Notes under the pieces: model-generated
Told to the model about the DNA's origin: nothing
The model's input: only the letters and a program-made list of their open reading frames with translations
Databases searched by the model: none
DNA from: Fibrobacter sp.
Lineage (GTDB): Bacteria > Fibrobacterota > Fibrobacteria > Fibrobacterales > Fibrobacteraceae
DNA length: 64,000 nucleotides
NCBI RefSeq assembly: GCF_045601785.1
Contig: NZ_JAZSAF010000048.1
Location: 729 to 64,728 of the forward strand
Direction: 5' to 3'
Position numbers and translations under genes: made by a program
In this document: in pieces, positions 1-64,000 of the stretch
How positions within the stretch are numbered: the stretch's first letter is position 1
Layout of the letters: the number at the start of each line of letters is the position of its first letter

Positions 1-1545
<1,545 letters not shown>

Positions 1546-1581
1546 TTATAAAAGTTGAATTCCATATCTTGGGTACGAACC

Positions 1582-3081
1582 TTAATAAGACGACTTATAC
1601 ACGTAGCTCCATTCACCGTACGGCTCAATTTGCTCAAGACTTTCCGGTTTATCACAATTCCAATTTTCACTTACATAGGTTGTCTTTACAATGGGAGTTC
1701 CAATAACGTCCCACTCATCGGAACCGACAACGACAAAAGCGGAATAGTGATCGCTCGAATCTTCTGGGCAGGATGTCCCGCTCTTTACAATATCTGAAAT
1801 GAAAATCCCGTTTTTATTGATATCGTAGAGTATATGTCCTTTTGCTCCAACATCTTTCACGACAACTAGATAATAAACATTGAAATTCTGATTATGCTTG
1901 TAATGGTATTCCTTATACGGCCTACTCGCCGTTTGGGGGAAGAGACGCGTAAACACAGAATCGGGCAAGCGATAAACGCCTTCTTCGCGATATGCTTTGG
2001 CTGCATCGTTATCCAAGAGTTCGTTGTAACCAACCACATCATGATTATATGTTAATTCAGGATCCGTCAAATCTACTTTGTGGGGGGCGTCTTCCCATGC
2101 GAGCTGATCTCTATAAACCCATGCAAACTGGCCTCTGTAATCGAATAACGTATGTGTTAGTGAGTCACGCCATACTTCATCTAGACTGTCTTTTGCGTTG
2201 TCAAACTCATTTTCAATCGGAGGGCACCCCTCTATCTCGCTAAGATAATATCCAAATTCGTCGAAACAATGCTTGAAATCTTTGCTATCGTCGTCAAAGG
2301 GGGCGTATCTTATGGAATCTTCTATGCATTCGTTTTCAAATTCCGCTATAGAAGAATCTAAAAATTCATCGGTACTGATTCCTTCTGGGACAAATGAGGC
2401 GCATGCCAAATTTAATCGCATATTGCGGCACCCTTCACCGAAATCCTTAAACAATCCGTTAGATTCACTGCAAGTTTGCTTGAACTGATTCAGGTAATCT
2501 GTGCAAGAGACTCCATACCCCCAATAACCATAAGAGAAATCGTTGCCTGCCGTTTTTAGAACGACCGGAACGCTATCGACCTGAACAATTTTGGTCATGA
2601 CGAGAGTTGCACCTCCCCACATGAATCCAGAAAAATCCTGGGTGTTGAGCCATATATCAAAAAGTTGCTCGCCCGAAAAATATTTTAGAGAGTCATAATA
2701 TTGCACACGAACCACACCAGGTCGGTCTTCTCCAGCTTCCATTGAGAACGGGAAAACGTCGCAAGTCCTATGAGAATCTCTACTCGGATAACTATACCTC
2801 TCTTCGGCTTTTATAACAAGAGAATATGTGCTAAAGTAATCGTTATAGCCCGCCTCGTTAGAATCAGGAATTTCTTTTTGTGAATCCAATTTTGACGAGT
2901 CTACAAGTGTGTAGATTGACTTTGCCAAAATATCTCTCTGTTCGGCGGTCAGTTCTGCAATGGGTGATGTGTTTGGTTCCGTGGTGGCGCCGGCAACGTC
3001 CGGTTCGGTGCTCGAATCGTTGGAACACGATGCCCCAAATGCTGCGAGCCCAGCGACGATTAATTTGAACAGATTCTTCAT
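1582..3081 (-). CDS. Hypothetical lipoprotein (499 aa)
   Basis: Signal peptide with lipobox (AFGAS-C) and an acidic mature region; starts 1 bp after the stop of the TIGR02147-family gene. Confidence 0.75.
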   Translation of the reverse strand: MKNLFKLIVAGLAAFGASCSNDSSTEPDVAGATTEPNTSPIAELTAEQRDILAKSIYTLVDSSKLDSQKEIPDSNEAGYNDYFSTYSLVIKAEERYSYPSRDSHRTCDVFPFSMEAGEDRPGVVRVQYYDSLKYFSGEQLFDIWLNTQDFSGFMWGGATLVMTKIVQVDSVPVVLKTAGNDFSYGYWGYGVSCTDYLNQFKQTCSESNGLFKDFGEGCRNMRLNLACASFVPEGISTDEFLDSSIAEFENECIEDSIRYAPFDDDSKDFKHCFDEFGYYLSEIEGCPPIENEFDNAKDSLDEVWRDSLTHTLFDYRGQFAWVYRDQLAWEDAPHKVDLTDPELTYNHDVVGYNELLDNDAAKAYREEGVYRLPDSVFTRLFPQTASRPYKEYHYKHNQNFNVYYLVVVKDVGAKGHILYDINKNGIFISDIVKSGTSCPEDSSDHYSAFVVVGSDEWDVIGTPIVKTTYVSENWNCDKPESLEQIEPYGEWSYVYKSSY

Positions 3082-3082
3082 G

Positions 3083-3904
3083 TTATGCCTCCTTCCCCTT
3101 GGTCAGCGGAAATAGTTGTAAATTCAATCGGTAAACTTTGTCGTATTCTTTTTCTTTGGCGGCCATGGCGACTACTTGCTGCCTTAGCGTTTCAAGCTTT
3201 TGCACCAGCCACTGGTACGTGTTTTCGGACATGCCGAGCGTAACACCCGTAATATGGCGCTCTTCGGGCGGAACCTCGTCAATAGCGGATGTCGCAAACT
3301 TGGACATCTGCCGATTCATGGAACGGAGCGCCAGGGGAATTGCCTCAGAAGAGCCCGTGACCACTTTTTCGGTCTGCTCGTAAGTGTCTTCGCCGACCTT
3401 TTTCAAGAAGTCCGCATGCGTCATAAAATCTAGGGCGTAGCGAACATCGGCTGCACTCACCACGGGGTAACACTTTCGTGCGAGTTCAAGTGGCTTTGTA
3501 CCCGGCATAATCGGGGCGAGCTCGCGTATTACGGGGTTCACCCACGATTCAAAATACTGGAACGCTTCTGCATCGACAACGCGCAGGCGGTTTTCCTTCG
3601 CGATTTTTTGCATCTCGTTGAAAGCTTGCATTTTCTTCTCGTCGCTTTTGGCATCTCCAAAATGCACCATTGCGCAAAAGTAGTCGTGATCGACTCCTTC
3701 GAGCCCCATGGCGTCGGCGACGTGTTCAATGCCGTTCTTGCTCAAACGGCTTTTGCCTTCGCAAACGAGCTTGATGTAGTTCGGCGAGCTGAAACCCGCC
3801 AGTCGAGAAAATTCACGCCACGAAAACACGGAGGTGCGTTTGCGCTCTTCGTAGTAATCGAGCATGTATTTGCGAAAATCTTGATATTCGGTGATTGGCT
3901 TCAT
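3083..3904 (-). CDS. TIGR02147/DUF4423-family protein (Fibrobacter paralogous family)
   Basis: MKPITEYQDFRKY..YY..RK..FSWREFSRLAGFSSPNY N-terminus and VYRLNLQLFPL C-terminus, both typical of the family. Confidence 0.85.
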   Translation of the reverse strand: MKPITEYQDFRKYMLDYYEERKRTSVFSWREFSRLAGFSSPNYIKLVCEGKSRLSKNGIEHVADAMGLEGVDHDYFCAMVHFGDAKSDEKKMQAFNEMQKIAKENRLRVVDAEAFQYFESWVNPVIRELAPIMPGTKPLELARKCYPVVSAADVRYALDFMTHADFLKKVGEDTYEQTEKVVTGSSEAIPLALRSMNRQMSKFATSAIDEVPPEERHITGVTLGMSENTYQWLVQKLETLRQQVVAMAAKEKEYDKVYRLNLQLFPLTKGKEA

Positions 3905-3910
3905 ACCTAT

Positions 3911-3939
3911 AAATTAGATTTAAATTTTGACCTATGCAA
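3911..3939 (-). promoter_or_regulatory. Sigma70-like promoter TTGCAT-N17-TAATTT, 6 nt before the ATG
   Basis: Read directly from the reverse complement; 17-bp spacer. Confidence 0.55.
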
Positions 3940-4331
3940 CATCTTTTCATTATACAAATACTTAAAATTTTAATGAAAATCGACAATTTTACGACTTTTT
4001 AAAAAATTTTGTAAATCTATAATACAATGTGTATTGTATGGCGGAGTTGGCCGATGTCCGTTGTTTTGTGAGTCCGCCTGCCGTTTCTCAGGAAGTTAGC
4101 TGTCTCTTTATTTGAATCGTTTAGCGGGCTTGGGAAAGTGTTGACTGAAATTTCTGTAAAATTTTTCTTTAATTTCTTGCGAAAACCTTCATTTTTGTAC
4201 AAATGTGGACTAAAATACGCGCAAAAGTTGTCCGTGGACTACGAAAAAAGTGCTTTTGTTTGACCGCAACCTCTATAAATAAGGTAGATTTAAAACGAAT
4301 GTGCAGATAAGTTCTGCAAAAAGAGGATGCT

Positions 4332-6068
4332 ATGAGTGTTTGGAAGTTGCCTGCGCCGGTCATGGGCGCGTTCGGTTTGATGTTTGCTGTGTCGTCGTAT
4401 GCGGCGGATTATGTTCCCCCTTCGACGGCGGTTTCGAAGGTTAACAGCTACCGCGGCTATTCGGAGTTGACTTCGGCCGCGTCTGGCATGGACATTGACC
4501 AGTACACCTATAACATGACCACGTGGCAAATTAGCAATGGCGGTTTTTACAAGGCCATGGCCGACAAGTACAAAAGCGCTTATTCCGGCGGGCAGAAGTC
4601 GGAATGGCGGGCCAAGGATGGCGGCGACCTCGGCACTATCGACAACAATGCAACCATCCAAGAAATGCGTTTATTGGCTCTCCGGTATAAGGAGACAACG
4701 AATTCCAACTACAAGGCTGCTTTTAAGACAAGCTTTAACAAGGCTCTGAACTTTATTCTCACCATGCAACGCTCCACGGGCGGGCTTCCGCAGGTGTGGC
4801 CCAAGCGCGGTAACTACAGCGACCACGTGACGCTCAACGACAATGCCATGGTGCGCGCTATGGTCACTATGATGGATATCGCTAACAAGACTTCGCCTTT
4901 TGATTCCGATATCATTGACGATGCGACACGAAACAAGATGAAGTCTGCACTCGACAAGGCAATTCAATACTTGCTCAAGGCGCAGATTGTGAACAATGGA
5001 AATTTGACGGTTTGGTGCGCTCAGCATGATACCGCAAATTACGCACCGCGCTCGGCCCGCGCCTATGAACTGGAATCTAAGTCAGGGAGCGAATCTGCCG
5101 GCGTTGTGTGGTTCCTGATGAATTGGCCCGAACAGACCGAAGCGATCCAGAAGGCGGTCAAGGGGGCTATTGCCTGGTATAAGAAGACTAAGGTTACGGG
5201 GCTTTACTTTAACAAGAAAGCGGGTACATTTGACAAGCGCGACGGTAATGTTTTGTGGTATCGCTTTTACGAAGTGAACAACGACAACTATTTCTTCTGC
5301 GACCGCGACGGGGCTAGCACCAAGACGCAGGACTTTACCAAAATTAGCGAAGAACGTCGCACGGGTTACCAGTGGGCGGGCGACTACGGCAGTGCGCTTC
5401 TCTCGACGGAAGCCGCTTATTTAGAAGCGCTTGAAAAGATGTCTGGCACCTACGTTCCGCCTCCGCCGCCGGCAGTACTTTGCGGGAGTGATACCTGCAA
5501 GACGTTCATCGATGGCGTGAATTTCGTGGACATCAAGGGCGCTAAAGAAACGACCAACACGGGCTTTGTGGGCGAGGGCTATGCGAATGTAGACAACGAA
5601 ACGGGTAGCTACGTGACCTACGGCGTAACTGCTGCCAAGGCGGGCAAGTACACGCTCTACATCAGCTTTGCAAACGGCGGCAGCTCCGCTCGCGGCTACA
5701 GCATCAGCGTGGGCGACAAGACGCTTTTGTCTGACGGTAGCATGGAATCGACCGGCGCTTGGACGACTTGGAAAACACAGTCGGTAGAAATCGAATTAGA
5801 TGCGGGCTACAGCGAACTCAAGTTTACAAGTACGGGTAGCGACGGCATGGCGAACATCGATTACATCGGCTGGATGAGTGCTGATTTGTACGTGGGCAAA
5901 AAGGAACTCGGCGAAGATTCGACGACTGTTATCGGAGTTCGCTCGGTACAGGCCTCCCCGACAAGAGCCAGCCGCTACTACGTAGATTTCGGTAGCCGTG
6001 GCAACGCCGCAGGCGTTTACCTGAAAAAAGCGGACGGGAAAGTGTTTAAAGTGAATGGAAAGAGGTAG
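4332..6068 (+). CDS. Pectate lyase family PL10 (PelA-like) with C-terminal CBM35-like module, secreted
   Basis: GTIDNNAT, GGLPQVWP, TLNDNAMV, WCAQHD, ARAYEL and WYRFYE motifs; signal peptide; GFVGEGY..VDN..GS CBM35/CBM6-like domain. Confidence 0.9.
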   Translation: MSVWKLPAPVMGAFGLMFAVSSYAADYVPPSTAVSKVNSYRGYSELTSAASGMDIDQYTYNMTTWQISNGGFYKAMADKYKSAYSGGQKSEWRAKDGGDLGTIDNNATIQEMRLLALRYKETTNSNYKAAFKTSFNKALNFILTMQRSTGGLPQVWPKRGNYSDHVTLNDNAMVRAMVTMMDIANKTSPFDSDIIDDATRNKMKSALDKAIQYLLKAQIVNNGNLTVWCAQHDTANYAPRSARAYELESKSGSESAGVVWFLMNWPEQTEAIQKAVKGAIAWYKKTKVTGLYFNKKAGTFDKRDGNVLWYRFYEVNNDNYFFCDRDGASTKTQDFTKISEERRTGYQWAGDYGSALLSTEAAYLEALEKMSGTYVPPPPPAVLCGSDTCKTFIDGVNFVDIKGAKETTNTGFVGEGYANVDNETGSYVTYGVTAAKAGKYTLYISFANGGSSARGYSISVGDKTLLSDGSMESTGAWTTWKTQSVEIELDAGYSELKFTSTGSDGMANIDYIGWMSADLYVGKKELGEDSTTVIGVRSVQASPTRASRYYVDFGSRGNAAGVYLKKADGKVFKVNGKR

Positions 6069-6088
6069 CGCCCTTTAGTAGAAAAGGA

Positions 6089-6113
6089 GATGCCGGGTCA
6101 AGCCCGGCATGAC
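6089..6113 (-). repeat. Solitary copy of the GTC-tagged REP palindrome (GTCATGCCGGGCTTGACCCGGCATC on the minus strand)
   Basis: One mismatch from the GTCATGCCGGGCTTGTCCCGGCATC units of the 18386-19640 array. Confidence 0.85.
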
Positions 6114-6134
6114 AAGGAAGAAAGGAATGGTTTT

Positions 6135-8249
6135 GTGTTGAATGGTGTTACATCAAAAATCTGTCTACTTGCGGCTTTAGGCTTCGCAGTTTCTGCCTCC
6201 GCGGTCGAGAAAAAGAAAATCGATTTCGTGGTCGGTGTCGATGGCGACTTTAAAGCTGCTGTTACTGCGGCTGGCAAGTCGGGAGCATCTGTGAACAACC
6301 GCTTCGTCATCTTTGTTCCCGATGGCGAATACGACATCACCAAGCTTACGGGGGACAGCCACGGAAAATCGACTGTGAGCGCGTCGTACCTCTCGATTAT
6401 CGGGCAGAGCCTTGAAAAGACGATCATCGCGAACGTAACCGACACCGAGGGCATCAGCCTCACGGCGACCATATACTTCCCGAAAAACAACGAAATATAC
6501 ATGCAGGATATCACCCTGCAGAATAAGGGCTCCTATAACTCAGGCAATGCGGCGCGTCAGGTGGCACTGCAGCAGAATGAAGGCGACAAGTTTGTCTACA
6601 AGAACGTGCGGCTTTTGAGCGGCCAGGATACCTACTATACCAAGAAGGGCCGCACCTACTGGGAAGGCGGCGAAATTGACGGAACCGTAGACTTTATCTG
6701 CGGTGGCGGCGATGTGTTCTTCGAAGGAACCAAACTTGTGATGACCCGAAACGGCGGCTACATCACCGCATCGCAAAATCCGGGTGACTGGGGCTATGTT
6801 TTCAACAACGCGACCATCACGGTGAGTAACAACAGTTTCAACGGCACATTCTACCTAGGACGTTCCTGGGGCCACGCAAAGACGGTATTTTTGAATACGA
6901 AAATGATTGCGCAGCCCAAGGGCGAAGGCTGGGGTCCCGACATGAATTCCGCTCCGCAGGTCTTTGGTGAATACAACAGCAAAGACGGCAACGGCAATGC
7001 GGTAAATACCAGCCAGCGTAAGACCTATTTTAATGGTGGCAAGGATGCCTCGACGGCGACCACGCTCAAGACGGTGTGGAATGCAAGCGATGCCGCAAAG
7101 TACACTCTTCAAAATGTGCTCAAGGGGAGTGACAACTGGGACCCAACCAAGTTGACGGCCCAGGTAAGCGCTCCGAAAATTGCGCAGGAAGGAGCCGAAA
7201 TTGTCTGGGCGGACAACGATGATGCCCGCTGCTGGGTTGTGTTCGTGAACGGCAAGTACAAGGCGAATGTCATTGCCCCGAGTTTTTCGCTTGAAGGTAT
7301 CGCGGTGGGCTCCAAGATTACAGTGCGTGCTGCAAATTCCATGGGCGGCCTCGGAGCCTATTCCAACGAAGTTGCGACGGTAGACGCAAACGCTACCTAC
7401 TACAAGGTGACGCTTGGCGACGCCATCGGTGGCAATGTCAAGACAAACCTCAGCAGCGACAAGGTCTTGGAAGGAAAGACTGCAATCTTTGCCGCAGAAC
7501 CGAACGAAGGCTGGACTTTTGCAGGCTGGAGCGGCAAGAGTGCGAGCCTGGTCGATGCGAGCAAGGCAACGGTCGAAATCGTCGCGGACCGCGACATCGA
7601 ACTCATTCCGAGCTTTACCGCTAAGGGCACGACCGTGTTCCAGGTAGAAGATGGGAACATTACGAATGCCGCTGCCGAAAGCAATAACGCAGGATTTAAC
7701 GGAAGCGCTTTCGTGAACTTTGCTGCCGGCGACTTGAGCATGATGCAGGTCCCTGTATATGCTGATGTCGCGGGCGAGTACGAAGTTATGGTGCGCTACG
7801 CCAACGGTAGCGGCAAGGCGCGCATGCTTGCGGCTGCCGCACCCGGCGTCTGCACCACAGGAATTGATGGCTGCAAGAGTGCCGAAACGCTTACATTTGA
7901 AGCGACCGAAAGTTGGACGACCTGGGACACTTTATCGATAACCGCGAAGCTCCCTGCTGGGGCCAGCTACTTTACCTTTGCGACTATCGCCGGAAATGAC
8001 GGCCCGAATCTGGATCAGCTGGAACTAAAGTTGGTCAAGGCTGACGAAACCACATCCGTTCGCGGGCTTGCAACTCCGAGCCAGACGCTCACTCCGACAA
8101 CTCGCGTGCGCCTGTTTACCTTGACGGGGCAGCTGGTTCGTGAATTCGTGGGCTCGACGGTAAACACCGAGAAACTTGCGCCGGGCGTATACCTGCTCCA
8201 AACGCAGAATGGTGCTGCGTTCCGCCAGCAAATCATCCGCGTGAAGTAG
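6135..8249 (+). CDS. Pectinesterase (CE8) with CBM35-like module and C-terminal sorting tail
   Basis: QVAL, GQDTYY, EGTVDFICGGG and YLGRSWG CE8 motifs; CBM35-like C-terminal domain. Start moved to GTG 6135 (or TTG 6138) because the ORF-track ATG at 6090 lies inside the REP. Confidence 0.88.
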   Translation: MLNGVTSKICLLAALGFAVSASAVEKKKIDFVVGVDGDFKAAVTAAGKSGASVNNRFVIFVPDGEYDITKLTGDSHGKSTVSASYLSIIGQSLEKTIIANVTDTEGISLTATIYFPKNNEIYMQDITLQNKGSYNSGNAARQVALQQNEGDKFVYKNVRLLSGQDTYYTKKGRTYWEGGEIDGTVDFICGGGDVFFEGTKLVMTRNGGYITASQNPGDWGYVFNNATITVSNNSFNGTFYLGRSWGHAKTVFLNTKMIAQPKGEGWGPDMNSAPQVFGEYNSKDGNGNAVNTSQRKTYFNGGKDASTATTLKTVWNASDAAKYTLQNVLKGSDNWDPTKLTAQVSAPKIAQEGAEIVWADNDDARCWVVFVNGKYKANVIAPSFSLEGIAVGSKITVRAANSMGGLGAYSNEVATVDANATYYKVTLGDAIGGNVKTNLSSDKVLEGKTAIFAAEPNEGWTFAGWSGKSASLVDASKATVEIVADRDIELIPSFTAKGTTVFQVEDGNITNAAAESNNAGFNGSAFVNFAAGDLSMMQVPVYADVAGEYEVMVRYANGSGKARMLAAAAPGVCTTGIDGCKSAETLTFEATESWTTWDTLSITAKLPAGASYFTFATIAGNDGPNLDQLELKLVKADETTSVRGLATPSQTLTPTTRVRLFTLTGQLVREFVGSTVNTEKLAPGVYLLQTQNGAAFRQQIIRVK

Positions 8250-8312
8250 CGGGCGTTGCGGGGCGGCGTCTGAGCCCCGCTCGATGGGGTAGTGAACAAC
8301 GAAGTGTGAACG

Positions 8313-8336
8313 AGGGGCAGACTTGCCCCTTTTTTT
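8313..8336 (+). terminator. Rho-independent terminator after the pectinesterase gene
   Basis: AGGGGCA-gact-TGCCCCT followed by a T-run. Confidence 0.7.
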
Positions 8337-8418
8337 ATAAAACTCACATTACACACCTCACACTTCACACCTCACACCACTCACCCCGCACTTCACACTT
8401 TACTATATTGCTCCTTGT

Positions 8419-9357
8419 ATGTTAGGCATTGAACAGAAAAAAGGAAACGACGAGAATTTATGCGGTCGCATGATTGCGTACGCCAAGATTTTGCCAAACC
8501 CCGATGAACAGGAAAGTGGCACTCCATTTGACGACATGATCAAGAATGGTCTGTTGACGTTGGAAGGAGATTTTCGCATGTTCTCGCCTCGCGTGCCCAG
8601 CAAGAAGGCGATCGACCGTGCGGTTGATGACAAAATCAACGACATGCTCGAATCTATGGAAGCCGATGGCGTTGACTTGCCGTCTGACATGGATGTCGAA
8701 AAGGTGCGTGACCGCCTGCATGAACTTTCGAGCATGGAAGTAATTCCGATTCCGGCAAAGATCGGAAACTTCTCGCAAGAAGAAGACATCCTGAAAGAGG
8801 ATGCCGACATCTACTATATCGGAGAATTCATCGGAGCTAACCAGGCTCATTTCTGCCTTACGACGCTTCCGATTTATTATCAGGCACGGTTTCGCGAGCA
8901 GGCACGCAAGAAAGAGATGGACTTCTTGAACGACGCTCTCGAACAGATTGAATCTGGCGCGTTTGTCGATACCGAGGACTTGCAAAACGATTCCGAGGAA
9001 CTTTTCCCCAAGGGCCTTACGCTGAACACCTTCGTGGGTGACCTGGGTAAGCTGCTGAACACGCGCGTGATTCCATTTTTGCTTGCGCTTGAAACCGATG
9101 CGCAATACGACGAACAAATCAAGTTGTTCTACGACTTTATGAAGGGTTACCCAGCGCAGGCCGATATCAAGTTGATCGACCTTGCAATTCGTGACTTGCG
9201 CAATCAAAAGGGGTCGGCGCTTGCACGCCGGATTTTGGAACTGGGATGTCAGAAAATTGATGCCATCTACAACGAAAATACGCAGAAGGCTAACGAAATC
9301 GCAGAAGAAATCGTCAAGTTCGCTAGGGAAAGAAATAGCGGGGAGCAGATCGTATGA
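8419..9357 (+). CDS. Hypothetical protein (312 aa, acidic), coupled to the M16 peptidase gene
   Basis: Long ORF with host-like codon usage; 4-nt ATGA overlap with the next gene. Confidence 0.75.
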   Translation: MLGIEQKKGNDENLCGRMIAYAKILPNPDEQESGTPFDDMIKNGLLTLEGDFRMFSPRVPSKKAIDRAVDDKINDMLESMEADGVDLPSDMDVEKVRDRLHELSSMEVIPIPAKIGNFSQEEDILKEDADIYYIGEFIGANQAHFCLTTLPIYYQARFREQARKKEMDFLNDALEQIESGAFVDTEDLQNDSEELFPKGLTLNTFVGDLGKLLNTRVIPFLLALETDAQYDEQIKLFYDFMKGYPAQADIKLIDLAIRDLRNQKGSALARRILELGCQKIDAIYNENTQKANEIAEEIVKFARERNSGEQIV

Positions 9358-10814
9358 TTAATTGGCTCAAGAAAGTTTCGTGCGGCGTGGCGCTGCTTGC
9401 TGCAACACAGTCCTTTGCCCAGGTGAACCTGGTGGTCCACAAAGAAGTTTTGCCCAACGGGCTCACGGTGCTTTTGCACCCGAACAAGCAGGCTCCTACG
9501 GTGAGCTGCCGCCTGTTCTATGTGACAGGTTCGGTGCACGAGGTTCCGGGAAGGTCCGGCCTTGCGCACATTCTGGAACATGAACTCTTTAAGGGCACCA
9601 AGAAGGTGGGCATTACCGACAGCATTGCCGATGCGAAATTTATGGCGACGCAGGACAGCCTGCAGGCCTTGATTCGCCCGGCGATTATCGCAGGTGATTC
9701 CGCGACGGTTAAGAAGCTTACCGCCGAACACGATTCCGTGGTGAACGAGCACCGCAAGATTTTTGTGAAGGACGAACTCTGGAGCGCCTACCAGGCTGCC
9801 GGTGGCACGGGCCTGAACGCCTTTACGAGCGATCTCATGACCGCCTATATCGTGACGCTCCCTAAAGACAAAATTGAACTTTTCATGTGGCTGGAATCCG
9901 ACCGCATGCAGAACGCCGTACTCCGTGAATTCTACTCGGAACGCATGGTCGTGCGCGAGGAACGCCGCATGCGCTACGACGACAAGCCGATGGGTCGCTT
10001 TGTCGAAACGCTCAATTCCATGATCTACGAGGCGTTCCCGTATCGCGTGCCGACTATCGGCTGGCCGAGCGACATCATGAACCTGACTCGTGAAATGGCC
10101 GATGAACATTACCGCAAGTACTACAAGCCGCGCAATGCGATTCTCGTGCTGGCGGGCGATATCGATACGACCGCTACCATGGAGATGGTGAAGAAGTATT
10201 TTGAACCGATTCCCTCCGGCGAGGCCTTCCCACCGCTGACCATTCGCGACCCTGAGCAGGCCGGCGAAAAGCGCCTGACCGTTAAGCGTCCGGATGCTCC
10301 GAATCTTTACGCCCTGACTTTTACGACTCCCGAAGTCGGCGACTCGATTCTCTATTCGCTGGACATTGCCGAGGGCGTTTTGAATGGTCGCTCCGGAAGG
10401 CTCTACAAGCGCCTGGTGCAAGAAGAAAAGCTTGCCGTGAGCGTGAGTGCAAGCAATAGTCCGAACAAGTATGTATCTGAATTCGGCGTGTCGGTGAATA
10501 TGCGCCCGGATGCAGACCCTGCGAAGGTCGAAAAAATCGTGTGGGAAGAGCTCGAAAAGCTGAAGACCGAAACGGTGAGCGAACGCGACTTCCAGAAGGT
10601 GAAAAATCGCGCCTACGCGAGCTTGGTGCGTAGCCTGACGGACATGGAAAATGTGGCGACGATGCTTGCCTGGTACGAAATGTACGGCGACTACCGCATA
10701 TTCCTCAACTGGGCGGATCACCTGAACAAGGTCTCTGCTGCCGATGTGCAGGCCGCTGCTCAAAAGACCTTTGTCCGCGAAAAGAGCGTCGCCGGTTTCC
10801 TGCTTAAAAAGTAA
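9354..10814 (+). CDS. M16 (pitrilysin/insulinase) family zinc peptidase, secreted
   Basis: Inverted zinc motif HILEH (GLAHILEHELFKGT), NAFTS, and VVREERR. Confidence 0.9.
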   Translation: MINWLKKVSCGVALLAATQSFAQVNLVVHKEVLPNGLTVLLHPNKQAPTVSCRLFYVTGSVHEVPGRSGLAHILEHELFKGTKKVGITDSIADAKFMATQDSLQALIRPAIIAGDSATVKKLTAEHDSVVNEHRKIFVKDELWSAYQAAGGTGLNAFTSDLMTAYIVTLPKDKIELFMWLESDRMQNAVLREFYSERMVVREERRMRYDDKPMGRFVETLNSMIYEAFPYRVPTIGWPSDIMNLTREMADEHYRKYYKPRNAILVLAGDIDTTATMEMVKKYFEPIPSGEAFPPLTIRDPEQAGEKRLTVKRPDAPNLYALTFTTPEVGDSILYSLDIAEGVLNGRSGRLYKRLVQEEKLAVSVSASNSPNKYVSEFGVSVNMRPDADPAKVEKIVWEELEKLKTETVSERDFQKVKNRAYASLVRSLTDMENVATMLAWYEMYGDYRIFLNWADHLNKVSAADVQAAAQKTFVREKSVAGFLLKK

Positions 10815-10851
10815 TCCCTTTAATGCGAGCCTGTAGGGGCGCGGCAATCCA

Positions 10852-11751
10852 CTATACTTTGTTCGGATCGTAGGGGTCGATGTGCACGAGCGCATCGACT
10901 ACATTTTCGCCCGCCTCAATAATGCGGCGTTCCACCTCTTCGGCTAGGTCGTGTGCGGCCAAGAGTGTCATGTCGGCAGGGACGACCACGTGTAAATCTA
11001 CATGCAAGTCGCTGCCCACGTAGCGCGTGCGGAACCCGTGGATGCTAATCACGTTTGGGCATGCGAGTGCGATTTCCTTTAACTTTTGGGCCACCTCGGC
11101 GCTTGCGCCTTCGTCGGCCACGCGGTGGATTCCGGGCCACGCAATTTCAAAGCCCGAATGCAGAATGAATACTGAAACGATGATCGCGCCCACGGAGTCT
11201 GCAAACCAGAGCGTCGGGAAAAGAATCCCGAACAAGACCGCGATCAAAACAGGAATAGAACTGTAGGCGTCGCTTCGGTGGTGCCAAGCGTTTGCCTCGA
11301 CGGCCTCGCTGCGGATGGCGCGACCCTTCGCCCGCGTGTAGCGGAAAAGCGCCTCTTTCACGATGATTGAAACCGCCGCCATCACCGCCGCAATCCATTC
11401 GGGGTGCGACTGCTCGCCGTTTTTTAAGGTGATGACTGCGTTGTAGCCGAGCCCGATGCCCACGGCACACACGGCAAGCCCGATGCCTACCGAAATCAAG
11501 GTCTCGAATCGCCTGTGCCCATACGGGTGCTCCGCATCGGGCGGTGCATTCCAGAATTTGGAACCCACAATAATGGCGATGTCCGTAGTAAAATCAGATG
11601 CGCTGTGAATAGCATCGGCAATAAGTGCTTGGGATCCGCCAAAATAACCCGCAAAAAACTTGCCTACCGACAAGACCACGTTCCAGCCGAGCCCTACCCA
11701 CGTGACGCGGCGGACTTCTGCGGAATCATCTTTTTTAGCAATGCGAGTCAT
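10852..11751 (-). CDS. Cation diffusion facilitator (CDF/FieF-like) transporter
   Basis: ALIADAIHSASD, HPYGHRRFE and HHRSD motifs; C-terminal VHIDP. Confidence 0.92.
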   Translation of the reverse strand: MTRIAKKDDSAEVRRVTWVGLGWNVVLSVGKFFAGYFGGSQALIADAIHSASDFTTDIAIIVGSKFWNAPPDAEHPYGHRRFETLISVGIGLAVCAVGIGLGYNAVITLKNGEQSHPEWIAAVMAAVSIIVKEALFRYTRAKGRAIRSEAVEANAWHHRSDAYSSIPVLIAVLFGILFPTLWFADSVGAIIVSVFILHSGFEIAWPGIHRVADEGASAEVAQKLKEIALACPNVISIHGFRTRYVGSDLHVDLHVVVPADMTLLAAHDLAEEVERRIIEAGENVVDALVHIDPYDPNKV

Positions 11752-11901
11752 CGGTAGTAGGAAGTAGGCAGTGGTTAGTGATTAATGCTGCATAATATAA
11801 AAAATTGGGAATAAACTCTTGCGAATAGGCAACCTTTTGTCGTTCAAGCGCATCTAATTATTCGAAAAACGGGCGAGACTTTCTATTTTTGGGTTGCGTT
11901 T

Positions 11902-13239
11902 ATGAAAAAGTTTTTGAAAATTTTCATCATCCTCTTGATTCTTGGCGCTATCGCTTATGGCGTCAAGATGTTCTTTTTTTCGGCGAGTGCCGAAAATGCC
12001 GCGGGCCCGCTCGTGAGCGTGAAGGTCACGCAGACCACGATTTCGACTACCATTTCGGCAACCGGTACTCTGGAACCCGTCGACCAGGTGGAAGTGGGTA
12101 CGCAGGTTTCGGGCGACATTGCGAAAATCAACGTCGATTTCAATTCCAAGGTCAAGAAGGGCCAGGTCATCGCCGAACTGGACAAGTCGAAGCTCAAGGC
12201 CACGCTCGCGCAGACCGAAATTGCCTACAAGTCGGCAGAAAACGATTTTAAGTACAAGGAATCGACCTACAACCGCGTCAAGAAACTTTCTGAAAGTAAT
12301 TCCGCAAGCGCCGTGGAACTTGAAACTGCTGAATACAATATGAATTCGGCAAAACTCTCCGTTGAACGCAGCGAAAACGAAGTCAACCAGGCGCGTCTCA
12401 ACCTGAGCTACGCCACCATCAAGAGTCCTATTGACGGCGTGGTTTTAAAGCGCGCGGTAGAAGTCGGCCAGACTGTGGCCGCCTCCATGAGTACTCCTAC
12501 TTTGTTTGTAATCGCAAAAGACTTGAGCCAAATGAAGGTCATGGCCGATGTGGACGAAGCGGACATCGGTCAGGTCAAGCAAGGCCAAAAGGTGACCTTT
12601 ACGGTCGATGCCTTCCAGAACGATACCTTTAACGGAACGGTGCAAGAGGTTCGCCTGAACCCCACAACCACGAGCAACGTGGTGACATACACCGTGGTAA
12701 TTACCGCCGAGAACCCGGAACAGAAGTTGCTCCCGGGCATGACGGCGACTTGCACCATCGTGACCCAAGAAATCACCGATGCCATCGCGATTCCGGTGAA
12801 GGCGCTCAAGTTCACGCCCGCCGACGGCACCCCGATGGCAGAACCTCCCAAGGGCATGCGCCCGCCGCACGGCGAATCCGGCGACAGTTCCTCGGTGAAA
12901 GATGGCCTCGCCAATGCGAATTTTAACGCCGGCGATTTCCCGAAAGGCGACTTTAAAAAGGGCAATTTCCCGCCCCCCGGCAGTTTCCCCAAATCCTTCA
13001 AAAAACGCCCCGACGGCAAAAAGCCGAGCGGGAACCTGGTGTGGGTAAACATCGACGGCAAGGCGGCGCCTCGCCGTGTCAAGACAGGCATCAGCGACGG
13101 CGTGAACATTCAGATTCTCAAGGGCCTTTCTGTGGGCGATTCCGTGGTCGTAAGTCAAGAAACGGTGACTGCCACCAAGGAAAAGTCTGCGGCCAGCAGC
13201 CCCTTCATGCCCACTCCACCGGGTAAAAAGAAAAAGTAA
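11902..13239 (+). CDS. MacA/HlyD-type periplasmic adaptor (efflux membrane fusion protein)
   Basis: N-terminal TM helix, VEVGTQVSG, IKSPIDGVV and VDEADIG motifs. Confidence 0.88.
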   Translation: MKKFLKIFIILLILGAIAYGVKMFFFSASAENAAGPLVSVKVTQTTISTTISATGTLEPVDQVEVGTQVSGDIAKINVDFNSKVKKGQVIAELDKSKLKATLAQTEIAYKSAENDFKYKESTYNRVKKLSESNSASAVELETAEYNMNSAKLSVERSENEVNQARLNLSYATIKSPIDGVVLKRAVEVGQTVAASMSTPTLFVIAKDLSQMKVMADVDEADIGQVKQGQKVTFTVDAFQNDTFNGTVQEVRLNPTTTSNVVTYTVVITAENPEQKLLPGMTATCTIVTQEITDAIAIPVKALKFTPADGTPMAEPPKGMRPPHGESGDSSSVKDGLANANFNAGDFPKGDFKKGNFPPPGSFPKSFKKRPDGKKPSGNLVWVNIDGKAAPRRVKTGISDGVNIQILKGLSVGDSVVVSQETVTATKEKSAASSPFMPTPPGKKKK

Positions 13240-13271
13240 ACGCAAACTTTAACCGGGATACTCGTCAAATA

Positions 13272-13300
13272 TTGACTTGTATCCCTGTTTTTACTAAATT
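13272..13300 (+). promoter_or_regulatory. Sigma70-like promoter TTGACT-N17-TAAATT for the yceD-rpmF-plsX unit
   Basis: Read directly; 9 nt upstream of the TTG start. Confidence 0.65.
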
Positions 13301-13309
13301 TGGGCTACT

Positions 13310-13825
13310 TTGAGATTAGATATCGCACAAAAACTTACTGATTCCGAAGACCGCCGGGTGGTCTGGTCCCGCTCCGATGCCCCCGAGATCTTCGACGAAC
13401 TGCACCTCAAGGGCGACCTGGTAGCCGAGGTGTTGGTAAGCCCCGAAGGCGAAAGCAAGTGTCTTGTGACAGGATCGATCTCCGGAGTGCAAACTCTGAC
13501 CTGCTCCCGTACCCTGGAACCGTTCGACCGCCCGTTTTCGACCGAAATCGTGGCGGAAGTGACCCGCACCGGGGTTTCGCAACAGGAACTCGATGAAGAC
13601 GATGTAGACGTTTTCGCCTACCGAATTCCCCTGGGGCAGAGCTTCGTGGACCTTTCCGAGTGCATCCGACAGCTGGTTATTCTACAGGAACCGCAAGCGC
13701 CCGTGAAAAATCCTGACGAAGATTTTATCTTTGTATCAAACAAACCCGCCGACGAGGTGCCCCAAACCGACCCTCGTTGGGACAAACTCAAGGCTCTTAA
13801 GAGCAAAATGGAAAATAGGAGTTAA
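13310..13825 (+). CDS. yceD: YceD/DUF177 family protein
   Basis: CSRTLEPF, IDL/VDLSECIRQ and DPRWDKLKAL motifs; canonical position upstream of rpmF. Confidence 0.85.
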   Translation: MRLDIAQKLTDSEDRRVVWSRSDAPEIFDELHLKGDLVAEVLVSPEGESKCLVTGSISGVQTLTCSRTLEPFDRPFSTEIVAEVTRTGVSQQELDEDDVDVFAYRIPLGQSFVDLSECIRQLVILQEPQAPVKNPDEDFIFVSNKPADEVPQTDPRWDKLKALKSKMENRS

Positions 13826-13827
13826 AA

Positions 13828-14016
13828 ATGGCAGTACCTAAAAGAAAAACCTCGACCGCCCGTCGTGACAAGCGTCGCACCCACTGGAAGATGGAAGTGC
13901 CCGCTATGGCTACCTGCGATCATTGCGGTTCCGTGAAGCGCCCGCACCGCGTGTGCCCGGTTTGCGGCTACTACAATGGTGTCGAAGTGATCAACATGAA
14001 GGATGCCGAAGCCTAA
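13828..14016 (+). CDS. rpmF: 50S ribosomal protein L32 (zinc-ribbon form)
   Basis: MAVPKRKTSTARRDKRR; CDHC...CPVCGYY. Confidence 0.97.
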   Translation: MAVPKRKTSTARRDKRRTHWKMEVPAMATCDHCGSVKRPHRVCPVCGYYNGVEVINMKDAEA

Positions 14017-14047
14017 TTAACGGTTCTACTGTTGTAAGGAGATGTCC

Positions 14048-15031
14048 ATGGTTAAAGTTGCTCTTGATGCTCTCGGTGGCGATTTCGCCCCAGACGTAGT
14101 AATTGAAGGTGCGGTTAACGCCGTCAACAAGAACGAAAACCTGCATGTGGTTCTGTGCGGACCGGAGGCCGAGGTCAAGGCTAAGCTTGAAAAGCTTGGC
14201 TATGCTGGCAAAGGCATTTCCGTGGTCGATGCACCGGACCCTGTGGCCATGGACGAACACCCTGTACAGGTTCTCAAGACGAAGCCCCATTCTGGCTTGG
14301 TGACCTGCGTCGCCTTGCAGAAGAAGGGTATGGTAGATGCCTCCGTGAGTGCCGGTAACTCCGGCGCCATGATGGCCAGCTGCCTTATGCTCTTGGGCCG
14401 TACTACAGACAAATTCAGCCGTCCGCCTATCGGCTGCGTGATTCCGACCGCCGACCGCCCGATCATTCTGGTCGATGCCGGTGCAAACGTCGACGAACGC
14501 GCTGCTACCCTGGTGGATTTCGCCATTGCAGGTTCCGCTTTCGCCGAGACCTACTTCGGTTACGAAAACCCGAAGGTTGGCCTCCTCAATATGGGCGAAG
14601 AAGAACACAAGGGCCCGGCTGTACTGCAGGAAGCTCACCAGCTTCTGAAGTCCGCTCCGGTAAACTTTATCGGTAACATCGAAGGCGAAACCCTTATCGA
14701 AGGTGTCGCCGACGTGGTCGTGACTTCTGGCTTTACGGGTAACGTGGTTCTGAAGATGCTCGAAGGCTTCTACGAACTGCACAAGAAGATGTTCGGTGTT
14801 ATCGATACCCCGAACGGCCGCCGCTTCGACGAAATGTGGGACTACCGCATGACGGGTGGCGCTCTTCTCCTCGGCTTGAACGGCACGGGCATTATCGCTC
14901 ACGGTCGTTCCGATGCTCTCGCTATCGAAAAGGCTGTGGAAGTGGCTGCCAAGTACGCCGAAAAGGGTGTGTCCAAGAATGTGAACGAACGCCTGCTCGC
15001 AATCAAGGACGATTCCTCCGAAGCAAAGTAA
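14048..15031 (+). CDS. plsX: Phosphate acyltransferase PlsX
   Basis: VALDALGGDFAP, SAGNSGA, LLNMGEEEHKG and GNIEG motifs. Start placed at ATG 14048 by spacing from AGGAG. Confidence 0.95.
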   Translation: MVKVALDALGGDFAPDVVIEGAVNAVNKNENLHVVLCGPEAEVKAKLEKLGYAGKGISVVDAPDPVAMDEHPVQVLKTKPHSGLVTCVALQKKGMVDASVSAGNSGAMMASCLMLLGRTTDKFSRPPIGCVIPTADRPIILVDAGANVDERAATLVDFAIAGSAFAETYFGYENPKVGLLNMGEEEHKGPAVLQEAHQLLKSAPVNFIGNIEGETLIEGVADVVVTSGFTGNVVLKMLEGFYELHKKMFGVIDTPNGRRFDEMWDYRMTGGALLLGLNGTGIIAHGRSDALAIEKAVEVAAKYAEKGVSKNVNERLLAIKDDSSEAK

Positions 15032-15053
15032 CGCTAATTTGTGCGAAATTTAA

Positions 15054-15089
15054 GGCGGAGCCTGCGGTTTGCAGGTTCCGTCCTTTTTT
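15054..15089 (+). terminator. Rho-independent terminator after plsX
   Basis: GGCGGAGCCTGC/GCAGGTTCCGTC stem followed by T6. Confidence 0.75.
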
Positions 15090-15264
15090 ATTTTGCTTTT
15101 ATAACAGGGGCGTCTTTGAATTGACCTTACAAAAACGCGTTGAAAATCTTTCATTTACAATTTCTTGTATACAGGGGCAGGCAATCCGATGACGCCGGCC
15201 CTTATTTTCTAAATTGTAGCGCGAAACAATAAAAGTGCGGTCTAGCCGCAGAGGTATGTATATA

Positions 15265-16185
15265 ATGTCTAAGACGATTTTGCTTTTCCCCGGCCAGGGT
15301 GCCCAGTACGTGGGCATGGGCCAGACCCTCGCTTCTACTTTTGAACCGGCCAAGAAGCTCATGATGCAGGCCGACGAAATTCTCGGTTTTTCGCTTTCCA
15401 AGCTCATGGCCGAAGGTCCCGAAGACGTTCTGAAGAGCACCGACAACACGCAGCCGGCTTTGTTTACCGTGTCTGCCATGGTGATGGAACTCCTCAAGTC
15501 CGAAGGTTTTGCTTTTGACTACGTGGCGGGCCACTCCCTCGGTGAATACTCCGCCATTTACGCTGCCGGCGGCTTCAGCTTCGAAGAAGGCCTCCGTTTG
15601 GTGCGTACCCGTGGTGAACTCATGGCATCTGCCGGTTCCAAGAATCCGGGTGCCATGGCCGCTATCATGGGCCAGGACGAAGCCAAGATTCTTGAACTTT
15701 GCGAAGCCGTGAAGGCCGAAGGTGTCGTGGTTCCGGCCAACATCAACTGCCCGGGCCAGATCGTGGTGTCCGGTGCGGTCGCCGGCGTGAACAAGCTGGT
15801 CGAAAACTGCGCTGCCGCAGGCATCAAGGCCATTCCGCTCGCCGTGTCTGGCGCCTTCCACAGCCCGCTCATGCAGTTCGCTCAGGCAGGCCTTGCCGAA
15901 GCAATCGCCAAGACCAAGTTCAACGATGTCGAAAAGCCGGTCATTGCCAATGTGATTGCCGAACCGGTCACCAAGGGCTCCGAAATTGCCGACCTCCTGG
16001 TGCGCCAACTGGTGTCTCCGGTCCGCTGGAATGATTGCATGAACAAGGCCATGTCCCTGGGCGTGACGCAGGGGGTCGAAGTGGGTTCCGGCAAGGTGCT
16101 TATGGGCCTCATGCGCAAGATCAGCCGCGACGTGAAGGTCACTCCGGTCGAAACCATCGAGGCTTTCCAGGCATTGAGGGGGTAA
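15265..16185 (+). CDS. fabD: Malonyl-CoA:ACP transacylase
   Basis: LFPGQGAQYVGM, GHSLGEY and VSGAFHS motifs. Confidence 0.96.
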   Translation: MSKTILLFPGQGAQYVGMGQTLASTFEPAKKLMMQADEILGFSLSKLMAEGPEDVLKSTDNTQPALFTVSAMVMELLKSEGFAFDYVAGHSLGEYSAIYAAGGFSFEEGLRLVRTRGELMASAGSKNPGAMAAIMGQDEAKILELCEAVKAEGVVVPANINCPGQIVVSGAVAGVNKLVENCAAAGIKAIPLAVSGAFHSPLMQFAQAGLAEAIAKTKFNDVEKPVIANVIAEPVTKGSEIADLLVRQLVSPVRWNDCMNKAMSLGVTQGVEVGSGKVLMGLMRKISRDVKVTPVETIEAFQALRG

Positions 16186-16312
16186 TGAGCAGTGAGCGAT
16201 GAGGTCGCTTCGCTCTGAGCTAAAGTAAGGCGCCGGAGGCGCGATTATAAAAAGCTCAAAGGGGCGTAGCCCCGACCTCATACCTCAAAGTGCGAAGCAC
16301 GACCTCAAAGCT
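16186..16312. repeat. Intergenic composite palindrome, family 2 (CTCA[A/G]AG-stem-CG[A/T]AG-stem-CGACCTCA), copy 1
   Basis: TGAGGTCGCTTCGCTCTGAG at 16200-16219; opposite-orientation units at 16255-16280 and 16284-16307. Confidence 0.7.
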
Positions 16313-16338
16313 ATTAACTACAAACCACAGGATCTACT

Positions 16339-17079
16339 ATGGGTAAACTTACTGGTAAAAAGGCAATTGTGACTGGCGCTTCCCGCGGTATCGGTCTCGC
16401 CATTGCAACCAAGCTCGCCAGCGAAGGCGCTGACGTCGCCATCCTTTCCACCTCGGTCAAGGAAGAATTGGCCGCCAAACTTTCCGCCGAACTTGGGGTG
16501 CAGGTCAAGAGCTATGCTTGCAACGTGGCCGACTCCGAAACGGTGCAGAACGTGTTCAAGCAGATCATTGCTGACATGGGCACGGTCGACATTCTGGTGA
16601 ACAACGCCGGCATTACCCGCGATGGCCTGTTGATGCGCATGAAGGACGAAGACTTCGACGCCGTGATCGCCACGAACCTGCGTTCCGTGTTCCTTTGCAC
16701 CCGCGCTGTCGCCCGCACCATGATGGGCAAGCGTACCGGCCGCATTATCAACATTTCGAGCATTAACGCCCTGCACGGCCAGGCCGGTCAGGCCAACTAC
16801 GCCGCCGCCAAGGCAGGCATTATCGGTATGACCCGCTCCAACGCCATGGAATTTGCCTCTCGCGGCATTACCGTGAACGCCATTGCCCCCGGTTTTATCG
16901 GTACCGACATGACCGCCGCCATGGATGAGGCCACCAAGGAAAAGTATGCCGCCCAGATTCCGCTCGGCCGCATCGGAAAACCCGAAGATATTGCTAACGC
17001 TGCCGCATTTTTGGCGTCCGACGACGCCTGCTACATCACCGGCCAGATTCTTGGCGTCGATGGTGGGTTGAACGCCTAG
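16339..17079 (+). CDS. fabG: 3-oxoacyl-ACP reductase
   Basis: TGASRGIG, NNAGITRD and YAAAKAG SDR motifs, in fab cluster context. Confidence 0.96.
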   Translation: MGKLTGKKAIVTGASRGIGLAIATKLASEGADVAILSTSVKEELAAKLSAELGVQVKSYACNVADSETVQNVFKQIIADMGTVDILVNNAGITRDGLLMRMKDEDFDAVIATNLRSVFLCTRAVARTMMGKRTGRIINISSINALHGQAGQANYAAAKAGIIGMTRSNAMEFASRGITVNAIAPGFIGTDMTAAMDEATKEKYAAQIPLGRIGKPEDIANAAAFLASDDACYITGQILGVDGGLNA

Positions 17080-17130
17080 GCATTTTTTACTAAATTTGAA
17101 CTCAAACAATCAATCCAAATGGAGATTACA

Positions 17131-17370
17131 ATGAACGAAGAAATTTTCAAGAAGGTCACCGCTGTTATCGTTGACAAGCTCGGCGTTAAGGCTGAAGATG
17201 TCAAGCCGGAATCCGAATTCGGTAACGACCTCGGTGCCGACTCCCTCGACCGCGTGGAACTCGTGATGGCCCTCGAAGACGAATTCGAAGTCGAAATCCT
17301 CGACTCCGACGCCGAAAAGTTTGCCAAGGTTGCCGACGTGGTTGCCTTCATCGAAGCTAAGAAGGCTTAA
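17131..17370 (+). CDS. acpP: Acyl carrier protein
   Basis: [20 protein letters not shown] phosphopantetheine site; GGAG precedes ATG 17131. Confidence 0.96.
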
Positions 17371-17399
17371 TTAGCTCGCTTCGAAGACGAAACTGGAAT

Positions 17400-17432
17400 G
17401 GGTGACCCGGCTCGGGTTGCCCTTTTCTTTTT
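17400..17432 (+). terminator. Rho-independent terminator after acpP
   Basis: GGGTGACCCG/CGGGTTGCCC stem followed by a T-rich tail. Confidence 0.7.
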
Positions 17433-17540
17433 GAGCGATGAGGCCGCTCGTAAACTCGCTTTGAGGTCGCTTCGCTTTGGGGTTTGTAGATATCCTCTTA
17501 CCTCAGAGGCGCGTAGCGCCGCCCTCATAGCTCACAGCTA
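17432..17540. repeat. Intergenic composite palindrome, family 2, copy 2
   Basis: TGAGGTCGCTTCGCTTTGGG at 17462-17481; opposite unit CTCAGAG-GCG-CGTAG-CGC-CGCCCTCA at about 17502-17527. Confidence 0.65.
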
Positions 17541-17548
17541 TATTATAC

Positions 17549-18367
17549 ATGGAAAAGAACACTCTACTCCACAAAGTGCTTAAACTCTGGTTTCGCCAGA
17601 AGTCCGACGGCGGGCTTGAGGCGAAGCTCGGGTACCGGTTCAAGGACCCCGAACTGTTGGCGCATGCGCTGGTGCACCGTTCATTCTTGACGGGCACGGA
17701 CATGCCCTACGAGAGCAACAACGAACGCCTGGAATTTTTGGGCGATTCCGTGCTGAACATGCTCACCACCGAATTCCTTTACAAGACTTACCCCGACGAC
17801 CCCGAGGGCGAACTTTCCAAGCGCAAGAGCGCGATTGTTTCGGGACATGCCTGCGCACAGTCGTCCAAGGAATGGAGCCTGAGCGAATACGTGAAGGTAG
17901 GCAAAGCCGAAGAAAAACTCGGCGGCCGCGGCAAAGAAAGCATTCTGGCTGACGCCTACGAAGCGGTTCTTGGCGCGGTCTACCTGGATGGCGGCCTCGA
18001 CGAGGTCCGCGCCATCTTGAATAAGTTCCATTTTCCGCGGGTGCAGGAGATTATTTCTGCCGAAGACTTTATCAACCACAAGAGTGAGCTTTTGGAATAC
18101 CTGCAGGGTAAGCTCCGCACGGTTCCGGAATATGTGGTGGTCGATGAATCGGGCCCAGAACACCAGAAGGTGTTTACCGTCGAAGTCCACGTGGACGGTC
18201 GCGTGTACGGTCGCGGTCAGGGCGGCAACAAGAAGAAGGCCGAACAGGAGGCTTCTCGCGTGTCGCTTGAAATGCTTTTAGCCGAAGCCGCCAAGGCCGA
18301 AGCTGAAAAAGGCCCGGAAGAACCCAAGCCCAAAAAGCAGAAGCAGCGCCACGTCGGTTTGCCGTAG
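17549..18367 (+). CDS. rnc: Ribonuclease III
   Basis: NERLEFLGDSVL signature, LADAYEAVLGAVYLDGG, and a dsRBD (HQKVF.VEV...G.G.NKKKAEQ). Confidence 0.96.
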   Translation: MEKNTLLHKVLKLWFRQKSDGGLEAKLGYRFKDPELLAHALVHRSFLTGTDMPYESNNERLEFLGDSVLNMLTTEFLYKTYPDDPEGELSKRKSAIVSGHACAQSSKEWSLSEYVKVGKAEEKLGGRGKESILADAYEAVLGAVYLDGGLDEVRAILNKFHFPRVQEIISAEDFINHKSELLEYLQGKLRTVPEYVVVDESGPEHQKVFTVEVHVDGRVYGRGQGGNKKKAEQEASRVSLEMLLAEAAKAEAEKGPEEPKPKKQKQRHVGLP

Positions 18368-19640
18368 CCGTTGTTCTCTGCGGCTGTCATGCCGGGCATG
18401 TCCCGGCATCACCACACTTCTCGCAGCTGTCATGCCGGGCATGTCCCGGCATCACCACACTTCTCGCAGCTGTCATGCCGGGCATGTCCCGGCATCACCA
18501 TTTTTTTTTCCCCGCAGCTGTCATGCCGGGCTTGTCCCGGCATCACCTTTTTTTAAGTCCGCAAAGAGGATAGTTGTTCCCGGGATAAACCCGGGAAGAC
18601 AAAATCCGCCGACAGCTTCGTCGATATAGACCTTGATCTGCCATAGCTAACCATTTCTCGCAGCTGTCATGCCGGGCATGTCCCGGCATCACCATTTTTT
18701 GTACATTCTTCCTATGCAATCCTACAACTACTATGTTTATCTGCTAACAACGAGTGACAACTCCGTATTCTACACAGGTGTAACAAATGACTTAGCTCGA
18801 AGGGTTGTAGAGCATAAGGTTCATAGGAATAAAGGTTTTACGAGTAAATACAATGTATCGAAGCTTGTGTATTATGAGTTGTTTTTTAATATTGAAGACG
18901 CTATAAAAAGAGAAAAACAACTGAAAAGGTATCCACGGGTTTGGAAGTGTAACCTTGTGATGTCAAAGAATCCTGAGTGGAATGACTTGTCCGCATCTAT
19001 AGGAATAACTAAAGAAGTCATCGAATCCGCAAAAGGGACCGTTGTTCCCGGGACAAGCCCGGGAAGACAAAATCCGCCGACAGCTTCGTCGATATAGACC
19101 TTGTTCTGCCATAGCTAACCATTTCCCGCAGCTGTCATGCCGGGCTTGTCCCGGCATCACCACACTTCTCGCAGCTGTCATGCCGGGCATGTCCTGGCAT
19201 CACCATTTTTTCCCGCAGCAATAGGAATTACAATGAGCCTGCAAAAGGGACCGTTGTTCCCGGGACAAGCCCGGGAAGACAAAATCCATCCGCAGTTCCG
19301 TCGATATAGACCTTGTCCCGCCGTAGCCGATTGTTCTCTGCGACTGTCATGCCGGGCATGTCCCGGCATCACCACACTTCTCGCAGCTGTCATGCCGGGT
19401 ATGTCCCGGCATCACCATTTTTTAAGTCCGCAAAAGGGACCGTTGTTCCCGGGATAAACCCGGGAAGACAAAATCCGCCGATAGCTTCGTCGATATAGAC
19501 CTTGTTCTGCCATAGCTAACCATTTCCCGCAGCTGTCATGCCGGGCTTGTCCCGGCATCACCATTTTTTTCCCGCAGCAATAGGAATTACATTGAGCCTG
19601 CAAAAGGGACCGTTGTTCCCGGGACAAGCTCGGGAAGACA
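18361..19640. repeat. Mosaic (BIME-like) array of GTC-tagged palindromes around a GIY-YIG gene
   Basis: Type A GTCATGCCGGG(C/T)(A/T)TGTCCCGGCATC at 18386, 18429, 18472, 18520, 18666, 19134, 19177, 19346, 19389 and 19535. Type B GTCTTCCCGGG(T/C)TT(A/G)TCCCGGGAAC on the minus strand at 18576, 19044, 19256, 19445 and 19615. The spacers are repeated, not unique. Confidence 0.95.
18714..19097 (+). CDS. Stand-alone GIY-YIG nuclease family protein (UPF0213/YhbQ-like)
   Basis: YYVYLL...FYTGVTNDLARRVVEH...FT.KY.V.KLVYYE.F..IEDAIKREKQLK...W; AT-rich compared with its flanks. Confidence 0.9.
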   Translation: MQSYNYYVYLLTTSDNSVFYTGVTNDLARRVVEHKVHRNKGFTSKYNVSKLVYYELFFNIEDAIKREKQLKRYPRVWKCNLVMSKNPEWNDLSASIGITKEVIESAKGTVVPGTSPGRQNPPTASSI

Positions 19641-19673
19641 ATCTTTCTGAACAATTTATCTATATTGTTCCGT

Positions 19674-21473
19674 ATGAAAGATTTCTCTGTTAAAGTTTCT
19701 TGCGCGGTTCTTGTTGCATCCGCGTTTCTATTTACAGCTTGTAACGAGTCCGGCGCATCCAAGGGCACAGCCTCTAAAAGTGCCGAGTTGAACTGCCCCG
19801 AACTCCCGCAAGACCCCGAAGCCACGGGTGAGTTCGACCCCATAGCCTCGAAGGACGCACGCCCCTGCGGAACGATTACCTTGTGGGGTTCCGCGATGCC
19901 GAAGTCATTCAACATGTGGGAAGACTACAACAGCTTCTCCGCCGAACTCATGGGCATGATGTTCGAGCCTCTCGTGAGTCTGCACTCCACCGAGGACCGC
20001 GAAGTGGGAATCCTTGCCGACAGCTGGAACGTGTCCGAAGACGGCAAGACGTTCACCTTCCACGTAGACAGCCGCGCCAAGTGGAGCGACGGCAAGGCGA
20101 TTACCGCCGAAGACGTGCAGTTCTACTACGACGTCATCATGGACGAGAAAAACCTCACGCCGATTTTCAAGGTGGGGCTCAGCCGCTTTGACCGCCCCGA
20201 AGTCGTGGACAGCCTTACCATCAAGATGACCGCGAAGGAGAGCCACTGGGGTAACTTCTGGGAGGCGGCGGGCATGCTCGCGTTCCCGAAGCACGCTTGG
20301 GCAGGTAAGGACTTCAACCAGATTCGCTATGAATTTCCGGTGGTCTCTGGTCCCTACATCATCAAGACCTTCCGCGAAGACCGCTACGTGGACCTCGTTC
20401 GCCGCGCCGACTGGTGGGGCTTCAAGAAGAACTGGAACCGCGGCAAGTACAACTTCCAGAAAATCCGCTACCGCTTCATGAACGACCAGACGAAGGCCCT
20501 CGAAGCCTTCAAGAAGCAGGATTTCAACGCCTACGCCATCTACACCAGCAGCATCTGGATGAAGCAGACCGACTTTGATGCTGTGAAGAAGGGCTGGGCG
20601 GTAAAGCAGCGCATTTTCAACAAGGAGCCCATTGGATTCCAGGGCATGGCCATCAACTTGCGCAAGCCGCAGTTCCAGGACGTTCGCGTTCGCCGCGCAC
20701 TTAGCATGCTCTTGAACCGCGAGACGATGAACGAGAAGTACATGTTCGGCCAGTACTTCCTCTTGAACAGCTACTACCCCGACTTGTGGGAAGGCAACAA
20801 GAACCCGACGGCGCCGCTCTACACGTTCAATCCGGATAGCGCCCGTGCGCTCTTTGCCGAGGCGGGCTACAAGGTGAACGGCCAGGGCGTGCTGGAAAAA
20901 GACGGGAAGCCCTTTGCCATCAACTTCATTACCAGCCAAGAAGACTTGCGCCACCTCACGCTGTTCCAGGAAGACCTGAAGAAGGTGGGCGTCGTGGCGA
21001 CCATCGAGCAGATGAGCCAGAGCACGCTCCGCAAGCGTCTGGACGATGCCGACTTCGACCTTTACTGGGTGAACTGGGGGGCGGGCCGCCTCCGTGACCC
21101 GGAAGCGAGCTGGCATTCTGCGACCGCTCTCCAGAAGGGCACGAACAACTTGGCTGGCGTGCAAGACAAGGTGGTCGATAGCTTAATCAACTTGCAGAAG
21201 ACGGAATTCGATTTAGCCAAGCGGAACGAAATCCTGAAGGCGCTCGATAACCGCCTCGCAGAAATCGTGCCCTACGTGCTCATGTGGCAGTGCGACCACC
21301 ACCGCATTCTCTACTGGAACCGCTACGGCACTCCTGCTGGTGTGCTGGACCGCTTCAACCGCGAGGACGCCATTCCTGTCTACTGGTGGCTCGACCCCAC
21401 GAAGTCCGCGGCCCTCGACAAGGCCATGAAGGCGGGGGAGAACCTGCCGGTTCCGGAATATGATATCAAGTAG
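19674..21473 (+). CDS. ABC transporter substrate-binding lipoprotein, family 5 (peptide/YejA-like)
   Basis: Lipobox LFTA-C; LADSWNVSEDGKTFTFH...AKWSDG..ITAEDV.F family-5 signature; SGPY. Confidence 0.88.
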   Translation: MKDFSVKVSCAVLVASAFLFTACNESGASKGTASKSAELNCPELPQDPEATGEFDPIASKDARPCGTITLWGSAMPKSFNMWEDYNSFSAELMGMMFEPLVSLHSTEDREVGILADSWNVSEDGKTFTFHVDSRAKWSDGKAITAEDVQFYYDVIMDEKNLTPIFKVGLSRFDRPEVVDSLTIKMTAKESHWGNFWEAAGMLAFPKHAWAGKDFNQIRYEFPVVSGPYIIKTFREDRYVDLVRRADWWGFKKNWNRGKYNFQKIRYRFMNDQTKALEAFKKQDFNAYAIYTSSIWMKQTDFDAVKKGWAVKQRIFNKEPIGFQGMAINLRKPQFQDVRVRRALSMLLNRETMNEKYMFGQYFLLNSYYPDLWEGNKNPTAPLYTFNPDSARALFAEAGYKVNGQGVLEKDGKPFAINFITSQEDLRHLTLFQEDLKKVGVVATIEQMSQSTLRKRLDDADFDLYWVNWGAGRLRDPEASWHSATALQKGTNNLAGVQDKVVDSLINLQKTEFDLAKRNEILKALDNRLAEIVPYVLMWQCDHHRILYWNRYGTPAGVLDRFNREDAIPVYWWLDPTKSAALDKAMKAGENLPVPEYDIK

Positions 21474-21489
21474 GTCGGCGCAATGCGCC

Positions 21490-21670
21490 TTTGAGGTGTG
21501 AGCGCGGGACAAAGTCCCTTTGAGGTCGCTTTGCTTTGAGAAAAAAAGAGCGTGCTGAAAATCAGCACGCCTCTCTTTTAAGCATTTTCGGTCTCATCTG
21601 AGAATGCTCTGCTCAATGCTCAGAGCGCTCTGCGCGACCTCAAAGCCTTGCTTACGCAAGGCGACCCGAT
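21490..21670. repeat. Intergenic composite palindrome, family 2, copy 3, enclosing a probable bidirectional terminator
   Basis: TGAGGTCGCTTTGCTTTGAG at 21521-21540; CTCAGAG..CGACCTCA at 21619-21642 and CTCAAAG-CCTTGC-TTAC-GCAAGG-CGACC; central A7-GAGCGTGCTGA/TCAGCACGC hairpin at 21541-21579 between convergent genes. Confidence 0.65.
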
Positions 21671-21676
21671 ACCTCT

Positions 21677-22474
21677 TTAGAAGAAGAATTCGGCACCGAC
21701 GCTGAGGCCAGTTGCGTCGCCGCCGATTTTACCACTGCGGACAATCAGCTTGCCCCAGATATCGAGCTGGTTCGGAATCACGAAGTAGTCTGCACCGAGC
21801 CAGATGTTAATCTGCTTGTGACCGTCGTCGTCGTCTCCGATTTCCTTCTTGCCGTCATCGTGGGTGCTTTCGGTAAGGCGGTACTTGATTTGCAGTCCGG
21901 CAAACGGAGTGACGCCCACGTTGGGAACGGTGTAGCCGATTTCGCCACCCAGGTGCAGGTCAAGGCCGCGTTCTTGGTTCTTGTGCTCAAAGCCCCAGTC
22001 GAGGCCGGCTTCGGTACCGAACTTGAGCCCCGGAACTTCGGTGACGGGCATGCTGAACTGGGCACCAAAGTAAAGGGCGAGTTCGCCGTTAGAAGGAGGC
22101 GTGACCGTATAGCCTTCGTTGTCGTCGTTACCGATAGGCAGGTTTAAGTCGAGGAATGCGGTGATCATGGGAGCGACTTCGTAGCGGCCGCCAAGGACCA
22201 GGTCGCGAAGGCCATCGCCGCCGTTCACGCAGCCGCTGCAGTCCGTTTCGCCCCAGAACTGGAAACCCCAGCTCTGTAAGGAAATTTCAAGCTTCGGAAT
22301 AATGCTGTAGCGGGCGCCCACCTTGAGGCCGGCCTGGGACCAATCATCGTCCCAGTCGTAGTAAAGTTCACCTTTGGCAGAACCCTTGCCGGCTTCGAGA
22401 ACCGGATAGTAGTCCCAGGTGGCAAATGCAGCGCTAGCGGTGAGCGCTGCGGCGAGTGCGATTTTCTTAAACAT
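21677..22474 (-). CDS. Putative outer-membrane beta-barrel protein
   Basis: Signal peptide MFKKIALAAALTASAAFA, alternating amphipathic strands and a C-terminal Phe (GAEFFF). Confidence 0.7.
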   Translation of the reverse strand: MFKKIALAAALTASAAFATWDYYPVLEAGKGSAKGELYYDWDDDWSQAGLKVGARYSIIPKLEISLQSWGFQFWGETDCSGCVNGGDGLRDLVLGGRYEVAPMITAFLDLNLPIGNDDNEGYTVTPPSNGELALYFGAQFSMPVTEVPGLKFGTEAGLDWGFEHKNQERGLDLHLGGEIGYTVPNVGVTPFAGLQIKYRLTESTHDDGKKEIGDDDDGHKQINIWLGADYFVIPNQLDIWGKLIVRSGKIGGDATGLSVGAEFFF

Positions 22475-22633
22475 TCCAGACTCCTTTGGGTTTTTCGCCA
22501 AATTTAGCAAATTTACCCATTTTTGCCTATCCCCGTGTTGTTCCACATCACAGTGACAACACTTTTTGATGCCCCGGATGTCTTTTTTTGAAAAATTTAC
22601 ATATCTTTAGAAGGTGAACGATTAGAGGGTTTT

Positions 22634-25600
22634 ATGAAGGCAAAATTAGGTTTGTGCTTGTTTGCTGTGCTACTGCTTAGCAGCATGGCTTTTGCCGTCA
22701 ATGGCAGCGGATATTATAACCTGATAACGGTCGTTCAAAATGGCGGTTTTAACCAGTCTTTGACGACAATGGTCTTGAGCCAGAGCAATGTTCCCTGTTC
22801 CGATACCGCGTGGAAACTGACATTCAATAATGTGGATTATACCAGCAACGGAAAGGGCGATGTCGGCTATACCTCGGGTTGGAACATCGGCATGTGGGGT
22901 GGTGGAATGACTTCGTTCACGCCCTCCGGAAAGTGCGTCTCCTCTGTAGAAGATACCCCAAAAAAGCTCCATGAGTTGCTCAAGAAGTCATGGGTAGACA
23001 ACAAGGAAATGAAAGGTGTCCCGCTGGAATTGGGCTCCGATATCGATTTGGGTGAGTACTCGGCCGAGACCGAGGCGGGTTCTTGCGACGTGAACCATGA
23101 ACCGCTCCCGATGATGGATTCCACGTCGTTCAGCGGCAACGGGTTTACGGTGAAGCACCTCTGCTATGCCGCCTCTTCCATGACAAAGCCGGTGGCCCTT
23201 TTCGAAAAGGTCGCCAATATCACCATAGAAAACATCAAGATGAACGGGGTGCGCATCTACATCGATGGTGAAAGTGGCGATGGCAAGGATTATTACCCGG
23301 TGGGCGCCCTGGTGGGTATGGTGAGCCTTGCGACCGTTCAAAATATTGAACTTGCAAACGATTCCATCCAGGCTCCGTTTGCGGGTGGCCTCGCGGGCTT
23401 TGTGAAAAACTCGACAATTTCGAACATTACCGGAAACGACGACATCTATATCACGAACAAGGTGACGATTACCGAGGGCTATGCCGGTTCTTCCGTGATG
23501 GATTCCGTTTCCGATCACAAGGTGTTCCTGGGAGGCATCGTGGGTGTGGCCTACCGTTCCGAACACGAAGATCCGACTTTTAGGCACGATTCCGTGAAGG
23601 TCGAAATCCACGATTTTGCATACGGACACAAGTCTGCATTGGGTGGCATTGCGGGGCTTTTCAGCACGACCGGTGAATCCGATACCAGCTTGTTCGTCTA
23701 TACGAAGGTCAAAGCCGAAGAAACGATTCCTTCTAGGATTTCGGGCGGCTCGTCGATGGGCGGCCTCTTTGGCGCGGTGGTTGTCTACAGTGAAAACGGT
23801 TCTCCGAAGGCAGGGGACTTCACGCTGATGCAGAGCCAGTTCGATGGACAAATCTACGATGCTTCGTCGCCCAATGTCATTGCCGTGGGTGGCCTTATTG
23901 GCCTCGATTCTGCAGTGGCGGGAATGTCCGTGAAAATCATGAACAGTTCTGCCAATGTGGACATGAAGGATTCCCTGAAGGTAGCGGGCCTCTACAGCTA
24001 TTATGCAGGCGGTATCCTGGGCTACGGCAGTTCTTGCGGTAGCGGCAGCGACAACGACAAGGACTTCTTCAGCATCACGGATGTGACATCGACGGGTTCC
24101 ATTGGATTGTCCGCATCGGGTAAGGCTGTCGAAGGGCTCCATGCGCAGGCTTATCTAGGCGGCGTCGCGGGGCGAGTCTGCTTGGCGCAGGCAAAGAACA
24201 TGGGCTTTGTGAATGTATCGTCTACCGTCGACATCAAGAGTCATGTCAAGACCGCTGTCGATGCGAATAGGCCCGAAAACGGCTCCGAATCGAGGGACAG
24301 TCTCTACGTGGGCGGCTTGATCGGATTCCTTCAGGTGGCAACCATCAAGACCGACATCTTGTCGAACCTGAGCTACGGTGGAAAGATCGATGTCGAAGAT
24401 AGCTTGAACTGTTCCGCCGTCGGTGGCATTGTTGGCGGATTCCCGCAGGCCTATGGTGGAAAGTCCGTGCATTTCAAGAATGTCCTTGTGAATAGCGACG
24501 ACTTGATTACCTACAAGGCTGTTGAAGGTTCCACTACCGCAACAACTCTTCAGACCGCTAAAATAGGCGGCTTGTGTGGTGTCTGCAACGAAATTACCGT
24601 CATAGAACGAGTCGGCATGACAGGCGACATCAAGGTGACCGGCAAGTATTCTGGCGACAGCCTTCTGGTTGGTGGCCTTGTCGGTTCGACCCATTCGGTC
24701 GAGAAGGTCTTTACCCTGAAGACATCCTTCGTAGTGGGGGATATCGCGGTTTCTGCAACGGCCAAGCAGAAAAAGGTGGGCTACCTTCTGGGAAGCGCCA
24801 TGTGGAATGGTGATTTCAATATACTGTCGAACTATCACTATGGTGAAAATGACTTGGATGTAGCACCGTTCGGCATGATAAGCAACGGGATGGACCTTAC
24901 GGCGGCCTGGGCTTCCAATGACAATATCCATTATGTTGTCAGGAACGGTGAAACGAAGACCCTTTCGGTAAACCAGAATGGCACCGAGGTGGCGGAAACG
25001 ATGCAGACTTCCAAGTTTGCCGGATTCTTGAACAAGGAAGTGCTTCCCCTCGTAGAAGGCTGGAGCTACAAGAAAGATGAAAACAGCGACTTGCCGATTT
25101 TTGCCGACGAATTGATCAACAAGCCTATAGAACCCGATGCGACGACCTTCGTGGTGACCTTCGTCGACATGATGGGAAAGACGGTTGACCTGCAGACGGT
25201 TAAGGAAAATTCGGCGGCAACCGCTCCCCAGAAAAGGGATATGCCTGTCTACGAAGGCTACACGTTCAACGACGAATGGGACAAGCCGTTCAACAAGATT
25301 ACATCGGACTTGACGGTGAAGGCTATCTATGACATCAACTACTATGGTGTCGAGTTCTTCGACTTCGATGGAAAGCGCCTGGGAGACTCCCTTGTCATCC
25401 AATATGCGACAAACGTGACACCCCCCGAGGTTCCGGAACGGACAGGTTATAATTTTGTGGGCTGGAGCGACTCTTCGTATCTCGAAGTCAAGAAGAACCT
25501 GAAGATCAATGCCGTCTACGAGGCGATAAAGTATAACATCGTGTTTAAGAACCTCGACGACGAGTTTGCGTATTCCATTGCCTATGGCGTGATGCCGCCT

Positions 25601-27580
25601 GAATTGACTGGCGTTACCCGCCCGGCTACGGCTGAATATGTCTATGAATTCGTCGGCTGGAAACCTGCTGTCGTGCCTGTCAACGGCGACGCGGTCTATA
25701 CGGCGGTATTTGATTCCGTGAAGGTCAAGTACGCGGTAACCTTCTGGAAAAACGCAGAGGAAATGATCGGTGATACGGTATGGGTGGAATACGGTGCCGC
25801 CGCGGTGGCGCCCAAGGCTCCTGAACGCGAAGGCTATGTGTTTGTGGAATGGGACCGCAACTTCGATGTCATTACCAAGAATACCGAAGTCATGGCACGC
25901 TACGAACGCATCCCGGAATCGTCCAGTTCCGAAATCGCCTCGAGTTCGTCGACTCCGGAAAATGTATCCAGCAGTTCCGAAACCCCGTCGAGTTCCGATG
26001 CGGAATCGAGTTCTTCGAGCAGTGCCGAGGAAAGTTCGTCTAGCGAACAGCCTGCTGAAAGTTCCTCTAGCGAAGGTGAACTCAAGCTGGTTTCTGCCCC
26101 CAAGATTGAGCAGTCCGGACATGCGGTGCAGCTCACGTTCAAGGCAGAAAATGTGACCTCTGCGACGAACGCCTATGTGAAAGTTATCGGTGAGTATGGG
26201 ACGATTGCCGATGACACGATTTCTGCGTCGGTCGTGAAGGGTGGCGTGTGGGAAATGGTGCCGGCTCCGATGGGCAAGTTCTCCGTGGAGCTTTCGCTGG
26301 ACGACCATGAGCACAAACCGGTCGTGTACAAGGACAGCTTCGAGGTTAATTCCGAAATTGAAGTCCGCGCCGAAAGCTGGCAGATGGTCTCGCTTGCGGC
26401 ACTCGCGAACAGCTCAGTGATGCGCGACGAAGATGCTAGCTTCTACTGGTGGGACGAGCAGAACCCGATTGGCGACTACTGGCAGTACCGCGCCTTTACC
26501 GGCGGCGACGTAGATTCCACCCGCGGATTCTGGTACGGCACGAAAGCGGGCAAACCCCTGGTGCTGCGCGAAGCGACCGGTAGCAAGGATTCCGAAATCG
26601 TCTGGGAACTCGACAGCCTGTACAGCGGCTGGAACCTGATGGCAAACCCCTACGGATGGTATGTGGACTTGACGAAGGGTAAAACCGATGACGGGAGCAA
26701 GGTGGTCTTTTGGCGCTGGGATCCAAACGTTGCAGATTATGTAACCCCGACGGTCATAGGCCCCTACGAGGCGGTTTGGGTAAAGGCGACACATGCGACG
26801 ACATGGCGCGTTTCTGCGGCACCGTACTTTGGAATTACCGAGAGTACCTCCGGTGCAAAGGCATTGAAGAAGTCCGCCCTGCGTAAGGTGGGAAATGCTC
26901 CGGGTAGCTTCTCCTTGGTGGCAGTCCTTGCTGACGAATACGGCAGGCAGGATTCCTGGAACGTGCTTGGTGCAGGCGACGAGGAACGCCTCGAAGAACC
27001 TCCTGCAGGCATGGGCAACAGGGTGTCGCTTGCTATCCGCGAAGAAGGCGTAGGCGGCAAGAAGGGTGCCTCCCTTGCAAAGAGCATTAAGGCGATTGCC
27101 GATGAATACAGCTGGTCGCTCGAAGTTTCTGCAAGCAGCGCCCGCGACGGTAAGCTTAGCTTCGAAGGGGTCTCCGAGCTCTTGAAGCTTGGGCTCAGGC
27201 TGTTCGTGACTGTAGACGGCAACACGACCGAGGTCACCAGCGAATCGCCTGTCCGCGTGGCTCTTGCAAAGTCGGTAAAAAGCGTAGATGTCCGCGTGGC
27301 CGCATCGAATGCAGTGGTTGCATCGAATAAGATTCGCGGATTGCGTTCTACGCAGCTGGGCGACCAGATGCAGGTGAGCTTCGACGCCCCTGAATCTGTG
27401 GCGGGTGCAAACGCAAGCTACGCCGTTGTTGGCATCGATGGCAAGCAGGTGGCTTCTGGACGCTTTAATGCGACGGCCGGTACGAACGCATTTGTGACGG
27501 CTGCTCCGAAGTCGGGAGTCTATTTTGTGAAAATCAAGGTGGGCGCTCAGAACATGACTGGCAAGGTACTTGTGAAGTAG
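22634..27580 (+). CDS. Giant secreted/surface protein (1648 aa): GGLxG-rich beta-repeat region, InlB-B/Flg_new-like repeats, Ser-rich linker, Trp-rich C-terminal module, sorting-like tail
   Basis: Signal peptide; repeated GGLxG/GGIVG; VTFxD...EGYTF.GWD repeats; ESSSS linker; KSGVYFVKIK tail. Confidence 0.75.
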   Translation: MKAKLGLCLFAVLLLSSMAFAVNGSGYYNLITVVQNGGFNQSLTTMVLSQSNVPCSDTAWKLTFNNVDYTSNGKGDVGYTSGWNIGMWGGGMTSFTPSGKCVSSVEDTPKKLHELLKKSWVDNKEMKGVPLELGSDIDLGEYSAETEAGSCDVNHEPLPMMDSTSFSGNGFTVKHLCYAASSMTKPVALFEKVANITIENIKMNGVRIYIDGESGDGKDYYPVGALVGMVSLATVQNIELANDSIQAPFAGGLAGFVKNSTISNITGNDDIYITNKVTITEGYAGSSVMDSVSDHKVFLGGIVGVAYRSEHEDPTFRHDSVKVEIHDFAYGHKSALGGIAGLFSTTGESDTSLFVYTKVKAEETIPSRISGGSSMGGLFGAVVVYSENGSPKAGDFTLMQSQFDGQIYDASSPNVIAVGGLIGLDSAVAGMSVKIMNSSANVDMKDSLKVAGLYSYYAGGILGYGSSCGSGSDNDKDFFSITDVTSTGSIGLSASGKAVEGLHAQAYLGGVAGRVCLAQAKNMGFVNVSSTVDIKSHVKTAVDANRPENGSESRDSLYVGGLIGFLQVATIKTDILSNLSYGGKIDVEDSLNCSAVGGIVGGFPQAYGGKSVHFKNVLVNSDDLITYKAVEGSTTATTLQTAKIGGLCGVCNEITVIERVGMTGDIKVTGKYSGDSLLVGGLVGSTHSVEKVFTLKTSFVVGDIAVSATAKQKKVGYLLGSAMWNGDFNILSNYHYGENDLDVAPFGMISNGMDLTAAWASNDNIHYVVRNGETKTLSVNQNGTEVAETMQTSKFAGFLNKEVLPLVEGWSYKKDENSDLPIFADELINKPIEPDATTFVVTFVDMMGKTVDLQTVKENSAATAPQKRDMPVYEGYTFNDEWDKPFNKITSDLTVKAIYDINYYGVEFFDFDGKRLGDSLVIQYATNVTPPEVPERTGYNFVGWSDSSYLEVKKNLKINAVYEAIKYNIVFKNLDDEFAYSIAYGVMPPELTGVTRPATAEYVYEFVGWKPAVVPVNGDAVYTAVFDSVKVKYAVTFWKNAEEMIGDTVWVEYGAAAVAPKAPEREGYVFVEWDRNFDVITKNTEVMARYERIPESSSSEIASSSSTPENVSSSSETPSSSDAESSSSSSAEESSSSEQPAESSSSEGELKLVSAPKIEQSGHAVQLTFKAENVTSATNAYVKVIGEYGTIADDTISASVVKGGVWEMVPAPMGKFSVELSLDDHEHKPVVYKDSFEVNSEIEVRAESWQMVSLAALANSSVMRDEDASFYWWDEQNPIGDYWQYRAFTGGDVDSTRGFWYGTKAGKPLVLREATGSKDSEIVWELDSLYSGWNLMANPYGWYVDLTKGKTDDGSKVVFWRWDPNVADYVTPTVIGPYEAVWVKATHATTWRVSAAPYFGITESTSGAKALKKSALRKVGNAPGSFSLVAVLADEYGRQDSWNVLGAGDEERLEEPPAGMGNRVSLAIREEGVGGKKGASLAKSIKAIADEYSWSLEVSASSARDGKLSFEGVSELLKLGLRLFVTVDGNTTEVTSESPVRVALAKSVKSVDVRVAASNAVVASNKIRGLRSTQLGDQMQVSFDAPESVAGANASYAVVGIDGKQVASGRFNATAGTNAFVTAAPKSGVYFVKIKVGAQNMTGKVLVK

Positions 27581-27616
27581 CGCACACTTCATAGCGTGAA
27601 TGTGTGACGGATGTCA

Positions 27617-27645
27617 AAAGGCGGACCCAGTTTCCGCCTTTTTTT
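27617..27645 (+). terminator. Rho-independent terminator between the two giant genes
   Basis: AAAAGGCGGA/TCCGCCTTTTTTT. Confidence 0.75.
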
Positions 27646-27699
27646 GATGTAAACGTCTGCTTTACCTTGTAAAATATTATTATTTACTTGTAAAGTGGA

Positions 27700-30600
27700 A
27701 TGGTGTATATGAAGAGAACAACTGAAATTCTTATTGCGGCGGTCCTACTTTTGGCCGGGACTGTTTTAGCCGAAATTAAACCTATCGGGTATAGGTGCGA
27801 AGCCCCGATGGATTATAATGACTACACCCTTGACTGCTCCATAAAGCAGTTTGCACAGGGTGAATCGACCGACGGCTATACGGTTAGTTCGACCTGGAAC
27901 GATTTTGCGTCCGGGTTCATGAGCTATGTTGGGGCTTCCGAGAGTGATCCGAACACCTGGTCGATTCGCGTTAAGTTCGATACCGACATCGATTTGGGTG
28001 GCTATTCAAAAAAGAAAGTCGCGTGCGAAGAGCCGTTTACTCCGATAGATCTCGTTTCGATTGATAATTCGAATAATAGTAATAGGCCTTTTGTTGTTGA
28101 TGGTGATGACCATACCATTAAGAACTTCTGCTATATCGCTGAGGGAGCTCATGCTTCTTTCTTTGGAACATTGAAGGCCGCTACTATAAAGAATCTAAAT
28201 TTTGAAAACGCCTATGTCGTAGCGAAAATGGACGATCCCCAAATGGCTCTTAATGCGGCGGTAGTCGTGAATGAAGCCGAAAATACTTCGTTTGAAAACG
28301 TGTCCGTTTCAAAATCCAAGGTGTACGGCTGGAATAGCGCCGCTGTAGCGTATGCTGCGAATGGTAATTCAAGGCTCTCGGATGTACGGGTGGACGATGT
28401 TCTTTTGGCCCTGAATGAAGAAAGCGCTGGTCCGCAGGTGTGGCATTTTTACGACAAAGTTTCTTACAGAGGCGGCGTGGTCGCCAATTTGTATGGACAA
28501 ACAAACATTTCCAATGTCTCGGTGTCGAAACTGGTCGTTCCGGATTCCGTTGCAAAAATCATGCAGAGAAATAATGCAAGTTATATCGGCGCGTCCTATG
28601 TCGGAGGAATTATCGGCTTAGCAAGCGTAAGTATGGATGGCTCGACGAGTTTTTCTCTTGAAGGCTGTACCGTATCTGCGGAATTGACCGGTTCCTCGGT
28701 AGGCGGGTTGATTGGCTCAGTATCACCGTATAGCATTACCCAAGGGTCCATTTTTGAAGTGGCGAATGCAGATGTGACTTTCAAGTCGGGAGACTACAGC
28801 GGAGCAAACCAAAATCGTTACCTGGGTGGACTTGTCGGAGCTTTGTCCTGGAGAAATGGTAGTGTACAGCTTTCGAAAAACAAGGTTGAGACCACCATCA
28901 AGAATACAAAGACGGAGGGCTCTGTAGGTTCTCGTCTTGGCGGTGTGGTTGGTGTCTATACGGGACTGGGTGGTGGCGAAGACGCTGTTGCGGATTTCAC
29001 TATAAATGAAAATGATGTCGCGGTGGATATCAGTTCGTCTGACACGGCACTTGCCGTGGGTGGAATTGTGGGCTATGCCTTGGTCAACGCCACTAATAGC
29101 ACTTTTGCCATTCGCAATTCGACTGTCAAACCGGTGAATCCGGGAAAGAATCCAAATGTGATTACGGCAACGGCTTCTAAGATGTACAATGTCCATGCAG
29201 CCTATGTTGTGGGCCGTGTTGACAATCCAAATTATACTGTAGAACTTCGAGGAAACCATGCCGAAGGCAATATCAAAATTGCAGCATCGACGGTGAAAAC
29301 GATGAGTGGAGTCGGTGCGATGGCGGGTATAGCGTACTGCTTGAATCTGTATGTGCGTTACAATACTTCTATAGGTGACTTGTCTGTCCCCATCGCAAAT
29401 GAGACTGCCGGTACGGATAGTGACTTTTTCCATGTCGGTTATGAAGTTGGTGAAATTCGGGCGCCATCATCTGCCCAAATGAATGTCGAGGACAATTACC
29501 ATTATGGCTTTAGTGATGAAAATGCTGGGTTGGCCGTTGGTTGGCTTGGTTTAGTAAATGGCGACCCGGTTACGCCGGATTTGTGGAAAACCCAGGCTGT
29601 CGATTATTACCGAATCTGGAACAATTACCGCAATGCCGTTAAAACGAAGTCGGCGAGCCTTGATGCCGAAGGGACGCTGGATGTAGGTGGCTCGGGTGCC
29701 ATTTATGTAGAAAACGAAAAAAAATGGCTGTACGATGGCGTGATCGATGGTGAAGAGATGAAGACACGCCTGTTTACTTATGTGCTGAATACAGCCTCTT
29801 CAAGTGGCGGAGAATGTGGTGTAAATGGTACGGTCTGCTGGGAAAATGAGCCGGACTCGTTGCCGAAGGTTTCGACCAATAGGACGGTGTACAAGGTTAC
29901 GATAGTGCTTGATGATATTTATGACAAGTTAACCGATGCCGACAAAAAATCCGTGAAAAAGTATTTGTATGAATCGGAAAAAGGTTCGTACCTTACCTAT
30001 TATACGGATAGATACCTTATGCTTGAACGTGAACATGTAAAACAGGTGTATGGTCTGAGTGTCGTTCACGGATTGTTTGAAGAAAATGCTGCAGCTGGAC
30101 CGGACTTGTCGGAAGGGAATGATGTGGATCTCTACAATTTCTCCACGATGCATGATGCCTATTTACGTGCTGCGGAAATCCCGTACGAGAATGTACACCT
30201 CGATGTGAATACGACGGCGACGGAAGTATTCTACGGCGTGGACTCCGAAGTGCCCGATAGCCTTGTGGTGCCGAATGGCAACAGACCCGTGTTTCTGCCG
30301 TCTCAAATTTATACGGCTGAAGCCTGCGTGATGGGCTGGGCCTTTAATGCCGATACTAACGATTATAAGTACCATGTGAAAGATCCGGGTAGTTTCTTAT
30401 ACCCCGACATCAATGCCGAAAAGACTTTGTATGCGGTGTGGAAGGATGCGGAAACCTGCCTTGGAAATTATGTCAGGGTGCGCCTAGGGGAATTTGAAAA
30501 CGGAACGATTGCCGTGGACGAATACCGCGACGGGACGAAGATGTATACGCACCGATTTGCCAAGGATTCCACGATGCTCTTGCCGTGGGACAATCCTGAA

Positions 30601-32325
30601 GGGGTTGCGATGCGGTTGCTTGCTGAACCCGATTCGGGCTATGCGCTGGATTCGCTGGTGATTGTCAAAGTGATGAAGGATGTTGATCCGCAGCATATGT
30701 CGAACAGTATAAATGATGGTTCAGTTGAAAGGTATGTGTTGCAAGAAGGCGATACGTTGCCGGACGGCTTGATCAATGTGACCCTGACGGCGTATTTCTC
30801 TGAAGCCAAGGACGAAAAGGATCCAGATAAGACTCCTGGCGATGGCGATTCCACGAAGGTGGTTGAAGACTCCTTGAGGCTCGTGCGCCACGACTTTGCA
30901 CAGTCGGGAAATGCGGTGCGCTTTATTGTGGAGACGAACAAGTTCAAGGTGGACCGCGCGGCACAGCTGAAGGTGGTGCTGATGGATGCCCAGGGAGTCG
31001 TGCTGGACGAGTATGAACTTGCAAAGAAAATCAAGGAAACGCCCTACCGCAAGACTTGGACGGAGTACCCGCTTCAGTCCGGCAGCTATGTGGCACGTGT
31101 GATGCTTTTCGACAAGAAGGATACGATACCTTTCGATACGGCGTTTACGGTGGGTAGTGAAATTGCCGCCAACGGTTGGCAGATGCTTTCACTTTCTGAT
31201 GTGGCAATCGATTCCATTGTGTGGGATGACGACCCGGTGTTCTACCGCTGGGACGAAACGGCGAGCTTTGGCGAGTTCTGGAAGTACCAGAAGTATGTTG
31301 GTGGCGAAGCGGACCCGCAGCAGGGATTCTGGTACAGTTCCTTGGAAGACCGCCCGCTTCTGCTCCGTGGCGATTCTCTGAGGTCGGGTAAGGAAGTCGT
31401 ATGGGAACTTGACAGCGGCTGGAACATGGTCGCGAACCCCTACGGTTGGGACATCTCGGTGCTCCAGGATACCCTTGATATGAGCAAGTGGTACGCCGAC
31501 CGCGCCGGGTACGATTCCGTGTCTGTACTCGGACCGTACGAAGCTGTTTGGCTGTATTCTGAAACTGGGGGAACGGTGCGCCTTGACGCGGCCCCGCAGT
31601 TTGACCCGCTGGATGTGAAACATGATGCCAAGGCGAAGCTGCAGAACCGCGAAAATTGGAGCTTGCAGGTGTCGCTTTCAGATACCCGTGGACACAGGGA
31701 TTCTTGGAATGTGCTTGGCGTAGGTACCGCGAAGGAGCGCTTGGAGCCGCCCATGGGCATGGGCGACCTGGTGAACCTGTCCATTATGAGTGGGAAGCGC
31801 GCCCTTTCGAAGTCCGTGAAGAGTGTTAAGGCTCAGGACGAGGCTCGCTACGAATGGGAGCTTGCCATGAGTGCGTCGAGCGACCGCGTGGGCTACCTGC
31901 GCTTTGACGGAGTCAAGGCGCTGAACCAGATGGGGCTGAAGGTCTATGTGGCTATCGATGGGGAAACGGCCGAAGTCCCCGCCGGCGACTCCCTGAAGGT
32001 GATGCTCAAGGCCGCGGGCACAACGGCGACCGTCCGCGTGACCGCCGCCGCTGTCCACACTGTGGCGGCCAAGGTCGAAAACCTGCGCTATGAGCGCGTT
32101 CCGGGCGCCCTCCAGGTAGGCTTCGATGTTGACGAATCCCTGGCCGGCGCTAGCTACCAGGTGCAGCTCGTGGGCGTAAGCGGCAAGGTTTTGGCCTCTG
32201 CCCGTGGAAAATCGGCCGCAGGCCGCAACACGCTCGCACTTAAAGCCCCGAAATCGGGCCTTTACCTGCTCCGCGTGACCGTCGCGGGTAACCACGCCGT
32301 CCGTAAAGTGGCAATTCAACGATAA
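27700..32325 (+). CDS. Giant secreted/surface protein (1541 aa), paralog of 22634-27580
   Basis: Signal peptide; DIDLG and GGIVG repeats; shares WQMxSL, GFWY, GWNxxANPYGW, GPYEAVW, DSWNVLG and EPPxGMG with the upstream gene; KSGLYLLRV tail. Confidence 0.75.
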   Translation: MVYMKRTTEILIAAVLLLAGTVLAEIKPIGYRCEAPMDYNDYTLDCSIKQFAQGESTDGYTVSSTWNDFASGFMSYVGASESDPNTWSIRVKFDTDIDLGGYSKKKVACEEPFTPIDLVSIDNSNNSNRPFVVDGDDHTIKNFCYIAEGAHASFFGTLKAATIKNLNFENAYVVAKMDDPQMALNAAVVVNEAENTSFENVSVSKSKVYGWNSAAVAYAANGNSRLSDVRVDDVLLALNEESAGPQVWHFYDKVSYRGGVVANLYGQTNISNVSVSKLVVPDSVAKIMQRNNASYIGASYVGGIIGLASVSMDGSTSFSLEGCTVSAELTGSSVGGLIGSVSPYSITQGSIFEVANADVTFKSGDYSGANQNRYLGGLVGALSWRNGSVQLSKNKVETTIKNTKTEGSVGSRLGGVVGVYTGLGGGEDAVADFTINENDVAVDISSSDTALAVGGIVGYALVNATNSTFAIRNSTVKPVNPGKNPNVITATASKMYNVHAAYVVGRVDNPNYTVELRGNHAEGNIKIAASTVKTMSGVGAMAGIAYCLNLYVRYNTSIGDLSVPIANETAGTDSDFFHVGYEVGEIRAPSSAQMNVEDNYHYGFSDENAGLAVGWLGLVNGDPVTPDLWKTQAVDYYRIWNNYRNAVKTKSASLDAEGTLDVGGSGAIYVENEKKWLYDGVIDGEEMKTRLFTYVLNTASSSGGECGVNGTVCWENEPDSLPKVSTNRTVYKVTIVLDDIYDKLTDADKKSVKKYLYESEKGSYLTYYTDRYLMLEREHVKQVYGLSVVHGLFEENAAAGPDLSEGNDVDLYNFSTMHDAYLRAAEIPYENVHLDVNTTATEVFYGVDSEVPDSLVVPNGNRPVFLPSQIYTAEACVMGWAFNADTNDYKYHVKDPGSFLYPDINAEKTLYAVWKDAETCLGNYVRVRLGEFENGTIAVDEYRDGTKMYTHRFAKDSTMLLPWDNPEGVAMRLLAEPDSGYALDSLVIVKVMKDVDPQHMSNSINDGSVERYVLQEGDTLPDGLINVTLTAYFSEAKDEKDPDKTPGDGDSTKVVEDSLRLVRHDFAQSGNAVRFIVETNKFKVDRAAQLKVVLMDAQGVVLDEYELAKKIKETPYRKTWTEYPLQSGSYVARVMLFDKKDTIPFDTAFTVGSEIAANGWQMLSLSDVAIDSIVWDDDPVFYRWDETASFGEFWKYQKYVGGEADPQQGFWYSSLEDRPLLLRGDSLRSGKEVVWELDSGWNMVANPYGWDISVLQDTLDMSKWYADRAGYDSVSVLGPYEAVWLYSETGGTVRLDAAPQFDPLDVKHDAKAKLQNRENWSLQVSLSDTRGHRDSWNVLGVGTAKERLEPPMGMGDLVNLSIMSGKRALSKSVKSVKAQDEARYEWELAMSASSDRVGYLRFDGVKALNQMGLKVYVAIDGETAEVPAGDSLKVMLKAAGTTATVRVTAAAVHTVAAKVENLRYERVPGALQVGFDVDESLAGASYQVQLVGVSGKVLASARGKSAAGRNTLALKAPKSGLYLLRVTVAGNHAVRKVAIQR

Positions 32326-32335
32326 AACGGGATCT

Positions 32336-32540
32336 TAAGGGTGGAACCCCACCCTGGTGGCCATGCGCACTAAGCACTAAAAGTGCTAAGTGCTGTCCAC
32401 CCTTAGGCGAGGGGTAACGGAAGACCCATGAGAGACTGGCCGCAAAGCGAGCAGTAAAGGCCGAAGGCCGTAATTTGCTCGCGTGCGGAGCAGGCTCGAG
32501 TAGGGGCTGCAGTTAGGGGGACTCATCCCCCCTTGCCTTG
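32336..32540. repeat. Multi-hairpin intergenic element
   Basis: TAAGGGTGGA...TCCACCCTTA inverted repeat with an inner CACTAAGCACT/AGTGCTAAGTG pair, then GAGCAG-TAA-AGGCCGAAGGCC-GTAA-TTTGCTC and AGGGGG/CCCCCT hairpins. Confidence 0.5.
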
Positions 32541-32556
32541 TAGTATTCCTGTAATC

Positions 32557-32585
32557 TTGCCATAAGGGCGGCTTTTTTCTAAATT
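32557..32585 (+). promoter_or_regulatory. Sigma70-like promoter TTGCCA-N17-TAAATT
   Basis: Read directly; 10 nt before the ATG of the DASS transporter. Confidence 0.55.
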
Positions 32586-32595
32586 TGGCCGCACT

Positions 32596-34347
32596 ATGAC
32601 AAAGGCAAAATTCATCAAGTTCATCATCGCGTCGGTGCTCGCCATCGTCGCCCTCTTCTTGCCCTACGAATCCCTCGGATTCGATGCCGCAAGCCCCATG
32701 GGAATCCTGAATCCGCTCGAAATCCGCGTTATTGGCGTTTTCGTGATGGCGGCCCTCTTCTGGATCCTGCAACCGTTCCCGATCTGGTCGACCTCGATGC
32801 TTGTCATCGTGCTCATGATCGTGACGATGTCCGACTCCGCCCTGACGCCTTTCCGCGTAGACGGCGTGACCATGATCAGCCATAAGTCCATTATGGCGAC
32901 GTTTGCAAACCCCATCATCATGCTCTTCTTGGGCGGCTTCTTCCTCGCTGCTGCAGCCACCAAGTACAAGATGGACTTGAACCTCGCCCGCGTGCTCCTG
33001 AAGCCCTTCGGCAAGAACCCGAAGTTCGTGCTCCTTGGCCTTATGCTTATTACCGCCGTGTTCTCCATGTTCATGAGCAACACCGCCACCGCCGCTATGA
33101 TGCTTGCCATTCTGGCCCCGGTGCTCAAGCTCTTCGACGAAGACGACCGCGGTAAGGCTGCCTTTGCCCTTGCCATTCCGCTCGGTGCAAACATCGGCGG
33201 TATGGGTACCCCGATCGGCACTCCCCCGAACGCCATTGCTCTCGGTGCCCTGAACGACGCCATTGCCCGTGGCGACCTGATTGCAAACCCGGTGAGCTTC
33301 GGTCAGTGGATGGCCTTCGGTATTCCGTACGTGATTGTTTTGATGGTGATTGCTTGGCTCTTGCTCCTCAAAATCTACCCGATCAAGATGAAGGAAATGG
33401 TTTTGAACATTGAAGGTGCCGGCAAGTTCGATACCAGCCCCAAGGCCATTATCGTGTACATTACCTTTGTCGTGTGCGTGCTCCTGTGGGTGACCGGTAA
33501 GGGTGTCCACGGCATTAACGATAACGCAATTGCTATGATCCCGATGGCCGTGTTTGCTTTGACCGGCGTGATTACCAAGAAAGACCTGAACGCGATGAGC
33601 TGGGACGTGCTCTGGCTCGTGGCTGGTGGTTTTGCCCTGGGTGTTGGCCTGAATGCAACGGGCCTTGCCGCCCACTTGATCAAGACGATTCCGTTTGCAA
33701 GCTGGTCTCCGCTCGCCCTCATGATCGGTTGCGGTGTCATCTGCTTGTTCATGGCTAACTTCATGAGCCATACTTCTACCGCAACCTTGCTCGTGCCGAT
33801 CCTTTGCGCCGTGGGCATTGCTTGCCAGGACAACCTCGTTGGCCTCGGCGGCGTGACCGCTCTGCTTGTTTCCGTCGCCTTTGCAAGTTCCTTGGGCATG
33901 AGCCTCCCGATTTCTACTCCGCCTAACGCACTTGCCCACGCTACGGGTTACACTGACACGAACGGCATGGCGAAGACCGGTATCGTGATGGGTATTTCCG
34001 GCCTTGCCCTCTCCTGGGTGATGATGATTTTCCTTGCCAAGGTGAACTTCTTCGGTACGCCGGTTCCGAAGGCCGCCGACGCTGCTCCTGCCGCACCGGC
34101 CGCCGTCGAAAAGGTTGTTGCCCCTGCAGCGCCTGCTGCTGAAGCAACCGCTCCGGCCGTTGCCGATAGCGCCGCTGCAACTGTTGCCGACACTGCCGCT
34201 GCAGTCGCCGTTGACTCTGCCGCCGCTGCTAAGGTTGAAGTCGCCGCTCCCGCTGAAGCGGCCGCTCCCGCTGCAGACAAGGCTGCTGAGCCCGCCGAAG
34301 CGCCGAAAGCTGCTGCCCCGGCTGCCGCCGATAGCGTCGCTAAGTAA
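32596..34347 (+). CDS. SLC13/DASS family anion (di/tricarboxylate or sulfate) symporter with Ala/Pro-rich C-terminal tail
   Basis: SMFMSNTATAAM, IGTPPN and LPISTPPNA motifs; multiple TM helices. Confidence 0.9.
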   Translation: MTKAKFIKFIIASVLAIVALFLPYESLGFDAASPMGILNPLEIRVIGVFVMAALFWILQPFPIWSTSMLVIVLMIVTMSDSALTPFRVDGVTMISHKSIMATFANPIIMLFLGGFFLAAAATKYKMDLNLARVLLKPFGKNPKFVLLGLMLITAVFSMFMSNTATAAMMLAILAPVLKLFDEDDRGKAAFALAIPLGANIGGMGTPIGTPPNAIALGALNDAIARGDLIANPVSFGQWMAFGIPYVIVLMVIAWLLLLKIYPIKMKEMVLNIEGAGKFDTSPKAIIVYITFVVCVLLWVTGKGVHGINDNAIAMIPMAVFALTGVITKKDLNAMSWDVLWLVAGGFALGVGLNATGLAAHLIKTIPFASWSPLALMIGCGVICLFMANFMSHTSTATLLVPILCAVGIACQDNLVGLGGVTALLVSVAFASSLGMSLPISTPPNALAHATGYTDTNGMAKTGIVMGISGLALSWVMMIFLAKVNFFGTPVPKAADAAPAAPAAVEKVVAPAAPAAEATAPAVADSAAATVADTAAAVAVDSAAAAKVEVAAPAEAAAPAADKAAEPAEAPKAAAPAAADSVAK

Positions 34348-34377
34348 CCTCGATTAGCCCCTGCAAGAAACCTTTGC

Positions 34378-34444
34378 AAAAGTCGCCCTATGCGGGGCGA
34401 CTTTTTTGTATAACGCTAACCACCCGCTGTGCGGGTGGCTTTTT
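34378..34444 (+). terminator. Two tandem terminator-like hairpins after the DASS gene
   Basis: AAAAGTCGCCC/GGGCGACTTTTTT and CCACCCGC/GCGGGTGG-CTTTTT. Confidence 0.7.
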
Positions 34445-34732
34445 CTTGCTTTTTGGGGCTATTTCTTGCTGAATTACTTTGTATGTAGTCGTTTTTTGGG
34501 GGTGCTTACGGACTAAGTGCCGTTGGGGGCGCTTTTAGTCCGTAAAAAACGGCGAAAAACAGAGAAAAAACTCCAAAATGCGGCCGATTTCGTCGCAAAC
34601 AACCCCAAAATTGCGTTTTTGAGTCATTTTTTTCATGAAAATGACAAAAAATTACGGACTAAAAGGCGTGAAATGGGGTTTTAGTCTGTCACGCCCTCTT
34701 CAAACCTGCGCCACCCGCCTTATATCATATAG

Positions 34733-34769
34733 CCCCCTTGTAACAATTCCGTAATTTTCTAAATTTATA
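34733..34769 (+). promoter_or_regulatory. 37-bp promoter block duplicated upstream of both ugd copies (second copy 47920-47956)
   Basis: Exact repeat CCCCCTTGTAACAATTCCGTAATTTTCTAAATTTATA containing TTGTAA-N16-TAAATT. Confidence 0.7.
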
Positions 34770-34848
34770 TGCAATAGTTTATTTGTGGTCCGCGCGATGT
34801 CGCGGCGGACTCATAACCTAAAGTTCTAATTGTCAGTGGGGACAAAAA

Positions 34849-36195
34849 ATGAACATTGCAATCGTAGGTACCGGATACGTTGGACTTGTGAGTGGAACAT
34901 GCTTTGCCGAGATGGGCGTGAACGTCACCTGCGTTGATGTGAACCTGGCAAAGATCGAGTCGCTCCAGAAGGGCGAAATCCCCATTTACGAACCGGGCCT
35001 CGACGAGATGGTGCTCAGGAACCAGCGCGAAGGCCGCCTGAAGTTCACGACGGACCTTGCAAGCATCCTTGACGATGTCGAAATGGTGTTCAGCGCCGTG
35101 GGTACGCCCCCGGACGAAGACGGTTCCGCCGACCTGCAGTATGTGCTTGCTGTGGCACGCACCTTCGGTCAGAACATCAAGAAGTACACCGTTCTCGTGA
35201 CCAAGTCTACCGTCCCGGTCGGCACCGCCAAGAAGGTCAAGGCGGCCATTCAGGAAGAGCTCGACAAGCGCGGCGTGAAGGTCCCGTTCGACGTGGCGAG
35301 CAACCCGGAATTTTTGAAAGAAGGTTCCGCTATCACGGACTTCATGAAGCCCGACCGCGTGGTGGTGGGCGTGGAAAGCGAACAAGCGAAGGAACTCATG
35401 ACCCGCCTGTACCGCCCGATGATGCTCAACAACTTCCGTGTGATTTTCACCGATATTCCGAGCGCCGAGATGATCAAGTACGCCGCGAATTCTATGCTCG
35501 CGACCCGCATCAGTTTTATGAACGACATCGCGAACCTTTGCGAACTCGTGGGCGCCGACGTGAATATGGTCCGCAAGGGCATCGGCAGCGACACCCGCAT
35601 CGGTTCCAAGTTCCTTTACCCGGGCTGCGGCTACGGTGGAAGCTGCTTCCCCAAGGACGTAAAGGCCCTCATCAAGACCGCCGAGAAGAACGGCTACAAG
35701 ATGGGCGTGCTGAAGGCTGTCGAAGACGTGAACGAATACCAGAAGACAGTGCTCTTCCACAAGCTCGCCAAGCGCTTTGGCGGCGAGGCGAATCTCAAAG
35801 GCAAGACCATTGCCATGTGGGGTCTCGCTTTCAAGCCGGAAACCGACGACATGCGTGAAGCGACCGCCCTTGTGCTGATTGACCTCTTGACCAAGGCAGG
35901 TGCAATCGTCCGCGTGTACGACCCGGTCGCCATGAACGAGTGTAAACGTCGTATGGCGGCGCGCCCCGATGCGGATGTAATCGCGAAGCAGCTCGTTTAC
36001 TGCAACGACATGTACGAAGCCCTGCTCGATGCCGACGCACTCCTCCTTGTGACCGAATGGAAGCAGTTCCGCATGCCGAGTTTCGGCGTGATGAAGAAGT
36101 CCATGAAGAATGCGCTCATTATCGACGGCCGCAACATTTACGACGCGAAGGAACTCGCCGAAGCCGGATTCGAATATAGTGCCATCGGGTGCTAG
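34849..36195 (+). CDS. ugd: UDP-glucose 6-dehydrogenase, copy 1
   Basis: GTGYVGL, SNPEFLKEG, GYGGSCFPKD and GLAFKPETDDMREA motifs. Confidence 0.95.
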   Translation: MNIAIVGTGYVGLVSGTCFAEMGVNVTCVDVNLAKIESLQKGEIPIYEPGLDEMVLRNQREGRLKFTTDLASILDDVEMVFSAVGTPPDEDGSADLQYVLAVARTFGQNIKKYTVLVTKSTVPVGTAKKVKAAIQEELDKRGVKVPFDVASNPEFLKEGSAITDFMKPDRVVVGVESEQAKELMTRLYRPMMLNNFRVIFTDIPSAEMIKYAANSMLATRISFMNDIANLCELVGADVNMVRKGIGSDTRIGSKFLYPGCGYGGSCFPKDVKALIKTAEKNGYKMGVLKAVEDVNEYQKTVLFHKLAKRFGGEANLKGKTIAMWGLAFKPETDDMREATALVLIDLLTKAGAIVRVYDPVAMNECKRRMAARPDADVIAKQLVYCNDMYEALLDADALLLVTEWKQFRMPSFGVMKKSMKNALIIDGRNIYDAKELAEAGFEYSAIGC

Positions 36196-36216
36196 CCCTG
36201 CAGCCTGAATTCACTT

Positions 36217-36242
36217 GTCATCCCCGCCTTCGTGCGGGGATG
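36217..36242 (+). repeat. Solitary GTC-tagged palindrome variant
   Basis: GTC-ATCCCCGC-CTTCGT-GCGGGGAT-G: same architecture as the array units, just downstream of the ugd stop. Confidence 0.6.
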
Positions 36243-36278
36243 GTGATTTTTGTTTAAAACATAAAAGTAAAAACGAAT

Positions 36279-39200
36279 ATGATGAATAACAATAAAAAAA
36301 CTAGACACTTCGCCTGGGCGGCAATGCTTCTCCTCGTGGTGATGCTCACCTCGATCACCGCATGGGCGCAAAATACTAATCCATTTGTAGCACTTGCGAG
36401 CGAACCCACATACAGTACCAAGGGTACCAGCGTAACCCTACGCATTTGGTTTTGGAACTACGACGGCGACAACGCCCATTTCACCAGCCAAACCTACCTC
36501 ACCATCGACGACACGACAATCGCATCCGTCAATCTTGCCCGTATGTGGAATCTCTTTACCACTGTTGACGAGAAAATGTTCGCGAATACCACCAACAACA
36601 CTTACGCCAATCAAACCTTTGGCACAGCCTCCATCACCAACGACACAACCGACTTGGGTTCTGCCACGCTCAAAAACCTTCAAATAAAACAGAAAACAGC
36701 CCCCGGCGGCACTAACGGCGACGGCGCAAATGAAAAGTGGAGTACCATTGACCTTGTGCTCGAATTCAACACCAACTTTTCATTCGGCTCCCACACAATC
36801 GGCATCACAGGCGAATGGTTGGACAAGACAGACAACGATAATAATAAAGACGTTACTAAAAAACCTACTACAACACTCACCGGCATATACTCAGTCTCTG
36901 TGTCAGAGGGGTTCAGTCTCAGCCCCGAACCCGCCAAAACATTAAATAACATCAATTACTATGCCAATGACACTAAAATAACCGTCTCTTATAACAATTC
37001 CATCCCCGAAGGCTACGCCATATCTGGAACAGTCAACGGCTCTTCCATCACAGGCAACACTTACACCGTAAACTCTACCGACGGCGATGTTGAAATCATT
37101 GCTGCCATCCGCAGCGACGGACATAAGCATAGCGTCAAATACGTGGATGCTCAAGGCTTAGAACACACCGCCGAAGCCATCGCCCTCGACGGCACGGAAA
37201 CTGGGCTCACCGCTGGCTGGTACTTTGTGGGCAGGGACATTTTTTACGACCATACTCTCTCGCTTTCGGACGATGTAAAACTCATTCTCGGTGACGGGAA
37301 AAAGATGAACATGGGAACTGCTGACGTTAAGATTAACGGCAATGGGATAGGTGGCGATGACGACGGCAATCTTTCCGTTTACGGGCAGAGTCTTGACGAA
37401 AAAAATGTGGGACAACTTAGTATTTTTGCAAGCGAAAACGGCATCTACTGCATAGGCGACATCACGATAAACGGTGGCAGCGTCGAGGCCCTCGGTGACG
37501 AAGCTGGCATCTACAGCGAGCGTGGAAATATCTCCCTTGGCTGGACGAACAGCACCGACTTCATCAAGGCCCGCAGTATCCATCTCGGTATTGATTCAAA
37601 CTCTGTCACCATTGTCGAGGGCAAAGCATTCACGGACGAAGACGGCAACGTGTATAGCGGCACGCTCTCCGGTGATGATCTCGAATCTATCAAAAACAAA
37701 ACGCTTACGCCGGTCGAGCCTTTCCCCGACAATATTGTTATCGCCGATATTTCCGGCGCAACCTACACCGGGGATTCGATTCGCCCGGAACCTGTTGTGA
37801 CCATCGGCGAAAATGTGCTTGAACTGGGCAAGGACTACACGCTTGCTTATAAAGACAACTTGAACGTCTCCGATACGGCTAAAGTAATTGTCAAGGGGGC
37901 TGGAAAATACTACGGCGAAGTCCAAAAGTTATTTACAATCGATAAGGCTCCGCTCAAGGTTACTGCCTTGAACGATACGATCACCTATGGCGACGAACCT
38001 GCTAACCAGGGTGTTGCCTATGACGGATTTGTAGGAAATGAAACCAGCGAAGTCTTGAAGGGCGAACTTGCTCTTGAAATAGGTTACAAACAGTACGATG
38101 ATGCCGGTAAATACGCCATTACGCCGAGTGGCTTGATAGCCGACAACTACGAAATTGATTTTGTCGCAGGAACGTTGACTATTGAACCGAAAGTAATCTT
38201 TATTGTTTGGGGCGAACAAACTATGTTCCCCTACGATGGCAAGGCTCATGCTCCGAATGCGGCTGCAGAAGGTCTCGTGAACAATGACGAATGCAACCTC
38301 GTTATAGACTCTGCTACGGAAGTCGGCGAGTACACCGCAAAAGTAACGGGTTTGAGCAATAAGAATTACAAGTTGCCTGCAACGGGGCTTAAAAAAGAAT
38401 TCAAGATTGTTGCAGAATCTGCTGTTGCTTACATTGACGAGAACGGTGTTGAACAGGCTGTTATGGATTACACCGTGCTTACCTCCTCAACCGACGTGGG
38501 CAGCCTCAATGGCGGCTGGTACGTGGTTGAGGGCGAGGTGAAATACACGAGCCAAGTCAATTTTGAGGGTAACGCTCATCTTATCCTTGTGGATGGTGCG
38601 ACGATAGAGATTGAAACTGCAGGCGAATCAGAATATGGAATCCTTGCTTCTAATAACCTGACCATCTACGGGCAGAGCAAACAAAGCGGAATTTTGAATG
38701 TCACCGCAAAAGGTCCGAATAGTCAAGGCATTGTCAGCAACGGCAATATCACGATAATCGGCGGCAGGGTCACGGTCACAGGCTCAAGCGACGGCATCTA
38801 CACTGATGCTGGCGACATCACCCTTGGCTGGACTAACAGCACCGACTTCATCACGGCCAGCAACATCTATCTCGGTGCTGATTCATGCTCTGCCACCATC
38901 GTCGAGGGTAAATCCTTCGTAGATGAAAACGGCAACGAGTATAGCGGTAAGCTTTCCAGCAATCAAGTCCGAGCCATCGCCGGCAAGACGCTTGTGCCGC
39001 CATCGTTTGAAGGAAAATTCCTCTCCGACGTGAACATCGCCGTCGTCGACATTCCCGTGCAGAAGTATGCTGACGGCAAGCCCGTCTGCCCCTCTGTGCT
39101 CGTCACCGACGGCAAGGACACGCTCAAGGCCGACACGGATTACATGGTCACATGCGTGAACAACACCGCTGTCACCTCCGCCACGCTTGACGAAGCCGCC

Positions 39201-40274
39201 GTCGCGCAAATCATCGGCAAGGGCAACTACGCAGGCGTAATCCAGAAACGCTTCTTCATCTGGAACAACATCCACGACTACGCCGCCGTGCAAGTGTTCC
39301 AAGATGCTGATGGAAAAACTCACGCCGAAATCGACGGAGCTTACGACGGAGCGGATGCAGTCGCAATCGACGAAGATGTTGAGGATGTCGCCGTCAGGTT
39401 CAACCGTAAGTTTACGCCCAACAGCGGCTTTTCGACTATCATGTTGCCGTTCGACATCAAAGCGGAGAATCTGACCGGCGTGAGGTCTGTCATTGAATTC
39501 GCGGGCGTTGCTGATAACGACGGCAAGAACGCTGTGGAGATGAGGTACGTCTGGTGCAACGCGGAACAGGGTGAACAAGAGATGAATAAAGGCAATGATA
39601 ATTGCAACGAGTTATCAGGCGAACTCAAGGCCTACACGCCGTACATGGTCGAGATGGAAGAGACTACATTCGGAATCAACGGCAACGTAACGCTCAAGCC
39701 GAATTTTGGTGAAAGCGTGGGTGATGCTCGCGTGGACGACTGGGTGTTCCGCGGCGCTCTTGGGAAAAAGGAATGGTCGGGCAACGAAAATATTATCAAA
39801 AATGGCAGGATTTGGGGCTTTGCAGGTGTAGCCCGCAAAGATATTACCATCGGTCAGTTCTTGCGGTTTGGCCGCAACACATCTGTGAAACCGTTCCGTG
39901 CGTACTTGGTCGATTGCACGGGAGTTCCAGATGGTTATGATTGCGAGGAATATTTCGAGAATCAGCCGGAACGCTCCTTTGCCTCCAGATATCGTTTTGC
40001 GGACGGGCTTGCTTCGTCAAATTCTGTTGAGAATAGTTTGTCTGCAAAAATGCCGGCGGTTGCCGCAAGCGAGATCGCCTCGCTCGATGGCATGGAAGTT
40101 ATCATTGTCAATGGCGACAAGGATCGCGTTGACGAACGACCGACCGTTATTGGCCGCATGAACCCCGCTACTGGAGAAATCCACATGCTGCCGCGTACCA
40201 AGCAAACTTACGACCTCAAGGGCCGCAGTGTAGGCAATGACAAAAGAGCGAAAGGCTCGTACTACAGGAAGTAG
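36279..40274 (+). CDS. Large secreted surface protein (1331 aa) with an MBG-like domain and two internal repeats
   Basis: Signal peptide; APLKVTA...YGDEP...GKYAITPSG...NYEI.FV.GTLTI (MBG-like); duplicated LGWTNSTDFI...TIVEGK.F.DE.GN.YSG module; TYDLKGR C-terminal tail. Confidence 0.7.
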   Translation: MMNNNKKTRHFAWAAMLLLVVMLTSITAWAQNTNPFVALASEPTYSTKGTSVTLRIWFWNYDGDNAHFTSQTYLTIDDTTIASVNLARMWNLFTTVDEKMFANTTNNTYANQTFGTASITNDTTDLGSATLKNLQIKQKTAPGGTNGDGANEKWSTIDLVLEFNTNFSFGSHTIGITGEWLDKTDNDNNKDVTKKPTTTLTGIYSVSVSEGFSLSPEPAKTLNNINYYANDTKITVSYNNSIPEGYAISGTVNGSSITGNTYTVNSTDGDVEIIAAIRSDGHKHSVKYVDAQGLEHTAEAIALDGTETGLTAGWYFVGRDIFYDHTLSLSDDVKLILGDGKKMNMGTADVKINGNGIGGDDDGNLSVYGQSLDEKNVGQLSIFASENGIYCIGDITINGGSVEALGDEAGIYSERGNISLGWTNSTDFIKARSIHLGIDSNSVTIVEGKAFTDEDGNVYSGTLSGDDLESIKNKTLTPVEPFPDNIVIADISGATYTGDSIRPEPVVTIGENVLELGKDYTLAYKDNLNVSDTAKVIVKGAGKYYGEVQKLFTIDKAPLKVTALNDTITYGDEPANQGVAYDGFVGNETSEVLKGELALEIGYKQYDDAGKYAITPSGLIADNYEIDFVAGTLTIEPKVIFIVWGEQTMFPYDGKAHAPNAAAEGLVNNDECNLVIDSATEVGEYTAKVTGLSNKNYKLPATGLKKEFKIVAESAVAYIDENGVEQAVMDYTVLTSSTDVGSLNGGWYVVEGEVKYTSQVNFEGNAHLILVDGATIEIETAGESEYGILASNNLTIYGQSKQSGILNVTAKGPNSQGIVSNGNITIIGGRVTVTGSSDGIYTDAGDITLGWTNSTDFITASNIYLGADSCSATIVEGKSFVDENGNEYSGKLSSNQVRAIAGKTLVPPSFEGKFLSDVNIAVVDIPVQKYADGKPVCPSVLVTDGKDTLKADTDYMVTCVNNTAVTSATLDEAAVAQIIGKGNYAGVIQKRFFIWNNIHDYAAVQVFQDADGKTHAEIDGAYDGADAVAIDEDVEDVAVRFNRKFTPNSGFSTIMLPFDIKAENLTGVRSVIEFAGVADNDGKNAVEMRYVWCNAEQGEQEMNKGNDNCNELSGELKAYTPYMVEMEETTFGINGNVTLKPNFGESVGDARVDDWVFRGALGKKEWSGNENIIKNGRIWGFAGVARKDITIGQFLRFGRNTSVKPFRAYLVDCTGVPDGYDCEEYFENQPERSFASRYRFADGLASSNSVENSLSAKMPAVAASEIASLDGMEVIIVNGDKDRVDERPTVIGRMNPATGEIHMLPRTKQTYDLKGRSVGNDKRAKGSYYRK

Positions 40275-40334
40275 GTGTTCCCCCTTGAGAACATCAAAAA
40301 CAATCTATAGAACAAAAACTATGGGTCTTTAAAA

Positions 40335-40475
40335 ATGAATAACGATTTAGAACAGAAAAAAGAGTATTCCGCCCCGAAAATGGAAATTGTTCAGCTGCGG
40401 CAAGAATCTATGCTGTTGGCAGATAGTGACGGCTGTAACAACGGAACATTGTTTTGTGATGGTGAGGCAAATTAG
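40335..40475 (+). CDS. Small ORF, 46 aa: MNNDLEQKKEYSAPKMEIVQLRQESMLLADSDGCNNGTLFCDGEAN
   Basis: Below the ORF-track cutoff and translated manually. Carries the KKxYxxPxMxxVxL...LLxxS pattern, on the same strand just after the large surface-protein gene. Confidence 0.65.
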   Translation: MNNDLEQKKEYSAPKMEIVQLRQESMLLADSDGCNNGTLFCDGEAN

Positions 40476-40681
40476 TAGATGCAGCCGGCGCTGTTCTTGC
40501 GCGCGTGCATGAAGTCGATGTAGCCGAAGACGAACGCCTCGGTGATGTCGCGGCATTCCGCCGTGGGCCTGTACATCTGCAGCTTGCGCAGGTGGGAGAG
40601 GTATGTGTCGTAGGTGTATTTCGACAGCGTGCTTGCCTTGGATTCCACAATCGCACGCGTCTCGGCGTAAAAGTCGCTCAT
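40472..40681 (-). pseudogene. N-terminal (SAM-like/core-binding) fragment of a tyrosine recombinase
   Basis: TLSKYTYDTY.SHLRKL..Y.P...CRDIT..FV.GYIDFM...KNS resembles Bacteroidales integrase SAM-like domains; truncated after 69 aa. Confidence 0.6.
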
Positions 40682-40793
40682 TGGTTGCCCCTTATGGCTT
40701 ACATGCGTTCAAAAGCCATCGTTTAGATTATCTCTGTACAAATGTATACTATTTTTGTGTAGTTGTCAATAGGTTCCTTAGTTTTTGACTTTT

Positions 40794-41804
40794 TTACGTC
40801 TTGTATTCCGCGATAGACTCCATCAACTTATCGAAGTCGCTTTTGTAATTCGCGTCGCGGATTATCCTGAATTTGTCGTATTCGCCTTCCGCGAAGGCCT
40901 TGGCAATTTCGTGTGTGACTTTGCCCTTGTCCTCGAGAATGTCGCGCTCGTTGAATTGGAGAAATGCGTTTAGCTTTTCCACCCAGTCCTTCATGTACAT
41001 GACCTGGCCGCGTTTCGCCTGCAGTTCGGCGAAGTCCAGATACATGGTGACAATCCTGTTCAGGGTGTCAATTTCTTCTTGCGACAGGTAGTTCTTGGCG
41101 ATGGAAACGTCTGGCTTGCGTATGTCGCCGTTGGGGGCGTTTCTCCATGTCGTGAGCCCCATGTTCACCTTTTTGCTGTCTGCACGTGAGTATATGATTT
41201 CTGCTGCGGTCTGGTGCGTTACAGCATAATGCATCTTGTTCTGCACTGTTGCGAAGAAATCCTGCGTAATTTGGCTGTCAGGGCTGTAGTCTGCGCTGCA
41301 TCGGGCGTAGATGTCCGTGATTTTTTGGTAAAAACGGCGCTCGCTAGCCCGGATTTCGCGGATGCGTTCTAGCTGCTCCTCGAAGTAGTCCTTGCCAAAG
41401 AAGTTCTGCGGATCCTTCAGGCGCTCGTCGTTCATGGCGAAGCCCTTGATTATGTATTCCTTCAGGACTTGCGTCGCCCAGATGCGGAACATGGTCGCCT
41501 TTTTGGAGTTGATGCGGTAGCCTACTGCGATGATAGCATCGAGATTGTAGATGTTGACGAACTTTGTTTGTTCCTTGCCAACCATCGCTCCATGGGGAGT
41601 GGTTGTTTCCATTTTGGAAACTACCACTTTTTCGTTCAATTCGCCATCGGCAAAGATATTCTTCAGGTGCTTTGAAATGGCCGCCTTCTGCACGTCGAAC
41701 AGTTCGGCCATCTTGGCCTGGGTGAGCCAAAGGTTCTCGTTTTGTAACAGGATTTCGACCTTGACTTCTGCATTATCGGTTTTGTATAGTAAAATCTCTT
41801 TCAT
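40794..41804 (-). CDS. RhuM-family (virulence RhuM) protein, full length
   Basis: LWLTQAKMAELF, YNLDAIIAVGYRINS..AT.FRIWAT, KDYFEEQLERIREIRASERRFYQKITDIY. Confidence 0.88.
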   Translation of the reverse strand: MKEILLYKTDNAEVKVEILLQNENLWLTQAKMAELFDVQKAAISKHLKNIFADGELNEKVVVSKMETTTPHGAMVGKEQTKFVNIYNLDAIIAVGYRINSKKATMFRIWATQVLKEYIIKGFAMNDERLKDPQNFFGKDYFEEQLERIREIRASERRFYQKITDIYARCSADYSPDSQITQDFFATVQNKMHYAVTHQTAAEIIYSRADSKKVNMGLTTWRNAPNGDIRKPDVSIAKNYLSQEEIDTLNRIVTMYLDFAELQAKRGQVMYMKDWVEKLNAFLQFNERDILEDKGKVTHEIAKAFAEGEYDKFRIIRDANYKSDFDKLMESIAEYKT

Positions 41805-41882
41805 ACTACACAAATGTATACTATTTTCACTTTTTTGTCAATAGGTTCCATAGTTTTTCCCCATAATTTGGGTGGTCGAGCG

Positions 41883-41983
41883 GTAGATGCAGCCGGCGCT
41901 GTTCTTGCGCGCGTGCATGAAGTCGATGTAGCCGAAGACGAACGCCTCGGTGATGTCGCGGCATTCCGCCGTGGGCCTGTACA
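41883..41983 (-). repeat. 101-bp exact direct repeat of 40475-40575 (internal integrase fragment)
   Basis: Identical GTAGATGCAGCCGGCG...GTGGGCCTGTACA at both positions. Confidence 0.92.
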
Positions 41984-42028
41984 AATGTCATCTAGAATCT
42001 CAGATTTGAATTGAACAATCCCAAAGTC

Positions 42029-42342
42029 CTAAATCGTTTTCAGTAACTGCAATAGGTTCTTGTCTGAGGATTTGGTTCTCCTCGTCCCGAACTCGACAAA
42101 GTGGTTTTGCACGCAGTAGAAATCCAGGAGTTTTTTCTTGTTTTCGCATTCCAAGACGCAAAGAACTCCACCGACCCCGTGCTGCATAAGCAGAATTTGG
42201 TCCATTGCGAGAGACAAAAGTTCGTTCCCGGTAATTGAGTCGTTCAGCCCAGCCTGGAAATGAGACCGGACAGGTCTTCTTCCAAGGGTGCGTTACCCAG
42301 ATATTCTCTGATGTTTAAGACGAAGTAAGTTCTAGAATCCAT
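42029..42342 (-). pseudogene. GNAT-type acetyltransferase (putative toxin) remnant with a large internal deletion and frameshift
   Basis: N-terminal part MDSRTYFVLNIREYLG... stops at 42244. The C-terminal part is in another frame: ITGNELLSLAMDQI...GG..CVLECENKKKLLDFY..NHF.EFG. Confidence 0.55.
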
Positions 42343-42517
42343 TTTTTTTTCGGAGCAGTGAAAGCTTTCTTAAACCGGATATACCGCTAAGAACTTCTGC
42401 CTTGACACGACTCCTGGAAGCAGGATTCTTTAACGAGCGCTCAACAGCGTTAACGAAGGACTTGACTTGCTTGGTCCCTGCCACTGTGAAACTGTTTTTT
42501 ATGCTCGATGTAGCCAT
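42332..42517 (-). CDS. Small putative antitoxin-like protein (61 aa)
   Basis: MATSSIKNSFTV...KSFVNAVERS; has its own TTGATT-N17-TATATT promoter and overlaps the start of the GNAT remnant. Confidence 0.55.
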   Translation of the reverse strand: MATSSIKNSFTVAGTKQVKSFVNAVERSLKNPASRSRVKAEVLSGISGLRKLSLLRKKNGF

Positions 42518-42645
42518 TGATGTTGTCCTCTAGCGAAATATACATTTATCAAATTCAAAAATCAAGTCTGCGCGTATCTTCATGTGTCGTTGTGAAATAA
42601 TGCTCACTTGTGCACTAAAATAGATTTTCGAGTACGATTTGTCTT

Positions 42646-43116
42646 TCATTCGTTAGTTTTTCTCTACCTTTTTCTCGATGCTTTTAATCGAGTCAAGGAA
42701 AGCTTTTTCTACCGAGGAAAGGGTCTTCTGTTGATACTTGCGATATTCGCCTGTAGCCTTGTCGACTGCTTGCTCGTGGGAAATGGAGCCGTTGCCTTGT
42801 AGAAGTTTTCGCGGTAACCGACAGAAATAATGACGTCAAGGTTGTAGAAATTCACCTCGTGAGACTGCGTTTTGCCCTCAATCGCCCCATGCGGAGTGGT
42901 TATTCGGAATTTCCGAACAACCTCTTTTTCGTCTAGTTCTCCCTCTTTGAATACATTCTTTATATGCTCGTTTATGGTCGATTTAGACTTGCTAAACAGC
43001 ACGGACATCTGGTCCTGCGTGAGCCAGGCGGTCTCGTCCTCAAAACGGACCTCAACGTTGATTATTTCGTCGTCTGTCCTGAATATGACAATTTCGTTTT
43101 CCATTTCGTTTTTCAT
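42646..43116 (-). pseudogene. RhuM-family remnant with internal deletion and frameshift
   Basis: N-terminus to YNLDVIISVGYR is joined directly to a frameshifted RhuM C-terminus, KLLQGNGSISHEQAVDKATGEYRKYQ. Confidence 0.75.
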
Positions 43117-43311
43117 GGCGATGTAGAACTTTGGTGTTGAAGCCCCCAGTAATGTTTAAGATTTTAAACACAAGCCCTTTATGATGGTCAAAATCGCCAT
43201 TCTAAGCCACGGACTTATCCACAACACGAAAGTCATACTTTCCCAATTTCCAATAAAGAAGCCCTGGAACGGTTGTTTCAGGGCGATGAGGAAAGCTGCC
43301 TTAGGCGATCT

Positions 43312-43854
43312 CTATGTCAAGTTTTCCTTCCGTGTATCGCTTGACAACGGAATTGTTTCCGGATGCCTTAATTCGTGGATTAGCAAATCCATTTGAGTGC
43401 AGGGGTTTTGCTCGCTCGGTTTGGCGGTGCCCTTGAACATTGCTTTCAAGGCGGATGCTCTCCTGATGGCTTCTGCCTCACTGCCCAAACTTGTGACCAG
43501 TTCGTAGATTTTGTCGTTACCCTTGGAAAGGTCGAAAAGGGCTTCTGGGGCATTCTTGTGCAGTGCGTTCCGGATGGCCTGTTCCAATTCCTCGAACAGT
43601 ACCTTGCGCCCGGTGGGTACGGAGACATCCTTGAAATGCAATAATAGCCAGAGTTCAAAACATTTATTGGACCATGCACAATTGATGTTCTTGCTTTCGG
43701 CAAGTTTGATTGCGTCGTCAAAATCGTCGAATTCGTCCTTGTCGAAAACAGCCCAGACTCGGTCGTATTCCTGGTTGCAGTTGTCTATTTGGCGAATGAC
43801 TTTGTTGACAAGTGCCTTCGTGGCCTTGCCTTTGCCTTCGATGGAAATTTCACG
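43312..43854 (-). pseudogene. RloB-like (TOPRIM) protein lacking its N-terminus and start codon
   Basis: VWAVFDKD and AWSNKCFELWLLLHF motifs; the frame begins directly after the ATPase stop, without the N-terminal CEGxxTExxYF motif. Confidence 0.7.
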
Positions 43855-45066
43855 TTAACCCCTCAAGTACGGAATTGCGCCGTATTTCCCGTTGATGTAG
43901 TCCTTTTCGTATACCCTGTCGTTTCGGATTTTGTCTCCGTTCTGTTCCTTGATTTCGCTTAGCGGATAGATGTCGGTGGATTCGTCTTCGCGGTTCTTTT
44001 CGGCAAACCAGATCTGGTCCCTGCGGAATATCTTGTTGCTGAGCAGGTTCGTGTCGTGCGTGGCGAATATCAACTGTGCGTTGTACGGGTTTGTTTCAGG
44101 GGAGTTGAATGTGTCGATGATTTTCTTGGTAAGCAGGGGGTGCAACTTGGCATCGAGTTCATCGATGACTATGATTCCGCCGTTTAAGAGGGTGTCCGCA
44201 ATCGGACCGGACATATTGATGATTTTCTTTGTTCCCTCGGATTCCATTTCGTCGTTGGAGAAGAATGCTTCGGTAAATGAGCCGTCTTTGCGGAGTACTT
44301 TGTGTCCAGTTTTAGGCTTGCTTTCGGAGCCCAAGGGACCTTTTTTGTCGTCCTCCGTATTGGCTTTCCTGATACTCGTAAACCCCAAATCCATTTTATT
44401 GATAAAGGTTTGGGCCAATTGGGATTTCGGGTCATCGGCGAACAGGTAATCGTAGGAATATTTTTGAAAATCAGAGTCGTATGCGCCAGACATTACTCGT
44501 AAATCTTCGAACCATTTCATGACGGCTAAGGACGTTTTCCCGTTGAGTTGTGCCACCAGGGACAGGAAGAGGCGGTTTTCTGCAGTGGCCTCTTCCTTGT
44601 CTTTCCCTTCGGGAAAATCCTTGGAAACGCCGATACCTTCGCTGTTCCTGATGAAAAGGTTTTTCTCTCGGTCGTTGTTTACCGTATACAGCCATTCGCC
44701 GGTTATGGATGTTTCCGTGTATTCGAATCCGTATCTGTAGGTGGTCCCGTTTGTTGAGAAAACGATATCGAATAGGGTGGGCTTTTGGGGATGCTCTTCG
44801 TCAAGTTTGAACGTATCCGTTTTCAGTTTTTCAGTAGGGTTGGTTTTTACGGACGAAAGCAAGACATCTTTCATCATTCGCAAAGCCGAAAGCAGGTTGC
44901 TTTTGCCGCTGGAGTTTGCACCGTAAACGGCCGCGACCGGCAGCAATTTGGAACCTTCGCTCTCGCGAACGAAATCCTTGTGCTCCTGGATGGATGCGGC
45001 CTTCATGGAGAAGGTCTTGTTTTCCTTGAATGAACGGAAATTCCCGACGGTGAACGATAAAAGCAT
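43855..45066 (-). CDS. AAA_21/AbiEii-RloA-type ATPase
   Basis: SFTVGNFRSF, Walker A YGANSSGKSN, ESEGTKK, Walker B IDELDAKLHP, QLIFATHD, FRRDQIWF and Y..GKYGAIP. Confidence 0.88.
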   Translation of the reverse strand: MLLSFTVGNFRSFKENKTFSMKAASIQEHKDFVRESEGSKLLPVAAVYGANSSGKSNLLSALRMMKDVLLSSVKTNPTEKLKTDTFKLDEEHPQKPTLFDIVFSTNGTTYRYGFEYTETSITGEWLYTVNNDREKNLFIRNSEGIGVSKDFPEGKDKEEATAENRLFLSLVAQLNGKTSLAVMKWFEDLRVMSGAYDSDFQKYSYDYLFADDPKSQLAQTFINKMDLGFTSIRKANTEDDKKGPLGSESKPKTGHKVLRKDGSFTEAFFSNDEMESEGTKKIINMSGPIADTLLNGGIIVIDELDAKLHPLLTKKIIDTFNSPETNPYNAQLIFATHDTNLLSNKIFRRDQIWFAEKNREDESTDIYPLSEIKEQNGDKIRNDRVYEKDYINGKYGAIPYLRG

Positions 45067-45274
45067 GGTCTTTGCCTGTTGTAATGTTGCTTTTGAGAGA
45101 TTTTCTCAAAAATTATATAATTTATGATAAAATTGCAATACGTTTTGTTGAAAAATGAGAAAAAATAGAGAAAATTTCGCACGCTGCTGGCTGTTCAACG
45201 TTTTTGCCCCACCCTGCCGGATGTCTAGAATTCTGCTGCTTTGCGTTTTTTAGGCTTCCATGCCCGAAGCCGCG

Positions 45275-45370
45275 TCACCCCGCCGGGACGTTTATCTTGA
45301 ACTTCTCCATCTCGCGGTCGATGACCTTGTTGGAGTAGTTCGCGTAAATGAGTGTCGTCTGTATGTTGGC
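45275..45370 (-). pseudogene. C-terminal fragment of a tyrosine recombinase (catalytic Tyr region)
   Basis: Manual translation ANIQTTLIYANYSNKVIDREMEKF...stop matches the (GH)xxIxTTxIYA motif. Confidence 0.6.
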
Positions 45371-45389
45371 CTGCACCAAGCCCGGGTTT

Positions 45390-45797
45390 CTATTTCCCGT
45401 GGTTGTAGACGTCACCGAATTCATGTTCAATGAATATCACGTTGAATACATTTCCGATTCTGTGTCCTAAAAATGCGTGGTTGTCGCCGGTGGCGCGCAT
45501 AACAATTAGGCTTTCTATTCCGGAAGGAACTAGATTTTGGGCGGCTTTTGTTAAGGAATCCACCTTCATGGGCTCTATTCCGGCAATGCCGTGTTTGCCG
45601 GTGGAATAGGCTGCAGCCCATGTTTGGGTCGAAATCTTGGATAATCGTTCAAGGTAGCGAATGAAAAAAACGCCGTCATTCGATGCCGTGTCGTAACTAT
45701 ACCTTTTCAGCCCCTTGAACGAGAAGACTATTTCGTCGTTTTGGGTGTTGCTGATGGCGCTAGGTGTAGGGGTTAATTTCTTTAATTTAGCCATCAA
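45390..45797 (-). CDS. Putative toxin partner of the Panacea antitoxin (possibly RelE-like fold)
   Basis: 135 aa; overlaps the Panacea gene by 11 nt; ends G.RIGNVF.VIFIE..FGDVY.H. Confidence 0.5.
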   Translation of the reverse strand: MMAKLKKLTPTPSAISNTQNDEIVFSFKGLKRYSYDTASNDGVFFIRYLERLSKISTQTWAAAYSTGKHGIAGIEPMKVDSLTKAAQNLVPSGIESLIVMRATGDNHAFLGHRIGNVFNVIFIEHEFGDVYNHGK

Positions 45798-46257
45798 GTT
45801 GACGCAGGAAGAAGGTTCTCATTGATTCGTTCGAGATGACGGTGCCTCTGTCGTGAGGAACTGCGTTTATCCATGGAGACTCGCCGTGGGTCAGGTCCAT
45901 TAACCCTATGGCAGAGTAGGATTTGTAACGCTCGTAAACCTGGAACAGCAGGTCTTCTTCCTGTGGGGTTAGCTGAATAAGTTGCGGATCGTCTTCTAGA
46001 ACGATTCCGTTGCTTCCGAATTTCTTGTAGTAGTCATAAACGGACGGGACTACGGGCCCGTACATCCAAGCCTCGATGTCGTCCGAGAATAATGGGCTGT
46101 TGAACAAGGCCAAGTGAAAGCCCTGTTCGTAGTATAGCAACTTTTGGAGCTTCAGGTTAGAAAGAAACTCGCCGCCGTTCGCGGTGTCAAGTTCGGCGAA
46201 CTTGATTAGCCTGTTTGCTATTTGCAGTGCTCTGGGCATATCGTAAACCTTTACCAT
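45787..46257 (-). CDS. Panacea/SocA (DUF4065) antitoxin
   Basis: NLKLQKLLYY.QG, LF.DDIEAW.YGPVV..VY and L...THGE.PW motifs. Start placed at ATG 46257. Confidence 0.88.
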   Translation of the reverse strand: MVKVYDMPRALQIANRLIKFAELDTANGGEFLSNLKLQKLLYYEQGFHLALFNSPLFSDDIEAWMYGPVVPSVYDYYKKFGSNGIVLEDDPQLIQLTPQEEDLLFQVYERYKSYSAIGLMDLTHGESPWINAVPHDRGTVISNESMRTFFLRQLDG

Positions 46258-46315
46258 AAATATAACTAATTGCCGCCTATGGGGCAATATTAAACGATTA
46301 CTACACAAATGTACA

Positions 46316-47698
46316 CTATTTTTGCGTGGCGGTTTCAGAGAGCTTCTTGATTTCCTTGTCAAAGTCCGAAAGGTAATCTCTGTCTTGCACCAGCTTGAAC
46401 TTGTCGTATTCGGCAAAAGCCTTCTGCTTCGCGTCTTCTGCCGAGACCGTTCCCGCGTTTTGCAGAATGTCGAAATTGTACACGGATAGGAACTTTTCTA
46501 GTTGCTGCTGCCAATCAGCCATGTTCATCACGATATGGTTTTCTGCCTGGGTTTCTGCAAAATCCAGGAATGCCGTTGAAAGACGATTGAGCTTCAAGAT
46601 TTCTTTTTCTGAAAGGTAGTTCTTGGCGACAATTGTGTCGGATCTTTGTACACGGCCGTCGGGAGCCTTTTTCCATGTGGTCAGCCCCATATGCGGTTGC
46701 TCGGCATCTGCCCGTGAATAAATGATTTCGGCTGCGGTCTGGTGCGTGACTGCCCAGTGCATCATGTTCTGCACGATTTTGAAGAATAGCAGTGTCGCTT
46801 CCGATTTTGGGTCGTAGTCGGCGCTGCATTCCGCATAGATATCCGTAATCTTCTGGTAATACCTGCGTTCTGAGGCACGGATTTCGCGGATACGTTCCAG
46901 CAAGTCGTCGAAGTAGTCCTTGCCGAAATGCGTCCCCTGCTTGAGCCGCTCGTCGTCAAGGACAAAACCCTTGACAATCATCTCCTTGAGCACCGTTGTC
47001 GCCCAGATGCGGAACTGCGTGGCCTGATAACTGTTCACGCGGTAGCCCACGGCGATAATGGCGTCGAGGTTGTAAACGTTGGTATCGTACACCTTTCCAT
47101 CGGCGGCAGTTATCCCAATTTTTCGGAGAACTGATTTCTCGGCAAGTTCCCCGCTTTGGAATATTTCGCCTAAATGGTAACTGATCGTCCGCACGTCCAC
47201 CCCGTACAACTCGGCCATCCGCTTTTGCGGCATCCAGAATGTGTCGCTGTTGAAAATTACCTCGATGCGGGATTCTCCCTGGCTTGTCTTATACAACAAA
47301 ATGCTCGAAATTTCGCTATTTTGTACGGTTTCGACGGCAGAATCGTTTTGCGAGAAATATCTTAGCGCCATCTGCACCTGGGGCTTTTTTCGGTCTGCGT
47401 TTTCGGCAACCAGTAGGCAAGCCTCGCGCGAAAGATGGCAGTTTTCGACCTTGCGGAAGGAGCCCGATCCGAGCCGGACCATTTCAACCGTCTGGTTAAA
47501 ATGGTTTGCCTCACCTAGACCTTTGGCGCTTGCGGTCTCTTGTGCTTTTTTGAGGATCCTTTCGAATTTCTGGTACGTGCTGTATCCCATAGCCGTACAG
47601 AGGTCCCTGGCGCTCCAGAACGCGCTGCCATTGTCGGCGACCTGCTTGATCCGTTCGAAATCGGATACCAATGGCTGTATTTCGTCATTCACTTTCAT
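46316..47698 (-). CDS. DinD/BRO-like N-terminal domain fused to RhuM
   Basis: FWSARDL...MGY..Y.KF...HF....MV.LGSG..R..E...LSR.AC.L...N.D.KK (DinD-like), followed by a full RhuM domain. Confidence 0.82.
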   Translation of the reverse strand: MKVNDEIQPLVSDFERIKQVADNGSAFWSARDLCTAMGYSTYQKFERILKKAQETASAKGLGEANHFNQTVEMVRLGSGSFRKVENCHLSREACLLVAENADRKKPQVQMALRYFSQNDSAVETVQNSEISSILLYKTSQGESRIEVIFNSDTFWMPQKRMAELYGVDVRTISYHLGEIFQSGELAEKSVLRKIGITAADGKVYDTNVYNLDAIIAVGYRVNSYQATQFRIWATTVLKEMIVKGFVLDDERLKQGTHFGKDYFDDLLERIREIRASERRYYQKITDIYAECSADYDPKSEATLLFFKIVQNMMHWAVTHQTAAEIIYSRADAEQPHMGLTTWKKAPDGRVQRSDTIVAKNYLSEKEILKLNRLSTAFLDFAETQAENHIVMNMADWQQQLEKFLSVYNFDILQNAGTVSAEDAKQKAFAEYDKFKLVQDRDYLSDFDKEIKKLSETATQK

Positions 47699-47989
47699 AC
47701 CTACACAAATGTATACTAATTTTGTGGCTCTGTCAAGTTATTCCGTATTTTTTTACAAGGCTGCGAGGTCATTGCGTTCCGACTGCGTTCTGGCTGCGGT
47801 TTCGGACGGGCTGACGGATTGGCCTAGCAGAGCCATTTTTGCGCGGCTGTCAATGTTTTTTTTGAATTTTTCAAATTTTTTTCCAAAAGGTCCCGTTTCC
47901 CCAGCCATACATCATGTATCCCCCTTGTAACAATTCCGTAATTTTCTAAATTTATACACAATTACGCAATTTGTGGTAACGGATATCAC

Positions 47990-48030
47990 GGATTGCCGTG
48001 CATTGAACGGACGAGACCCTCGCGATGACG
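47990..48030 (-). repeat. CGTC-tagged REP-like element in the ugd2 leader
   Basis: Minus strand reads CGTCATCGCGAGG...GGCAATCC, the GTCATxGCGAG...GCAATC pattern. Confidence 0.5.
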
Positions 48031-48230
48031 TTGACTAGTGACTTTTTGTTTGCCGGACCGCACCCCGCAGTTCCCCGTAAACAGGGGAAGGGGCGTCTTG
48101 AAGCTGCGAAAAACGGGGGTCTTGATGGCGCGATAAACGGCGGGCATCCCGTGACGGCGATAAATTGTGTCGTTTTTTTGGCTTAAGGGCCTCGATTCCT
48201 CAAAATTTTATTATCAACAGGGATTAAATA

Positions 48231-49577
48231 ATGAATATTGCAATCGTCGGAACTGGTTATGTTGGCCTTGTCAGTGGAACTTGCTTTGCCGAGATGGGTG
48301 TCAACGTCACTTGCGTCGATGTGAACCAAGCGAAGATTGAATCGCTCCAGAAGGGCGAAATTCCTATTTACGAACCCGGCCTCGACGAGATGGTTCTCCG
48401 CAACCAGCGCGAAGGCCGCCTGAAGTTTACGACCGACCTAGCAAGCATCCTTGATGATGTCGAAATGGTCTTTAGCGCCGTGGGCACCCCCCCGGACGAA
48501 GACGGTTCCGCCGACTTGCAGTACGTGCTCGCAGTGGCCCGTACGTTCGGCCAGAACATTAAGAAATACACCGTCCTTGTGACGAAATCCACTGTCCCGG
48601 TCGGCACCGCCAAGAAGGTCAAGGCGACAATTCAGGAAGAACTCGACAAGCGCGGTGTCAAGATTCCGTTCGATGTCGCAAGCAATCCAGAATTTCTCAA
48701 GGAAGGCTCCGCCATCACGGACTTCATGAAGCCCGACCGCGTCGTTGTCGGTGTCGAAAGCGAACAGGCTAAGGAACTCATGACTCGCCTCTACCGCCCG
48801 ATGATGCTCAACAACTTCCGCGTGATTTTCACCGACATCCCGAGCGCCGAAATGATCAAGTACGCCGCAAACTCTATGCTCGCCACCCGTATCAGTTTCA
48901 TGAACGACATCGCGAACCTCTGCGAACTCGTCGGTGCCGACGTGAACATGGTCCGCAAGGGCATCGGCAGCGACACCCGTATCGGCTCGAAGTTCCTTTA
49001 CCCGGGCTGCGGCTACGGCGGAAGCTGTTTCCCCAAGGATGTGAAGGCCCTCATCAAGACGGCAGAGAAGAACGGCTACAAGATGGGCGTGCTGAAGGCT
49101 GTCGAAGACGTGAACGAATACCAGAAGACTGTGCTCTTCCACAAACTCGCGAAGCGCTTTGGCGGCGAAGCAAGCCTGAAGGACAAAACCGTTGCCATGT
49201 GGGGACTTGCCTTCAAGCCCGAGACCGACGACATGCGCGAAGCCACTGCCCTCGTGCTCATCGACCTCTTGACTAAGGCAGGCGCCGTCGTGCGCGTGTA
49301 CGACCCGGTCGCCATGAACGAGTGCAAGCGCAGAATGGCCGTGCGCCCCGATGCCGAGGCAATCGCCAAGCAGATCGTTTACTGCAACGACATGTACGAA
49401 GCCCTGCTCGATGCCGACGCCCTTTTGCTCGTGACCGAATGGAAGCAGTTCCGCATGCCGAGTTTCGGCGTGATGAAAAAGTCAATGAAGAACGCTCTCA
49501 TCATCGATGGCCGCAACATTTACGACGCAAAGGAACTTGCCGAAGCTGGATTCGAGTATAGTGCGATTGGGTGCTAA
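48231..49577 (+). CDS. ugd: UDP-glucose 6-dehydrogenase, copy 2 (heads the polysaccharide locus)
   Basis: Same motifs as copy 1; 11 of 448 residues differ by my manual comparison. Confidence 0.95.
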   Translation: MNIAIVGTGYVGLVSGTCFAEMGVNVTCVDVNQAKIESLQKGEIPIYEPGLDEMVLRNQREGRLKFTTDLASILDDVEMVFSAVGTPPDEDGSADLQYVLAVARTFGQNIKKYTVLVTKSTVPVGTAKKVKATIQEELDKRGVKIPFDVASNPEFLKEGSAITDFMKPDRVVVGVESEQAKELMTRLYRPMMLNNFRVIFTDIPSAEMIKYAANSMLATRISFMNDIANLCELVGADVNMVRKGIGSDTRIGSKFLYPGCGYGGSCFPKDVKALIKTAEKNGYKMGVLKAVEDVNEYQKTVLFHKLAKRFGGEASLKDKTVAMWGLAFKPETDDMREATALVLIDLLTKAGAVVRVYDPVAMNECKRRMAVRPDAEAIAKQIVYCNDMYEALLDADALLLVTEWKQFRMPSFGVMKKSMKNALIIDGRNIYDAKELAEAGFEYSAIGC

Positions 49578-49614
49578 AAATACAGATTAAAATTGTCTAA
49601 TTGCGTTTCAAAAC

Positions 49615-51150
49615 ATGAATGATAAAATATCTCTAAATAGCAAACGAGTGGTAAAAAACACTCTGATGCTTTATTTTAGAATGTTTTTTATTATGGGTAT
49701 TGGGCTTTATACGAGCCGAGTAATACTTCAAACATTAGGTGTTGTTGATTTTGGTATCTATAATGCTGTTGGCGGTTTTGTTGCGTTGTTTGCTATCGTG
49801 AGTAAATCTTTGTCTGGAGCGGCTAGCAGATTTCTGAATTATGAAATGGGTAGGGGGAATGCTGAAGCGCTAAAGAAAGTTTTTTCGACAACGGTAACGA
49901 TTCAGCTGATATTATGCTTGATTATTGTTGTGTTGGCTGAAACTGTTGGGTTATGGTTTTTGAATAATAAGTTGGTCATTCCTGTCGAACGTATTGTTGC
50001 TGCTAAATACTGTTTTCAACTATCGCTTATTACGTTCTGTATGCATCTAGTATCTGTTCCATATAATGCGGCTATCATAGCGCATGAAAACATGAAGACG
50101 TTTGCTTTTGTTTCTATAGTAGAAGGTGTTGCGAAATTAGTTATTGCATTCTTGATAGCGGGATCGCCGATAGATAAATTGATTTATTATGCAATTCTTC
50201 TGTGTGCACTACAGGTTGTCATACAGCTGATGTATGTGCTTTTCTGTAAAAGAAATTATCAGGAATGTACATATCACTTTGTACATGACAAGGTCTTGTT
50301 TAAACAACTTTTTAGTTATGCTGGTTGGGGCTTTATCGGCTCAACTTCTGGAGTGCTACGAAATCAAGGTATAAATGTTCTTCTAAATATGTTTTTTGGC
50401 CCGGCAATAAACGCCGCAAGGGCCGTGTCAAATCAGGTGTTGCATGCTGTAGATGGATTTGTGCAAAATTTTATGACGGCAGTAAAGCCGCAAATGACCC
50501 AATTGTATGCAGCAGAAAAATATGATGATATGATAAAGATTATGCTGCTGAGCATGAGGTATTCATACTACTTGTTTCTTTTGATCTCCCTGCCAATTAT
50601 AATGAATGCCGCATCGCTGCTTAATCTATGGTTGAAAAATGTGCCAGATTATAGCGTACTATTTGTCCAATTGACTCTTATTTTTACAATGATTACGACA
50701 ATTTCTCACCCATTGTCTATAGCACAGGCTGCTACGGGAAAAATCAGAGATTATCAAATTGTCATTGGCGGACTACAATTGCTTAACCTGCCAATCAGTT
50801 ATGTGTGCTTAAAAATGGGATTTTCTGCAGAAAGTGTTCTGTTTGTCGCGATTGGTATAGCTTTTGTTGTGGTGTGGGTGAGCTTGTATATGATAAAGAA
50901 ATTGGTCCCGATTAATCCGAAAGAATTCTGTAAAGCGATATTTAAGCTTTTGTTCGTGACGATAATCGTGTTCTCGTTGTCAATTGCTATTGCGTTCGTT
51001 CTTCCTTCAACAACTATTTTCTCAATGATTCAAATTGTCTTGGAATTTGTTATTGCGCTTGTTGTTGTTGCGTTTATAGGTTGCTCTTCAAATGAACGGC
51101 TTTCGGTAAAAAAGATGTTCTTAAAGAAGATTATGGGGGCGAAAAAATGA
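49615..51150 (+). CDS. wzx: Wzx-type polysaccharide flippase (MATE-like)
   Basis: NTLMLYFRMF...LYTSRVIL..LGV.DFGIYN.VGG; many TM segments. Confidence 0.85.
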   Translation: MNDKISLNSKRVVKNTLMLYFRMFFIMGIGLYTSRVILQTLGVVDFGIYNAVGGFVALFAIVSKSLSGAASRFLNYEMGRGNAEALKKVFSTTVTIQLILCLIIVVLAETVGLWFLNNKLVIPVERIVAAKYCFQLSLITFCMHLVSVPYNAAIIAHENMKTFAFVSIVEGVAKLVIAFLIAGSPIDKLIYYAILLCALQVVIQLMYVLFCKRNYQECTYHFVHDKVLFKQLFSYAGWGFIGSTSGVLRNQGINVLLNMFFGPAINAARAVSNQVLHAVDGFVQNFMTAVKPQMTQLYAAEKYDDMIKIMLLSMRYSYYLFLLISLPIIMNAASLLNLWLKNVPDYSVLFVQLTLIFTMITTISHPLSIAQAATGKIRDYQIVIGGLQLLNLPISYVCLKMGFSAESVLFVAIGIAFVVVWVSLYMIKKLVPINPKEFCKAIFKLLFVTIIVFSLSIAIAFVLPSTTIFSMIQIVLEFVIALVVVAFIGCSSNERLSVKKMFLKKIMGAKK

Positions 51151-52244
51151 AAAAAATAGCTATTGTCACATGGATAGGCTCCCTTAATTATGGAACATCT
51201 TTGCAGTCTTTCGCTCTGCAATATGCTCTTGAGAATAAAGGTTACCGCACAAATCTTTTGGATTTGGTTTATTCGAAGAAAAATGCAAAGCAAAAGAAAG
51301 GACTGCTGTTTCCTTTACGAATCGTTAAAAGATGGCTTATTGATAAAATGTCCAATGACAAACCGTCAAAAATGAGACGGTTCCATAAAGATTGTCAAAA
51401 AATTGTAAGTCCATCTAATGCAATAGAACTCAATAGAATTGTAAATGAAACGGATGTTTTTATTTCCGGGAGTGATCAAATTTGGAATGTGGTTCACCGT
51501 TTTGACAAGAATATGTTTCTTTCTTTTGCTCAGAATAAAAAGAGGATTTCGTATTCGTCAAGCATCGGAATAAATAGCATTCCAATAGAGTATCAAGATG
51601 AAGTAAAAAACTTGCTCTCTGCCTACAGCCATATTTCTGTCAGAGAACAAAAAGCAGTTGATGTTTTAAGGGAATTGACTAAACGAAATGATATTGTCCA
51701 GGTCGTCGATCCGACTTTCTTGCTGACTAAAGATGAATGGTCGCATTTATGTAAAGATAGTAGGACTCCATCATCAATAAAATATCTCCTATGTTATTTC
51801 ATTGGCGAAAATGATTTTTATAGCAAACAGGTGGACGATATCCGGAAAAAGATGCAATTCGATTCCGTTATCGTGGTGGTTCATCGGTTGCCTCTGAAAG
51901 TTCATATTGATGGTGCTACTATAATAGATAACGCCGGGCCGCTTGATTTTGTAAATCTTATTCAGCATGCCACATGCGTATGTACGGATTCATTCCATGC
52001 TACAGCCATCGCTTTAAACAGTTCTATTGATTTTATTGAGTTTCTTCGCTTTTCAAATGAAGATAAAAATTCACAGAACTCTCGAATATTTGACTTGCTG
52101 AATCATTATGGTTTGCAATCTAGGCTATATTCGTCTGACCATGATGAATGGGCGGGTAAAATTGATTATATAAGTGTTCAGAATGTGCTTGAAGCCGATC
52201 GTGAAAAATCGTGGGATTATCTTATTAACGCAATAGAACGGTAA
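51147..52244 (+). CDS. Polysaccharide pyruvyl transferase family protein 1
   Basis: NYGTSLQ.FAL, GSDQIWN, ISVRE, DPTFLL and TDSFHA motifs. Confidence 0.88.
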   Translation: MKKIAIVTWIGSLNYGTSLQSFALQYALENKGYRTNLLDLVYSKKNAKQKKGLLFPLRIVKRWLIDKMSNDKPSKMRRFHKDCQKIVSPSNAIELNRIVNETDVFISGSDQIWNVVHRFDKNMFLSFAQNKKRISYSSSIGINSIPIEYQDEVKNLLSAYSHISVREQKAVDVLRELTKRNDIVQVVDPTFLLTKDEWSHLCKDSRTPSSIKYLLCYFIGENDFYSKQVDDIRKKMQFDSVIVVVHRLPLKVHIDGATIIDNAGPLDFVNLIQHATCVCTDSFHATAIALNSSIDFIEFLRFSNEDKNSQNSRIFDLLNHYGLQSRLYSSDHDEWAGKIDYISVQNVLEADREKSWDYLINAIER

Positions 52245-52247
52245 AAC

Positions 52248-53447
52248 ATGAATAATATATGCGATTACAATAAATGTACCGGATGCTTTGCGTGCGTTAG
52301 TGCTTGCCCTGCTGGATGTATAAAAATGGTCGAGGATGAGTATTGCGAAACCCATCCCGTTGTTGATGATTCTAAGTGTTTGCATTGTAATCTGTGCAAG
52401 AAAGTGTGCCCGAACAACAATACGCTCGATTTTGCTCGACCCATTAAATGCTATGCTTCATGGCTTACGGATTATGAACGACGAGAAAAATGCGCTTCTG
52501 GTGGAATAGCCTCAATTCTTGCTGAATATGTTATAGACAATGGCGGAATTGTATTTGGTACGGCATATGATGAAAATTTCGTTCCGCGTTTTAGGTTTAT
52601 TGAGAAAAAAGAGGATATAGACCTATTCAAGGGCTCGAAATATGTGCAAAGCATTGTTGGTGAAGATACGTTTGGCAAAGTCAAAGACTTCTTGTCAAAA
52701 GAACGATTGGTTCTTTTTGTTGGAACGCCCTGCCAGGTTGCTGGCCTAAAGCAATTTTTGAAAAAAGATTATTCGAATCTTATTACTGCTGATTTGATAT
52801 GCCATGGCTGTTGCCCGACAAAGTACTTTGAAGACGAAATTGACCATATAAAAAAGAAAAAACATATCGAATCTTTGTCTGAAATTCGATTTAGGGATAA
52901 TCAGGGCCATAATTATTGTTTAACCTTATGGCAAACTGATGATAAGACAAAGGAACTGAAATGCGTCTACAATAAGCCAAGGTATGAACAGCCGTATTTT
53001 GCAGGATTTGTGCTGGGAGTATCAATGAGGGAGAACTGCTATACCTGCAATTATGCTCGGCCAGAAAGAATTGGTGACATTACAATTGGTGATTTTTTAC
53101 GGCTTGGACGGAATGTGCCTTTCGAATATCAGGTAAAGCAGGCTTCAGTTGTTTTGATAAATAACGAAAAGGCGGAGACTTTCTATTCTAAAGTGTCGGC
53201 TTCATTCGATCCGATACTAATGAATGTTGAAAGGGAATACGAGGAAAGGTTGCAATATCGCCCTTCCTTGATGGAACCTTTTGCGAAGCATCCATTGCAT
53301 GAATCGTTCAAACGAAAACTCAAGAAGAAAGGCTTTGTGAAAGCGATTAGATCGGTATTGAGAATGTTTTTGTTAAAATCTTTTGAAAAAAGAAAAAAGA
53401 AAGAAGTAAAACAATTCCTGAAAATTATCTTAGGTAGGCATGTCTAA
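52248..53447 (+). CDS. 4Fe-4S protein with coenzyme F420 hydrogenase beta-subunit (FrhB)-like domains, copy 1
   Basis: CTGCFACVSACP and CLHCNLCKKVCP clusters; SGG, SKYVQS, GTPCQVAGL and DLICHG. Confidence 0.85.
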   Translation: MNNICDYNKCTGCFACVSACPAGCIKMVEDEYCETHPVVDDSKCLHCNLCKKVCPNNNTLDFARPIKCYASWLTDYERREKCASGGIASILAEYVIDNGGIVFGTAYDENFVPRFRFIEKKEDIDLFKGSKYVQSIVGEDTFGKVKDFLSKERLVLFVGTPCQVAGLKQFLKKDYSNLITADLICHGCCPTKYFEDEIDHIKKKKHIESLSEIRFRDNQGHNYCLTLWQTDDKTKELKCVYNKPRYEQPYFAGFVLGVSMRENCYTCNYARPERIGDITIGDFLRLGRNVPFEYQVKQASVVLINNEKAETFYSKVSASFDPILMNVEREYEERLQYRPSLMEPFAKHPLHESFKRKLKKKGFVKAIRSVLRMFLLKSFEKRKKKEVKQFLKIILGRHV

Positions 53448-54420
53448 TAAAATTCTTATTCTTTATCCTCAAACGAATAAACATTTGGGATTATGGAATG
53501 ATCTTCTAAGTGATGATCGTGCGATGTTGATGTGTGCGGGAAAGAAAAAATTAGATGGTTTCCTGTTGTTCCTTTTTAGAATCTATTTCAAATTTCACAG
53601 GCGATTAAAATGCTTGCCTTTGCATCGTTGCTGGTTCGAATATAGTGAGTTGTATAAAAAAGTAAAAATGGTCGATCATTTGGTTGTTGTTGATGGGGCT
53701 CTGAATACGGTTGAATTGTATGAATTGCGTAGATGTCGTCAAATAAATCCTAATTTGAAAGTCTCGCTTTATTTCATAAATTCAATGGATGCTAATTCAC
53801 CAATAATGATAAAAGTTCGTCCCAAGATAAAAAAATTTAATTGGGATAATATATATACTTTTGACAAGCATGATGCTGAAAAGTATGGATATGCTTATGC
53901 TGGATTTATGTATTATTCAAAGCATGAGCTTGCAAACCAACCGAATCCTAAATACGATGTGCATTTTGTTGGTGGTGTGAAGGGCGGCCGCGAAGAATTG
54001 ATTAATGCTACTTATTCCTTTTTAGAAGAAAATGGAATAGACTGTGATTTCAACTTGATGATAGTTGGAGGCCAACCATGTAAAAGGAAAATAGATGGGA
54101 TTTCCTATTTCTCCGGTGGATGGTTGCCGTATGAACACGTGTTGAGTAAGGTTAATGATTCGAGATGTATCCTCGAGATATGCCAGCAGGGACAAAACGG
54201 GGCCACATTGAGATATTTCGAAGCCGTTTGCTATAATAAAAAGCTGTTGACTAACAATCCGAATGTAAAGAACTTCCCGTTCTATAATCCGCAGTTTGTT
54301 AAGGTGTTTGATTCTCCCTCCGAGATAGACGTAAACTGGCTGAAGGAAGATGTTGCTGTGAATTACGGGTATCAAGACGAATTCTCTCCTAGACATCTCG
54401 TAGATTTTATTCTAGGTTAA
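53440..54420 (+). CDS. Putative glycosyltransferase (GT-B-like)
   Basis: IYTFD..DAEKY, TLRYFEA..YNKKL.TNN pattern typical of polysaccharide-locus proteins. Confidence 0.5.
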   Translation: MSNKILILYPQTNKHLGLWNDLLSDDRAMLMCAGKKKLDGFLLFLFRIYFKFHRRLKCLPLHRCWFEYSELYKKVKMVDHLVVVDGALNTVELYELRRCRQINPNLKVSLYFINSMDANSPIMIKVRPKIKKFNWDNIYTFDKHDAEKYGYAYAGFMYYSKHELANQPNPKYDVHFVGGVKGGREELINATYSFLEENGIDCDFNLMIVGGQPCKRKIDGISYFSGGWLPYEHVLSKVNDSRCILEICQQGQNGATLRYFEAVCYNKKLLTNNPNVKNFPFYNPQFVKVFDSPSEIDVNWLKEDVAVNYGYQDEFSPRHLVDFILG

Positions 54421-54427
54421 TGCGTGT

Positions 54428-54859
54428 ATGAAAAAATATAAATTAGGCTACACTCAGGGAACATATGATATGTTCCATATAGGTCACCTGAACCTTCTCC
54501 GCAACGCGAAGGCGCTGTGTGATAAGCTTGTTGTCGGTGTGAATTCGGATGCTCTTGTGCAACAGTACAAGAATAAGACTCCAGTTATAAACGAAACGAA
54601 CCGAGCGGAGATTGTCAAGGAACTTCGCTGTGTGGATGATATCATTGTTTGCGATACATTGAAAAAAACGGCCATATGGGAACAGATTCATTTTGATGCT
54701 ATATTTATAGGCGATGATTGGAAAGGAAATGACCGGTGGGCGCAAACGGAAAGAGATTTGGCACCATTGGGTGCAGAAGTGGTGTATTTGAAGCATACCG
54801 ATGGTGTCAGTTCGACCCTTTTAAGAACGAAAGAGAATGATAAAGTTGAAGAAAATTAG
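54428..54859 (+). CDS. Glycerol-3-phosphate cytidylyltransferase (TagD-like)
   Basis: GTYDMFHIGHLNLL, VVGVNSD, IGDDWKG and T.GVSST. Confidence 0.88.
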   Translation: MKKYKLGYTQGTYDMFHIGHLNLLRNAKALCDKLVVGVNSDALVQQYKNKTPVINETNRAEIVKELRCVDDIIVCDTLKKTAIWEQIHFDAIFIGDDWKGNDRWAQTERDLAPLGAEVVYLKHTDGVSSTLLRTKENDKVEEN

Positions 54860-56099
54860 GACGATGACGACGATGAAAAATCTTCGACAAAAGTATAGTT
54901 TGCCAAAGATTGGAATGAATCTAATTTTTAAAAGTTTGAAAAGATTTCTTTTTGCTTTATTTAAAATACTGGTTCCTTTGACGAAAAGGAATGGTAAACA
55001 AGTTCTGGTTTTCTATAGTACGCCAGATTATTCTGATAACAGCAGAGCATTGTCCGATTATCTTGTTAAAAGTGGTTATTTGGGCTGTTGTGAAATTTAT
55101 TGGTGTGTCTCGAATCCGAAAATCTTTAAAAAGAAGTATCCGGAATCAGACGTGAAATTTGTCTCAAGCGTGAATGACTTTAATGATTTTACATTGAAAA
55201 CATACTGGGTATTTGCAAAAACTGATTATTTTTTTGGTACACATGGGTTCCCTATTGTTGATCAGTTGATGACTCCGAAACAAAAGAAAATATTATTATG
55301 GCATGGTTGTAGTTTTAAGGATGCGTCCCCTAATGCAAAATTGGATTTTTTTGATGCTGCTTTGGTTGCGGGCCCTATTTTTATAAAGACTAAGGCGAAA
55401 TATTGGAAAACTTCAGAGAAAAAGCTGATTGCGAAAGGATATCCGCGCTATGATTGGCTGTTGAAAAAAAGTCCTGAAGTCGAAAGTTTTTTTTCCCGGT
55501 TTAAAGATGGTTTTGACAAGGTTGTTATTTGGATGCCGACTTTTAGAAATGACAAGAATGGAAAATATAATGAATGTGGGAGTATTTTGCAATTCCCTTT
55601 GATAAAATGTGTTGATGATTGGCTAAATGTGGATGAATTATGTGGCGAACATAATATTCTGTTGCTTGTTAAATTGCATGTTTTTCAAAAAGATTATGGC
55701 ATTGATTTTTCTAGATTGAAGAATATTAAACGGATAGATAATGATTTTTTTGTGAGCAATGATGTGCAAATGTATGAGTTTCTTGCTTTGACAGACGCAT
55801 TGCTGACGGATTATTCTTCAGTGGGTGTTGATTACTTGGTTGTGGATAAACCCATCGGCTTTACTTTAGATGATTTTGAAATGTACAGAACAAAGAGAGG
55901 ATTTGTATTTGATGATCCTAGATGCTATATGCCAGGGCATCATTTGTATGAAATGAGAGATCTTAAAGCTTTTTTGTGTGATGTGGCTCATTCAAATGAT
56001 CCATATAAGGAATCTCGGAAAAAGATGAGAAATGTTGCAGTCTTTGAAAGTGATTGTTATTCAAAAGAAATTGCTGATGCAATAGGGTTGCTTCGGTGA
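54837..56099 (+). CDS. CDP-glycerol glycerophosphotransferase (TagF-like); start uncertain
   Basis: LWHG, GYPRYD, WMPTFR, KLH and LLTDYSSV.VDYL...KPIGF. Confidence 0.85.
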   Translation: MIKLKKIRTMTTMKNLRQKYSLPKIGMNLIFKSLKRFLFALFKILVPLTKRNGKQVLVFYSTPDYSDNSRALSDYLVKSGYLGCCEIYWCVSNPKIFKKKYPESDVKFVSSVNDFNDFTLKTYWVFAKTDYFFGTHGFPIVDQLMTPKQKKILLWHGCSFKDASPNAKLDFFDAALVAGPIFIKTKAKYWKTSEKKLIAKGYPRYDWLLKKSPEVESFFSRFKDGFDKVVIWMPTFRNDKNGKYNECGSILQFPLIKCVDDWLNVDELCGEHNILLLVKLHVFQKDYGIDFSRLKNIKRIDNDFFVSNDVQMYEFLALTDALLTDYSSVGVDYLVVDKPIGFTLDDFEMYRTKRGFVFDDPRCYMPGHHLYEMRDLKAFLCDVAHSNDPYKESRKKMRNVAVFESDCYSKEIADAIGLLR

Positions 56100-56130
56100 A
56101 ATAAAATGAATTTGTGAAAGAATAGTTAGT

Positions 56131-57306
56131 ATGGATCATGCTTCGCTAACATATCTGGTTTTTTTCTCAATATTATTCGTTTTTTTTGCGTTTCCTGTGT
56201 TTAGCAAATATAGACGGGATATTTCGGGAAATGTATTTGCTGTTCCGAAAAGGCCGCTGCTCCTAGATTGGAGCGTGATGTTACCTTGCATTATATACGC
56301 TTTTTTAGTGGGGTTTAGATATGATTATGGATATGATTGGATGCAGTATTTTTACACATTTAATTATATTCAAGAAGGTCGCCTTTTTCGAGAAACAACT
56401 GAAATTGGATATCTTTTTATAAATCGGTTGATTGGATTGGCTGGGGGGGATTTTTACACTCTACTTATTATAGAGAGTTTTTTTTGGGTGTTTTCGCTAT
56501 GTTTTTTGTTGAGGTCGAATAGGAGGGCGATTCACATAGTACTCCCTCTTTTTATTGCTTCCACGTGGTTTCGTGTACTGAATCTTTCTCGACAGCATTT
56601 TGCGATGTCTTTATTTTTTATTGCGGTGGCTTTTCTTTTTGAGGGAAAAAAGAAAAAATATTTGATTCTGGCGCTCATTGCAGCATCGATTCATACGAGT
56701 GTATTAATTTTTATCATCCCGTTCTTTTTCTTGGACAGAATAAAAAAAATACCGTCGTTAAAAAAAATTCTTTTGTGTTATCTAGGCGCGGTCACTCTAA
56801 AGAATGTGATGATAAATGTTTTGCTGTCTATGGGGACTTTTTTTACAATGTATGTTATTACAAATAAAGGATATACGGCAGATTCCTTGCTAGCGGATAC
56901 TTTTCAATGGCAAGTATCGTTGTCGAAAATGTTGAGTGGTTATTTTTTGGATGTGGTGACTATTTTGGGAGTAGCCTTCTTGTTGAAACATTCTGCACTA
57001 TATGATGAAACCGGAAAAAAAACGGCCGAATATTATATTTACATATTAGGTATTGTTGGCGCTTTGCTACGACCGATTGGAGAGTGCCATGAAATTTTTT
57101 CTAGAACATTTATGTATTTTACGTATTTTGAATACATTTGTTTTGGCTTATGGATTTTTTATCTACTAAAACATTTTAGATCGGATACGATGCCTTATTG
57201 GCTTAAGGCTGTCAGTATCTTGGCTTTGATGTATAGATTGTATAGTGCTTTTTTTTCGTTGAAATCCCAGATTTTGGCCGGAGTTTTTATAGAGTACATT
57301 TTTTAA
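56131..57306 (+). CDS. Wzy/EpsG-family polysaccharide polymerase
   Basis: Multi-TM; GFRYDYGYDW..Y, EIGY, RQ..A and IH.S motifs. Confidence 0.75.
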   Translation: MDHASLTYLVFFSILFVFFAFPVFSKYRRDISGNVFAVPKRPLLLDWSVMLPCIIYAFLVGFRYDYGYDWMQYFYTFNYIQEGRLFRETTEIGYLFINRLIGLAGGDFYTLLIIESFFWVFSLCFLLRSNRRAIHIVLPLFIASTWFRVLNLSRQHFAMSLFFIAVAFLFEGKKKKYLILALIAASIHTSVLIFIIPFFFLDRIKKIPSLKKILLCYLGAVTLKNVMINVLLSMGTFFTMYVITNKGYTADSLLADTFQWQVSLSKMLSGYFLDVVTILGVAFLLKHSALYDETGKKTAEYYIYILGIVGALLRPIGECHEIFSRTFMYFTYFEYICFGLWIFYLLKHFRSDTMPYWLKAVSILALMYRLYSAFFSLKSQILAGVFIEYIF

Positions 57307-57349
57307 TCAAATTTATAAAAGTTAAACCACTTTTTTTTGAACAGCGTAT

Positions 57350-58423
57350 ATGAGAATCTGTCTTGCGGTAAAAAAAACTGACCATTACGTAAACAAATTT
57401 ATTCCTGAATTGGCATGGGGTTTAGAGTATGCGGGGAATGAGGTCGGTATAGGGGTTGAGACCATTTGGTCTGAATCAGTTTTTCAGTATGATGTTGTTT
57501 ATTTTCATTGGCCTGAATTCCTGTTCAACGGAGCCTCGAATGAGGACTGCGAAAAATTAAGAAAAAAAATAAGGGAAATGAAAGATGCGGGAATAACAAT
57601 TGCTGCGCATTGCCATAATTTAAAACCGCATGATCCGTCAAAAACAATAGAGCTGGCGTTATACAAAATTGTGTATGAAAATTGCGATGTGATGATTCAT
57701 ATGGGTGGCTATAGCTTGAAAAAGATGCAGACTGACTATCCAAAAACAAGGCATTTCCTCGTTCCGCATCACATATATAGCCATTTTTATTCTTTTTCTT
57801 ACGACTCTTTATCCGCTAGACGTCATTTGAAACTATCTAAATCTAAATGCGTTATCCTTTGCTTTGGGGCATTTCGAAATGAAAAAGAACGCAATCTTTT
57901 TGTTTTTCTAAGAAAAAAGTTGAATCATAGTGTATTCGAAATTGTTGCGCCGAGCTATTTTCGTGGAAAAATTATTCAAAAAAACATCCTTAAAGGTCTG
58001 AACAATCTTGTTAAGATTATTCAATACAAATTAAAAGGAATTAAGTTTACGACAAAGTTTTTGAATGATGATGAAATGCAAATGTATTTCTGTGCGGCAG
58101 ACATCATCCTAATTCAAAGACCGGATATCCTAAATTCAGGGAATTTGCCTATGGGTTTTGCTGCAGGAAAAGTTGTTGTTGGACCTGACATAGGAAATAT
58201 TTCTGATTTGTTGGTTTCTACGAATAATCCGGTATTCAAAGTGGGAGATGATGCTTCGCTGATTGATGCAATTGAAATGGCTCGAATCCTTGTCTCAAAT
58301 GGGCATGGAATTTCGAACAAAAAATATGCAGAAGCGTATTGGTCGCCAGAAAAAATTGGCGGGACTATAACAACTTTTTTTCAAGAGGTTCTCGATGAAA
58401 AAAATAATAAAGAAATTGATTAG
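57350..58423 (+). CDS. Glycosyltransferase (GT4-like)
   Basis: FHWPE, FGAFR..K, SGNL.MGFA.GK.VV.PD.G. Confidence 0.7.
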   Translation: MRICLAVKKTDHYVNKFIPELAWGLEYAGNEVGIGVETIWSESVFQYDVVYFHWPEFLFNGASNEDCEKLRKKIREMKDAGITIAAHCHNLKPHDPSKTIELALYKIVYENCDVMIHMGGYSLKKMQTDYPKTRHFLVPHHIYSHFYSFSYDSLSARRHLKLSKSKCVILCFGAFRNEKERNLFVFLRKKLNHSVFEIVAPSYFRGKIIQKNILKGLNNLVKIIQYKLKGIKFTTKFLNDDEMQMYFCAADIILIQRPDILNSGNLPMGFAAGKVVVGPDIGNISDLLVSTNNPVFKVGDDASLIDAIEMARILVSNGHGISNKKYAEAYWSPEKIGGTITTFFQEVLDEKNNKEID

Positions 58424-59093
58424 GGTATGGGTGACACGATCGAGTAAATCGTATATAAAATATTTAAAATCAAAGGGAATTGCAATTGGCAATGGAACTT
58501 TTATTCGCGATCCGAAGTCTTTTCGCTGTGATTCTACGAGATGTGCGTCGATTACAATTGGTTCGAATGTCTACTTTAACATAAACACATCGATTATTGC
58601 TCATGATGAAACGGCAAAGGTGTTCCGTATAAAATATCGTGATTGGCTGCCTTCTAATGGCGAAATTACTATAGGAAATAACATTGTTTTTGCAAGAAAT
58701 GTGACTATATTAAAAGGCGTTCACATAGGCGACAATTGTATTATTGGTTTTGGAAGCGTTGTTACAAAGGATATTCCCCCCAATTCTGTTGCCGTAGGTT
58801 GTCCTGCCAAGGTTATTTGCTCTCTAGATGATTATTACAAAAAGCGTCAAGAGCGGGCCTTGGAAGAGAGTTTTGAATATGCTCGAAATATTCAGAATAG
58901 GTTTAATCGTAGGCCTATTCCGAAAGATTTTCCAGAAAGTTTTGTTTTTTTTGTTAGTGGAAATCAGATGGAATCATATCCAGAAATGCCGTTTAAACAT
59001 CAATTAGGTCCTCTTTATGATGATTACAAAAAAACGCATAAAGCAATTTTTGCTTCCTTTGACGATTTTTTGAATGCGGCCGGTATAAAATAA
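58395..59093 (+). CDS. Hexapeptide-repeat O-acyltransferase
   Basis: IGNNIVFARNVTILKGVHIGDNCIIGFGSVVTKDIPPNSVAVGCPAK. Confidence 0.85.
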   Translation: MKKIIKKLIRVWVTRSSKSYIKYLKSKGIAIGNGTFIRDPKSFRCDSTRCASITIGSNVYFNINTSIIAHDETAKVFRIKYRDWLPSNGEITIGNNIVFARNVTILKGVHIGDNCIIGFGSVVTKDIPPNSVAVGCPAKVICSLDDYYKKRQERALEESFEYARNIQNRFNRRPIPKDFPESFVFFVSGNQMESYPEMPFKHQLGPLYDDYKKTHKAIFASFDDFLNAAGIK

Positions 59094-59113
59094 TTTTATA
59101 TGAGGAACTTTAG

Positions 59114-60127
59114 ATGAATATAGAAGAGCCACTGGTTAGTATTATTCTTCCAACATACAATGTAGCTTCATTCTTGTTGCAATGTTTGGAAAGCGTGAAT
59201 TCGCAAACCTACCAAAATTATGAGGTCCTGATAATTATAGATGGAGCCACGGATGGATCTTATGAAATTGCTGCGGAATACTGTAAAAATCATTCAAAAT
59301 TTGCAGTTTATTGGCAGGAAAATGCGGGAAGTGGCCCTGCACGAAATGCTGGACTTGCGAAGGCAAAAGGTGATTTTGTTATGTTCGTGGATCCGGATGA
59401 TTGGATTGAAAAGGACTTGCTTGAAAAATTAGTAGTTGGACAAAAGGATGGTGACTATGACTTGGTCGCAACTCAGAGAATAAAGGTAAAATGCAATAAT
59501 AAGGGCGTGGTTATAAAGCGAAAACCATTTTTTTTTGAAGATTGTTCTTTGAACACTCGGGAAGATGTTCGCCTTGCTTTTTTTCATATGCTTCAGAAAG
59601 GAGTCGTTAGCTCTCCAACTCAAAAACTATACAAAATGTCGATTATTCGGAACAACAAAATAGATTTTCCTGATTTAAGACGCTCGCAGGATGTTGTGTT
59701 TAATTATCGTTATTATGCCCATATTGAAAATTTGAGATTGTTGTCTTATAGTGGCTATAATTATAGAGTCCTTTTAGAAAATAGTTCTGGGAGGAGCTCT
59801 GCGGATTATTATAAGGTTATTGTATTCCAATATAATGGATATAAAGAATTGTATAAATCATGGAATATGGATTTTCCCGATGCTGATTTCTGTACATTCC
59901 TTTATGAAATTCGCATTTTTGCAAATTTGTTGCGATGTGCCAACCAGGGGTGGGATATTCGTCAAATTTTTGAAAATGAAATAATTAGTCACATCGTATT
60001 AAGCGCAAAGCCGAAGTCTAAAATGAAAAGAATAGTTAAAGGGTTGATTGTTAGAAGAAAATATGTTTCATTATTGGCTATTATGAAGGTTTTTTCTTTT
60101 TTCAAACAAACGGGCTTTGTGGGGTAG
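59114..60127 (+). CDS. Glycosyltransferase family 2
   Basis: VSIILPTYN, IIDGATD, ARNAGL..AKG.FV.FVDPDD. Confidence 0.9.
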   Translation: MNIEEPLVSIILPTYNVASFLLQCLESVNSQTYQNYEVLIIIDGATDGSYEIAAEYCKNHSKFAVYWQENAGSGPARNAGLAKAKGDFVMFVDPDDWIEKDLLEKLVVGQKDGDYDLVATQRIKVKCNNKGVVIKRKPFFFEDCSLNTREDVRLAFFHMLQKGVVSSPTQKLYKMSIIRNNKIDFPDLRRSQDVVFNYRYYAHIENLRLLSYSGYNYRVLLENSSGRSSADYYKVIVFQYNGYKELYKSWNMDFPDADFCTFLYEIRIFANLLRCANQGWDIRQIFENEIISHIVLSAKPKSKMKRIVKGLIVRRKYVSLLAIMKVFSFFKQTGFVG

Positions 60128-60131
60128 CGCG

Positions 60132-61463
60132 ATGTGGAAAAAAAATCCTAATGTTTCATATACCGTCAGACAGGATCTATGTACTGGTTGTGGCGTTTGT
60201 CAAGGGGCGTGCCCGACGGGTGCACTGACAATAAAGGCTACTAAATCCGGCGAGTTTCGACCGATAATTGATGAAAAAAAATGTAATAATTCAAAGGGCT
60301 GCCATCGGTGCTATGATTCATGTCCTGGAGTTGGTGTGAATCTTTTGTGTTTTGCTAAAGAAAATTTTAAAGATGAAGGCGTACAAGAAGATAAAATGGT
60401 TGGTCGATATTTGAAGTGCTTTACTGGCTATAGCAATGATGAGAAAATCCGTTATCATTCTGCCTCTGGGGGGATGATAACGCAGTTTTTGATATGGCTC
60501 TTAGAAAATAATTTAATTGATGGTGCTGTTGTCACGAAATTTGATAATAACAATGCGTTGATGGTTTCGTCTTACATAGCGACTACTAGAGATGAAGTTA
60601 TTGCTGCAAGAAGTTCTAAATATGCGCCGGTAACGTTGAATCATGCGGTACAAGACATAAAAAATGCTCCGGGAACAAGGTATGTAGTTGTTGGTGTGCC
60701 TTGCCATGTTCAAGGTTTTAGAAAGATGATGGCTATGGACAAACGCCTTCGGGAAAAGATTGTGGGACTTTTTGCTGTGTATTGTTCTTGCGGAAGAACA
60801 TTTAATTTGACAGAATATGTTTTGAAAGAACGTGGAATTAATAGAGACTGTTTGACATATTTCCAATATCGAGATGAAGGTTGCTTGGGCTCGTTGAAGG
60901 CGAAGGTGTTGCAGAAAGGCTCTATATTAAAACCTTTTACTCCGTATGCCGAATGTTTTGTTGAGAATGGAGAACAGGTTTATAAGGAAGAATTTCAGAG
61001 TTATTACCATCCGCTAAAAAGTTTTTTTATTCCTCGACGTTGTTTGTTCTGCATAGATCATTATGGAGAACTTGCCGATGTGAGTTTTGGAGATATTCAC
61101 ATTAAACCCTATTCTGATGATAAGATTGGTGTAAATTCTTTAATTGTTAGAAAACGGGACTGGTTAGACCTTCTAAAGCGATGTAGAGAAAATGGAAACA
61201 TAACGCTGGATGAAGTTTCCTTTGAAACAATCTCGGATTCGCAAAAAATGTCTTTTAAGAAAAAGGGGAGAAATGGAGCTTTTTTAAAAATTGTTTCCTT
61301 TTTAGGCGGAAGTGTCCCCAAATATGATGTTGATTATTTGAGACCGCCGATGTTGCGGGACTATTTTGATTATATGCAAAATCGGTTTCAGCAATTTATT
61401 GGTCGACATAAAAAATTGTGGTTTTTGATTCCGTTATTAAAAGGAAAGGTTGATATTCACTGA
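60132..61463 (+). CDS. 4Fe-4S protein with FrhB-like domains, copy 2
   Basis: CTGCGVCQGACP, CHRCYDSCP, SASGG, SSKY and GVPCHV motifs. Confidence 0.85.
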   Translation: MWKKNPNVSYTVRQDLCTGCGVCQGACPTGALTIKATKSGEFRPIIDEKKCNNSKGCHRCYDSCPGVGVNLLCFAKENFKDEGVQEDKMVGRYLKCFTGYSNDEKIRYHSASGGMITQFLIWLLENNLIDGAVVTKFDNNNALMVSSYIATTRDEVIAARSSKYAPVTLNHAVQDIKNAPGTRYVVVGVPCHVQGFRKMMAMDKRLREKIVGLFAVYCSCGRTFNLTEYVLKERGINRDCLTYFQYRDEGCLGSLKAKVLQKGSILKPFTPYAECFVENGEQVYKEEFQSYYHPLKSFFIPRRCLFCIDHYGELADVSFGDIHIKPYSDDKIGVNSLIVRKRDWLDLLKRCRENGNITLDEVSFETISDSQKMSFKKKGRNGAFLKIVSFLGGSVPKYDVDYLRPPMLRDYFDYMQNRFQQFIGRHKKLWFLIPLLKGKVDIH

Positions 61464-61465
61464 TT

Positions 61466-62629
61466 ATGAAAAAAATCGGCTGTGTCATTGCTTACCGAAA
61501 GGGACATACCAACTATGGAACGGCCTTGGTTGGTTATGCCTTGTTAAAAAAAATTCAGCAACTTGGCTATCAGGTTGAAGTTATTAATTATGTCAAGCGT
61601 CTTTCGATTATTCAAAAGATTGCTTTTGTGTGGAACGCTGTTCGTTGTGGGGAATCTAAAATTATTGTTGCGCGTTTAATGTCTAGACGGCTGCAAAAAA
61701 AATACCCCCAATATGCGGCTAACATACGTACTCGCATAAAAGCTGTCGAAGAGTATCAGTCTCGAAAATTTTTGCCATTATTTAAGGATTATGTTGGATA
61801 CGAATCATTGCATGAAGGTTCTAAGAATTATGACTCAGTTGTCGTAGGTAGCGATCAGGTGTGGACGCCAATGTCTTTGCCGAACAAATTTTTCAATCTG
61901 TTATTTGTAGATGACACCATTAGAAAAGTGGCTTATGGCTCTAGTTTTGGTGTGAGTTCTATACCACAATTTCAGCAGAAGGCTACGGGTTCGTATTTAG
62001 ACCGATTCTATAAGATTGGTGTTCGTGAGCAGAAAGGGAAAGAAATTGTAGATTCTTTGAGCCGTCAAAAAGCACAGGTTGTGGCAGATCCGACTATGCT
62101 TTTGAATGCAGACGAATGGCGACAAGAAATTTTTACAGAATCAGAAATATCTCCGTCAGAACCGTACATTTTTTGTTATTTTCTTGGTCCGAACCAGAAT
62201 GCCCGAAAAGCGGCTAATGAGCTGAAGGCTAAAACAGGCTATAAGATAGTTGCCTTACTCCATATGGACGAATATGTCCCAGAGGATGAAAAATTTGGTG
62301 ATGAAACGCCCTACGATGTAGATCCGAATGGATTCTTGCGATTGATACATAATGCATCTTATGTATGTACGGATTCATTCCATTGTTCTGCATTTAGCAT
62401 TCAATTTCACAAGCAGTTTATGACTTTTTATCGTTTTGCGCAGGAATCCTCGACTGGTCGCAATTCTCGAATAGATTCTTTGTTTAATGTGCTTGGAGTC
62501 AGTCGGGAACGGTTGTATCAAGGAGATGTGTCGAAAATAGACAACGCTATTGATTGGAATTCTATCGATAATAAACTTAAAAAACTAAGACAAGAGAGTA
62601 TTGCTTTCTTGAAAGAGTCTCTATCGTGA
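61466..62629 (+). CDS. Polysaccharide pyruvyl transferase family protein 2
   Basis: NYGTAL, GSDQVW, GVRE, DPTMLL and TDSFHC. Confidence 0.88.
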   Translation: MKKIGCVIAYRKGHTNYGTALVGYALLKKIQQLGYQVEVINYVKRLSIIQKIAFVWNAVRCGESKIIVARLMSRRLQKKYPQYAANIRTRIKAVEEYQSRKFLPLFKDYVGYESLHEGSKNYDSVVVGSDQVWTPMSLPNKFFNLLFVDDTIRKVAYGSSFGVSSIPQFQQKATGSYLDRFYKIGVREQKGKEIVDSLSRQKAQVVADPTMLLNADEWRQEIFTESEISPSEPYIFCYFLGPNQNARKAANELKAKTGYKIVALLHMDEYVPEDEKFGDETPYDVDPNGFLRLIHNASYVCTDSFHCSAFSIQFHKQFMTFYRFAQESSTGRNSRIDSLFNVLGVSRERLYQGDVSKIDNAIDWNSIDNKLKKLRQESIAFLKESLS

Positions 62630-63789
62630 TAAGGCGTTTCTTATTCATTTTGATTCTTTTGCTTTCCCAAGAGGCTTTTGCTCAGTGGAATGATTGGGTT
62701 GATGCCGAAACTGTTCGAGAGAATTTACTTAAGGCGCAGAATGAAGAAGTTTTTTATTTTAGTCAATATCTTCTTTATGATATAAGAAATGATACGAATT
62801 TTCATTCATCTAAGTTCAGGGAAAAAACGAAAGAGACTCTTTATATTTATGGATTAGACTTTTACTATGCCTCTGGAATGTTTTTTGACTCGGCGTACAA
62901 GGCGGTAAAACGTAAAAATATTGTGGATGTAGTGAAAACGCAGTGGCGTGAAAATAAAGCTATTCCCTCTTTTTCGTGGCACTTAGAAAACCCTTATGTG
63001 CCATCTGATTTTAGAAAGTTTATGGGATGCAGATATCGGAATAGTATTGATGTTTTTGGATACCCATCGGAACACAAATATGTTATTGGCGAAATATTAA
63101 ATAAGTCTGGGGGAATTTGTGGTTTTGGACGCTATAAATCTAAAGATGATTTTTCCAATGTTTACCCAAACCCATCGGAATGGTTCGATGCGAGAACAAG
63201 GGAAGTTGCTGATATTATCAACGAATTTGTTGATGATTCTGGTAAACCAATTCCATTTGTTTTTCGCTTGTGGCATGAAATGGAGGATAACTGGATGTGG
63301 TGGGGTAAAAGCTTTGTGACGCCAAGTGAATATAAGAATTTTTTTGCCTTAACACGTAAAAAAATTATGGGGTATGCTCCCAGGGCCCAAATTCTTTGGG
63401 CTTATTGCCCGGATAGTTATCTCGATTCAGAAGAAAAATTTATGGAACGATATCCTGGGGACGAATATGTCGATATTATCGGATATGATGATTATAAAAT
63501 TGCAAAACCCAAATATAGGGAGCGGGAGGTGAAGTATGCTAGAATGGTTACAAAAATTGCGCAAGAACATGGAAAGGTTGCTGCTTTGTTTGAGACTTCT
63601 AATAGTTATCGCCCAACATCAGAAACCTTCTTTAAGGATAGACTTTTGCCTGTTTTAAATGATTCGTTGGTGAATTTAGGACTTGTGCAAATGTGGGCGA
63701 GTGGTTTGTTTGAAAATGAAGCGCAATATGAAGATCGAAAATTTTTCTTAAATCAAAAGAATATTTTAAAAATTGAGACGGGTTTATGA
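62626..63789 (+). CDS. Glycoside hydrolase family 26-like protein, secreted
   Basis: Signal peptide; SWHLENP, FRLWHEM...W.WWG, YPGDEYVDIIGYD.Y and ALFET nucleophile motif. Confidence 0.75.
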   Translation: MIRRFLFILILLLSQEAFAQWNDWVDAETVRENLLKAQNEEVFYFSQYLLYDIRNDTNFHSSKFREKTKETLYIYGLDFYYASGMFFDSAYKAVKRKNIVDVVKTQWRENKAIPSFSWHLENPYVPSDFRKFMGCRYRNSIDVFGYPSEHKYVIGEILNKSGGICGFGRYKSKDDFSNVYPNPSEWFDARTREVADIINEFVDDSGKPIPFVFRLWHEMEDNWMWWGKSFVTPSEYKNFFALTRKKIMGYAPRAQILWAYCPDSYLDSEEKFMERYPGDEYVDIIGYDDYKIAKPKYREREVKYARMVTKIAQEHGKVAALFETSNSYRPTSETFFKDRLLPVLNDSLVNLGLVQMWASGLFENEAQYEDRKFFLNQKNILKIETGL

Positions 63790-64000
63790 AAAAAGAGGCA
63801 ATTGTTGTCGGCTGGATAAATACTGGTAAACCGGCTGATTGTGGTGAAACAATGAAAAACCAGTTGATGATTCAAAAACTGGAATCTTTTGGCGTTCGTT
63901 GTCATCAGGTCGATTTTAAAAATTGGCGAAAACATCCATGGGTGTTTTTTAAGTTGGCTTTCCTTATGTTGTTTCATCGGAGTTATGTACTTATTTTTTC
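63786..64000 (+). CDS. Start of another polysaccharide-locus gene (probable glycosyltransferase), cut off by the window edge
   Basis: ATG 63786 overlaps the GH26 stop; MKKGAIVVGWINTGKPADCGETMKNQ... remains open to the end. Confidence 0.55.
   Translation, partial: MKKEAIVVGWINTGKPADCGETMKNQLMIQKLESFGVRCHQVDFKNWRKHPWVFFKLAFLMLFHRSYVLIF

Follow-up and report, generated by a model that had tools for sequence, protein, structure and literature searches.

Does a small GIY-YIG nuclease gene that lies among GTC-tagged palindromes belong to those palindromes as their enzyme, and does its product only mark DNA or also multiply the repeats? This question is raised by the gap between rnc and a solute-binding protein gene (SBP_bac_5) in 64,000 nt of Fibrobacter DNA, the whole of which is called the window here. 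CGTC-tagged REPs had no associated enzyme known to Di Nocera, De Gregorio and Rocco in 2013 (BMC Genomics 14:522, PMC3733652). More recently, GIY-YIG enzymes of ~94 aa, the Ssn family (cd10448), were reported to bind CGTCAT-hairpin-ATC in single-stranded DNA and to cleave it immediately 5' of the tag (Chenal et al. 2025, Nat Commun 16:2388, PMC11893778); tagged hairpin motifs flank 71% of Ssn homologs, an insertion-sequence-like layout that was pointed out in the same study. Our comparisons suggest that the Fibrobacter ORF very probably encodes an Ssn-family nuclease and that the palindromes are its cognate Ssn-related motifs, the same repeats as the CGTC/TGTC-tagged REPs. The nuclease-hairpin pairing as such is already published (Ssn, 2025), and the locus is a clear new example of it, not a new kind of system.

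Ten forward type-A and five inverted type-B palindromes occupy positions 18386-19639 of the window, and the coordinates agree with the initial annotation, which had counted the same copies and had placed the GIY-YIG gene between an A and an inverted B (Table 1). Type A, on the + strand, reads GTC-ATGCCGGG-N5-CCCGGCAT-C, and type B, with its tag read on the - strand, reads GTC-TTCCCGGG-N5-CCCGGGAA-C; nine of the ten A copies and four of the five B copies are perfect, the exceptions being an A with one arm mismatch (19177-19201) and a B with one mismatch (19615-19639). Both types have a TGTC head, an 8-bp stem (ATGCCGGG in A, TTCCCGGG in B) and a 5-nt loop, followed by a CAC tail in A and a CAA tail in B. 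All 15 lie inside the rnc-SBP_bac_5 intergenic gap, which the array fills completely as five A...B units, one of them gene-bearing, and four spacers between the units. The gap from a B to the next A is always 65 nt, and that from A to A is 18 or 23 nt. This strictly regular spacing, together with the absence of matches to a backwards-read control pattern in 41 genomes, indicates that chance does not explain the palindromes. An Rfam search of the array returned nothing above chance (best match E 0.63).

Table 1. Features of the rnc-SBP_bac_5 region and a solitary hairpin, in window coordinates.
Feature	Position	Strand	Details
Solitary A-type hairpin elsewhere in the window	6089..6113	-	loop CTTGA, tail ATCTCC
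rnc (RNase III), upstream neighbour	17549..18367	+	Pfam Ribonucleas_3_3 E 1.9e-35, and dsrm; stop codon abuts the array
Left junction	18364..18375	+	rnc stop TAG, then CCGTTGTTC
Unit 1	18386..18600	+	four A (18386-18410, 18429-18453, 18472-18496, 18520-18544), 31-nt internal segment, inverted B (18576-18600)
Spacer 1	18601..18665		65 nt, between two outward-facing tags (GAC ... GTC)
Unit 2, gene-bearing	18666..19068	+	A (18666-18690), ssn ORF, inverted B (19044-19068)
Putative Ssn-family GIY-YIG nuclease ORF	18714..19097	+	127 codons; Pfam PF01541 E 6.9e-15
Spacer 2	19069..19133		65 nt
Unit 3, gene-less	19134..19280	+	A (19134-19158), one-mismatch A (19177-19201), 54-nt internal segment, inverted B (19256-19280)
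ssn 3'-end remnant within unit 3	19203..19255	+	repeat family D3, 71% identity to 18994-19070
Spacer 3	19281..19345		65 nt
Unit 4, gene-less	19346..19469	+	A (19346-19370), A (19389-19413), 31-nt internal segment, inverted B (19445-19469); type as unit 1
Spacer 4	19470..19534		65 nt
Unit 5, gene-less	19535..19639	+	A (19535-19559), 55-nt internal segment with gene remnant (19561-19614), inverted one-mismatch B (19615-19639)
SBP_bac_5 solute-binding protein gene, downstream neighbour	19665..21473	+	Pfam E 1e-67

The ORF starts 23 nt past the A of its unit and reads through the inverted B. GIY-YIG is the sole Pfam domain (residues 5-72), and the conserved core aligns over residues 1-92; the C-terminal tail of ~35 extra codons (~residues 93-127) spans the B hairpin, is partly repeat-encoded, and contains a segment, SxxIG(V/I)TxExVxxAK, that is conserved in the nearest subclade. 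The GC content of the ORF is 36%, vs 56-57% in the neighbouring genes. Alignment of 15 genus homologs revealed that Y9, Y20 and E67 are invariant, and they are spaced 11 and 47 residues apart, as are Y6, Y17 and E64 in Neisseria meningitidis SsnA, the catalytic residues mutated in the Ssn study (PMC11893778). In addition, a 94-aa betaproteobacterial homolog (54% identity, E 9e-35) is NTS-flanked: on each flank it has a one-mismatch match to the 28-nt NTS consensus as published, in forward orientation before the gene and inverted after it. Homology thus supports grouping the predicted protein with Ssn (cd10448) and not with UPF0213, the label it had been given initially. That label was rejected because the best solved-structure matches, which are of the UPF0213/YhbQ type (PDB 1zg2 and 1ywl), are weak (E 2e-6, 31 bits; same fold class and size, similarity distant), and because the genome has a UPF0213-like gene of its own (contig C73, 118 aa) with no tagged hairpins adjoining. 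NCBIfam gave no family match for the protein. Two further candidates were discarded: an I-TevI-type GIY-YIG homing endonuclease, given a TIGR01453 (group I intron endonuclease) match of 17 bits against a cut-off of 56 and no second domain, and membership of the REP/REPIN-RAYT systems, given a GTC and not a GTAG tag and GIY-YIG as the only domain, with no HUH Y1 transposase.

The pairing of gene and hairpins is general and extends over many phyla. In about 12 of the 19 genus homologs, a tagged hairpin in forward orientation precedes the gene by 12-90 nt, and a second, inverted hairpin lies at the 3' end or within it; six have no tagged hairpin nearby. Another member of the genus, L008, has similar hairpin clusters, which are identical in L075. 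For the wider comparison, the published degenerate SRM motif, hand-built from 29 genomes around NTS-type stems, had 0 matches in the locus and 36 genome-wide, vs 10-24 in Markov simulations; A and B share the head and tail of this motif but not its stem and loop lengths. As the motif misses them, a tag-plus-hairpin detector with control tags was used. Among 80 homolog loci from many phyla, collected with a 6-sequence alignment, a forward hairpin lies upstream in 37 and an inverted one downstream in 38, and both are present in 29, whereas five control tags gave flanking on both sides in 0-6 of the 80. The flanking hairpins also co-vary with the gene: the two hairpins of one gene differ at 1.7 of 8 arm positions, compared with 3.4 in shuffled pairs, and none of 2000 shuffles reached 1.7. 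The layout of a gene between opposed hairpins, as first proposed for this locus, is therefore real and recurrent in the genus and beyond, and the accompanying idea of a nuclease tied to its repeats came through both the enrichment and the co-variation comparisons.

Counts over the 3.53-Mb assembly gave a different picture for the dispersal of A and B. Exact A has 14 copies, nine in the array and five outside it, and exact B has four, all in the array, indicating that the two types form a local array and not a REP family scattered over the genome in many copies. The same assembly has another ~60 TGTCAT-hairpin-ATC repeats dispersed at intergenic positions; these have different stems, among them ATTCCGGC and ATCCCCGC, and all stem variants together amount to ~73 tagged hairpins. 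Solitary copies usually have a T-rich tail and are placed after genes. The nuclease gene itself has a single copy in this genome and 0-5 copies per genome in the genus, with a patchy distribution over multiple lineages.

With respect to known systems, the locus resembles Ssn and its NTS/SRM motifs in the small GIY-YIG protein with equal spacing of catalytic residues, in the oppositely oriented hairpins 5' and 3' of the gene with their (H)GTC(A/T)(T) head and ATC tail, in stems that vary between gene lineages, and in the clustering of repeats around genes. Unlike the systems of PMC11893778, it has gene-less units with gene remnants, which are not described there, and its load of ~73 tagged hairpins compares with >200-300 in the genomes highlighted in that paper. 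What speaks against the family assignment is the unmatched SRM motif, an 8-bp stem and 5-nt loop unlike the NTS-type stem, 127 codons instead of ~94, the excess being the tail that runs through the 3' hairpin, the lack of an NCBIfam match, and the six genus homologs with no tagged hairpin nearby. The CGTC-tagged REPs are similar in tag, in an 8-9-bp stem from complementary A-T pairs, in a 4-5-nt loop and short unpaired tail, and in head-to-head pairs and clusters, and their CGTC-1 family of Neisseria (PMC3733652) is dRS3, the repeat recognised by SsnA. A and B were judged to conform to the structural definition of these REPs (CGTC head, 8-9-bp stem beginning AT, 4-5-nt loop, short tail), with a different first base in the head (TGTC), tails of CAC/CAA or CTCC and not CCA, and a B stem that starts TT; their low copy number does not conform to an abundant dispersed family. 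REP/REPIN-RAYT and IS200/IS605 systems (Nunvar 2010; Ton-Hoang 2012) likewise place a gene for a hairpin-recognising, single-strand-specific nuclease between inverted repeats that are also found gene-free, whereas their enzyme is an HUH Y1 transposase and not a GIY-YIG nuclease, and their tag is GTAG and not GTC.

The history of the site can be followed in the array and in relatives. The order rnc to SBP is conserved genus-wide, and the C-terminal codons of rnc are conserved in relatives whether the array is present or absent. In one relative (G056), rnc is followed by 55 nt holding one B-type hairpin and then by SBP; there, TAG-CTGTTG leads directly into the hairpin, which the last B of unit 5 matches. 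Within the array, 9 nt of the left junction recur at 19607-19615, preceding and entering that last B, and the last ~30 nt of spacer 3 are a copy of the rnc-stop junction (GCCGTAGCCG.TTGTTCTCTGCG.CT, cf. 18357-18385). The D2 repeat joins 18513-18700 and 19382-19569 at 94% identity. Remnants of the 3' end of the gene are retained in units 3 and 5; according to the ORF translations, that of unit 3 would encode AAIGIT..QKG where the gene has SASIGIT..AKG. The sequence thus shows the four gene-less A...B units to be derivatives of an A-gene-B unit, two of them with the 3' end of the gene retained, and the array to have grown locally from a site that has a single B hairpin in the relative. It also shows that at least part of this growth was tandem duplication of segments, which took the final bases of rnc along, and a duplicated host flank within the array points to recombination and not to cut-and-paste. 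Turnover is also visible elsewhere: at four orthologous sites compared over six species, hairpins are present, absent, different in stem or opposite in orientation, and half-site duplications were seen 5' of hairpins. A second relative (G007) has two gene copies that share only hairpins outside the gene and are just 74% identical, which gives no sign of recent transposition. Recent gene-bearing copies that would define the ends of an element were sought and none was found, and neither the spacers nor the units of the window had a sequence match at the loci of the nearest homologs.

If the Fibrobacter enzyme acts like its homologs from Neisseria, N. elongata, N. wadsworthii and Wolbachia, it would recognise the tagged hairpin only in single-stranded DNA, of the kind that replication forks, repair and incoming DNA provide, and would cut the hairpin strand on the 5' side of the GTC tag, a few nt away. 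As A would be recognised on the top and B on the bottom strand, both cuts would fall outside the A-gene-B unit, which has the layout of an insertion sequence. Nicks of this kind may drive the amplification of the array and the turnover of solitary hairpins between species, a proposal that we consider plausible but somewhat short of probable. A stronger and more doubtful version is that the hairpin-gene-hairpin unit is a genuine transposable element whose movement depends on a GIY-YIG single-strand nuclease, that the gene-less units and solitary hairpins are its non-autonomous offspring, and that Ssn is the missing mobiliser of CGTC-type REPs; an autonomous copy would then stand next to four internally deleted ones at this locus. 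Transposition requires strand transfer, however, and to our knowledge no GIY-YIG enzyme of the Ssn family has been shown to carry it out. The idea of a transposable element was raised, without a test, by Chenal et al. (PMC11893778). Hairpin polymorphism at the four orthologous sites, the gene remnants, the foreign GC content and the half-site duplications are compatible with a transposon. The confinement of B to the locus and the mere five exact A copies outside the array speak against mobility. The initial annotation had proposed a cognate nickase or mobiliser of GTC-REPs: the cognate nuclease is upheld by homology, and was already known (PMC11893778), while the mobiliser is unproven, with A and B nearly confined to one locus and the array partly grown by segmental duplication.

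Of the other explanations, one keeps the Ssn nuclease and gives it a different role. In a domesticated, host-serving system that has ceased to be selfish, the enzyme would cut hairpin-marked single strands and thereby restrict or direct how incoming or replicating DNA recombines around the marked locus, and the array would be a dense marking of the rnc-SBP gap. This corresponds to the one role that the family has been shown to play in vivo, in natural transformation of N. meningitidis (PMC11893778), and is in keeping with the single gene copy, the ~60 dispersed intergenic hairpins and the lack of recent gene-bearing copies among those sought. However, 36% GC and a patchy occurrence in the genus, with 0-5 copies per genome, suggest a selfish or horizontally acquired gene, and the stems of the dispersed hairpins are diverse, whereas the Neisseria enzyme is specific for stem sequence; we hold this role to be possible but rather unlikely.

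The remaining explanations do without a link between this nuclease family and its hairpins, or question the array itself. The hairpins could mainly serve rnc and its neighbours as transcription terminators or as REP-like elements that stabilise mRNA, with the GIY-YIG gene as an unrelated passenger, as six A copies resemble intrinsic terminators (8-bp GC-rich stem and T-run), 9 terminator-like sites fall in the region where 1.8 are expected, and solitary copies usually stand, T-rich-tailed, after genes. Such elements would leave unexplained the conserved GTC tag and ATC tail, the forward-upstream and inverted-downstream order (29/80 vs 0-6/80), the co-variation of the two flanking arms, and the published specific binding and cleavage, which makes an exclusive role of this kind improbable; a terminator role may nevertheless exist alongside the nuclease role. 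That the array is partly an assembly artefact, with short repeats collapsed or mis-joined in a draft genome, is likewise improbable: the assembly is in 89 contigs and repeated units of 43-190 nt are within read length, but the units carry their own variants (loops CATGT, CTTGT and TATGT; ATAAA vs ACAAG; single arm mismatches), the contig extends 18 kb and 63 kb either side of the array, and the clusters in L008 and L075 are similar. A classical free-standing homing endonuclease gene would cut double-stranded DNA at an empty rnc-SBP site and be copied by repair, leaving the repeats as by-products; the empty-site allele in a relative, the low GC content of the gene and the weak, sub-threshold TIGR01453 match (17 bits vs 56) would fit. 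Yet no DNA-binding domain is present past the ~90-aa nuclease core, homologs are found at unrelated loci and have hairpins of their own there, and characterised relatives do not cut double-stranded DNA, so that homing is very improbable.

An Ssn-family nuclease with cognate hairpins thus remains the preferred reading, and the Fibrobacter example would add a hairpin type with an 8-bp stem and a 5-nt loop to a nuclease family that is of interest as site-specific cutters of single-stranded DNA, in which every gene with its hairpins may offer a new specificity. An occupied and a near-empty allele, remnant-bearing gene-less units and a host junction in duplicate make the locus unusually readable and convenient for asking whether Ssn nucleases just mark DNA or multiply repeats, the question left by the Ssn paper of 2025 (PMC11893778) and the CGTC REP survey of 2013 (PMC3733652).

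The 1297-nt gap between rnc and the SBP_bac_5 solute-binding gene (SBP) is occupied by a regular mosaic of palindromes. Ten type A palindromes lie on the + strand (GTC, the 8-bp stem ATGCCGGG, a 5-nt loop, the return arm and C), nine of them perfect and the tenth carrying one mismatch, and five type B palindromes lie on the - strand (GTC, the stem TTCCCGGG, a 5-nt loop, the return arm and C), four of them perfect. They form five units, each running from one to four copies of A to a B, and between successive units lies a spacer of exactly 65 nt (four in all), in which the tag of the B before it faces that of the A after it. The counts and layout given in the initial annotation (10 forward A, 5 inverted B, a GIY-YIG gene between an A and an inverted B) were confirmed.

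Coordinates of the features at the rnc-SBP gap in the window, and of half-site duplications at solitary hairpins (C, contigs of the same genome)
Feature	Position	Remarks
rnc	17549-18367	Pfam Ribonucleas_3_3 + dsrm
Unit 1	18386-18600	
Unit 2	18666-19068	GIY-YIG gene-bearing
GIY-YIG ORF	18714-19097	127 codons; Pfam GIY-YIG, E 6.9e-15; sole substantial ORF, in unit 2
Unit 3	19134-19280	
Unit 4	19346-19469	
Unit 5	19535-19639	
SBP_bac_5 solute-binding gene	19665-21473	
Half-site duplication examples	C44:35803, C56:5698, C40:10564, C86:145767, C42:69075	

The Ssn family, which approximates CDD cd10448, comprises GIY-YIG single-domain proteins of about 94 aa (Chenal et al., 2025; PMC11893778). The Neisseria meningitidis enzyme binds CGTCATTCCCGCGMAVGCGGGAATCYRG (NTS, a dRS3 subset) as ssDNA only and cleaves a few nucleotides 5' of it, ignoring the complementary strand, dsDNA and RNA; Y6A, Y17A or E64A abolishes its activity, and three more homologs cleave beside their own repeats. 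Ssn-related motifs were found in the flanks of 71% of homologs and on both sides of 42%, and this repeat-gene-repeat arrangement, an insertion-sequence layout, was likened by the authors to IS200/IS605 and REP/BIME (PMC11893778). CGTC-tagged REPs, for their part, have stems of 8-9 bp starting with AT, loops of 4-5 nt and short tails (Di Nocera et al., 2013; PMC3733652). Jointly, the two studies already tie this GIY-YIG family to CGTC-type REPs, and the earlier one is absent from the citations of the later.

In the alignment, Y9, Y20 and E67 of the window protein are invariant, with the spacing of the mutated SsnA residues. The protein shares 54% identity (E 9e-35) with a betaproteobacterial protein of 94 aa, and both flanks of the gene for the latter match the 28-nt NTS consensus bar one mismatch, forward upstream and inverted downstream. 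The head and tail of the published Ssn search motif agree with A and B, but stem and loop differ; having stems of 8 bp and loops of 5 nt, neither palindrome matches the degenerate motif as printed. From its sequence, the locus can be placed in the Ssn family, its hairpins being of a type beyond the published search pattern. The initial proposal is partly supported: by homology, a cognate nuclease for GTC-tagged repeats is right, though already published, and the mobiliser is a candidate role. Members of the nearest subclade share the conserved tail SxxIG(V/I)TxExVxxAK, and their ORFs always extend into a 3' hairpin of the GTC-TTCCC type, which makes B the lineage's own 3' repeat. The GC content of the gene is 36% versus 56-57% for its neighbours.

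A search of 40 relatives returned zero to five homologs per genome. At about 12 of 19 loci in the genus, in gene orientation, a forward tagged hairpin precedes the gene by 12-90 nt and an inverted one sits at the 3' end or within it, with stems varying by lineage; at 6 of the 19, a tagged hairpin is absent beside the gene. The genus homologs L012, L013, L014, L016, L017 and L019 form a subclade of 94-97-aa proteins starting YY(T/V)YMM, and the tag-plus-hairpin detector revealed no GTC-tagged hairpin within 300 nt of the gene; they may be domesticated copies, or partners of a repeat type invisible to the detector. A wider set comprised 80 loci at 46-60% identity, from Bacteroidota, Alpha-, Beta-, Gamma- and Deltaproteobacteria, Cyanobacteria, Patescibacteria, Firmicutes and others. 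A forward hairpin was found upstream in 37 of these and an inverted one downstream in 38, and 29 loci carried both, compared with 0-6 for five control tags, which bears out the suggested GTC-palindrome enrichment at homolog flanks. The suggested co-variation of repeats with nuclease lineage was likewise observed: the arms of the two hairpins of the same gene differ at 1.7 of 8 positions versus 3.4 when re-paired randomly, and none of 2000 shuffles reached the observed value. The gene-hairpin pairing therefore exceeds local coincidence. One locus of the 80, labelled Fibrobacter (L075, a MAG), has the same hairpin set as the genus member G012 (L008). In both, doublets (CGTC-ATTCCGGG hairpin-CTAG-ATGGCGGC hairpin-GACG) surround the gene head-to-tail, with two distinct stems and tags facing outward; the repeats here take a dimeric, REPIN-like form.

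In the window's own assembly (3.53 Mb, 89 contigs), A and B constitute a local array, since 9 of 14 exact A copies and all four exact B copies lie inside it; related hairpins are also dispersed through the genome in modest number. A generic detector (GTC directly preceding a perfect hairpin of at least 7 bp) found 164 sites, compared with 57-98 when seven control trinucleotides were used. The surplus of about 73 sites reads TGTCAT, six G/C-rich bases, loop, return arm and ATC, with diverse stems and a tail that is usually (T/A)CC followed by Ts. The genome holds one Ssn-type gene; a second, distant GIY-YIG gene of UPF0213/YhbQ type (118 aa; C73:69055-69411, - strand; L149:1055-1411), with no tagged hairpin nearby, provides a within-genome contrast.

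The order rnc then SBP is conserved in the genus. In G056, a relative with 97% identical rnc, 55 nt separate the two genes, and a single B-type hairpin immediately follows TAG-CTGTTG; the window's left junction is TAG-CCGTTG-TTC, and the same 9 nt lead into the last B. Because of this single B and the 9 nt shared by both array ends, either the array grew where one B hairpin already stood or the G056 allele arose by deletion between the 9-nt repeats. Units 3 and 5 hold a 54-55-nt segment 71% identical to the 3' end of the gene, and units 1 and 4 retain just its final ~20 nt; given these remnants, the gene-less units are internally deleted relatives of a gene-bearing unit. The rnc stop junction is duplicated at the end of spacer 3, and 18513-18700 shares 94% identity with 19382-19569; at least part of the array thus came from segmental tandem duplication carrying host sequence, not clean transposition. 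The position just 3' of the rnc stop codon is a hot spot among relatives: G004 (L052) and G005 (L054) have no hairpin there, G055 (L051) has a forward TGTCG-TCCCGGG hairpin insert of ~60 nt, G013 (L053) an inverted ATCCCGGC hairpin insert of ~55 nt, G056 (L056) its B-type hairpin and the window the full array. SBP was not found within ~5.5 kb downstream of rnc in G055, G013, G004 and G005.

As six A copies resemble intrinsic terminators, a secondary role of A in ending rnc transcription is possible. Translation from an alternative ATG at 18669, inside an A hairpin, would make the ORF 15 codons longer; the start codons of homologs correspond to 18714. This start is only 23 nt past the terminator-like hairpin, and there is therefore no space for a conventional promoter.

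Solitary hairpins turn over among species. At four orthologous intergenic sites in six species (80-86% nucleotide identity), the tagged hairpin was present, absent, of another stem, interrupted or in opposite orientation, and one of these sites differs by little more than the 25-nt hairpin itself. The ortholog of an A-type hairpin at C62:45197-45220 is split in G055 (L160) by a ~54-nt insertion in one arm; G005 has a reversed hairpin at this site, and G004 and G013 none. In the own genome, a second copy of the half-site (tag and left arm) lies within 45 nt upstream of 9 of 60 solitary hairpins, and downstream of one; these duplicates, which sometimes extend over 15 nt of the upstream flank and into the loop, may have been left by nicking at the hairpin or by template switching there.

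The identity of the parts, an Ssn nuclease with cognate hairpins in an IS-like unit plus degenerate gene-less units, is well supported. By analogy with characterised Ssn homologs, the hairpin would extrude in single-stranded DNA, and the enzyme would bind it strand-specifically and nick that strand immediately outside the tag. Since A is read on the top strand and B on the bottom one, the two nicks would land in the 65-nt spacers, outside each unit. Whether such nicks drive local amplification and species-to-species hairpin turnover, as selfish spread, is a question on which the evidence is mixed. The turnover of solitary hairpins, the gene remnants in gene-less units and the foreign GC content of the gene argue for mobility, whereas the restriction of A and B to a single locus, the duplication of the host rnc junction within the array and the absence of recent gene copies point to recombination instead. 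The evidence is similarly mixed for the proposal that the Ssn system may serve its host, as in Neisseria, limiting natural transformation being the sole role demonstrated by Chenal et al. (PMC11893778).

Follow-up and report, generated by a model that had tools for sequence, protein, structure and literature searches.

Between rnc and the gene of an ABC-transporter substrate-binding protein, this Fibrobacter genome has a gap of 1.3 kb (18368–19641 of the window, which is the whole stretch of 64,000 nucleotides analysed) that holds hairpin repeats and one small gene, and nothing else. The gene is predicted to encode a GIY-YIG nuclease of the Ssn type, and the locus raises the question of how the repeats around it multiplied and what the spacers between them are. 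The first description of Ssn nucleases with their hairpin repeats dates from 2025, and the mode in which such repeats multiply is of interest; the mobility of hairpin-ssn-hairpin units was left open by that work (Chenal et al. 2025, PMC11893778).

We consider it likely that the array is a local, BIME-like tandem cluster derived from one Ssn-type cassette, in which the spacers are dead copies of the cassette and not transposed mini-elements. At the level of sequence comparison, the homology, the direction of the change (deletion, not insertion), the duplication in place and the lack of dispersal are established. The kind of system is already known; what is new is the local origin of hairpin pairs from decayed cassettes, together with a lead on same-site spread. 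In one lineage, the repeats at the gene would have multiplied because the whole cassette was duplicated locally and the extra copies then lost the gene, and not by scattered miniatures.

Organization of the array and its hairpins

The coordinates of the features are given in Table 1. Between the stop codon of rnc (18367) and the ATG of the binding-protein gene (19674) there are ten A hairpins and five B hairpins in the present genome (G000), a draft assembly of 3.53 Mb, so that the copy number of the repeats may be imprecise. The two hairpin types are inverted counterparts, with arms that are 81–85% complementary. They form five units, each composed of one or more A hairpins, a spacer, a B hairpin and a tail of about 61 nt, the tail of 61 nt being present after every B hairpin but the last (B5). 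The order along the array is A1–4/short spacer/B1, A5/gene/B2, A6–7/long spacer/B3, A8–9/short spacer/B4 and A10/long spacer/B5, with a higher-order periodicity of 189–212 nt. Private variants are common to each unit type and tell the short from the long units, for example the B loop ATAAA versus ACAAG.

Table 1. Features of the rnc/binding-protein locus, in positions of the window
Feature	Position	Strand	Remark
rnc (RNase III)	17549..18367	+	ORF; orthologues in 58 of 61 genomes of the genus
A hairpins 1-4	18384..18547	+	first three at 43-nt spacing
Short spacer 1	18548..18572	+	T-run, aag, then the gene's final 18 coding nt in diverged form (right-anchored alignment)
B hairpin 1 and 61-nt tail	18573..18663	+	inverted copy of A, loop ATAAA
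A hairpin 5	18664..18693	+	left end of the intact cassette
T-run and 5' leader	18694..18713	+	TACATT -10-like box 7 nt before the ATG; in no spacer
Ssn-type GIY-YIG nuclease gene (127-aa ORF)	18714..19097	+	PF01541, E=7e-15; between A5 and B2
B hairpin 2 and 61-nt tail	19041..19131	+	loop ACAAG
A hairpins 6-7	19132..19204	+	left of long spacer 1
Long spacer 1	19205..19252	+	left over from the 3' coding tail of the gene; matches 18991-19009 at 16/19
B hairpin 3 and variant tail (tail')	19253..19343	+	last 23 nt a copy of the rnc stop-codon junction
A hairpins 8-9	19344..19416	+	left of short spacer 2
Short spacer 2	19417..19441	+	alignment to the gene's coding tail
B hairpin 4 and tail	19442..19532	+	loop ATAAA
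A hairpin 10	19533..19562	+	left of long spacer 2
Long spacer 2	19563..19611	+	deletion end-points those of long spacer 1; spacer identical to the G085 copies
B hairpin 5	19612..19641	+	right end of the array
ABC-transporter substrate-binding protein gene	19674..21473	+	right flank; adjoins rnc in many members of the genus

An A hairpin combines the TGTC tag with an 8-bp stem (first letters AT), a loop of 5 nt and a C that follows the palindrome, and the B stems start with TT instead. Folded as single-strand DNA, an A copy gave -9.6 kcal/mol (z -3.7), and the last unit from A10 through its spacer to B5, folded as one long hairpin, gave -24.3 kcal/mol (z -3.9). A search of the region against Rfam returned no match near threshold, so a known structured RNA is unlikely.

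The hairpins resemble the CGTC/TGTC-tagged REPs, which have 8–9-bp stems with an AT start, loops of 4–5 nt and a short tail (Di Nocera et al. 2013, PMC3733652). The A copies show all the characters of that group (tag, stem, loop, tail and multiple copies): the TGTC variant of the tag, the 8-bp stem with the AT start, the 5-nt loop, a short unpaired tail, and tens to about 100 copies per genome. A dedicated transposase was not found for those REPs in the same study (PMC3733652). Unlike them, the present hairpins are mostly solo and not head-to-head dimers, and Fibrobacterota is absent from the phyla listed in PMC3733652.

The nuclease gene, its family and its similarity between species

Ssn proteins (cd10448) are single-domain GIY-YIG proteins of about 94 aa encoded by genes that are flanked by hairpin repeats. 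Their targets are hairpins in single-stranded DNA, which they bind and cut a few nt to the 5' side; cleavage depends critically on the upstream GTC and binding on the C that follows the palindrome, and the catalytic residues of SsnA of Neisseria meningitidis are Y6, Y17 and E64 (Chenal et al. 2025, PMC11893778). The product of the present gene is likewise a small single-domain protein, with a nuclease core of about 95 aa (approximately residues 1–95) followed by a conserved tail of about 20 aa. The GIY-YIG profile covers residues 5–72, and no other domains were found. Residues Y9, Y20 and E67 have the same 11- and 47-residue spacing as the three catalytic residues of SsnA, a likeness of spacing that was noted without a direct alignment. 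As with the NTS/SRM repeats of Ssn genes, oriented hairpins lie on both sides of the gene, A5 at a distance of 20 nt before the ATG and B2 at the 3' end, with arms 85% complementary, and both A and the reverse complement of B have the GTC tag as well as a C that follows the palindrome. The hairpins are also scattered over the genome and clustered near genes, as in Ssn-bearing genomes, and the genome has 118 perfect GTC-tagged (GTCWT) hairpins versus 8–18 in shuffled genomes.

The present system also departs from the described Ssn systems. The degenerate SRM string as published does not cover its stems (GCCGGG / CCCGGG): written as a regular expression, the string matches the NTS consensus but neither A nor the reverse complement of B, and the A/B stems have a C at the position where the string demands R. 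The conserved C-terminal extension is encoded by 18999–19040, and the ORF continues from there through the 3' hairpin B2. A tandem array with spacers made of decayed gene copies is not described in PMC11893778, and the activity of the present protein is a prediction. The cassette is thus best placed as Ssn-type by its architecture and residues, not by the formal criteria of those authors.

Homologues with E values of 1e-20 to 1e-30 were found in Rickettsiales, Alphaproteobacteria, Bacteroidota and Patescibacteria, which fits the spread reported for the Ssn family. Searches of NCBIfam and PDB with the nuclease gave as the only informative match the UPF0213 GIY-YIG structure 1zg2 (E 1.5e-6), and our literature search found GIY-YIG genes tied to REP, REPIN or MITE-type derivatives in no paper but the Ssn paper. 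No second close copy of the gene exists in the 3.53-Mb assembly. A distant GIY-YIG gene, about 25% identical and probably of the UPF0213 type, is present in the same genome at C73:69162-69404.

Diverged Fibrobacter homologues at other loci retain the order of + hairpin, T-run/5'UTR, gene and - hairpin, with stems that differ and covary. In one of them (G103), at another locus, the leader is similar to the T-run/TACATT leader of the present gene. This recurring order around diverged homologues with different stems supports the view that the A-gene-B unit is a real cassette, and the TACATT box of the leader is a putative promoter element. A TAYATT box lies 4–8 nt before the ATG in all three genes of the locus (18702-18707, 17534-17539 and 19662-19667), which suggests very short leaders at all three.

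Comparison with the genomes of three other species, G063, G065 and G085 (loci L052, L053 and L054), revealed that the core of the nuclease gene (18714-18998) is 97.5–99.3% identical to that of G000, versus 85–89% for the two flanking genes, rnc and that of the binding protein, in which identity does not rise towards the array (Fisher p about 1e-8). The repeats beside the gene are 88–93% identical between G000 and G063. The relatives that are closer by rnc (90–94%) lack the nuclease gene, and the GC content of the gene is 36.8% versus 56–58% in the flanks. The distribution is patchy but at one site, with a gene far less diverged than its flanks, as with free-standing homing-endonuclease genes, and it suggests a recent horizontal, homing-like exchange confined to the cassette. 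Between G000 and G085 the array repeats and the long spacers are also more alike than the flanking genes, so something beyond vertical decay acted on the array. In G085 (L054) a one-base deletion at about codon 91 of the gene puts the C-terminal tail out of frame, and the catalytic core is intact.

A further reading takes the cassette as a selfish gene that passes horizontally from one Fibrobacter species to another and enters the hairpin sites downstream of rnc, either by nuclease-stimulated gene conversion akin to intron-less homing or by recombination within the repeats, the array being the debris of repeated invasion, duplication and decay. The contrast in identity between gene and flanks, the lower identity of the adjoining repeats, the low GC content and the lack of the gene in the rnc-closer relatives all speak for it. 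The free-standing GIY-YIG homing genes of phage T4 (Seg proteins) offer a parallel, being AT-rich, selfish-looking, patchy, located at the same site and less diverged than their flanks. Against it, we observed no donor-recipient event, and the genomes that bear names are all metagenome bins. Ssn enzymes are reported to cut single-stranded DNA only, with no known homing activity, and the present protein, unlike the Seg proteins, has no separate DNA-binding domain. We hold such spread to be possible but doubtful, and it would supplement the local duplication of the cassette, not replace it. Across species the divergence of the gene is ten-fold lower than that of its flanks, a sign of horizontal same-site spread that can be tested, and if homing-like spread proves true, it would provide comparative evidence, for the first time, of mobility in hairpin-ssn-hairpin units.

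Growth of the array at the rnc locus

Under local duplication, the history would start with one Ssn-type cassette, composed of a hairpin, a small gene for a GIY-YIG single-strand DNA nuclease and an inverted hairpin. The cassette would have been duplicated in place, with the adjacent rnc stop-codon junction within the duplicated segments, and internal deletions would have stripped the promoter and the catalytic domain from all copies but one. One deletion would have produced the long spacer, with about 44 nt of the 3' coding tail, and its product would have been duplicated again; a larger deletion would have produced the short spacer, with the last 18 coding nt only. By analogy with the Neisseria and Wolbachia enzymes, the nuclease is expected to bind the extruded hairpins and to nick single-stranded DNA just 5' of the GTC tag, and such nicks, together with dense direct repeats, would favour replication slippage and unequal exchange, so that the array could expand and contract. 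That the protein is an active nuclease, and that it might contribute to the instability of the array, is deduced from the family.

The clearest trace of duplication in place is found in the tail after B3, whose last 23 nt match the rnc stop-codon junction at 22 of 23 positions, a match that none of 3000 shuffles reached. The copied junction consists of the last 7 nt of rnc and the first 16 nt of the array. Since this junction is copied within the array and the C-terminus of rnc is ancestral, the repeated unit arose at this locus, chromosomal flank included, and at least some of the amplification would therefore be a local segmental duplication that took in the flank. The tails of the other units are older, diverged versions of the same rnc-junction segment; the similarity of the first 37 nt of the unit tails to the coding sequence of rnc was not significant. 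Ungapped comparison of the tails at 19283-19343 and 19071-19131 showed 19 differences, 18 of which are transitions, in both directions and far from the usual ratio. Frequent exposure of the DNA as single strands, and hence deamination, may account for this excess.

The initial annotation had proposed that the array grew by amplifying deletion derivatives of an autonomous unit in the manner of REPINs or MITEs. In that reading, A-spacer-B units are non-autonomous elements mobilised in trans by the GIY-YIG protein, and the array results from repeated side-by-side transposition. Several features agree with it: A and B are inverted repeats and a unit can form one long hairpin, the units derive by deletion from a cassette with a coding gene, and Ssn-type cassettes occur at different loci in different species. 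Like REP/BIME clusters and REPINs with their RAYT, the array is a mosaic of hairpins in alternating orientation with conserved linkers, with a single-copy nuclease gene between its own repeats and a doublet that can fold as a long hairpin; like MITEs, the units keep terminal inverted repeats and have lost the coding part by internal deletion.

Dispersal, however, is lacking. With a whole A-long-spacer-B unit as BLAST query, full-length matches were found at the rnc/binding-protein locus only, in the five array-bearing genomes, and one of them, in G054, is located beyond a contig break. Elsewhere in the present genome we found no other A-spacer-B units, only solo A-like hairpins, and 91 of 98 hairpin clusters are singletons. 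A copy of the rnc stop junction inside a repeat unit is moreover unexpected of a transposed unit. In contrast to REPIN/RAYT systems, the enzyme here is a GIY-YIG and not a Y1 (HUH) transposase, and the doublets are not dispersed and have spacers with remnants of the nuclease gene. In contrast to MITEs, there are neither dispersed copies nor target-site duplications, and the tandem duplication includes host flank. Full units outside the locus thus number zero in five genomes, and the REPIN/MITE-like origin is unlikely and, by the test that the initial annotation itself had set, close to refuted.

The orthologous site in other genomes is variable, and this variation, like the periodicity of 189–212 nt and the private variants of the unit types, speaks for local duplication. 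In G056 nothing but a solo B hairpin separates rnc from the next gene. A single cassette is present in G060, three units (short/gene/short) in G063, the gene and a diverged long unit in G065, and seven units in G085, both long-spacer versions among them. Distant relatives have solo + hairpins at the rnc/binding-protein site. In three of these (L049, L046 and L044) solo GTC-tagged hairpins have insertions of 30–50 nt in their loops, perhaps members of another repeat family nested within these hairpins. In L054 (G085), L029 (G065) and L030/L081 (G054), several A copies break off within the loop and continue directly into the tail at a common TGT/CTTGT, which suggests microhomology-mediated deletions.

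A second Fibrobacter Ssn locus, L075 (G014:C45:94803-97891), carries a cassette unrelated to the present one, and its duplicated unit includes the upstream flank. The last ~50 coding nt of its gene are copied downstream (~1620–1700 and 1830–1900), and the copy of the coding tail is joined to the copy of the upstream flank via a GATAGAATC direct repeat, the gene having been deleted between GATAGAATC repeats. As judged from this structure, L075 is another tandem duplicate that lost its gene, with the same history as the present array. Smith-Waterman searches for tail remnants in about 40 other Fibrobacter Ssn loci gave L075 as the sole further case, the others being negative. A search for gene fragments by blastn-short in 80 loci across phyla, which is insensitive to diverged remnants, returned only hairpin matches and one whole-gene tandem duplicate. 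On an uncultured Bacteroidales contig (L103), two Ssn gene copies (2492-2806 and 3266-3579) are 99.7% identical and about 770 nt apart, and this pair appears to be a recent tandem duplication of a whole cassette.

Origin of the spacers from the gene

The gene unit and the spacers between A and B (19202-19255 and 19560-19614, and the shorter 18545-18575 and 19414-19444) read as the initial annotation had described them, and its view of the spacers as internally deleted copies of the gene unit was borne out. The long spacers and the gene unit have in common the left junction (the end of A, cacc and the T-run) and a right junction of 15 nt. Directly upstream of the latter, the 29 nt unique to the long spacers match 18991-19009 at 16 of 19 positions, in colinear order. 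Only 4–6 of 5000 mono- or dinucleotide shuffles, and 4–5 for long spacer 1, reached this score anywhere in the 325-nt interior of the gene; part of the match could stem from an A-A junction, because the long spacer opens with 8 nt (cccgcagc) that also occur, without a difference, in the 5' flank of A copies. Read in frame, the remnant gives PAAIGIT versus SASIGIT in the gene, the homology with the gene's 3' tail that had been noticed at first reading, and a deletion of 9–10 nt accounts for the difference in length between the long spacer and the gene tail. The long spacers have thus lost the leader, codons ~1–92 and these further 9–10 nt, and retain about 44 nt of the 3' coding tail. Without the leader, the TACATT box and codons ~1–92 they are unable to make protein. 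In the short spacers, the T-run is followed by no more of the coding tail than its final 18 nt before B, the SAK codons included.

The direction of this change follows from the C-terminal motif DLSxSIG[I/V]TKExIxSAK, which is conserved in six homologues at at least four loci. The Fibrobacter homologues that bear it are 60–83% identical, and one of them is located at the rnc locus of a distant species. Because the segment that matches the spacers encodes a motif conserved at other loci, it is part of the gene and not a pre-existing spacer, and the spacers are best explained as decayed copies of the cassette, not as an earlier landing site.

We also weighed the opposite direction, in which the long A-spacer-B unit is ancestral and the GIY-YIG gene was inserted into it, taking the spacer as its own 3' end. 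The two junctions common to the gene unit and the long spacer formally fit insertion as well as deletion, and the gene is AT-rich and foreign-looking. The common segment, however, encodes the motif that homologues keep elsewhere and, in a distant species, at this very locus, and the 9–10 nt absent from the long spacers are present in all intact genes, which makes insertion quite improbable. The homologues elsewhere do not lack the IG[I/V]T...SAK tail but carry it.

Chance similarity or an assembly artefact is hardly credible: only a short remnant is left, and repeats of less than the usual read length could be collapsed or expanded, but the shuffle tests, the colinear position of the match and the presence of the same long spacer and of a diverged sister with the same deletion in independent assemblies from other samples all stand against it.

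In the independent assemblies of related species the units with this long spacer are 94–97% identical and the spacer itself is identical. A second, diverged version with the same deletion is present in the assemblies of G065 and G085; its local alignment alone is not significant (188–272 of 5000 shuffles), and it counts by its colinear position and common deletion only. Long copies with identical deletion end-points occur twice in G000 and twice in G085, and therefore one deletion occurred, after which the derivative was duplicated again. Amplification of deletion derivatives, as the initial annotation had it, thus stands in the form of duplication in tandem, and not of dispersal.
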